A stretch of DNA of 28,904 nt from a virus. Taxonomy: Duplodnaviria > Caudoviricetes. The notes under the pieces were generated by a model. It did not search any database. It had not been told where the DNA came from and was given only the letters and a program-made list of their open reading frames with translations. Of the stretch, positions 1 to 28,904 are shown one piece after another. The position numbers were made by a program, and so were the translations under genes. The DNA lies in IMG/VR virus record IMGVR_UViG_3300017911_000991, positions 1 to 28,904 of that record. One strand, written 5' to 3'. Each line of letters begins with the position of its first letter. The first letter of the stretch is position 1.

Positions 1-1
1 A

Positions 2-2164
2 AATGGATTTGTTGAAAATGAAACGGGCCTTTTAATTCTCAAGAACAATTCCGATGATAGAGATGTTGCTATCCAATCAGACGACGGCTCTGGTGGAATT
101 GCTAATTATCTTGTAGCCGATGGCAGTACGGGCGCTTTGAAGGCTTACCATTATGGCTCATTAAAACTCGCCACCACCTCCACCGGCATCGACGTAACCG
201 GCACCGTCACGGCTGATGGGCTGACGGTTGAAGGCACTAACGGAAACTTTGAAGTCGCTACGACAGGAAACTCTGTCAACATGACGCGAGCCGGGAATAA
301 TTTCATCACGGCTTCAGACGCAGTAGGCGATTTATTTTTAGGCGCAGGCGGCGTTAGTTTTTTTAAAATTGATAACGGCGGCGACATCTCCTTCTACGAT
401 TCGGCGGGGTCGTCGCAGTCTTTCTTCTGGGATGCGAGTGCGGAGTCGTTGGGGATTGGGACGACTTCGCCTGCTGGCATTTTGCACTTGCAAGAAAGCG
501 CTGGTGGTAACGTAGAGCTGCACATGCGGGAAACCACTGGAGGCACTGCTTATGGTGCGTCCCTTGATGCTTTTAACAGTGGCGGCGGTAATCTAAGGAT
601 AAGGCTTCATGATAGCGGTGGAACGCTGCAAGAAGTTATTAGATTTAAGTCAGACGGAAGCGTCGGGATTGGTCTGACCAACCCGTCAGATTACTACGCC
701 GAAAATCTTGTAGTCGCAGCGGCTGACGAAGGCGGTATTACTATTGAGTGTGGTTCTACCGAAAAAGCGTACTTAATGTTTGCTCAAGGCACATCTGGTT
801 CTGACGCATACAGATCGTATGTAGGCTATGACCATAACCTTGATTCAATGAATATTGTGTCCTCTGGTTACATTAATTTTTTTACTGATGACCCTTCCAC
901 AGAAGCCATGCGCATCGACTCCAGCGGCAGGTTGTTGATTGGTAGGACATCAAACTACGGCGGTGAAGCTCTTCAGATTGATGCAAACTCTGTTGGCGCA
1001 ACTGTATATACAGCTTATATCAGCAACACTAATACCAGCACTTCTGCATATAATGTTATGCGATGGGCGCAAGGCGCAACCGGTTCTGCTACCGGAATGA
1101 TTGGTACAGGTGGCTCTGCTACCGGGAACGCTGCGTTTCGTAATAATTTTGTTGTTGGAACGCAAAGCAGCAGCCCACTTGTGTTTGCTACGGCGGATGC
1201 CGAACGCGCCCGCATCGACTCCAGCGGCAACTTGCTGGTTGGTAAGACTTCTGCCGACTTTAGCGATAGCTCAAGGGGTAACGTAGAAATTGGTGGTTCT
1301 GGTGGAGCTATATTGGCGTTAAAGGCAGGCTCTACTAATGATTACATATATAATAGCGGTTCAAATTTGGACATACTTGCTGGCTCTGGGCAGGGGGTGC
1401 TGTTTTATACCAATGGGTCAAATGAACGCGCCCGCATCGACTCCAGCGGCAACTTGTTGGTGGGGACGACTGACCTTAACCCACAATCTTCGTCCAGTGA
1501 GTCGGGCGTTCGTGTAGGCGACGGCTTTATCTTTGCAGGACGCGCTGGCGAAGTAGCTATCCTTAACCGCCAAAGCACCGACGGTGACATTACAGTATTC
1601 CGCAAAGACGGCACCACGGTGGGGAGTATTGGTAGCAACAGCGGCACTTATATGTACGCCGGAACAGGTGATACAGGCATTTTGTTCAATGTTGATGCCA
1701 ACGGTGTACAGCCTTGGAATACCTCTACTAACGGTAATTCAGACGGGCTACTTAATCTCGGCTTCTCTACCAGTCGCTTCAAAGACCTCTACCTCTCAGG
1801 CGGCGCCTATCTCGGCGGCACCGGGGCGGCTAATAAGCTGGATGATTATGAGGAGGGGACGTTTACTCCTTCTAGTTATAGTGGTTGGAACACTAACCCT
1901 ACAGGTTGGACTGGTAAATACACAAAAATAGGAAACATGGTTACTCTTTTTGTAGATATTGCCGGAGGCGTTTTTAATAACCAGTGTTACATAGTTGGTT
2001 TACCTTTCAGCGCAACTCAAGAAGGAACAGGAGTCGTCCTTAATGGCTCAATCACTAATGTAGCTGACGCATTTGCGGCATCAACCAATAGAATCTGGTT
2101 TAGAGCCACTAACGGAACTAGCTCAGACGGAGCAAGATTTTCACTAACTTACCAAACAGCCTAA
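2..2164 (+). CDS. Tail fibre / receptor-binding protein, 5' truncated
   Basis: Frame is open from base 2 (NGFVENETGLL...), so the true start lies upstream of the window. G/S/T-rich, repeated ERxRIDSSGNLLVG and VGIGTT motifs, DDYEEGTFTP motif before the C-terminal domain. Confidence 0.85.
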   Translation, partial: NGFVENETGLLILKNNSDDRDVAIQSDDGSGGIANYLVADGSTGALKAYHYGSLKLATTSTGIDVTGTVTADGLTVEGTNGNFEVATTGNSVNMTRAGNNFITASDAVGDLFLGAGGVSFFKIDNGGDISFYDSAGSSQSFFWDASAESLGIGTTSPAGILHLQESAGGNVELHMRETTGGTAYGASLDAFNSGGGNLRIRLHDSGGTLQEVIRFKSDGSVGIGLTNPSDYYAENLVVAAADEGGITIECGSTEKAYLMFAQGTSGSDAYRSYVGYDHNLDSMNIVSSGYINFFTDDPSTEAMRIDSSGRLLIGRTSNYGGEALQIDANSVGATVYTAYISNTNTSTSAYNVMRWAQGATGSATGMIGTGGSATGNAAFRNNFVVGTQSSSPLVFATADAERARIDSSGNLLVGKTSADFSDSSRGNVEIGGSGGAILALKAGSTNDYIYNSGSNLDILAGSGQGVLFYTNGSNERARIDSSGNLLVGTTDLNPQSSSSESGVRVGDGFIFAGRAGEVAILNRQSTDGDITVFRKDGTTVGSIGSNSGTYMYAGTGDTGILFNVDANGVQPWNTSTNGNSDGLLNLGFSTSRFKDLYLSGGAYLGGTGAANKLDDYEEGTFTPSSYSGWNTNPTGWTGKYTKIGNMVTLFVDIAGGVFNNQCYIVGLPFSATQEGTGVVLNGSITNVADAFAASTNRIWFRATNGTSSDGARFSLTYQTA
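911..1456 (+). repeat. Dispersed direct repeats between tail-fibre modules
   Basis: CGCATCGACTCCAGCGGCA at 911, 1211 and 1433. 33 identical bp at 1202-1234 and 1424-1456. Confidence 0.9.
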
Positions 2165-2206
2165 TTACCTCACTCGGACGATTGAGGCGGACCAAGGAGA
2201 AACACA

Positions 2207-2458
2207 ATGGCACTAACCGAAGAAATCTTTGCAGACAAGATCGAAGTGGTGGGCGACTTTAGCCACGTTCAAGTGCGCGTTGCCACCGTGATTAAGCGCG
2301 ACGGAGAAGAAATCTCTCGCAGCTACCACCGCCACGTTGTGGCTCCCGGTGACAGCTACGCTGATGAAGACGCGAAGGTGCAGGCTATCTGCGCAGCGGT
2401 ACACACCCAAGACGTCATCGACGCCTACGCGGCGCACATGGAGGCACAGAATGTTTAA
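2207..2458 (+). CDS. Hypothetical phage protein, tail-fibre associated
   Basis: AAGGAG RBS, 83 aa acidic ORF immediately after the fibre gene. Confidence 0.7.
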   Translation: MALTEEIFADKIEVVGDFSHVQVRVATVIKRDGEEISRSYHRHVVAPGDSYADEDAKVQAICAAVHTQDVIDAYAAHMEAQNV

Positions 2459-2762
2459 CTGGACCATCTCGACTTTGGAGCGCAAGCTTTCCGATGGGGG
2501 CGTTATCGTGGCGCACTGGCGGTGCACGGCTTCTGAGACCGTTGGGGAAGATACCTTCTCCGCAAGCTCCTACGGCACCTGCGGCTTCACCTACGACGCC
2601 TCTGCGCCTGACTTCACGCCCTATGCTGACCTCACGGAAGCTACTGTGCTTGGCTGGGTGTGGGACCAAGCTGACGGCTGGAAGGATGAAGTTGAGGCGG
2701 CGCTCCAAGCCCGTATTGATGCTGATAAGACCCCGACCACTGCTGCTGGAGTCCCGTGGTAA
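2451..2762 (+). CDS. Hypothetical phage protein, possible fibre chaperone or accessory protein
   Basis: ATG at 2451 with GGAGG RBS, overlapping the previous stop. MFNWTISTLER...GVPW. Confidence 0.7.
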   Translation: MFNWTISTLERKLSDGGVIVAHWRCTASETVGEDTFSASSYGTCGFTYDASAPDFTPYADLTEATVLGWVWDQADGWKDEVEAALQARIDADKTPTTAAGVPW

Positions 2763-2794
2763 AATACGCAGGGGCGGTTATTTGGGAGTGAGTC

Positions 2795-3304
2795 ATGCTT
2801 GATCCAGTAACCGCCATTGCTACTGCCACCGCAGCATTTAATGGTGTACGCAAGCTCGTAGCCGCAGGCCGTGATCTTGAAGACTGCATGGGTCAGATGG
2901 CCCAATGGTACACCGCTGTTTCTGATCTGAACGAAGCGCAGAAGACAGCCAAGAATCCTCCCTTATTTAAGAAGCTGACCAGCAAGAAATCCGTGGAGCA
3001 AGAAGCCATGGAAATCTTCGCGCACACCAAGAAAGCTGCTGCCCAAGAGAAGGCTCTACGCGAGATCATTACCTACAGCTACGGCAGGGAGGCGTGGACT
3101 GAGCTGATACAGCTTAGACGGCGTATACGGTTAGAGCGTGAGAAGGCCATCTATGCCCAAAAGCGGAAGCGCGAAAGCACCTTCTGGACGGTCGTTACTA
3201 TTGTAGTGCTTACTTTTGTTTGTTATGGCTTCTTCGCTACAATGAGCTTCGTTATAAACGACTTGAGGCCTCAGCAAGATGGCACCAGAGATGATTTGGA
3301 GTAG
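2795..3304 (+). CDS. Hypothetical membrane protein of the lysis region
   Basis: GGGAG RBS, 169 aa, C-terminal hydrophobic helix (FWTVVTIVVLTFVCYGFF). Confidence 0.7.
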   Translation: MLDPVTAIATATAAFNGVRKLVAAGRDLEDCMGQMAQWYTAVSDLNEAQKTAKNPPLFKKLTSKKSVEQEAMEIFAHTKKAAAQEKALREIITYSYGREAWTELIQLRRRIRLEREKAIYAQKRKRESTFWTVVTIVVLTFVCYGFFATMSFVINDLRPQQDGTRDDLE

Positions 3305-3515
3305 CGTCCTGACTGCGGCCATTGGTCTTCTTGCGTGGACCTTTAAGAGCAAGTCAGAGGAATTATCTCGCCTTAATATCCTCCTCAATAAGACACGAGA
3401 AGAGATGGCGAAAGAGTACGTTACGAAGTTTGAAAGCACCGCTGACATGAACCGCATTATCGACCGATTAGAGGCGCTAGACGCTAAGCTAGACCGCCTC
3501 ATGGAGCGCTCATGA
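3279..3515 (+). CDS. Small membrane protein (N-terminal TM plus coiled coil), holin/antiholin-like
   Basis: Hydrophobic N-terminus, heptad-rich C-terminus, ATGA coupling to the next gene. Confidence 0.6.
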   Translation: MAPEMIWSSVLTAAIGLLAWTFKSKSEELSRLNILLNKTREEMAKEYVTKFESTADMNRIIDRLEALDAKLDRLMERS

Positions 3516-3985
3516 GCTTTGACGCTATTAAGAACGTCATAGGTGCGGTGGCACCTACCCTTGGAACGGCCCTAGGAGGCCCTCTAGGAGGTGCTGCGGC
3601 CTCTGCCATAGCTGGGGTACTGGGGTGCGATACGGACCCTCAGAGCCTTCAGAAGGCCGTACAGAAGGCTACCCCCGAGCAATTGACGGAGATTAAAAAG
3701 GCAGAGCTGGACTTTGAGGCTCGCATGAAGGAACTAGACGTAGACCTCTACGCCCTCCAAGTTCAAGACACCGCTGATGCTCGGAAGAATTTCGCCAAGG
3801 ATTGGACTGCACGCTTCCTAGCCGTAACCCTATGCCTGCTATTCGCGGGGTACATCTTCCTTGTGACGATCCTTCCCCATGATCGGAATACCGATGCGAT
3901 CATCAACCTGATCCTCGGCTCTATCACGGGATCGTTTAGCACCGTCATTGCGTTCTACTTCGGCTCAAGCCAGAGGCAGGAATGA
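3512..3985 (+). CDS. Putative holin
   Basis: Gly/Ala-rich N-terminus, two C-terminal TM helices ending FYFGSS, directly upstream of the endolysin with ATGA overlap. Confidence 0.7.
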   Translation: MSFDAIKNVIGAVAPTLGTALGGPLGGAAASAIAGVLGCDTDPQSLQKAVQKATPEQLTEIKKAELDFEARMKELDVDLYALQVQDTADARKNFAKDWTARFLAVTLCLLFAGYIFLVTILPHDRNTDAIINLILGSITGSFSTVIAFYFGSSQRQE

Positions 3986-4434
3986 AGACTAGTGAAGAAG
4001 GCGTGGCACTTATCCGACACTTTGAAGGCTGCCGTCTTGAAGCGTATCTATGCCCTGCTGCTGTATGGACTATTGGTTACGGCCACACTCTTGATGTTAG
4101 AGAGGGCGACGTAATTGATCAGGAGGCCGCAGAGGCGCTTCTTATCGAGGACCTAGAGGAGTTTGAGGGCTATGTTACCTCCTTGGTTGAGATCGAACTC
4201 AAGCAGCATCAATTTGACGCTCTCGTGGCGTGGACCTTTAACTTGGGCCCAGCAAACCTTAAAGAGAGCACGATGCTCAATAGGATCAACTATGGTCCGC
4301 TTAGCGACGTTCCTTTCCAATTGCAGCGATGGAATAGAGCGGGCGGGAAAGTCCTTGATGGACTAGTTAAGAGACGTAAGGCTGAAGCTCTCCTATGGGA
4401 CGGCGGGGACTGGAGGGAATATGAGCCTCATTAA
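3982..4434 (+). CDS. Endolysin, GH24 phage lysozyme
   Basis: E-X8-C-X5-T triad (FEGCRLEAYLCPAAVWTIGYGHT), FDALVAWTFNLG and GLVKRRKAE motifs. Confidence 0.93.
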   Translation: MKTSEEGVALIRHFEGCRLEAYLCPAAVWTIGYGHTLDVREGDVIDQEAAEALLIEDLEEFEGYVTSLVEIELKQHQFDALVAWTFNLGPANLKESTMLNRINYGPLSDVPFQLQRWNRAGGKVLDGLVKRRKAEALLWDGGDWREYEPH

Positions 4435-5134
4435 CGAAATCATCCGCCAGCCCAATGGCCTGTTAGCCGTAGCTGCGGGGCATCTCCCGGATGCAGAGGC
4501 AGTAAACATCTTTGGGGTCAATCCTACGGTAGGCACGAGCTATGAAACTCTTTGGGATAATGGAGGGCTTTATACTTACCCTTCCTCTGCTGCTAGCCTG
4601 TCTTGTGTTTCTAGCTCTGCCTCGGACACTATGGCCATCGTCATCACTGGACTGGACGCTAATTATTTCGTCATTTCTGAAGTGGTTACGCTTAACGGTA
4701 CAACGGCTGTTACGACGACTCAGGCATTTCTTAGGGTAAATTCGGCGGTGATTCTTGCCGGTGAGAACGCCGGGAACATCACCATTACCAACGATAGCCA
4801 TACGCTCGGCTACATCTCTATTGGTAAGGGACTGACTCAAGCCTGCAACTATACCGTTCCTGTAGGGCATTCCCTGTACATCACGCGGATTGACCTAACC
4901 TCTGGAACGGTTACGGGTAATAAATACCTCACCTATCGAAACGTAACCCGCACCTCGGCTGGCCGCGTTCTAAGGGTAGCTGAGGCGACATGGGCAGAGG
5001 GTATGCAGTCCTTCGATAGACAGATTCCCTTCCGGATACGGGAGAAAACGGACTTTCAATTCGAAGCGAAGTCTAGCGGTAGCGATAACGAAATCAGTAT
5101 CTTTGTCGAAGCCATCCTCGTACGGGATGAATAA
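4421..5134 (+). CDS. Hypothetical phage protein, beta-rich, possibly virion-associated
   Basis: 237 aa, GGAGG RBS, S/T/G-rich. No function recognised. Confidence 0.7.
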   Translation: MSLINEIIRQPNGLLAVAAGHLPDAEAVNIFGVNPTVGTSYETLWDNGGLYTYPSSAASLSCVSSSASDTMAIVITGLDANYFVISEVVTLNGTTAVTTTQAFLRVNSAVILAGENAGNITITNDSHTLGYISIGKGLTQACNYTVPVGHSLYITRIDLTSGTVTGNKYLTYRNVTRTSAGRVLRVAEATWAEGMQSFDRQIPFRIREKTDFQFEAKSSGSDNEISIFVEAILVRDE

Positions 5135-5144
5135 GGAGAAAGCC

Positions 5145-5240
5145 ATGCCTCTCAAGAAAGGTCAGCAAAAGAAGAAGATGCCCCAAGGCGGAATGATGAA
5201 GCGCAAGAAGACCGGCAAGAAGAAGTCCAGCTACAAGTAG
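5145..5240 (+). CDS. Lysine-rich 31-aa peptide (MPLKKGQQKKKMPQGGMMKRKKTGKKKSSYK)
   Basis: Below the ORF-track cutoff. AAGGAG RBS, ATG at 5145, TAG ending 5240, followed by a hairpin. Confidence 0.65.
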   Translation: MPLKKGQQKKKMPQGGMMKRKKTGKKKSSYK

Positions 5241-5245
5241 TAGAC

Positions 5246-5263
5246 GGGGGGCCGAAGCCCCCC
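5246..5263. terminator. GC-rich hairpin at the end of the late operon
   Basis: GGGGGGC-CGAA-GCCCCCC, which reads as a c(UUCG)g tetraloop on the minus strand. No good U-tract on either strand. Confidence 0.55.
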
Positions 5264-5369
5264 TGCTACGCTAGCAACGGGCGGAGAAACTAGCGCAGCG
5301 CTTATATCCTATCAGAATACCTACCCCCTAGTTATTCCAAATAGTTCTATTCCTAGTAGTATAAAAATA

Positions 5370-5397
5370 TTGACTAGCCCAATCTCTGTGGCATCAT
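5370..5397 (+). promoter_or_regulatory. Sigma70-like promoter for the recombination operon
   Basis: TTGACT-N16-CATCAT with extended TG and an AT-rich upstream element. Confidence 0.6.
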
Positions 5398-5441
5398 GTC
5401 GCAGTCAGTTGATTTACTGATGCCTATAGAGAGAGCAAGCT

Positions 5442-6014
5442 ATGTTAGCGAAACTTATCTGGGACACCCTGTCCCCTATCGATGTATCCGCGTACACGGA
5501 GAAGAAAGGCAACCTGACGTACCTGTCATGGGCTCATGCGTGGCGGGAGATGTGCAATCACTTCCCTGACACCACGTACCGCTTTGAGTACGACACCTTC
5601 CCTGATGGGACCGTTGAGTACACCTGCTATCTCACGGTGAAGCATAACGGTCTGGAGCATACGCAGATGATGTGGCTCCCCGTCATGGATAACAGGAATA
5701 AAGCCATCCAGAACCCTGACGCTCGGGCGCGCAATGATTGCCGCATGAGGCTGCTCTGCAAGGCCCTCAGCATGTGTGGATTGGGCGCGTACATCTACGC
5801 CGGGGAAGACCTGCCCATCGTTGAGCCGGAGACGATCAGTGAGGAGCAGCAAAAGGAGCTGCACGATCTCATCGTTGAGACGGATACGGACCTAGATAAG
5901 TTCTTCTCCGCCTTCAAGATCAAGGCGCTGGCACAGATGCCAAAAGAACGCTTTGAAAAGGCCAAGGCGGCTCTTGAGAACAAGCGGGAACGGGCAAATG
6001 AACAGAGCGCCTAG
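5442..6014 (+). CDS. Single-strand annealing protein, Sak3/DUF1071-like
   Basis: EKKGNLTYLSWAHAW, MWLPVMD and GLGAYIYAGEDLP motifs, near an exonuclease and SSB. Confidence 0.85.
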   Translation: MLAKLIWDTLSPIDVSAYTEKKGNLTYLSWAHAWREMCNHFPDTTYRFEYDTFPDGTVEYTCYLTVKHNGLEHTQMMWLPVMDNRNKAIQNPDARARNDCRMRLLCKALSMCGLGAYIYAGEDLPIVEPETISEEQQKELHDLIVETDTDLDKFFSAFKIKALAQMPKERFEKAKAALENKRERANEQSA

Positions 6015-6540
6015 TGTTCACCCGTTGCTCGAAAAGGGTTCTGTCAAGCTAAAGGATATAGCCAGCTATTTTTGGATAGATGAGTCATTCATTAGGACTC
6101 AGTTTCCAAAGGTTGGCTTTCCTGAGCGTATGGAAGTAGAGGGTAGGACCGCGTTCTGGGACTCTAAATTGGTAGTCCAGTTTGAGGCCGAGAAGCTTAG
6201 CCAGGATCGTAACTTCTTCAAGAAGATGCTAGTTGCATCGCTTAAGGGGAAGAAGAAGGCACGATGTGATGCAGAGGCCCGAGAACGTCAAGAAAGGGAG
6301 GCTAAGGAGAATCGGATAAATTCCATAGATGAGCTGGTCAACCTTGTTAAGGCGTGGTTTCCCCACATAGAGGAACAGACGCCGAATCCTGAGAGGGAGC
6401 TTGCTAGGGCTATGGATATAGTCTGCCGAAACTTCATGACTCGCTATCAATATGAGGAATGGCGAAACGATCTCGATAGTTGCGAATGGCTTGAGTACAA
6501 GCCCTTACCTCACGAGGATGGTGAAAATGCGAGTGCTTGA
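5998..6540 (+). CDS. Hypothetical protein with a possible AlpA/excisionase-like N-terminal winged HTH
   Basis: LKDIASYFWI...GFPERMEVEGRTAFWDSKLV resembles the AlpA FPxP...GR..aW pattern, followed by a coiled coil. Confidence 0.5.
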   Translation: MNRAPSVHPLLEKGSVKLKDIASYFWIDESFIRTQFPKVGFPERMEVEGRTAFWDSKLVVQFEAEKLSQDRNFFKKMLVASLKGKKKARCDAEARERQEREAKENRINSIDELVNLVKAWFPHIEEQTPNPERELARAMDIVCRNFMTRYQYEEWRNDLDSCEWLEYKPLPHEDGENASA

Positions 6541-7123
6541 GGTAGTCCAAGGAACGGACGAATGGCTGGCGGCGCGTCTAGGCGTACCGTCTGCCTCAGC
6601 CTACGGAAGACTAATCACGCCTACAGGGCGTAGAGCAAAGACCTTTGATGGCTATGTCCAGCAATTGGTTGAGGAGAAGATCACAGGCCTTCTTGACCGG
6701 ATCCCTCAAAATGAGGCGATGGCACGAGGAACAGAGCTAGAGCCTCACGCTAGGGACTACTACGAGATCATGACGGGGAATGATGTCGTTGAGATGGGTT
6801 TTATCAAGCACGACACCTTAGAGGCTGGGTGCAGCCCTGACGGCTTCGTTGCTGATGATGGAGGCATTGAGATCAAGTGCCCCCTAGATAACAACCATCA
6901 AAAGACCCTAGATGCACAGCAAATGCCACCGCGACACTATCCCCAGGTTCAGGGGTGTATGTGGATTACGGGGCGTAAGTGGTGGGACTTCGTTTCTTAC
7001 CATCCAGAGATGGACTCATTCATCACTCGCATAGAGAGGGACGATGAGTACATAAGCAAGCTAGCAGAGGCTGTATATGACGCCTGCCTAGCTATCGAGA
7101 AAGCAACCAAGGAGATGTTATGA
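6527..7123 (+). CDS. YqaJ-like / lambda-exonuclease family protein
   Basis: QGTDEWLAARLG, RGTELEP, GCSPDG, IEIKCP and YPQVQG motifs. Confidence 0.92.
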   Translation: MRVLEVVQGTDEWLAARLGVPSASAYGRLITPTGRRAKTFDGYVQQLVEEKITGLLDRIPQNEAMARGTELEPHARDYYEIMTGNDVVEMGFIKHDTLEAGCSPDGFVADDGGIEIKCPLDNNHQKTLDAQQMPPRHYPQVQGCMWITGRKWWDFVSYHPEMDSFITRIERDDEYISKLAEAVYDACLAIEKATKEML

Positions 7124-7353
7124 GTGATTTTGACAACCGTGGCGCCCTGTGGCCGAACAAGCGCGCAGACAAGCCCACGAGCCCCAAGTACACCGGAAAC
7201 GCAATGATTGATGGGGTCGAGTATTACGTGAATGCATGGCCCGGGGACAACGCAAAGCCCAACAGCCCTGTGTTGAAATTCTCGTTTAACAAGAAGCAGC
7301 CCAAGGAGCCCGTAAGCGATGGCGGAATCGACTTTAACTCCGACCCGTTCTAA
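7120..7353 (+). CDS. Putative short single-stranded DNA-binding protein
   Basis: PKYTG...YYVNAW beta core, acidic tail ending DPF, located after annealase and exonuclease. Confidence 0.65.
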   Translation: MSDFDNRGALWPNKRADKPTSPKYTGNAMIDGVEYYVNAWPGDNAKPNSPVLKFSFNKKQPKEPVSDGGIDFNSDPF

Positions 7354-7357
7354 GGGC

Positions 7358-7552
7358 GTGTATATCGGAGAGAAGCTACGGCGGCTCCAGCGTGACCGCA
7401 ACGTAACGAACAAGGAGTTATGGCAGGCCTTCAACGTACCGCACAACGAGATTTCCCGCTGGCGGTACATGAAAGATATGAAGCTCAGCATGGCTATTGA
7501 GATCGCCAATTACTTCGGGATCACGCTTGATGAGTTCGTCAACTATGAATGA
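7358..7552 (+). CDS. XRE/Cro-like HTH transcriptional regulator
   Basis: Probable GTG start at 7358. IGEKLRRL...ELWQAF...ISRW...IANYFGITLDEF. Confidence 0.8.
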   Translation: MYIGEKLRRLQRDRNVTNKELWQAFNVPHNEISRWRYMKDMKLSMAIEIANYFGITLDEFVNYE

Positions 7553-7557
7553 GGAGA

Positions 7558-7575
7558 GCCCCCCTTTTGGGGGGC
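7558..7575. other. GC hairpin after the HTH gene (attenuator or processing site)
   Basis: GCCCCCC-TTTT-GGGGGGC with no U-tract. Confidence 0.4.
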
Positions 7576-7589
7576 AGGGGACACAAGGC

Positions 7590-8024
7590 ATGTTTTGGAA
7601 GATAGACAAGAAGAGAGACGTTGATCGAGTGATCGAACACCTAACCAAATGGCTGATGAAGGAGTGGGACTGGAAAAGCCCTGTAGTTATTCAACCGCAG
7701 CCGTACCAGAACCCTCGCAGCCTTAACCAGAATGCCCTGTTTCACGTATGGGTTAGGCAGATGGTTAAGCACTTTCAGACCAAGATGCCCGAGCTAACCG
7801 AGGAGGAAATGAAGAATGTGTGTAAGCTCAGGTTCTTAGGCACGGAAGATGTTAAAGTAGGTAAGAAAGTATTAACGGGCCAGCTAAAGGAAACATCCAA
7901 ATTGAAGAAGGGTGAGATGTACTTCTTCATGGAAGAGGTCTACCAGTGGTGTCTGGGTTTAGGCCTCCAGTTAGACGTCCCTGCTGACTCTGAGTTCATG
8001 AAGATACGCAAGAGTCAGGCTTAA
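7590..8024 (+). CDS. ninB: NinB/YbcN-like recombination accessory protein
   Basis: RSLNQNALFHVW and TSKLKKGEMYFFME motifs. Alternative start at 7545. Confidence 0.7.
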   Translation: MFWKIDKKRDVDRVIEHLTKWLMKEWDWKSPVVIQPQPYQNPRSLNQNALFHVWVRQMVKHFQTKMPELTEEEMKNVCKLRFLGTEDVKVGKKVLTGQLKETSKLKKGEMYFFMEEVYQWCLGLGLQLDVPADSEFMKIRKSQA

Positions 8025-8040
8025 ACCTTGGGAGGGGGAG

Positions 8041-9231
8041 ATGCCAGGCGAGCTAAAGCTAGACCCGAAGTTAATGGAGTATTGCGTTTCAGAAGCTGAA
8101 AAACATTACCTAGATGCGGTGCTAAAAGCTGGCTCCTTATCAGGAGCAGCTCGCGCCTTAGAGACAAATCGTAATAACATACGTCAGGCGGTAGAGAGGG
8201 TGAGGCTTAGGGCCGCGAAGATGGGGTACGCCCCTGATGCACACCTAGTTCACCCGACTACCGCGCCCTTTGTCGTCAAGGGCACCTCTACTCTCTACGG
8301 GGATGATGGCCAGCCCAAGCTCCAATGGGTCAAGACCAACCTCGATAAAGATGCCCAGCTAGAGATCATGCGTCAGGCCGTGGAGGCCATTTGCGAGGAC
8401 GTAAAACCTACTAATGCGATCCCGGCTCCCCCTGACGTAAACGATCAACTCCTATCCATTTACCCCTGGGGTGATCCTCACGTGGGGATGTATGCCTGGG
8501 CTGATGAGGTGGGAGATAGCTTTGACCTTAAGATCGCTGAGCAGGATATGTGTAACGCGGTCGATTACTTGGTCGAACGGTCCCCCCCTTCAAAGCGCGG
8601 CGTCCTCATCAACCTCGGTGACTTCTTTCACTATACGAACATGGTTGGGACTACCGAGAGATCGGGCCATGTCCTCGACCGTGATTCTCGTACCGCGAAG
8701 ATGATCGACGTAGGGGTAAGGATCATCCGTAGGTGTATTGAGAGGATGCGTCAAAAGCATGAGATCGTAGAGCTAATCAACGCTCCCGGTAACCATGATG
8801 AAGTGTTCGCTTACTTCTTAAACATTATGTTCCGCACCCTCTATGAGAACGAACCTAGGGTTATCGTTTATGACGCTCCTACCACCCGCCATTACCTGAC
8901 CCATGGTAAGTGTATGATTGGCGTGGTCCACGGCCACCAGACCAAGGACCGAGACCTTCCGGGGATCATGGCTACAGAGCGGCCAGAGGAGTGGGGAAAG
9001 ACTAAACATCGTTTGTTCCTGCGCGGACACCACCATACGGACTCAAGGGTGGAATATAACGGGTGTGTGGTCGAGCAATGCCGCACCCTCTCGCCCGGGG
9101 ACTCTTACGCCGTGGGCGGTGGGTGGCTCTCAGGCCGTGACATGAAGTGCATTGTTTTACATGAGGAATACGGGGAACAGATGCGCCTTACCTGCGGAAT
9201 AGACGTACTACGAAATAAGGACCAAATGTGA
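8041..9231 (+). CDS. Calcineurin-like metallophosphoesterase with an N-terminal HTH-like segment
   Basis: GDPH, GDFFH, GNHD, HGH and GHHH metal-binding motifs. N-terminal GSLSGAARAL. Confidence 0.85.
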   Translation: MPGELKLDPKLMEYCVSEAEKHYLDAVLKAGSLSGAARALETNRNNIRQAVERVRLRAAKMGYAPDAHLVHPTTAPFVVKGTSTLYGDDGQPKLQWVKTNLDKDAQLEIMRQAVEAICEDVKPTNAIPAPPDVNDQLLSIYPWGDPHVGMYAWADEVGDSFDLKIAEQDMCNAVDYLVERSPPSKRGVLINLGDFFHYTNMVGTTERSGHVLDRDSRTAKMIDVGVRIIRRCIERMRQKHEIVELINAPGNHDEVFAYFLNIMFRTLYENEPRVIVYDAPTTRHYLTHGKCMIGVVHGHQTKDRDLPGIMATERPEEWGKTKHRLFLRGHHHTDSRVEYNGCVVEQCRTLSPGDSYAVGGGWLSGRDMKCIVLHEEYGEQMRLTCGIDVLRNKDQM

Positions 9232-9461
9232 ACACTTACGGAAACATGAAGGACAGCTTACGAAGGGTCGCTGATTATCAGGATGTCACTTGTGAGTGGA
9301 TGCCTGGGTACGGAGAGGACTGCTACCGGATCACCATTGACGAGGGATCCCAGACTCTCTCTGATGTCTTCTATATCTACAACGATGGCGACCTGAACCG
9401 CGCCATCAATGTTCTTTATAAGAGGGCTGGCTATGAACCGAATCGAATGGCAGGAGGATGA
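9228..9461 (+). CDS. Hypothetical protein
   Basis: GTGA-coupled to the upstream gene, AAGGA RBS. Confidence 0.55.
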   Translation: MNTYGNMKDSLRRVADYQDVTCEWMPGYGEDCYRITIDEGSQTLSDVFYIYNDGDLNRAINVLYKRAGYEPNRMAGG

Positions 9462-9612
9462 GGCGGACCAAGATGGCGAGGTAGCTATGAGCCTCGTCAT
9501 CATCTCAGGCGATCCTGCGCTATTGGCTAGAGCTAGGCGTATGTTCCGCCAGCTCTTAGAGGATAAGCCCAATCTAACGACCATACCAAGGAAAAACGAT
9601 GGCGGGGATTAA
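9433..9612 (+). CDS. Hypothetical protein
   Basis: ATG at 9433 with GAGG RBS, fills the operon gap. Confidence 0.5.
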   Translation: MNRIEWQEDEADQDGEVAMSLVIISGDPALLARARRMFRQLLEDKPNLTTIPRKNDGGD

Positions 9613-10003
9613 GCGAGACGCGGCGGACCACTACTTTTCGTTGTGCGTAAGAGCTAAAGCCAACTTCACCTGTGAGTTCTGCGGCAAGGAGTTCCCAGGG
9701 CCAGATCAAGGGCTACATTGCGCTCACATTGTAGGCCGCAGGAACGCCAGCACCCGCTGGTCCTTAGATAACGCGGTATCCCTCTGCTACTACCACCATC
9801 GCTACTTCACGGAGAACCCTCTCGACTTTATCCAGTGGCTAGCCTCGTATCTAGGGGAAGGCCACATGGAAAGGCTCATGGAGAAGAAGAACGAGGTCTA
9901 TAGGGTGCGAGTTCCTGAGAAAAAGCTCATTGCAAAGCACTACAGGGAGCAGTGGAAGGAGTGGGGTACAGGGGAGTCCATCGACTTTCTATCGTGGAAT
10001 TAA
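9599..10003 (+). CDS. ninG: NinG/Rap-like HNH endonuclease (resolvase)
   Basis: DHYFSLCVR, CEFCG, HCAHIVGRR and RWSLDNAVSLCYYHH motifs. Confidence 0.75.
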   Translation: MAGIKRDAADHYFSLCVRAKANFTCEFCGKEFPGPDQGLHCAHIVGRRNASTRWSLDNAVSLCYYHHRYFTENPLDFIQWLASYLGEGHMERLMEKKNEVYRVRVPEKKLIAKHYREQWKEWGTGESIDFLSWN

Positions 10004-10006
10004 GGC

Positions 10007-10032
10007 ATAAAAAAGGGCCCCCGGAGGGGCCC
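10007..10032 (-). terminator. Intrinsic terminator on the minus strand
   Basis: Minus strand reads GGGCCCC-TCCG-GGGGCCC-TTTTTTAT (UNCG loop plus U6). Confidence 0.85.
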
Positions 10033-10192
10033 ATATCACGGGAGAGAGAGGGACCGTGATGCGAAGCAGGCAGCTTCAAAGAAAATATACGCCTTGATAG
10101 AGAGAGGAGCAAGGGGTATAAAGTAAGCGTCGGTGGGGTTACCAGCCCCTAAAGAGCCGACGAGCAAGAGATAGGAATCAGTCACCCGACGC
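10008..10192 (-). ncRNA. Putative ~185-nt structured sRNA with CU-rich anti-RBS loops
   Basis: Bounded by a minus-strand promoter and terminator, contains no credible ORF. Stems at 10035-10060, 10086-10120 and 10128-10162. Confidence 0.7.
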
Positions 10193-10198
10193 ACGCGT

Positions 10199-10227
10199 AT
10201 TTTAGCGTCCAAGGTTGTCCATATCAA
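10199..10227 (-). promoter_or_regulatory. Sigma70-like promoter driving the sRNA
   Basis: Minus strand TTGATA (10227-10222), N17, TAAAAT (10204-10199). Confidence 0.75.
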
Positions 10228-10581
10228 TCCATGCTCGTCCTCTACCGTCCGGTACTGCTCACCGTAAGTCGAGCTGTCGCATCGCGCAGCCAGCAGTAAA
10301 GCGAGACGCTCAGGGACAACCTCTGAGGACGGGACAAACAGCGTATAGGTGCCATCAAATGATGGGGGGCGGTGTTGCGAGCCGCAGGTAAATCGTTGCT
10401 GATGACCGTTCCTGAGCTGGAAATATAAAGACATCGTGATTGGGGCACCAACAGTCCTCAAAAGACCTTCTATTGCCAAAAGCCTTTATTCCAAAAATAC
10501 CCTTTCTTATATCTAAAGGTTCTTGGACGAAATCAGGGCTTTTCCATAGGTTGTAGGTCCAACTTGAAAGCGGAGGGACAA

Positions 10582-10893
10582 ATGCCACGGTCAGCAAAAG
10601 CGTTAAGCCCAAAGGAGGTAGATGCGCTGACATGCAATACCCACCCTGAAACAGGAGAGGTAGTAGCTACATCGCACGCGGTTGGTGGTGTTCCGGGCCT
10701 TTACCTGCACATCAAGCCAGAGGGCGGACGTTCTTGGGTTTATCGAGCCTCCTTCAGAGGTAGGCGCATAAAGCGTGGGTTAGGGAGCTTCTCTTCTATT
10801 GGCCTCATAGCGGCACGCAAGGCAGCAAGCAGGATAGCGGAGGGGATGCTAGAGAACATTGACCCGATGGAGCAAAAGCGGGCACACCGATAA
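10582..10893 (+). CDS. Stand-alone integrase arm-type DNA-binding domain (P4-integrase N-terminus-like)
   Basis: GGVPGLYLHIKPEGGRSWVYR...GLGSFSSIGLIAAR...IDP. GGAGG RBS, ends at 103 aa with no catalytic domain. Confidence 0.8.
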   Translation: MPRSAKALSPKEVDALTCNTHPETGEVVATSHAVGGVPGLYLHIKPEGGRSWVYRASFRGRRIKRGLGSFSSIGLIAARKAASRIAEGMLENIDPMEQKRAHR

Positions 10894-10911
10894 CGATAAC
10901 GGAGAGAAAGA

Positions 10912-12429
10912 ATGCAGTTAAGACCACATCAGGAGAGAGCCGTAGAGATGCTGAGGGATTCTCTACGGAAAGGGAACAAGCGACCCATCCTCGCAGCCCC
11001 ATGTTCCTTCGGTAAGACGATCACGGCAGCACACCTTCTGGCTCAAGCAGCTAAGAAAGGGAAGCGCGGGTTTTTCTTTTGCGACAGGGTAAAGCTCGTT
11101 CAGCAGGCTCTAGCGTCTTTCGACAGCCAGGGCCTAGAGGTTGGGGTTATTCAGTCAACGCACGAGAGGACTAATCATGAGGCGCCTATCCAGATCGCCT
11201 CGATTCAGACTGTAGCCCGTAGATCAAATATCCCAGAGTTTGATTTTGCGGTGGTGGATGAATGCCACGTCCACTACAAGAGCCTCCAGAAGATCATGGA
11301 TCGCTACACCGCTGTCCCGTTTATCGGGCTGTCCGCAACCCCTTACGCGAAGAGCTTGGGTAAAGCATACGATGATCTAATCGTGCCGATCACTCCAGCG
11401 GAGCTTTTGGAGCAGGGTTACCTTTGCCCCGTGGATTACTTTGGAGGGCGCTCCATTGATATTCAGGGGGTAGCTGGTAGGGCTCTCCAGACAGGAGGGT
11501 CAGACTTTGACCCGAAGGAGATAGCTGCTAGGACAGAGAAAGACATCTACCTAACCGGCGACATCATCAAAAACTGGTTCAAGCACGCCCAAGGCCGCCA
11601 GACCATCGCTTTTAGTCCTTCGATCCGTCACAGCCGTGGCCTCGTAGAGCAATTCAATGCTGCTGGGGTTCCTGCGGTACACATTGACGGCTATATGGAT
11701 GACGAAGAGCGGCAGATCATCTACAAGGCTCATGACGATGGCGAGTTCCTTGTTTTGTCCTGCTCTCGATTGCTTAACGTAGGGTATGACGCGCCTAAGG
11801 TGTCCTGCCTGATTGATTGCTTCCCAACGCGGAGCGTCATCTCGTACGTTCAGAGAGCGGGCAGGGTGATGAGAACGTCTGAGGGTAAGGAGCGAGCAAT
11901 CTACCTCGACCACGCTGGCAACGTAGCCCGCCATGGGTTCGCGGAGCACATCGTGCCCGATTCACTAGACCGGGGAGAGGTTTACTTTAGCGAAAAGAAG
12001 CAGGCTAAGAAGGAGAAAGAAACGAGTCCTAAAGATTGCCCGCAGTGCTACCGCATCTTTACCGGCATCCGTTGCGCCTGTGGCTACACCATCCCGATGA
12101 CGGCCAGGATCAATACGGACGGGAAAGACCTAGACCGGATCACGGCTGATTACACGAAGCAACTAATTGACCGAAAGCGATGGCTTGATGAGCTGTCACT
12201 GATTGCGGCCACTAAGAACCATAAGCACGGATGGGCTGCTCATGTATTCAAGAGCAAGTTTAAGGAGTGGCCCTCGCCTAGTGAGAACCGCTGGTTAAAG
12301 CAGAGATACGCCGAATTACTGCAAAGCCCTCAGTCATTAGACAACGTGTCAAAGGACGTACGGGGATTCCTCAAGCATCTTAAGATCAAAGAGGCGTACC
12401 GAGGCTTTAGACAAAATACGACAGCATGA
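10912..12429 (+). CDS. Superfamily II DExH helicase (RadD/YejH-like) with C-terminal zinc finger
   Basis: LRPHQ, APCSFGKT, DECH, SATP, QRAGRVMR, CPQC...CACG. Confidence 0.92.
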   Translation: MQLRPHQERAVEMLRDSLRKGNKRPILAAPCSFGKTITAAHLLAQAAKKGKRGFFFCDRVKLVQQALASFDSQGLEVGVIQSTHERTNHEAPIQIASIQTVARRSNIPEFDFAVVDECHVHYKSLQKIMDRYTAVPFIGLSATPYAKSLGKAYDDLIVPITPAELLEQGYLCPVDYFGGRSIDIQGVAGRALQTGGSDFDPKEIAARTEKDIYLTGDIIKNWFKHAQGRQTIAFSPSIRHSRGLVEQFNAAGVPAVHIDGYMDDEERQIIYKAHDDGEFLVLSCSRLLNVGYDAPKVSCLIDCFPTRSVISYVQRAGRVMRTSEGKERAIYLDHAGNVARHGFAEHIVPDSLDRGEVYFSEKKQAKKEKETSPKDCPQCYRIFTGIRCACGYTIPMTARINTDGKDLDRITADYTKQLIDRKRWLDELSLIAATKNHKHGWAAHVFKSKFKEWPSPSENRWLKQRYAELLQSPQSLDNVSKDVRGFLKHLKIKEAYRGFRQNTTA

Positions 12430-12487
12430 GTCGCTGGGGAGGGAGTGAAGTGCAAAAGCTAGAGGCTTTTTTAGTTGAGGAGGGCAC

Positions 12488-12754
12488 ATGCTGGCGGAAG
12501 AGCTGAAGTGGATGTTAGCCAAGGGTTTCACGATGCAATATCGCCAACCCTCATCGGACAGCAGGCCGAGCATGACGCTATATGAATCACCAATATCAAG
12601 ATCGCGGACCTTTCCGCAAAGAGACATCAACGAGCAGGACCTCTGGGGAGGGGGACGGGATGCAGAGCTTGGAGCGTGGAACGAAGAAGAAGAGGGCACT
12701 AGAGCTGTGGGAAGAAGAAATGCTCACCGAAAGGCAAGCCGCAGCCCTTCTTAA
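12488..12754 (+). CDS. Hypothetical protein
   Basis: GAGGAGG RBS. Overlapping frames make the call uncertain. Confidence 0.35.
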   Translation: MLAEELKWMLAKGFTMQYRQPSSDSRPSMTLYESPISRSRTFPQRDINEQDLWGGGRDAELGAWNEEEEGTRAVGRRNAHRKASRSPS

Positions 12755-12869
12755 GGTCTTTGCCCAGTTGAATGATTGGGAGTACCTGAAGGGGGTTGAG
12801 AAGACCGCCTTTAGGCAAGGGGTCAGGAAGATAGCTAAAGCATGGGGGAATAGAGCAAATGATAGATGA
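12720..12869 (+). CDS. Hypothetical protein (may start at 12582)
   Basis: MLTERQAAALLKV..., overlaps the start of the next gene. Confidence 0.45.
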   Translation: MLTERQAAALLKVFAQLNDWEYLKGVEKTAFRQGVRKIAKAWGNRANDR

Positions 12870-13470
12870 CCTATTAGACCGGCTGGATAAGGTCCGCCAG
12901 ACCGGGGAGGGGCAATATGTGGCCTGTTGCCCTGTACACGGCGACAGGAACCCCTCTATGGGGCTCCGTGAGGTGATTGGGGACGATGGCTATAGGAAGG
13001 TACTGGTTCACTGCTTCGCCTGTCACGCGGGCGCACAGGAGGTCACAGGGGCATTGGGGCTTCCCATGTCTGTCCTATTTGAGAAGCCGCTAGACCGGGG
13101 TGGGGTAGGCACAAGCTCAAGCACAGGCCGAGGTGGGTCCGTTTGGGACGAATTCGACCGCCAATTGATGCCACTAGACCGGGGTAGGGTCAAAACAGGC
13201 ACAGGCCGAGGAGGGGTCAACGCAGGCACAGGCCGAGGAGGGGTCCAGCTAGACCGGGGTGGTCGTTCGATGCCACTAGACCGGGGACCATTGCCACTAG
13301 ACCGGGGAGGGGTCAGATTGACCCGAAAACAGCGCCAGGAGGTCGAATTGGATCGGCTCGTGCTCGCTGGGGCAGGGGAGGCGGAAAGGCAAGGGAAGCG
13401 CCTCTCGTATAAGGACTGGCAGCGGGTAAAACTGGCGCGGGCGAGACTGGAAACACTGGGGGATGAATAA
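12859..13470 (+). CDS. Primase-type zinc-binding domain protein without TOPRIM, with a repeat insertion
   Basis: ACCPVHGDRNPS...VHCFACH zinc finger and central LDRGG/TGRGG repeats. Confidence 0.75.
   Translation: MIDDLLDRLDKVRQTGEGQYVACCPVHGDRNPSMGLREVIGDDGYRKVLVHCFACHAGAQEVTGALGLPMSVLFEKPLDRGGVGTSSSTGRGGSVWDEFDRQLMPLDRGRVKTGTGRGGVNAGTGRGGVQLDRGGRSMPLDRGPLPLDRGGVRLTRKQRQEVELDRLVLAGAGEAERQGKRLSYKDWQRVKLARARLETLGDE
13090..13314 (+). repeat. G-rich direct-repeat cluster
   Basis: CTAGACCGGGG at 13090, 13174, 13249, 13276 and 13297. CACAGGCCGAGG at 13122, 13200 and 13227. Confidence 0.9.
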
Positions 13471-13636
13471 GCGGCCTTATTCGTCCACCAGACAGGCGTC
13501 CGAGAATGTGCTGAGCGACTCAAACCAATTGAGTCAACCTCCGATCAAAACCTGACCGCGCTTTGACTCGTTCGCGTTGCTATATAGTGGCAAGAGGTGT
13601 GAGCTTTGGTTATATGCTTAGGCCTAAATGGTCTAT

Positions 13637-13673
13637 GAAAAAGTTTGACATGCTCAAGGGTTCCGGGCATTCT
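13637..13673 (+). promoter_or_regulatory. Early promoter 1
   Basis: GAAAAAGT-TTGACA-N17-CATTCT. Confidence 0.8.
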
Positions 13674-13717
13674 GTACTCATGCCCTGACGGACAGGGCCC
13701 AGAGAGAGAGGAAGACT

Positions 13718-13969
13718 ATGAAAAAGCAACTAGCCGAAAACGTGCGAGCAGCGGGCGATCTGCTAGTCGTGAGCGACCGAGAATTGAAAAAAGAATGTCG
13801 CCGCTGGGCGGACCTTGTGTTGACAGGGGATCGCGCTGCTCTCTCTGAGCTAGACGACCGAATTACCACGCTTCAGCGGACGATCAAAGCGCTAGAGGCT
13901 GAATACGTGCGCCACCAGCACATTTGGAACGAATATAAAGCATCCCAAACTAAGACCCAATCGGTATAA
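13718..13969 (+). CDS. Hypothetical early protein, coiled coil
   Basis: Own promoter and AGAGAGAGAGGA leader. Confidence 0.7.
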   Translation: MKKQLAENVRAAGDLLVVSDRELKKECRRWADLVLTGDRAALSELDDRITTLQRTIKALEAEYVRHQHIWNEYKASQTKTQSV

Positions 13970-14006
13970 GAAAAAGTTTGACATGCCCAGAGATGGCAGG
14001 CATTCT
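13970..14006 (+). promoter_or_regulatory. Early promoter 2
   Basis: First 17 bp identical to promoter 1 (GAAAAAGTTTGACATGC), TTGACA-N17-CATTCT. Confidence 0.8.
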
Positions 14007-14053
14007 AGAACCATAGCCGGGACAAACCCGGCCCAACGAGAGAGAGAAAAACA

Positions 14054-14419
14054 ATGTCTAATCGGTTTGAAGGTTTCAAAGTTGGCACCATGATCGAGAC
14101 CGGCGCGCTTTATGGTCTGGAGATTCCCGCTTGGATTGATCAAGACATCACGGTCTGCGACGTTCGCGCGATCTGCCAAGGCGGCTGCGCCTCTGGTGCC
14201 TATATGCCAGCCGTTGTGTACTTTGAGGCCAAGCAGACGATGGCCCAGCACGGGGAAGACATCTTTGATTTCATCACTGATCGCCTGGGTGATTCTGGCC
14301 TCGATAACGATTGCACTAGCTACGGCATGAAGTGTTCCGCTTGGGTCTCCACGGCTGTGGAGCTTTGGGCCGCTGAAGCGCTCTTCATGATCGAGGAGCT
14401 AGAGGAGAAGGTGGCGTAA
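14054..14419 (+). CDS. Hypothetical acidic early protein
   Basis: Own promoter, GAGAGAGAG leader, 121 aa. Confidence 0.75.
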   Translation: MSNRFEGFKVGTMIETGALYGLEIPAWIDQDITVCDVRAICQGGCASGAYMPAVVYFEAKQTMAQHGEDIFDFITDRLGDSGLDNDCTSYGMKCSAWVSTAVELWAAEALFMIEELEEKVA

Positions 14420-14496
14420 TGGATTGGCTCATGCTTCTAGGCTTTGCCCTACTGGTCCCCCTTTCCATTGCTGAGCTTTTGGGGAGTATGAAATGA
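14419..14496 (+). CDS. 25-aa hydrophobic peptide (MDWLMLLGFALLVPLSIAELLGSMK)
   Basis: TAATG and ATGA overlaps with both neighbouring genes. Confidence 0.55.
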   Translation: MDWLMLLGFALLVPLSIAELLGSMK

Positions 14497-14687
14497 GCGA
14501 GCGAGCGTGTCTGATTCTATCCGGATTGGTGCTGACCTTAGTCGCGGCCTGCACTGCTCCTGGCCCTGACGATTACGAGGCAGCGCTGGAACAACAGCGC
14601 TTGTATAACGAGATGGTGTGCGACGGATTCTGGCCCCCTTACGATGGCCCCGCTGATTGCTTCCGAAATTATGGGGAAAAAGATTGA
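14493..14687 (+). CDS. Putative small lipoprotein
   Basis: Signal-like N-terminus with a lipobox-like LVAAC. Confidence 0.55.
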   Translation: MSERACLILSGLVLTLVAACTAPGPDDYEAALEQQRLYNEMVCDGFWPPYDGPADCFRNYGEKD

Positions 14688-14713
14688 CAACCCCGCCTAG
14701 GCCGTGGCTTAAT
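14676..14713 (+). promoter_or_regulatory. Early promoter 3
   Basis: GAAAAAGA-TTGACA-N18-CTTAAT with extended TG. Confidence 0.65.
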
Positions 14714-14743
14714 GGGGAACCTTTAGAGAGAGAGGTAGGATAA

Positions 14744-15106
14744 ATGAGCTGCTATATTGAACGCCTTACGAATGACTACTTGAACCGGAACGAAGAGGAA
14801 CACCTTCTGGACGAGCTTTGCGCGGAGAACGTGGGCCCTGAGGTGGATGCGTGGCTTGAGGCTAACCATTCCAACTTTGGAGAGATCACGGACTTCTGGG
14901 AAGCGATGGGCCTACACGAAGACGAGCTGCTCATGCTCATGGTGGAGAACACCACGCCCGAGGCTCGCATTAAGGCCATCGAGGAGCACGTGCACGTTTC
15001 GCCCTTCTCCGGTACGGAATACACGGGCCGCGAGCTGCTGGAAGAATGGTGCGCCTTGGACACCAAATACCGCGCCCGGATCGCCGAGGAGTTCTTAGGG
15101 TGGTAG
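14744..15106 (+). CDS. Highly acidic early protein
   Basis: About 28 D/E versus about 8 K/R in 120 aa (hand count), TAGAGAGAGAGGTAGGA leader. Confidence 0.75.
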   Translation: MSCYIERLTNDYLNRNEEEHLLDELCAENVGPEVDAWLEANHSNFGEITDFWEAMGLHEDELLMLMVENTTPEARIKAIEEHVHVSPFSGTEYTGRELLEEWCALDTKYRARIAEEFLGW

Positions 15107-15279
15107 CCCTTGAGATTGGGGCCGTCTGGGTCGAAGAGGACGAGGATGGCTCCTGGCACTGGCAGGTTGCATATAACAGGGACCCCACCGCTGAGGAGCG
15201 TGCTGGGGTTCACGCCGTCCTAGACTGCCTCTCGGCTATGTCAGAGGCCGCAAGGGAGAATGAGGGCCCCTTGCACTAG
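15100..15279 (+). CDS. Hypothetical protein
   Basis: GTG at 15100 with GAGGAG RBS. Confidence 0.55.
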   Translation: MVALEIGAVWVEEDEDGSWHWQVAYNRDPTAEERAGVHAVLDCLSAMSEAARENEGPLH

Positions 15280-15339
15280 GACAACCCCAGGGCCGTGGAC
15301 AGAGCCTCACAGAGAGACAGACAGAGGGAGAGAGACACC

Positions 15340-15540
15340 ATGGAACACTTCCACCGACTCCTCGCCTTTCAGGATTACAGAGAGACAGGGAGAGCCAGAG
15401 AGAACCAGCCCGACTCCTACTATGACGCCTTTGCTGAGGCCTATGCTCTGGGAGAACAAAACGCATATAATCGCCCCATCCATTCCGATGGGGACTCGAT
15501 CCAATGCAAGAGAAGCGCCCAAGAGGACGACCGCCGCTAG
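15340..15540 (+). CDS. Hypothetical protein
   Basis: ATG at 15340 after a GGGAGAGAGA leader. Confidence 0.5.
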   Translation: MEHFHRLLAFQDYRETGRARENQPDSYYDAFAEAYALGEQNAYNRPIHSDGDSIQCKRSAQEDDRR

Positions 15541-15920
15541 AGTTCACGGACGAGCAAATCGCCCACATTGAAGGGCTCGCGCCGTTTTTGAATCAAGGAC
15601 AGATTGCGGACAGGTTGGGCGTTTCACAGAACGGCTTTCGGAATGCGATGGAAAGACAACCTCGCATAAAAGAAGCCATAAAAAGAGGCAAGGCCGAGAA
15701 GGTGGCCCGTGTCGCGGAAACGCTGGTGGACAAGGCGTTGGGTGGGAACATCGTTGCGGCGATCTTCTACCTGAAGGCACAGGCAGGCTGGAAGGATGAC
15801 GGCAGCGCCCAGGAAGAGCCACAGCCCCTCACCATTAACCTTGTGCAGCCTGACGGTACGACGCGGGAACTCCAGCCTATCGACGACAAAGCCCGTATCG
15901 TAACCTCTGAAACTGAATGA
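15504..15920 (+). CDS. terS: Terminase small subunit
   Basis: RGRP, HTH (QIADRLGVS), AAIFYLKAQAGW. ATGA-coupled to TerL. Confidence 0.8.
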   Translation: MQEKRPRGRPPLEFTDEQIAHIEGLAPFLNQGQIADRLGVSQNGFRNAMERQPRIKEAIKRGKAEKVARVAETLVDKALGGNIVAAIFYLKAQAGWKDDGSAQEEPQPLTINLVQPDGTTRELQPIDDKARIVTSETE

Positions 15921-17149
15921 CGGACCTTCGGCCTACGGCTCCCCAATGGGACTACATCAACAGCACAGCGCCCTTCCCCGCCTTTGTTGCGGGGTTCGGT
16001 GCTGGCAAGACGGAAGCCAGCGTGCTCCGGTCTATCTTCGGCCTCCTGCGCAACCCTGGGCTTATCCGGGGCTACTACGCTCCCACCTATGACCTCATTC
16101 GGGTTATCGCATGGCCGCGCTTTGAGGCAATCCTATCGAGCCTGAACATTCCCTACCGGCTCCAGAAGACGCCGATAAACTGCCTCACGGTCGAGGGTTA
16201 TGGGCAGGTGTACTTCCGCTCCTTGGAGAACCCCTCCCGCATCATCGGCTACGAACACGCTGACGCTGACATCGACGAGCTGGACACCCTGAAGAGGGAT
16301 GACGCTGCCCACTGCTGGCGGCAGGTACTAGCACGGAACCGGCAGCACAAGACGACGGGGCCCAATACCGTCGGGGTCACCACTACGCCCGAGGGGTTTC
16401 GCTTCGTCTATGAGATGTGGGCCAAGGAACCACGCCCCGGCTATGAGATAGTGCAGGCGCCCACGGAATCGAACCCCTACCTGCCGACGGGGTACGTCCA
16501 GAGCCTACGGGATAGCTACCCTGCGCACCTCCTCGACGCCTACCTACAGGGCCGCTTCGTCAACCTCACCTCGGGCACGGTATACGCCTCCTACGACCGG
16601 GCACGGTGTGGGTCATCGGAGTCCCTCATTAAAGGCGAGCCCCTCCATATCGGCTGTGACTTCAACGTGACCCAGCAGGCGGCGACGGTGTACGTGGTAC
16701 GGGGGGAGACATGGCACGCGGTCGATGAGCTCTCAGGGATGTACGACACCCCCGAGATGATCGAGACCTTCCAGAGTCGGTATCCGGGGAACCCCATCTA
16801 CGTATACCCCGACGCCTCGGGGCGGGCCCGAAAGACGGTCAACGCCTCAATGTCTGACATTGCCCTACTAGAGCAGGCGGGCTTTTACGTCCGGGTGAAC
16901 AAGCGCAACCCTGCGGTGCGGGATCGGGTAATGGCCATGAATGCGGCGCTAGACAATGGGACGGTGCGTGTCAACGCGACACGGTGCCCCACGGTAGCGG
17001 CCTGCCTAGAACAGCAGACCTATAAGAACGGGGAGCCAGACAAGACCTCGGGAAACGACCACCAGAACGACGCCACCACGTACCCAATCGCGTACGCTAT
17101 GCCTGTAGTCAAGCCCGTGGCTAACGTCGCCTTCTCTTTTGCTTTATGA
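15917..17149 (+). CDS. terL: Terminase large subunit
   Basis: Walker A AGFGAGKT, Walker B DIDE, TTTPEG, GCDFN and DHQNDA nuclease motifs. Confidence 0.95.
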   Translation: MTDLRPTAPQWDYINSTAPFPAFVAGFGAGKTEASVLRSIFGLLRNPGLIRGYYAPTYDLIRVIAWPRFEAILSSLNIPYRLQKTPINCLTVEGYGQVYFRSLENPSRIIGYEHADADIDELDTLKRDDAAHCWRQVLARNRQHKTTGPNTVGVTTTPEGFRFVYEMWAKEPRPGYEIVQAPTESNPYLPTGYVQSLRDSYPAHLLDAYLQGRFVNLTSGTVYASYDRARCGSSESLIKGEPLHIGCDFNVTQQAATVYVVRGETWHAVDELSGMYDTPEMIETFQSRYPGNPIYVYPDASGRARKTVNASMSDIALLEQAGFYVRVNKRNPAVRDRVMAMNAALDNGTVRVNATRCPTVAACLEQQTYKNGEPDKTSGNDHQNDATTYPIAYAMPVVKPVANVAFSFAL

Positions 17150-17181
17150 TATAGCGCAACGGAATAAGCGAGGGCCGGTCA

Positions 17182-18594
17182 ATGCCTGTAGATACAAAGC
17201 ACCCCGAATGGGAAATGCACTACCCCATGTGGCAAAAGACCCGCGATGCTGTCCGTGGGTCCATCTACGTCAAAGAGAAGCGCCACGAATACCTGCCCGT
17301 ACCTGACGCCGAGTCAAATGACGATACGGTGGGCAGTCAGACCCTACGCTATCGCCAGTATCTTAAGCGGGCCCTGTACACCAACTTTACGGGGCGCACC
17401 AAGTCCGCGCTCGTAGGCGCAGCCTTCCGCAAGAACCCCATCTATGAGCTGCCTAAGGGCCTTGAGTATCTGGAGGAAGACGCCACGGGAGACGGCCTAG
17501 GGCTAGTCCAGATGGCGAAAGACGAGCTGTCCAACCTCCTAGAGACGGGCCGCGCTGTCCTTTTGGTGGACTACCCCCAGACAGAGGAGGGGCTGACCGC
17601 TGAGGAAGTGGCCCGACTAGACCTGCGCGCCTCGATCATCCCTTACACGGCAGAGCAGTGCTGTAACTGGAAGACCGATAACGTCCGGGGCCGTAAGCTC
17701 CTAACCCTTTGCGTCCTATCGGAAAGCTACCTAGAGGGTGATGACGAGTTCGGACACGAGCAGAAGACCCAGTATCGGGTGCTGCGTCTACGGGAAGACG
17801 GGTACAGCCAGCAGCTTTATCGTGACGACGAGCCCTACACGGACGAGTTTTATCCGAAGAAGGCTGATGGCTCGGTGTGGGACTTCATCCCCTTAATGTT
17901 CGTGGGGTCGAAGAACAACGATTCGACCGTGGATGATGCGCCCCTATCGGATATTGCGGACGTAAATATTGCCCACTATCGAAACTCCGCAGACTACGAG
18001 GAATCCTGCTTCATTACGGGGCAGCCTACCTTGTTCATTACGCATAACCTTTCCCCGGAGCAGTGGTACGACTACAACCCTGACGGCATCAAGCTCGGCT
18101 CTCGTACCGGCCACGTTCTAGGGGATACGGGATCAGCTACCCTCCTCCAGCCTAACCCTAACAGCCTCGTTATGGAGGCCATGAAGGCGAAAGAGGGGGC
18201 GATGGTGGCTATCGGGGCCCGGATTATCACTGACAGGGGTAACAACGAGACGGCAGAAGGCGCTCGTATCCGCTTTGCATCGGAAAACTCGGTACTAGGC
18301 GATATTGTCCAGAACCTATCTATGGCGATTCAGCAGTGCCTAGATTGGTGCGGGGAGTTCATGGGTACAGCGGAAGATGCGCGCTTCGATATTAACCGTG
18401 AGTTCTACGATAAGACCGTTGACCCTCAACTGGTGATGTCCATGGTGACCCTCATGGATCGTCAAGTAATCTCTGATCGAGACATCTTCGAGCGCCTCAA
18501 GGCTGGCGGAATCATTGATGCTGACCGCACCCTAGAGGATGTACGGGAAGAGCTTGGGGATTTACCTCCCTTGGAGGCTCCTAATGCCGCCTAA
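17182..18594 (+). CDS. Portal protein (DUF4055-like)
   Basis: 470 aa after TerL. YLKRALYTNFT and NIAHYRNSADYEE motifs. Confidence 0.9.
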   Translation: MPVDTKHPEWEMHYPMWQKTRDAVRGSIYVKEKRHEYLPVPDAESNDDTVGSQTLRYRQYLKRALYTNFTGRTKSALVGAAFRKNPIYELPKGLEYLEEDATGDGLGLVQMAKDELSNLLETGRAVLLVDYPQTEEGLTAEEVARLDLRASIIPYTAEQCCNWKTDNVRGRKLLTLCVLSESYLEGDDEFGHEQKTQYRVLRLREDGYSQQLYRDDEPYTDEFYPKKADGSVWDFIPLMFVGSKNNDSTVDDAPLSDIADVNIAHYRNSADYEESCFITGQPTLFITHNLSPEQWYDYNPDGIKLGSRTGHVLGDTGSATLLQPNPNSLVMEAMKAKEGAMVAIGARIITDRGNNETAEGARIRFASENSVLGDIVQNLSMAIQQCLDWCGEFMGTAEDARFDINREFYDKTVDPQLVMSMVTLMDRQVISDRDIFERLKAGGIIDADRTLEDVREELGDLPPLEAPNAA

Positions 18595-18778
18595 ATCAAC
18601 TAAGAAGAAGTCTACGGTCAACGCTGCGGGTAACTACACCAAGCCCGCAATGAGAAAGCGCCTCTTTGAGAAGATCAAGGCAGGCGGGAAGGGTGGCAAG
18701 CCTGGGCAATGGTCTGCCCGTAAGGCTCAGATGCTCGCTAGGGAGTACAAGGCCAAAGGTGGAGGCTACAAGTCATGA
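18584..18778 (+). CDS. Small basic protein resembling the DUF5872 N-terminal half
   Basis: GGAGG RBS. YTKP...GGKPGQWSARKAQMLAREYKAKGGGY. Confidence 0.7.
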   Translation: MPPKSTKKKSTVNAAGNYTKPAMRKRLFEKIKAGGKGGKPGQWSARKAQMLAREYKAKGGGYKS

Positions 18779-19002
18779 AGAAGCCCCAGAAGAGTCTTAA
18801 GAAGTGGACCAAGCAGGAATGGGACTACACCGGCAAGCCCGGAAAGTCCCGTTATCTGCCTAAAGCTGCCCGTGAATCCCTGACCCCTGCTCAGAAGGCC
18901 GCAGGAAGCAAGAAAAAGAATCAAGCATCTAAGAAGGGAAAGCAGTTCGCGTCGTATACTAAGGCTGAGCGCGCCGCGGTTCGGAGGGCTCGCCGTGGCT
19001 AA
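18775..19002 (+). CDS. Small basic protein resembling the DUF5872 C-terminal half
   Basis: QKSLKKWTKQEW...RYLPKAA...KKGKQF. Confidence 0.7.
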   Translation: MKKPQKSLKKWTKQEWDYTGKPGKSRYLPKAARESLTPAQKAAGSKKKNQASKKGKQFASYTKAERAAVRRARRG

Positions 19003-19276
19003 AGATCCCCGGATAAAGAGGCTTGGCGTTGCGGGATACAATAAACCGAAACGGACCCCCAACCACCCCACCAAGAGCCATGTCGTTCTTGCTAAAGAAG
19101 GCGATGAGATCAAGACGATTCGCTTCGGACAGCAAGGCGTCAAGGGAAGCCCGGCAAAGAAAGGCGAGTCGGATGCGGCAAAAGCTAGACGCGCTTCGTG
19201 GAAAGCTAGGCACGCCAAGAACATCGCCAAGGGAAAGATGAGCGCTGCTTGGTGGGCTAATAAGGTAAAATGGTAG
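18995..19276 (+). CDS. Small basic phage protein
   Basis: GTG start with GGAGG RBS. IRFGQQG...RRASWKARH...SAAWWANKVKW. Confidence 0.7.
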   Translation: MAKDPRIKRLGVAGYNKPKRTPNHPTKSHVVLAKEGDEIKTIRFGQQGVKGSPAKKGESDAAKARRASWKARHAKNIAKGKMSAAWWANKVKW

Positions 19277-19293
19277 GCAGATCAAGGACTTAG

Positions 19294-20331
19294 ATGAGCA
19301 CTAACGATGTCATCTATGACGCCCTGACGCGCCATCAGGTCTTCCTTCAGCGTTACGCCAAGGGGAGGGAGCGGGAAGCGTCCCTCTTTGTCCGGAACGT
19401 ACTTGAAAGCTCCATAAGGTTATTAGATTTAGACCTAACGGATATTCCCATCTCCTCCATGGATCGCCTGACCCAAGACCTCATGGATGTAGGGGTTAGC
19501 CGGTACGGGGACTATAGCGAGTCCTTCATTGAGGAAATGACGGAGTTTGTCGAGTACGAGGTGGACTTTAACTATCGCCTCTTGCGGGACAACGTAACCG
19601 CGAACATCAGGCGCCCTACTACGGCTCAGGCGGTAGGAACAACGCTTACCAAGATCATGCAACTAGAGCCTCGCAAGGGTTACACCATCCGAGACTCGCT
19701 TAGAACGTTTGGTTATAGAAAGAGCTATCAGATAGCACAAATAGTTAGGGACGGGTATTTGTTCGGGGATAACACCGATCAGGTCACCCAAAGGATCATG
19801 GACCTAACTGGAACGCAGCAGCGTCAAGCGTCCACCCTAGCCAGAACCATCACCAACCATGTCGCGATTAGCGCCAGGAACATGGTGATAAGGGAAAACG
19901 GTGGCGTAATCCAGGGCTACAAGTGGATTTCAGTACTTGATAGCCATACAAGCGTCATCTGTGCATCTCTCGACGGAACGATCTACGAAGACAACGATAA
20001 CAACCCGAAACCACCGGCTCACTTCAACTGCCGTTCAACTATCGCGTTTATCGTTGACGGGCAATACGACCTAGGGCCCGATAAGACCTCCAGACGGCCC
20101 GCTGACGGCCCGCGAGGGGGTAAGACGGTCAGAGATACTACTAACTACGAGAAATGGCTTAGACGGCAACCTGTGGCGTTTCAGGAGGAGGTACTAGGAA
20201 AGGCCAAGGCAAGGCTGTTTAGGCGAGGGAATCTCTCAATTGGTCGCTTCGTTGATGATAGCGGCAAAGTGTTATCATTAGAGGCCTTGCGAGAGCTAGA
20301 ACCGCTTGCATTTGAGCAGGCGGGTTTATAA
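19294..20331 (+). CDS. Minor head / head morphogenesis protein (SPP1 gp7 / Mu gpF-like)
   Basis: WISVLDSHTSVICASLDG...PPAHFNCRS. Confidence 0.9.
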   Translation: MSTNDVIYDALTRHQVFLQRYAKGREREASLFVRNVLESSIRLLDLDLTDIPISSMDRLTQDLMDVGVSRYGDYSESFIEEMTEFVEYEVDFNYRLLRDNVTANIRRPTTAQAVGTTLTKIMQLEPRKGYTIRDSLRTFGYRKSYQIAQIVRDGYLFGDNTDQVTQRIMDLTGTQQRQASTLARTITNHVAISARNMVIRENGGVIQGYKWISVLDSHTSVICASLDGTIYEDNDNNPKPPAHFNCRSTIAFIVDGQYDLGPDKTSRRPADGPRGGKTVRDTTNYEKWLRRQPVAFQEEVLGKAKARLFRRGNLSIGRFVDDSGKVLSLEALRELEPLAFEQAGL

Positions 20332-20368
20332 CGCGGCAGAGCCGCAACATGCCAACCAGAGGTGACGC

Positions 20369-21031
20369 ATGAGCGATTTATTGCAAGACATTGAGCTTGA
20401 TGAATCTGTAAAGAATCAAATCACGGAACGTTTAAACCAAACCGTACAAGAGCGGATTGAAAGCGAGACCAAAGGTCTTAAGTCTAAGGTAGACGAGCTG
20501 CTATCCGAGAAGAAGAAGGTACAGCAGGAGCGGGAAGAAGCCCGCACTCAAGCTCGCTTAGAGGCCGAAGAGAAGGCCCAGAAGGAAAATGACTATAAGC
20601 AATTGTTTGAGGCGCAGAAGGAAGAATCAAATACCCTCCGCCAAACGATTGATAAAATGAACGCAGATATTAAGCAGCAGAAGGTATCTACGGAGGCTGC
20701 TAAACTAGCGTCACAGTTGACAAAAGATACGGGGCGCGCACAATTACTTCAGAAAGAGATTAGCCAAAGGCTGACTCTTGTTGATAACGAATTAAGGGTG
20801 ACGGATGAGTCAGGACAACTGACTGTCTCGTCCCTTGATGATTTGACCAACGCTATCAAGACGTCTTATCCGTTCTTGGTAGACGGAAGTCAAGCTAGTG
20901 GCGGCGGGGCCGTCAAAGCGCAAGGTGGAGCCGAAGCGCGGAAGGAAGTGAGCAGGGCCGCATTTGACCAGATGGACCAGCGCCAACGGCACGAGTTCTT
21001 CAAGTCAGGCGGTAAAATCTTTGATGAATAA
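20369..21031 (+). CDS. Capsid scaffolding protein
   Basis: Coiled coil with a Gly-rich linker, directly upstream of the capsid gene. Confidence 0.8.
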   Translation: MSDLLQDIELDESVKNQITERLNQTVQERIESETKGLKSKVDELLSEKKKVQQEREEARTQARLEAEEKAQKENDYKQLFEAQKEESNTLRQTIDKMNADIKQQKVSTEAAKLASQLTKDTGRAQLLQKEISQRLTLVDNELRVTDESGQLTVSSLDDLTNAIKTSYPFLVDGSQASGGGAVKAQGGAEARKEVSRAAFDQMDQRQRHEFFKSGGKIFDE

Positions 21032-21045
21032 CGTGGAGGCCGACC

Positions 21046-22191
21046 ATGGCTAACGTTTTGACGAACCTCGCAGCCGACATCTACGTCGCTGCTGATGTGG
21101 TTGGGCGGGAGCTAACCGGCTTCATCCCTGCTGCTACCATTAACGCAAACGGCTCCGAGCGTGTTGCAAAGGGCGATACCGTCCGTGCTGCGTTCACCCG
21201 TGCTGCAAGCGTGGTTGATGTGTCCGAAGCCATGACGATCCCCGAGGGGACCGATCAGACCGTGGACAACAAGACCCTCTCCATCTCCAACAGCCGTGCT
21301 GTCCAAATCCCCTACACGGGTGAGGACATTCGTCACCTGAACAACGGTGTCGGCTTTGAGACCGTGTACGGCGATCAAATCGCCCAAGCAATGCGCGCTC
21401 TCGTGAACGAGATGGAAGCTGATCTGGCAGAGGAAGCGTACAAGAACGCATCCCGCGCCTTCGGCACCGCTGGCACGACCCCGTTCGCAAGCAACTTCTC
21501 TGAAGTGGCCGAGCTTCGCCAAATTCTGGTGGACAACGGTATGCCTGCTAACGATGGGCAATGCTCGCTCGTTCTGAGCACCACTGCTGGCACCAACCTG
21601 CGCCAACTGGCTCAGCTTCAGAAGGCTAACGAAGCTGGTGGCACTGACCTGCTCCGCCAAGGCATCCTCCTTGAGCTTCAAGGCATGGCCCTGCGTGAGT
21701 CTGCACAGGTGCAAAGCCACACCAAGGGCACCGGTACTTCCTACCTCCTCAACGATGCATCGTCCGCCGTAGGCGACACGACCATCGCTGCTGACGGTGG
21801 TTCCGGTACCATCCTCGCTGGTGACATCGTTACCTTCGCAGGCACGACCGACAAGTACGTTGTGAACACCGCCCTCTCCGGTGGTTCCTTCGTGATTGGT
21901 GCTCCCGGTCTCCGCGCTGCTGAGAGCGATAACGACGCCATCACCGTGGGTAACAACTACACCGCTAACGTGGCCTTCCACCGCCGGGCTCTGGAGATCG
22001 CAATGCGCGCTCCTGCTGTCCCCGAAGGTGGCGATGCTGCCGATGACGCAATGACCGTCCAAGACCCCGTTTCCGGGCTTGTCTTTGAGGTCCGCGTGTA
22101 TCGTGGCTATCGTAAGACCATGATTGAGGTGGCCGCTGCTTGGGGTGTGAAGGCGTGGAAGTCTGACTTCATCGCTACCCTGCTTGGCTAA
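21046..22191 (+). CDS. Major capsid protein (P22 coat-like, with insertion domain)
   Basis: 381 aa, strong codon bias, follows the scaffold gene and precedes a terminator. Confidence 0.9.
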   Translation: MANVLTNLAADIYVAADVVGRELTGFIPAATINANGSERVAKGDTVRAAFTRAASVVDVSEAMTIPEGTDQTVDNKTLSISNSRAVQIPYTGEDIRHLNNGVGFETVYGDQIAQAMRALVNEMEADLAEEAYKNASRAFGTAGTTPFASNFSEVAELRQILVDNGMPANDGQCSLVLSTTAGTNLRQLAQLQKANEAGGTDLLRQGILLELQGMALRESAQVQSHTKGTGTSYLLNDASSAVGDTTIAADGGSGTILAGDIVTFAGTTDKYVVNTALSGGSFVIGAPGLRAAESDNDAITVGNNYTANVAFHRRALEIAMRAPAVPEGGDAADDAMTVQDPVSGLVFEVRVYRGYRKTMIEVAAAWGVKAWKSDFIATLLG

Positions 22192-22200
22192 GAGGTATCA

Positions 22201-22226
22201 GGGGGCCTTCGGGCCCCCTTTCTCTT
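22201..22226 (+). terminator. Intrinsic terminator after the capsid gene
   Basis: GGGGGCC-TTCG-GGCCCCC-TTTCTCTT. Confidence 0.85.
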
Positions 22227-22235
22227 GGAGTTATC

Positions 22236-22376
22236 ATGGAAGAGAAGAAGAAGCCCGGACGCAAGCCTAAGTTGGTTAAGATGTACCGGGAGAGCGATGG
22301 TAAGACCGCAGACGTTCATCCCTCTGAGGTCGAGAACTACAAGCTGGGCGATTACAAGGTTCTGGAGACGCGCTAA
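22236..22376 (+). CDS. 46-aa hypothetical head-region protein (MEEKKKPGRKPKLVKM...ADVHPSEVENYK...)
   Basis: GGAG RBS, TAATG coupling to the next gene. Not in the ORF track. Confidence 0.65.
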   Translation: MEEKKKPGRKPKLVKMYRESDGKTADVHPSEVENYKLGDYKVLETR

Positions 22377-22849
22377 TGGCTATCGTGGTCGAAGATGGGA
22401 CCGTAGTTGCTGCGGCAAACTCCTACATTACGATTGATGAGTTCCAAGCATGGGCAGATGCCCGTGGGATCGCCTACGGGACGGATTTCACCATCTCCCA
22501 GCAGATATTCCGCGCCACAGACTATTTTGAATCGCTATCCTTTAAAGGCGTAAAGCACACTGAAGACCAGCCTCTACAGTTCCCCCGTGATGATCTCTAC
22601 ATAGATGGTTATTCAATAGAGTCGGATGAGATTCCAAAAGAGGTAAAAATCGCAATCTATGAGCTGGTGAAGATTGAGATTGACGGTGACTCTAAGCTAG
22701 CCCCGTCAGAGCGTGAGGTAACGTCCGAGCAGATTGACTCGATCAAGATTACCTACAAAGACAGCGCAGGCATGAAGCGGATGACGCCAGCCTTGACGCA
22801 GGCTCTCCGCAAGCTGATCCAGCCGACTACGATGGTATCCCGGGCGTGA
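22376..22849 (+). CDS. Head-tail adaptor (DnaT-like phage family)
   Basis: IVVEDGT...ANSY, QPLQFPR and IPKEVK motifs, plus position. Confidence 0.8.
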   Translation: MAIVVEDGTVVAAANSYITIDEFQAWADARGIAYGTDFTISQQIFRATDYFESLSFKGVKHTEDQPLQFPRDDLYIDGYSIESDEIPKEVKIAIYELVKIEIDGDSKLAPSEREVTSEQIDSIKITYKDSAGMKRMTPALTQALRKLIQPTTMVSRA

Positions 22850-23196
22850 GCTACAACTACACGCCCCTGACGGAATCTGCTGCCCGAATTATCACGAAGT
22901 TCGGGAAGGAGTACACGTTCACGCGGACAACGAAGGGTGCTTATGACCCTGCTACCGGAACAACGTCAGACACGACTTCTACGTTTACGGGATACGCTTG
23001 CCTTTTCAATTATTCTGATTCTGACCTTTCTGATAATACTATCCTTCAGGGTGACCGGAGGATGCTTGCAGAGTCTAAAACGTTTGAGGTTGGGGATACG
23101 GTCGCTGTGGGTTCAGACACGTTCCGTATTATATCAATTAGCGATGTCGGGCCCGGTGGGTCCGTGGTCGCATCGAACCTACAGATTCGGAAATGA
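22846..23196 (+). CDS. Head closure / head-tail joining protein
   Basis: YDPATG and ILQGD motifs, plus position. Confidence 0.7.
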   Translation: MSYNYTPLTESAARIITKFGKEYTFTRTTKGAYDPATGTTSDTTSTFTGYACLFNYSDSDLSDNTILQGDRRMLAESKTFEVGDTVAVGSDTFRIISISDVGPGGSVVASNLQIRK

Positions 23197-23603
23197 AGAC
23201 GCTGACGGCGGCAATACAGGATTTCACAAAGCTGCCGATGGAGACAGCAAGAGAAATCATAAAGCAAGCATCTTATAAAGTTATTGATAGGACGCCTGTT
23301 GATACCGGACTGCTGGCGAATAGCTGGGTACCAACCAAAAATCGCCCATCAACCCGAAGAGTGAAAACGGTAGACAAGCAGAAGCGGAAAGCTAAAAACA
23401 GGGTTCGTAAGGTGGCTGCTAACCTGAAGGCGGGCCAAACATTCTACTTAACTAACAATCAGCCGTATTCGCTAATTATAGAAATGGGCAGACGGGAAGG
23501 TCCGCCAGCGCAGGGGTCGCATTTTGCCCCTAGGGGTATGCTTAGAATTACAGTTGCAGAATTTCAAAGCATCGTTAATCAAGTAGTAAGCCGACTCAGG
23601 TAA
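23193..23603 (+). CDS. Neck protein (HK97 gp10-like)
   Basis: TPVDTGLLANSW, NNQPY...IEMG and APRGM motifs. Confidence 0.8.
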   Translation: MKTLTAAIQDFTKLPMETAREIIKQASYKVIDRTPVDTGLLANSWVPTKNRPSTRRVKTVDKQKRKAKNRVRKVAANLKAGQTFYLTNNQPYSLIIEMGRREGPPAQGSHFAPRGMLRITVAEFQSIVNQVVSRLR

Positions 23604-23610
23604 GCAAGCG

Positions 23611-24018
23611 ATGAGTACATTCTTCAACGATATGCAGGCTGCGCTTGATGCTCGTTTAGATGGTATGGATTCCACGCCCGTCGCGTTCCCAAATATTCCC
23701 TACGAGCCATCAGCTAGCACAACCTACTTAAGGCCCAGCTTTCTCCCAGGAGATACGTTGCAGGTCTCTATGGGCGACGCTGGGAAGGATGAAACTAACG
23801 CAATCTATCAGATTGATGTAGTTGTTCCACGTGGAACAGGCCGCCCTACGCTAATGGATACGGTAGCGGATCATTTTAAGAGAGGCACTGTTCTGACCTA
23901 TAATGGAACGACTTTGCGGGTTCGCTCAGTTAGCATCGGTCCTGCAATATTAGAAGGCGCGTGGTATTTCGTGCCTGTTTCTATCAACGTGCAGACATAC
24001 ACAGGGGCACGATCATGA
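23611..24018 (+). CDS. Tail terminator / completion protein
   Basis: Position before the tail tube gene. YQIDV...G.G and ADHFKRG motifs. Confidence 0.75.
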   Translation: MSTFFNDMQAALDARLDGMDSTPVAFPNIPYEPSASTTYLRPSFLPGDTLQVSMGDAGKDETNAIYQIDVVVPRGTGRPTLMDTVADHFKRGTVLTYNGTTLRVRSVSIGPAILEGAWYFVPVSINVQTYTGARS

Positions 24019-24932
24019 CTATTGCAAACGGCGCACAACATAGTCTGCATTTCGTTGCAGAAACCACCTACGGGACCACGCCCAGCACTCCTACTTGGAC
24101 TCCCGTTCCTCATACGGGCACGACGCTCGCCATGACCAAAGATGGCATTGAGTCCGAGAAGCTCCGTGGTGATCGGCAGGTTGAGGACTTTCGCCACGGT
24201 AACAAGAGCGTTTCTGGAGACATCGCTTGCGAGCTTGAGTACGAAGCATTTGATGATCTACTGGAAGCAGCTTTCTGCGGCACTTGGACCACTAATGTCC
24301 TTAAGACTGGAACAACCCGCCGTTCCTTTACGATGGAGCGCAAGTTCGCAGACCTTGCTACGCCAGAGTATCACCGCCATACCGGCTGTGAGATCAACTC
24401 GATGGCTCTCAGCGTATCGCCAAACTCCATGGTCACTTGCACCTTCGGGGTTATCGGTAAGGATCTGACGGCTAACACTAGCCAAGTGGCTTCCAGCACC
24501 TACAGCGCTGATGTCGGCAAGACGCCCTTTGACTCCTTTACCGGGTCAATCAATGAAGGCGGGTCCGCGATCGCTACGGTTACGGCGCTTGAGCTTTCCC
24601 TTGAGAATGGTATCGAGCCTTTATTCGCTATCGGGTCTGCTACCACTCAGCGCCCTGCTATTGGTAAGAGCCGACTTACTGGCACCCTTACCACGTACTT
24701 TGAGAGCAAGACGCTCTACGAGAAGTTCCTGAACGAGACCAGCAGCAGCATTGCGCTGACCCTTACTGACGTTGACGGTAACGATTATCTGATCGAGATT
24801 GGAAGCGTGAAGTACAATAGCGGCCAGCCTGATGTCTCTGGCGAGGGTGCGATCACCATTGCTATGGACTTCGTTGGTCTATACGACACCTCTGACGCGT
24901 CGAACATCGTGATTACTCGTACTGACGCATAA
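24015..24932 (+). CDS. Major tail tube protein
   Basis: ATG at 24015 (ATGA overlap). ETTYGTTP and SEKLRGDRQ motifs, 305 aa. Confidence 0.88.
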   Translation: MTIANGAQHSLHFVAETTYGTTPSTPTWTPVPHTGTTLAMTKDGIESEKLRGDRQVEDFRHGNKSVSGDIACELEYEAFDDLLEAAFCGTWTTNVLKTGTTRRSFTMERKFADLATPEYHRHTGCEINSMALSVSPNSMVTCTFGVIGKDLTANTSQVASSTYSADVGKTPFDSFTGSINEGGSAIATVTALELSLENGIEPLFAIGSATTQRPAIGKSRLTGTLTTYFESKTLYEKFLNETSSSIALTLTDVDGNDYLIEIGSVKYNSGQPDVSGEGAITIAMDFVGLYDTSDASNIVITRTDA

Positions 24933-24952
24933 ACCATAAAAGGGCGGATTTT

Positions 24953-25336
24953 ATGGAGTTTGACAATCTTGCTACTTCGGTAGCGCACGAGGCCGGGGCA
25001 GAGGTAAACATCCTCTCCCCGGTCGATGGCAAGCCTACTAATGTCTTTATCACCATCATGGGTGCTGATTCAAAAGAATGGCGGAAGCAAAAGAAGAAGC
25101 AAACCACGGCGATCATCTCTGCCAAGTCCCAAGACAAGCTAGACGAGCTGGACTATGACGCCATGGACGTCGAAGCCCTTGTGGCTATTACCATAAGCTG
25201 GAAGGGAATTTCCCAGAACGGGAAAGAGTATAAGTTCAATAAGAGCAACGCGAAGAAGCTCTACGAAAACGCCCCATCGGTGGTGTCCCAACTTCTTGAT
25301 TTCGTGAGTGATAACGCCAATTTTACCAACGGCTAA
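24953..25336 (+). CDS. Tail assembly chaperone (lambda gpG-like)
   Basis: Between tube and tape measure genes, ends ...ANF at a T-run. Confidence 0.8.
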   Translation: MEFDNLATSVAHEAGAEVNILSPVDGKPTNVFITIMGADSKEWRKQKKKQTTAIISAKSQDKLDELDYDAMDVEALVAITISWKGISQNGKEYKFNKSNAKKLYENAPSVVSQLLDFVSDNANFTNG

Positions 25337-25650
25337 TTGATGAATTCGTCCGGCATGGACGATGGATGATGTATATTCATTCAAAGCCAGAAGGATCGTC
25401 AGTTAGCCGGTACGAAACCTTAAAGCAGGTTGAGAAATCGACAGGGAGAACGCCTAAAGAGCTTGAGTCTGCCCCGCAGCTATCAGATGTCCATGCAGAT
25501 GCCTTTGAAGCGTATATGGCGCTATCAGAGTATACTTATGGAGAGGTAGAGAGCTACATTAGGCTTACAGGTAACCAGCTTTCTAGCTGGGAAGTAGAAG
25601 CCATAATGGTGTTAGCTAAGTATCGCGGGGTAGAGCCAATATGGCCATGA
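25321..25650 (+). CDS. Tail assembly chaperone extension (gpT-like), probably reached by a -1 frameshift
   Basis: The -1 frame is open from 25315, before the upstream stop at 25334-25336. LSSWEVEAIM motif. Confidence 0.65.
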   Translation, partial: FYQRLIDEFVRHGRWMMYIHSKPEGSSVSRYETLKQVEKSTGRTPKELESAPQLSDVHADAFEAYMALSEYTYGEVESYIRLTGNQLSSWEVEAIMVLAKYRGVEPIWP

Positions 25651-27131
25651 CTGAGGTAGGAACGCTAGTTTTTAAGATGGACACCCGAGAAATAGAACTC
25701 GGGACAACAGACCTTAAAAGCGCAGAGCGTGCTGCTGCTAATCTTGAGAAGCAAACCAAGAAGCTAGGCGGTCAAGTCATTGATGCTCGCTCCAAGTTCC
25801 GTGCAATGCGGGGCTCTACTGCTCAACTTGGCATGCAGATGCAGGACGTTGCTGTCCAATTTCAGGCGGGCACTAACGCCCTAGTTATTCTTGGTCAACA
25901 GGGCTCTCAAGTAGCATCTCTCTTCGGTCCCGGTGGAGCCCTTCTTGGTGCTGCAATCGCCATAACTGCCGCTGTGGCTAATATGGCTTTTGGTTTTGGG
26001 CGGGCATCGGAAGAAGCCAGCGATCTTGATGGGACTCTGCGCAAGCTGAATATCGCATTCTCTGACCTGACGAGAGAAGAGAGGGCATACCTTAGAGTCG
26101 AGACGATCAAGAACCTAGAGCGGCTTAGAGAAGAGGCTGAGGGGGTAGAGAAAGAGCTTAACAAGCTCACCGTAGTTACCCCTGCTCTTGCTAGGGCCTA
26201 CTCAAATAATACGGTAGAGCTTCAGGATAACTCTGAGAAGGCAGACCAGCTAAGGGGCAAGCTCGCCTTGCTCAACCGCGAAATCAAGCAGAATGAGGAA
26301 ATCCTTAACGGGAATACGTCTGCATACAAAGAGGTGGTTGCGGCTCTACAGGAAGAAATTGAAACCATAGGGCTTAGCGACAAGGCCCTTGCTCTTCGTC
26401 AGGCTGCGCTTGATGGAATGTCTGTCGTTCAGCGTCGTCATATCGCTGAGCTATATGACTTATTAGAGGCTAGGAAGGCAAATATTGAGTTTGCAGAAAA
26501 GCAGGCCGAGGCTGAGCTTGCCGTCCAAGATATGTTTAATCAAATGCTGGATAAGCGTCTTGAGAAACAAGCAGCAGCGGCGGCAGAAGAAGAGCGTATA
26601 GAGAAGATTAAAAACCAGCGCCTTCTTGAGGCGTCCGATATGCTCCTCTCTAACCAATCTGATCGAAAGAAAGAGGCCGCTAAAGTGGCGCTTGCGCTCG
26701 CAGATGAAGAGAAGCGCGAGAACGCCAAGACGATCATCTCTGACTCATATACTGCGGCCATGAAGGCATACAAGTCCCTTTCAGGCATTCCGCTCATTGG
26801 CCCTGCGTTGGGCGCCGCTGCCGCTGGGGCAATCATCGCTGCCGGTGTGTCTTACGCTGGGAAAAGCCTTTCAGGACGAGCCCTAGGCGGCCAGGTGCGC
26901 CCTGGTGAGTCCTACGTGGTGGGCGAGCGTGGTCCTGAAGTCCTCACTATGGGGAATGCTGGCGGACGGATCGCTACGAATGAGTCTATGGGTGGCGGCA
27001 CGAGCCTTGTCTACTCCCCCACAGTGAACATCTCGGGCGGCGCAACAGAACAGGACCGCGCCATCTTCACCGCTCAGTTACGACAGCAGAAGGCCGAGAT
27101 CGCTGACCTGCTAGCACGGAGACGCTTCTAA
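25641..27131 (+). CDS. Tail tape measure protein
   Basis: QMQDVAVQ...LGQQGSQ, long Ala/Glu helical region, RALGGQV...VGERGPE C-terminus. Confidence 0.9.
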   Translation: MAMTEVGTLVFKMDTREIELGTTDLKSAERAAANLEKQTKKLGGQVIDARSKFRAMRGSTAQLGMQMQDVAVQFQAGTNALVILGQQGSQVASLFGPGGALLGAAIAITAAVANMAFGFGRASEEASDLDGTLRKLNIAFSDLTREERAYLRVETIKNLERLREEAEGVEKELNKLTVVTPALARAYSNNTVELQDNSEKADQLRGKLALLNREIKQNEEILNGNTSAYKEVVAALQEEIETIGLSDKALALRQAALDGMSVVQRRHIAELYDLLEARKANIEFAEKQAEAELAVQDMFNQMLDKRLEKQAAAAAEEERIEKIKNQRLLEASDMLLSNQSDRKKEAAKVALALADEEKRENAKTIISDSYTAAMKAYKSLSGIPLIGPALGAAAAGAIIAAGVSYAGKSLSGRALGGQVRPGESYVVGERGPEVLTMGNAGGRIATNESMGGGTSLVYSPTVNISGGATEQDRAIFTAQLRQQKAEIADLLARRRF

Positions 27132-27721
27132 TGCCGCTAACGATGCCAACGACCAAGCCGACCCAGACTGAGTGGTCTATCGTCTCTAACGCTCGTCAGT
27201 TCGTATCTCCTCTCACTGGAGCTATTCAGACGGCACAGAGGACGGGGAACCGCTGGCGGGTGACGCTATCCTTTGAGAACCTATTCGATTCCGAGCGGGC
27301 CGTGATGCAGGCGTTCTTGTCCCAACTTACGGCTACGGCGAACAACTTTTTCCTAGAGGATCACAGCTATTCTCGACGAGCCGATGGCGCAGGAACCCCT
27401 CTAGTAGCTGGTGGTAGTCAGTCAGGTAACGAGATCATCATTGATGGCTGGACTTCTGGCACCTACGCATTCCTGGCGGGTGATTTCTTTGAGGTCAACG
27501 GTGAGCTAAAGATGTGCGTTGCAGACGCCACCATCTCAGGAGGGTCGGCTACCGTGGACTTTGTGCCTGAACTTAGGGAGTCTCCTGCTGATAACGCGGC
27601 GGTGACGATCTCTAACCCGAAGGGCATATTCCGCTTGATTAGCCCTCAGACAACGTGGAGCAACCGATCACCGCGCATCTCAAACTTCTCCTTTGAGTGC
27701 ATAGAGGATGTGATCGCATGA
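27131..27721 (+). CDS. Distal tail / minor tail protein
   Basis: Follows the tape measure gene. SPLTGAIQT...RWRVTLSF. Confidence 0.75.
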   Translation: MPLTMPTTKPTQTEWSIVSNARQFVSPLTGAIQTAQRTGNRWRVTLSFENLFDSERAVMQAFLSQLTATANNFFLEDHSYSRRADGAGTPLVAGGSQSGNEIIIDGWTSGTYAFLAGDFFEVNGELKMCVADATISGGSATVDFVPELRESPADNAAVTISNPKGIFRLISPQTTWSNRSPRISNFSFECIEDVIA

Positions 27722-28377
27722 GCCGGGGACTAAGTGCTAACAACATTACGGCGGTTGACTCTGATGTAGTTCGTCCTGTGGTATTTGTAGAGCTTCACTA
27801 CGATTCCGCGACCCTTTTTCTCCATGACAATATCGGCGAGATAACTGCGGATGATTGGGATGGCACCTCTCGTACCTGGTCAGGGCTAGGTGATTTAGGC
27901 TCGATCTCTACCATTGAGGAAGGCAGCGAGATTTCGCCCTACAAGATCGACCTTGTGCTGTCTGGTATTGATACGACTATCGCGTCTAAGGCGCTGGGGA
28001 AAGAGACCGGACTGCGGGAAGTCTATGTTTTAATTGGGTTTATTGGCCTTGATCGAGTGGTCGTAGATGATCCCCACCCGATGTGGTCTGGATTGGCTGA
28101 CGATATTCAGATGGCGATAGGGTCCGAGTCAGTGATTCGGGTGTCCTGTGAGTCAAAGCTAGCGGCCTTTGAGAAGACCAATGGGCGTCTACAGAACGAC
28201 GCAGACCATCAAGCGGAGTTCAGCGGCGACCTGTTCTACAAATACTTGCCCCAAATGGTAGAGGCCAAGTTCCGCTGGGGTGGTAAGACTCAGGCTTTTG
28301 GTACGGGAATTCGCCCAGAGGAAAGCGTTGGTGGTCGTGGTGGCCCCGGTGGTTTTGGTGGCTCAAGGCCGCTATGA
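27718..28377 (+). CDS. Minor tail / tail-tip hub protein
   Basis: WSGLGDLGSIS...LVLSGID, plus position. Confidence 0.7.
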   Translation: MSRGLSANNITAVDSDVVRPVVFVELHYDSATLFLHDNIGEITADDWDGTSRTWSGLGDLGSISTIEEGSEISPYKIDLVLSGIDTTIASKALGKETGLREVYVLIGFIGLDRVVVDDPHPMWSGLADDIQMAIGSESVIRVSCESKLAAFEKTNGRLQNDADHQAEFSGDLFYKYLPQMVEAKFRWGGKTQAFGTGIRPEESVGGRGGPGGFGGSRPL

Positions 28378-28760
28378 CCAGATTTGAGGCTGTCAAAGCT
28401 GCGGTTCGTAAGTTTGAGGACTCGCCCTTTGAATATGGCGCCTTTGATTGCTGCGAGTTCGTAAGGGAAGTAGCGACTCTTTACAGGGGGCAGGACCCAG
28501 CGCCAGAGTTAATTTATATGAATGAACGAGAGGCCATCCAGATCATCGCAGAGGCAGGCGGTCTCTCAGAGCTGATGACCTATGTGTTCGGCACCCCTGT
28601 TAAGGCAGACGATGCTGAGGTAGGTGATGCGTTAAAATTAAAGCTGCCCAAGACCGGAGAGGTTATGGGTGTGCGGGTCCCTGATGGCGCTCTTGTTCCT
28701 GTGATGAGGGGGCTTATGAAGGTCGATCTTCGCTACGCGCTTGAGGGTTGGAGAATCTAA
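28374..28760 (+). CDS. Tail assembly protein, NlpC/P60-like
   Basis: PFEYGAFDCC motif. Confidence 0.65.
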   Translation: MTRFEAVKAAVRKFEDSPFEYGAFDCCEFVREVATLYRGQDPAPELIYMNEREAIQIIAEAGGLSELMTYVFGTPVKADDAEVGDALKLKLPKTGEVMGVRVPDGALVPVMRGLMKVDLRYALEGWRI

Positions 28761-28904
28761 TGGCTGAATCAGCGATCATCGCGGCGATTGCAGCAAAGAC
28801 CGGAGCCAGCGCTGGCACAGTAATAGCGATCGGGGCAGCAACTGCGGCAGCAGTATCTAGCATTGCCATCTCCAGCTATCAGGCAAAGAAGGCAGAAGCT
28901 GACG
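28760..28904 (+). CDS. Probable tail-tip / host-specificity protein, 3' truncated
   Basis: TAATG-coupled, Ala-rich hydrophobic N-terminus, runs off the window. Confidence 0.55.
   Translation, partial: MAESAIIAAIAAKTGASAGTVIAIGAATAAAVSSIAISSYQAKKAEAD

Follow-up and report, generated by a model that had tools for sequence, protein, structure and literature searches.

The genes of the linear phage record analysed here (the window: 28,904 nt, or 28.9 kb, 76% complete) lie on the plus strand, and the question raised by positions 10008-10227 is what a transcription unit with its own promoter and terminator does on the minus strand at this site. The unit is flanked by ninG on one side and by an integrase arm-domain fragment and a superfamily 2 helicase gene (10912-12429, plus strand) on the other. 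A previous sequence-only reading had taken it for a trans-acting small RNA, a master repressor whose loops would pair with the (AG)n leaders of five dispersed early genes, and every segment quoted in support was present where it had been placed. The unit begins with a sigma70-type promoter (TTGATA-17-TAAAAT, 10199-10227, minus strand), for which the promoter scan predicted a start near 10192, and ends with an intrinsic terminator (10009-10032, minus strand) that has a UNCG loop (UCCG; stem-loop 10032-10015), six U residues and, as it is kept among relatives, one compensatory pair. These two elements, already recognised from the letters, were the top matches in the scans of the window. Folding and an alignment of relatives predict an antisense RNA of ~184 nt (10009-10192, minus strand), composed in order of an RNA I-like 5' domain, hairpin 1, a short hairpin, hairpin 2 and the terminator. 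The 220-nt minus strand was more stable than 199 of 200 shuffled sequences (z = -2.97), with both hairpin loops open as originally described; the unpaired probability was 1.0 for loop 2, 0.98 for loop 1 and 0.62 for a third segment that had been proposed to pair with a leader.

No established identity was found for this RNA. The absence of a credible reading frame was borne out, as the 147-aa minus frame (10036-10479) has no PHROG match and the corresponding stop-free stretches of relatives vary from 59 to 176 aa, and a tRNA or tmRNA was also rejected. Rfam contained no family above the gathering threshold for the window or for the related loci L382, L369 and L010; weak matches to Atu_C8 and suhB, far below their gathering thresholds, stem from the terminator and the loop. 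The C4 model of Rfam had no match at E <= 10 in 9950-10600, and no icd/ant gene lies alongside. One of the four listed sequencing runs is on record as RNA, and all four are available as contigs without strand. The RNA run, which also contains coding pieces, comprises one contig spanning the minus-RNA region of the relative L002 (1182-1383), reaching ~12 nt past the predicted start, and another (1441-1671) spanning the pseudoknotted core described below, both strandless and from one study; the gap between them is bridged in the DNA-like runs. Overall, we consider it highly probable that the minus RNA is made. The opposite view, that the hairpins are active in DNA form or else sponge up a protein as part of plus-strand RNA reading through from ninG, gains something from the terminator scan of the window, which found no plus-strand terminator after ninG, and from plasmid motifs of similar size that can act as single-stranded DNA (PMC5737381, as far as the accessible part of that paper describes them). 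We regard it as very improbable, because the minus promoter is kept although its spacer diverges, the U-tract exists on the minus side only, and the G-U pairs of hairpin 2 fall on the minus strand.

Comparison with other viruses indicates that the minus-strand feature is real and conserved in relatives. A search with ninG recovered nine viral loci, eight with the unit and the ninth with a diverged form, and pattern scans gave 30 distinct copies of the 5' domain including that of the window, most matches of some of these scans being chance. Two of the relatives carry inserts with a palindrome between ninG and the terminator (L002 1138-1180 and L005 7686-7750), the former also with the -35 motif of early promoters.

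The same comparison revealed that the unit, correctly seen as a conserved minus-strand entity, is only half of a larger module, whose second promoter had been missed. This sigma70-type promoter (TTGATA-17-TATAAA, 10094-10122, plus strand) faces the minus promoter and is kept in relatives. A score of 8 or more out of 12 consensus positions was reached by the plus promoter in 39 and by the minus promoter in 46 of the 55 distinct copies whose flanks are complete, compared with 12.5% of shuffled flanks in each case. Nearly always the spacer of both promoters is 17 nt and their predicted starts fall at the ends of a 66-nt overlap domain (10127-10192, both strands) common to the two RNAs, which forms a near-invariant frame in the 30 distinct copies. 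Within it, an inner 4-bp hairpin carries a 7-nt loop (10139-10145) that occurs in variants among these copies and is likely the kissing or specificity loop. Since both promoters face each other and are conserved, the minus RNA would be cis-antisense to a plus RNA of ~340 nt, with predicted perfect complementarity to its first 66 nt. This 66-nt stretch is the best-kept part of the minus RNA. Distant phages have a 75-81-nt counterpart of the overlap domain without the loop arm, in which a run of A left of the domain would stop the minus RNA at ~80 nt. Control of the plus RNA in cis by the minus RNA is, in our judgement, likely.

The predicted plus RNA (10127-10470), resembling RNA II, consists of the overlap domain, a linker and a pseudoknotted core. 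Linker segments (10232-10263) are complementary to the overlap domain, for instance 10232-10239 with 10159-10166, and offer an alternative fold. In 45 of 52 copies the true linker paired better than its shuffled versions (p <= 0.05), eight further loci having no domain recognised by pattern, and this suggests two mutually exclusive folds of the plus RNA. A general switch in which the freed linker invades the core was rejected, as it holds in 23 of 52 copies only. The core itself (10273-10461, plus strand) is defined by covariation. For 35 proposed pairs in eight helices, aligned over 44 of 54 collected copies (ten were dropped for long insertions, truncation or near-duplication), 86.6% of the cells were paired against 33-50% in slid controls, and 17 of the 35 pairs had changed on both sides, which none of 500 shuffles equalled; misalignment under-counts two of the helices. 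The pair with the highest mutual information belongs to a pseudoknot, the G-U pairs are those of the plus strand, and invariant unpaired stretches are combined with several crossing helices. A hammerhead or group I assignment was rejected on the grounds that Rfam gave no match and the helix order differs from the consensus of those ribozymes.

The core block was found in 64 viral stretches, at least one of which is a chance match, and its hosts include siphovirus-like genomes as well as one complete podovirus (G007). No blastn match placed the module in isolated phages or plasmids. The core profile found nothing in the regions of three isolate phages, nor did blastn with three versions of the module in a plasmid collection that excludes pB1067. 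In Pseudomonas phage PS-1 (L426), 610 bp without annotation separate cro from the helicase (2381-2995) and have no core match. Many of the phages have a start codon within 15-30 nt after the core. The module is not the leader of one gene, because it lies before many mutually unrelated genes and beside the helicase promoter in either orientation, being inverted relative to the helicase in the group of relatives termed C. In this group (G003, G004, L015, L023, L071) the block from sak to ninG is inverted together with the module with respect to lysin, helicase and late genes. The slot directly 3' of the core is variable. In many loci it often contains small putative nuclease-like or methylase genes whose sequences are unrelated, and in the window it is filled by a stand-alone integrase arm-type DNA-binding domain (10582-10893; Pfam Arm-DNA-bind_3) that is missing from 18 of 18 relatives tested and whose leader pairs with loop 2. 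The antisense unit is retained in L003 and in L210-type copies, in L003 without the core; at L003 8905-9240 an unrelated non-coding stretch of ~330 nt with hairpins takes the place of the core and is perhaps a second class of RNA.

What the plus RNA does might be read from the replication genes nearby. The primase gene of the window (12859-13470, plus strand) is reduced, by domain search, to a CHC2 zinc finger without the catalytic domain, and the same holds for relatives: in 22 of 22 module-bearing loci it encodes a zinc finger of 123-210 aa without Toprim, or in 24 of 24 tested when the window and L370 are counted, although these phages are related and hence not independent. All three isolates with the same helicase family have a full Toprim primase and no core, and two of them have a gene annotated as RepL just upstream, confirmed by Pfam in one. 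A tblastn search with the isolate primases and RepL gave 0 of 63 catalytic matches, at a sensitivity that missed the window's own zinc finger too, and for this reason was left out of account. In the complete podovirus, which has the core, no recognised helicase, primase, polymerase or initiator was found among 49 frames; many of these frames belong to no family, so that a small initiator is possible, and its cumulative skew has no switch at the module. The zinc-finger gene of the window also contains five iteron-like copies of CTAGACCGGGG (13085-13315), which may mark an origin bound by a protein or have arisen by expansion in frame. From a primase that lacks its catalytic domain and a podovirus without a recognised replication gene, we infer that the module might be an RNA I/RNA II-like, RNA-primed origin. 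We give about even odds to priming by the plus RNA; the antisense unit of L003, present without the core, and the small unassigned proteins that may be initiators count against it.

A different role for the plus RNA would leave the antisense RNA as a two-part molecule and make it the off-switch of a ribozyme, a ligand sensor, an antiterminator or a protein scaffold. The invariant unpaired stretches and crossing helices would suit a catalytic or binding RNA, similarity to ColE1 is absent, and in many phages a start codon lies close by. We nevertheless find this alternative unlikely: the downstream genes are mutually unrelated, the module flips relative to the helicase, and neither the loss of primase catalysis nor the genome devoid of recognised replication genes would be explained.

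The terminator-side part of the minus RNA appears to have another partner. Hairpin 2 (10035-10060, minus strand) presents a 12-nt putative anti-leader loop (10042-10053), and among 16 copies four unrelated stem sequences surround the CU-rich loop. By eye, seven of the 16 have G-U pairs of the minus strand, and one terminal mismatch favours the other strand; RNAalifold on the full minus RNA missed this hairpin, as its stems do not align. Counting of (AG)4 tracts in the window gave seven on the plus strand and two on the minus strand, with 2.05-2.5 expected per strand and at most six in 2 x 60 Markov simulations. Two of the seven lie inside the unit and the other five all just before an ATG. Four of the five genes follow a TTGAC-type promoter. 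The predicted targets, all on the plus strand, are the leaders of sak (5426-5441; first gene after the promoter 5370-5397), of an 83-aa gene (13701-13717; first after TTGACA 13645/CATTCT 13668), of a 121-aa gene (14038-14053; first after TTGACA 13978/CATTCT 14001), of a 120-aa gene (14725-14743; after TTGACA 14684) and of a 66-aa gene starting at 15340 (15326-15339).

Covariation between loop and leader offers a test across relatives, one that the sequence-only reading had called for. The loops fall into four groups, which in plus-strand letters are (AG)n for A, AGAGGAGG for B, GAGGAGAC for C and GGAGGGA for D. With 14 recombinase leaders and 19 loops, the mean longest match within the own group was 8.4, 8.6, 9.0 and 7.0 nt for A to D and 3.8-7.2 nt between groups, and the own-group assignment ranked 1 of 24 whether length or energy was used, a rank equivalent to p of about 0.04. 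The leaders after the second early (post-primase) promoter show the same group pattern. Because loop types follow the sak/exonuclease/helicase clades, this covariation amounts to about three independent changes; in group C the adjacent core is mosaic and the loop is not. By energy the groups are less distinct: leaders of group B pair similarly with loops of groups A (-16.9), B (-17.6) and C (-17.2), and those of group D favour B loops (-17.4) over their own (-13.4). In group D (L369, L374, L384, L387), the minus RNA lies just left of the core, is 76-91 nt long and overlaps the plus RNA over a short stretch only; it has two UCCCUCC loops and an unrelated 5' part. Where the loop arm is missing, 12 leaders were recovered from 29 loci, and 9 of them are of the plain GGAG kind. 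A seed exposed in loop 2 and covarying with the target leaders is thus found by comparison, in few independent events, and matches what had been proposed for this loop.

The remaining proposed seeds did not survive the comparison, since loop 1 is the -35/-10 spacer of the plus promoter, where (AG)n persists in no more than a part of the relatives, and the third segment differs from one relative to another. Exclusivity of the tag was also overstated. In the window, the five (AG)n leaders ranked 2, 3, 5, 8 and 14 of 44 for pairing with loop 2, in a ranking where seven of the 44 positions are off the true start, and two late leaders, those of the gene at 4421 and of portal, outranked two of the five. 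Other genes with G-rich leaders show equally good pairing; the (AG)n tag itself is not shared by late genes. We judge repression of early leaders by loop 2 to be reasonably probable, somewhat less so than the control in cis.

Two simpler accounts accept one half of this RNA each. The minus RNA might act as cis-antisense only, with the purine boxes covarying through a common phage protein that recognises them as DNA operators or RNA sites, or through clade-wise drift in the style of ribosome-binding sites. One box does lie in the spacer of the plus promoter, where an operator is expected, the loop arm is missing in distant relatives, box types follow clades, and the matches are of 8-10 nt and low complexity. 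A protein or drift would fit less well with leader boxes at Shine-Dalgarno distance, with a module box held in a hairpin whose stem was replaced four times and has minus-strand G-U pairs, with group C, in which the plus strand at the box is not downstream of any plus gene, and with a tag not shared by late genes; we think this account improbable. The other account is the earlier model by itself, a master repressor that acts on early genes in trans alone, in which the 5' domain would be a stabilising scaffold. Its core idea stands in so far as loop 2 tracks the leaders of promoter-first early genes, and both this covariation and the cuckoo-like two-loop form of group D speak for it. The purely trans character does not stand, given that the 5' 66 nt are cis-antisense: a scaffold would hardly be the best-conserved domain and remain where the loop arm is missing, nor does it account for the facing promoter and the covarying complements in the plus-strand linker. 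On its own, we consider that model quite unlikely.

We therefore come back to the reading that we prefer, with a probability of roughly 0.45, in which the minus unit encodes a two-part antisense RNA combining control of an origin with a block of early leaders. Sequence and comparison supply the facing promoters, the overlap, the terminator, the two plus-RNA folds, the covarying core, the missing catalytic domain of primase and the loop-leader covariation. In the mechanism that we envisage, the two RNAs would first touch, after the manner of ColE1, through the 7-nt loop that varies among phages, and the first 66 nt of the minus RNA would pair with the start of the plus RNA and keep it from its primer-competent fold. 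When allowed, this fold would likely prime phage DNA replication, possibly as an R-loop primer used by host enzymes. The terminator-side loop would likely block translation of promoter-first early genes by pairing with their leaders. A stable antisense RNA might build up with genome number, and origin and early genes could then both be informed of the copy number by one molecule.

Several known systems resemble parts of this arrangement. In ColE1, a small counter-transcribed RNA is complementary to the 5' end of a long RNA that has two alternative folds and contains the promoter of the small RNA, and no initiator protein is involved (PMC11012335, in the portion available). The phage unit shares the predicted counter-transcribed 5' antisense, with facing promoters across the 55 copies, the alternative folds of the 5' part of the plus RNA (the 45 of 52 copies above) and, in the distant copy L010, the 13-nt hairpin GAGCTACCAACTC of ColE1. 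It differs in belonging to a phage rather than a plasmid, in a long RNA of ~340 nt as opposed to 555, in the extra anti-leader arm of the small RNA and in priming being a prediction; the core profile had no match in the ColE1 origin region (nhmmer --max). The MRB plasmids of Vibrionaceae, such as pB1067, are marine and Rep-less and have the same layout as the phage module, an RNA I of ~70 nt opposite an RNA II of 250-500 nt, according to the accessible text of PMC3035462. There, RNA I has two stem-loops in ~68 nt, ends within RNA II and derives its specificity from the loop, whereas the phage minus RNA is predicted to have 184 nt and a branched 5' domain, with the ~80-nt form in distant phages. 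The origins of the extrachromosomal prophages RedRock, Alma and LadyBird need a non-coding RNA and no RepA (PMC7157519). The available part of that paper places them beside parABS in temperate actinophages and describes no antisense partner; no partition genes were recognised here.

For the loop arm, the closest likeness is to cuckoo RNAs, whose hairpins combine very variable stems with an anti-Shine-Dalgarno loop (PMC4615179, from the part accessible), and to anti-Shine-Dalgarno RNAs of the AbcR/MmgR type; group D with its two UCCCUCC loops comes nearest. The alphaproteobacterial loops, as far as these sources go, are invariant (CCUCCUCCC) on 2-4 hairpins, whereas the phage has (CU)n or other variants with one conserved loop, which changes along with the leaders of the phage itself and is joined to a domain of cis-antisense type. 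P22 Sar, P1 c4, VP882 VpdS and PLE SviR control phage genes by base pairing, SviR in trans with several targets, and in the portions of PMC12197685 and bioRxiv 2022.04.08.487710 that were available none is described as an origin-linked antisense RNA and repressor of several leaders at once. The phage unit would work like an RNA I/RNA II pair plus a cuckoo-like arm and is a member of neither family. The literature search returned no description of the module, and no antisense RNA of copy control that in addition reaches a set of early mRNAs by way of leader tags evolving with it, although supplements of large catalogues may list the core. The accessible parts of PMC5737381, PMC10690425, PMC12197685 and bioRxiv 10.64898/2026.10.21.760802 do not describe it, the supplements of the last possibly listing the core; four supplements of PMC10690425 had no motif match, and its alignment archives may include the core.

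The plus-RNA core adds an apparently new family of heavily pseudoknotted RNA, present in marine phages of unrelated types. It also suggests a possible answer to how DNA synthesis starts in small phages without recognisable replication genes. A bolder and rather doubtful generalisation is that widespread marine sipho- and podoviruses have replaced initiator and primase catalysis by a pseudoknotted primer RNA, and that the clade of the window has fused an anti-leader arm to its copy-control RNA. If it were true, a single RNA would cap genome number and silence the early regulon, and could hold a carrier state free of integrase and repressor, with immunity groups defined by the loop. The module comprises 460 bp, and its loop-leader alleles could serve as natural, partly orthogonal repressor sets.

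The host was sought by a pattern scan of genome contigs, in which 0 of 95 matches passed the homology filter and no host or prophage emerged, and through terminase homologues, from which no host name was obtained. Two further features of the window were noted. Between the lysis module and the sak promoter lies a GC-rich hairpin without a U-tract (5246-5263). The motif TTATTCCAAA occurs exactly twice in the window, at 5332-5341 and 10486-10495, each time upstream of an early promoter, and in group C it is also found beside the helicase promoter.
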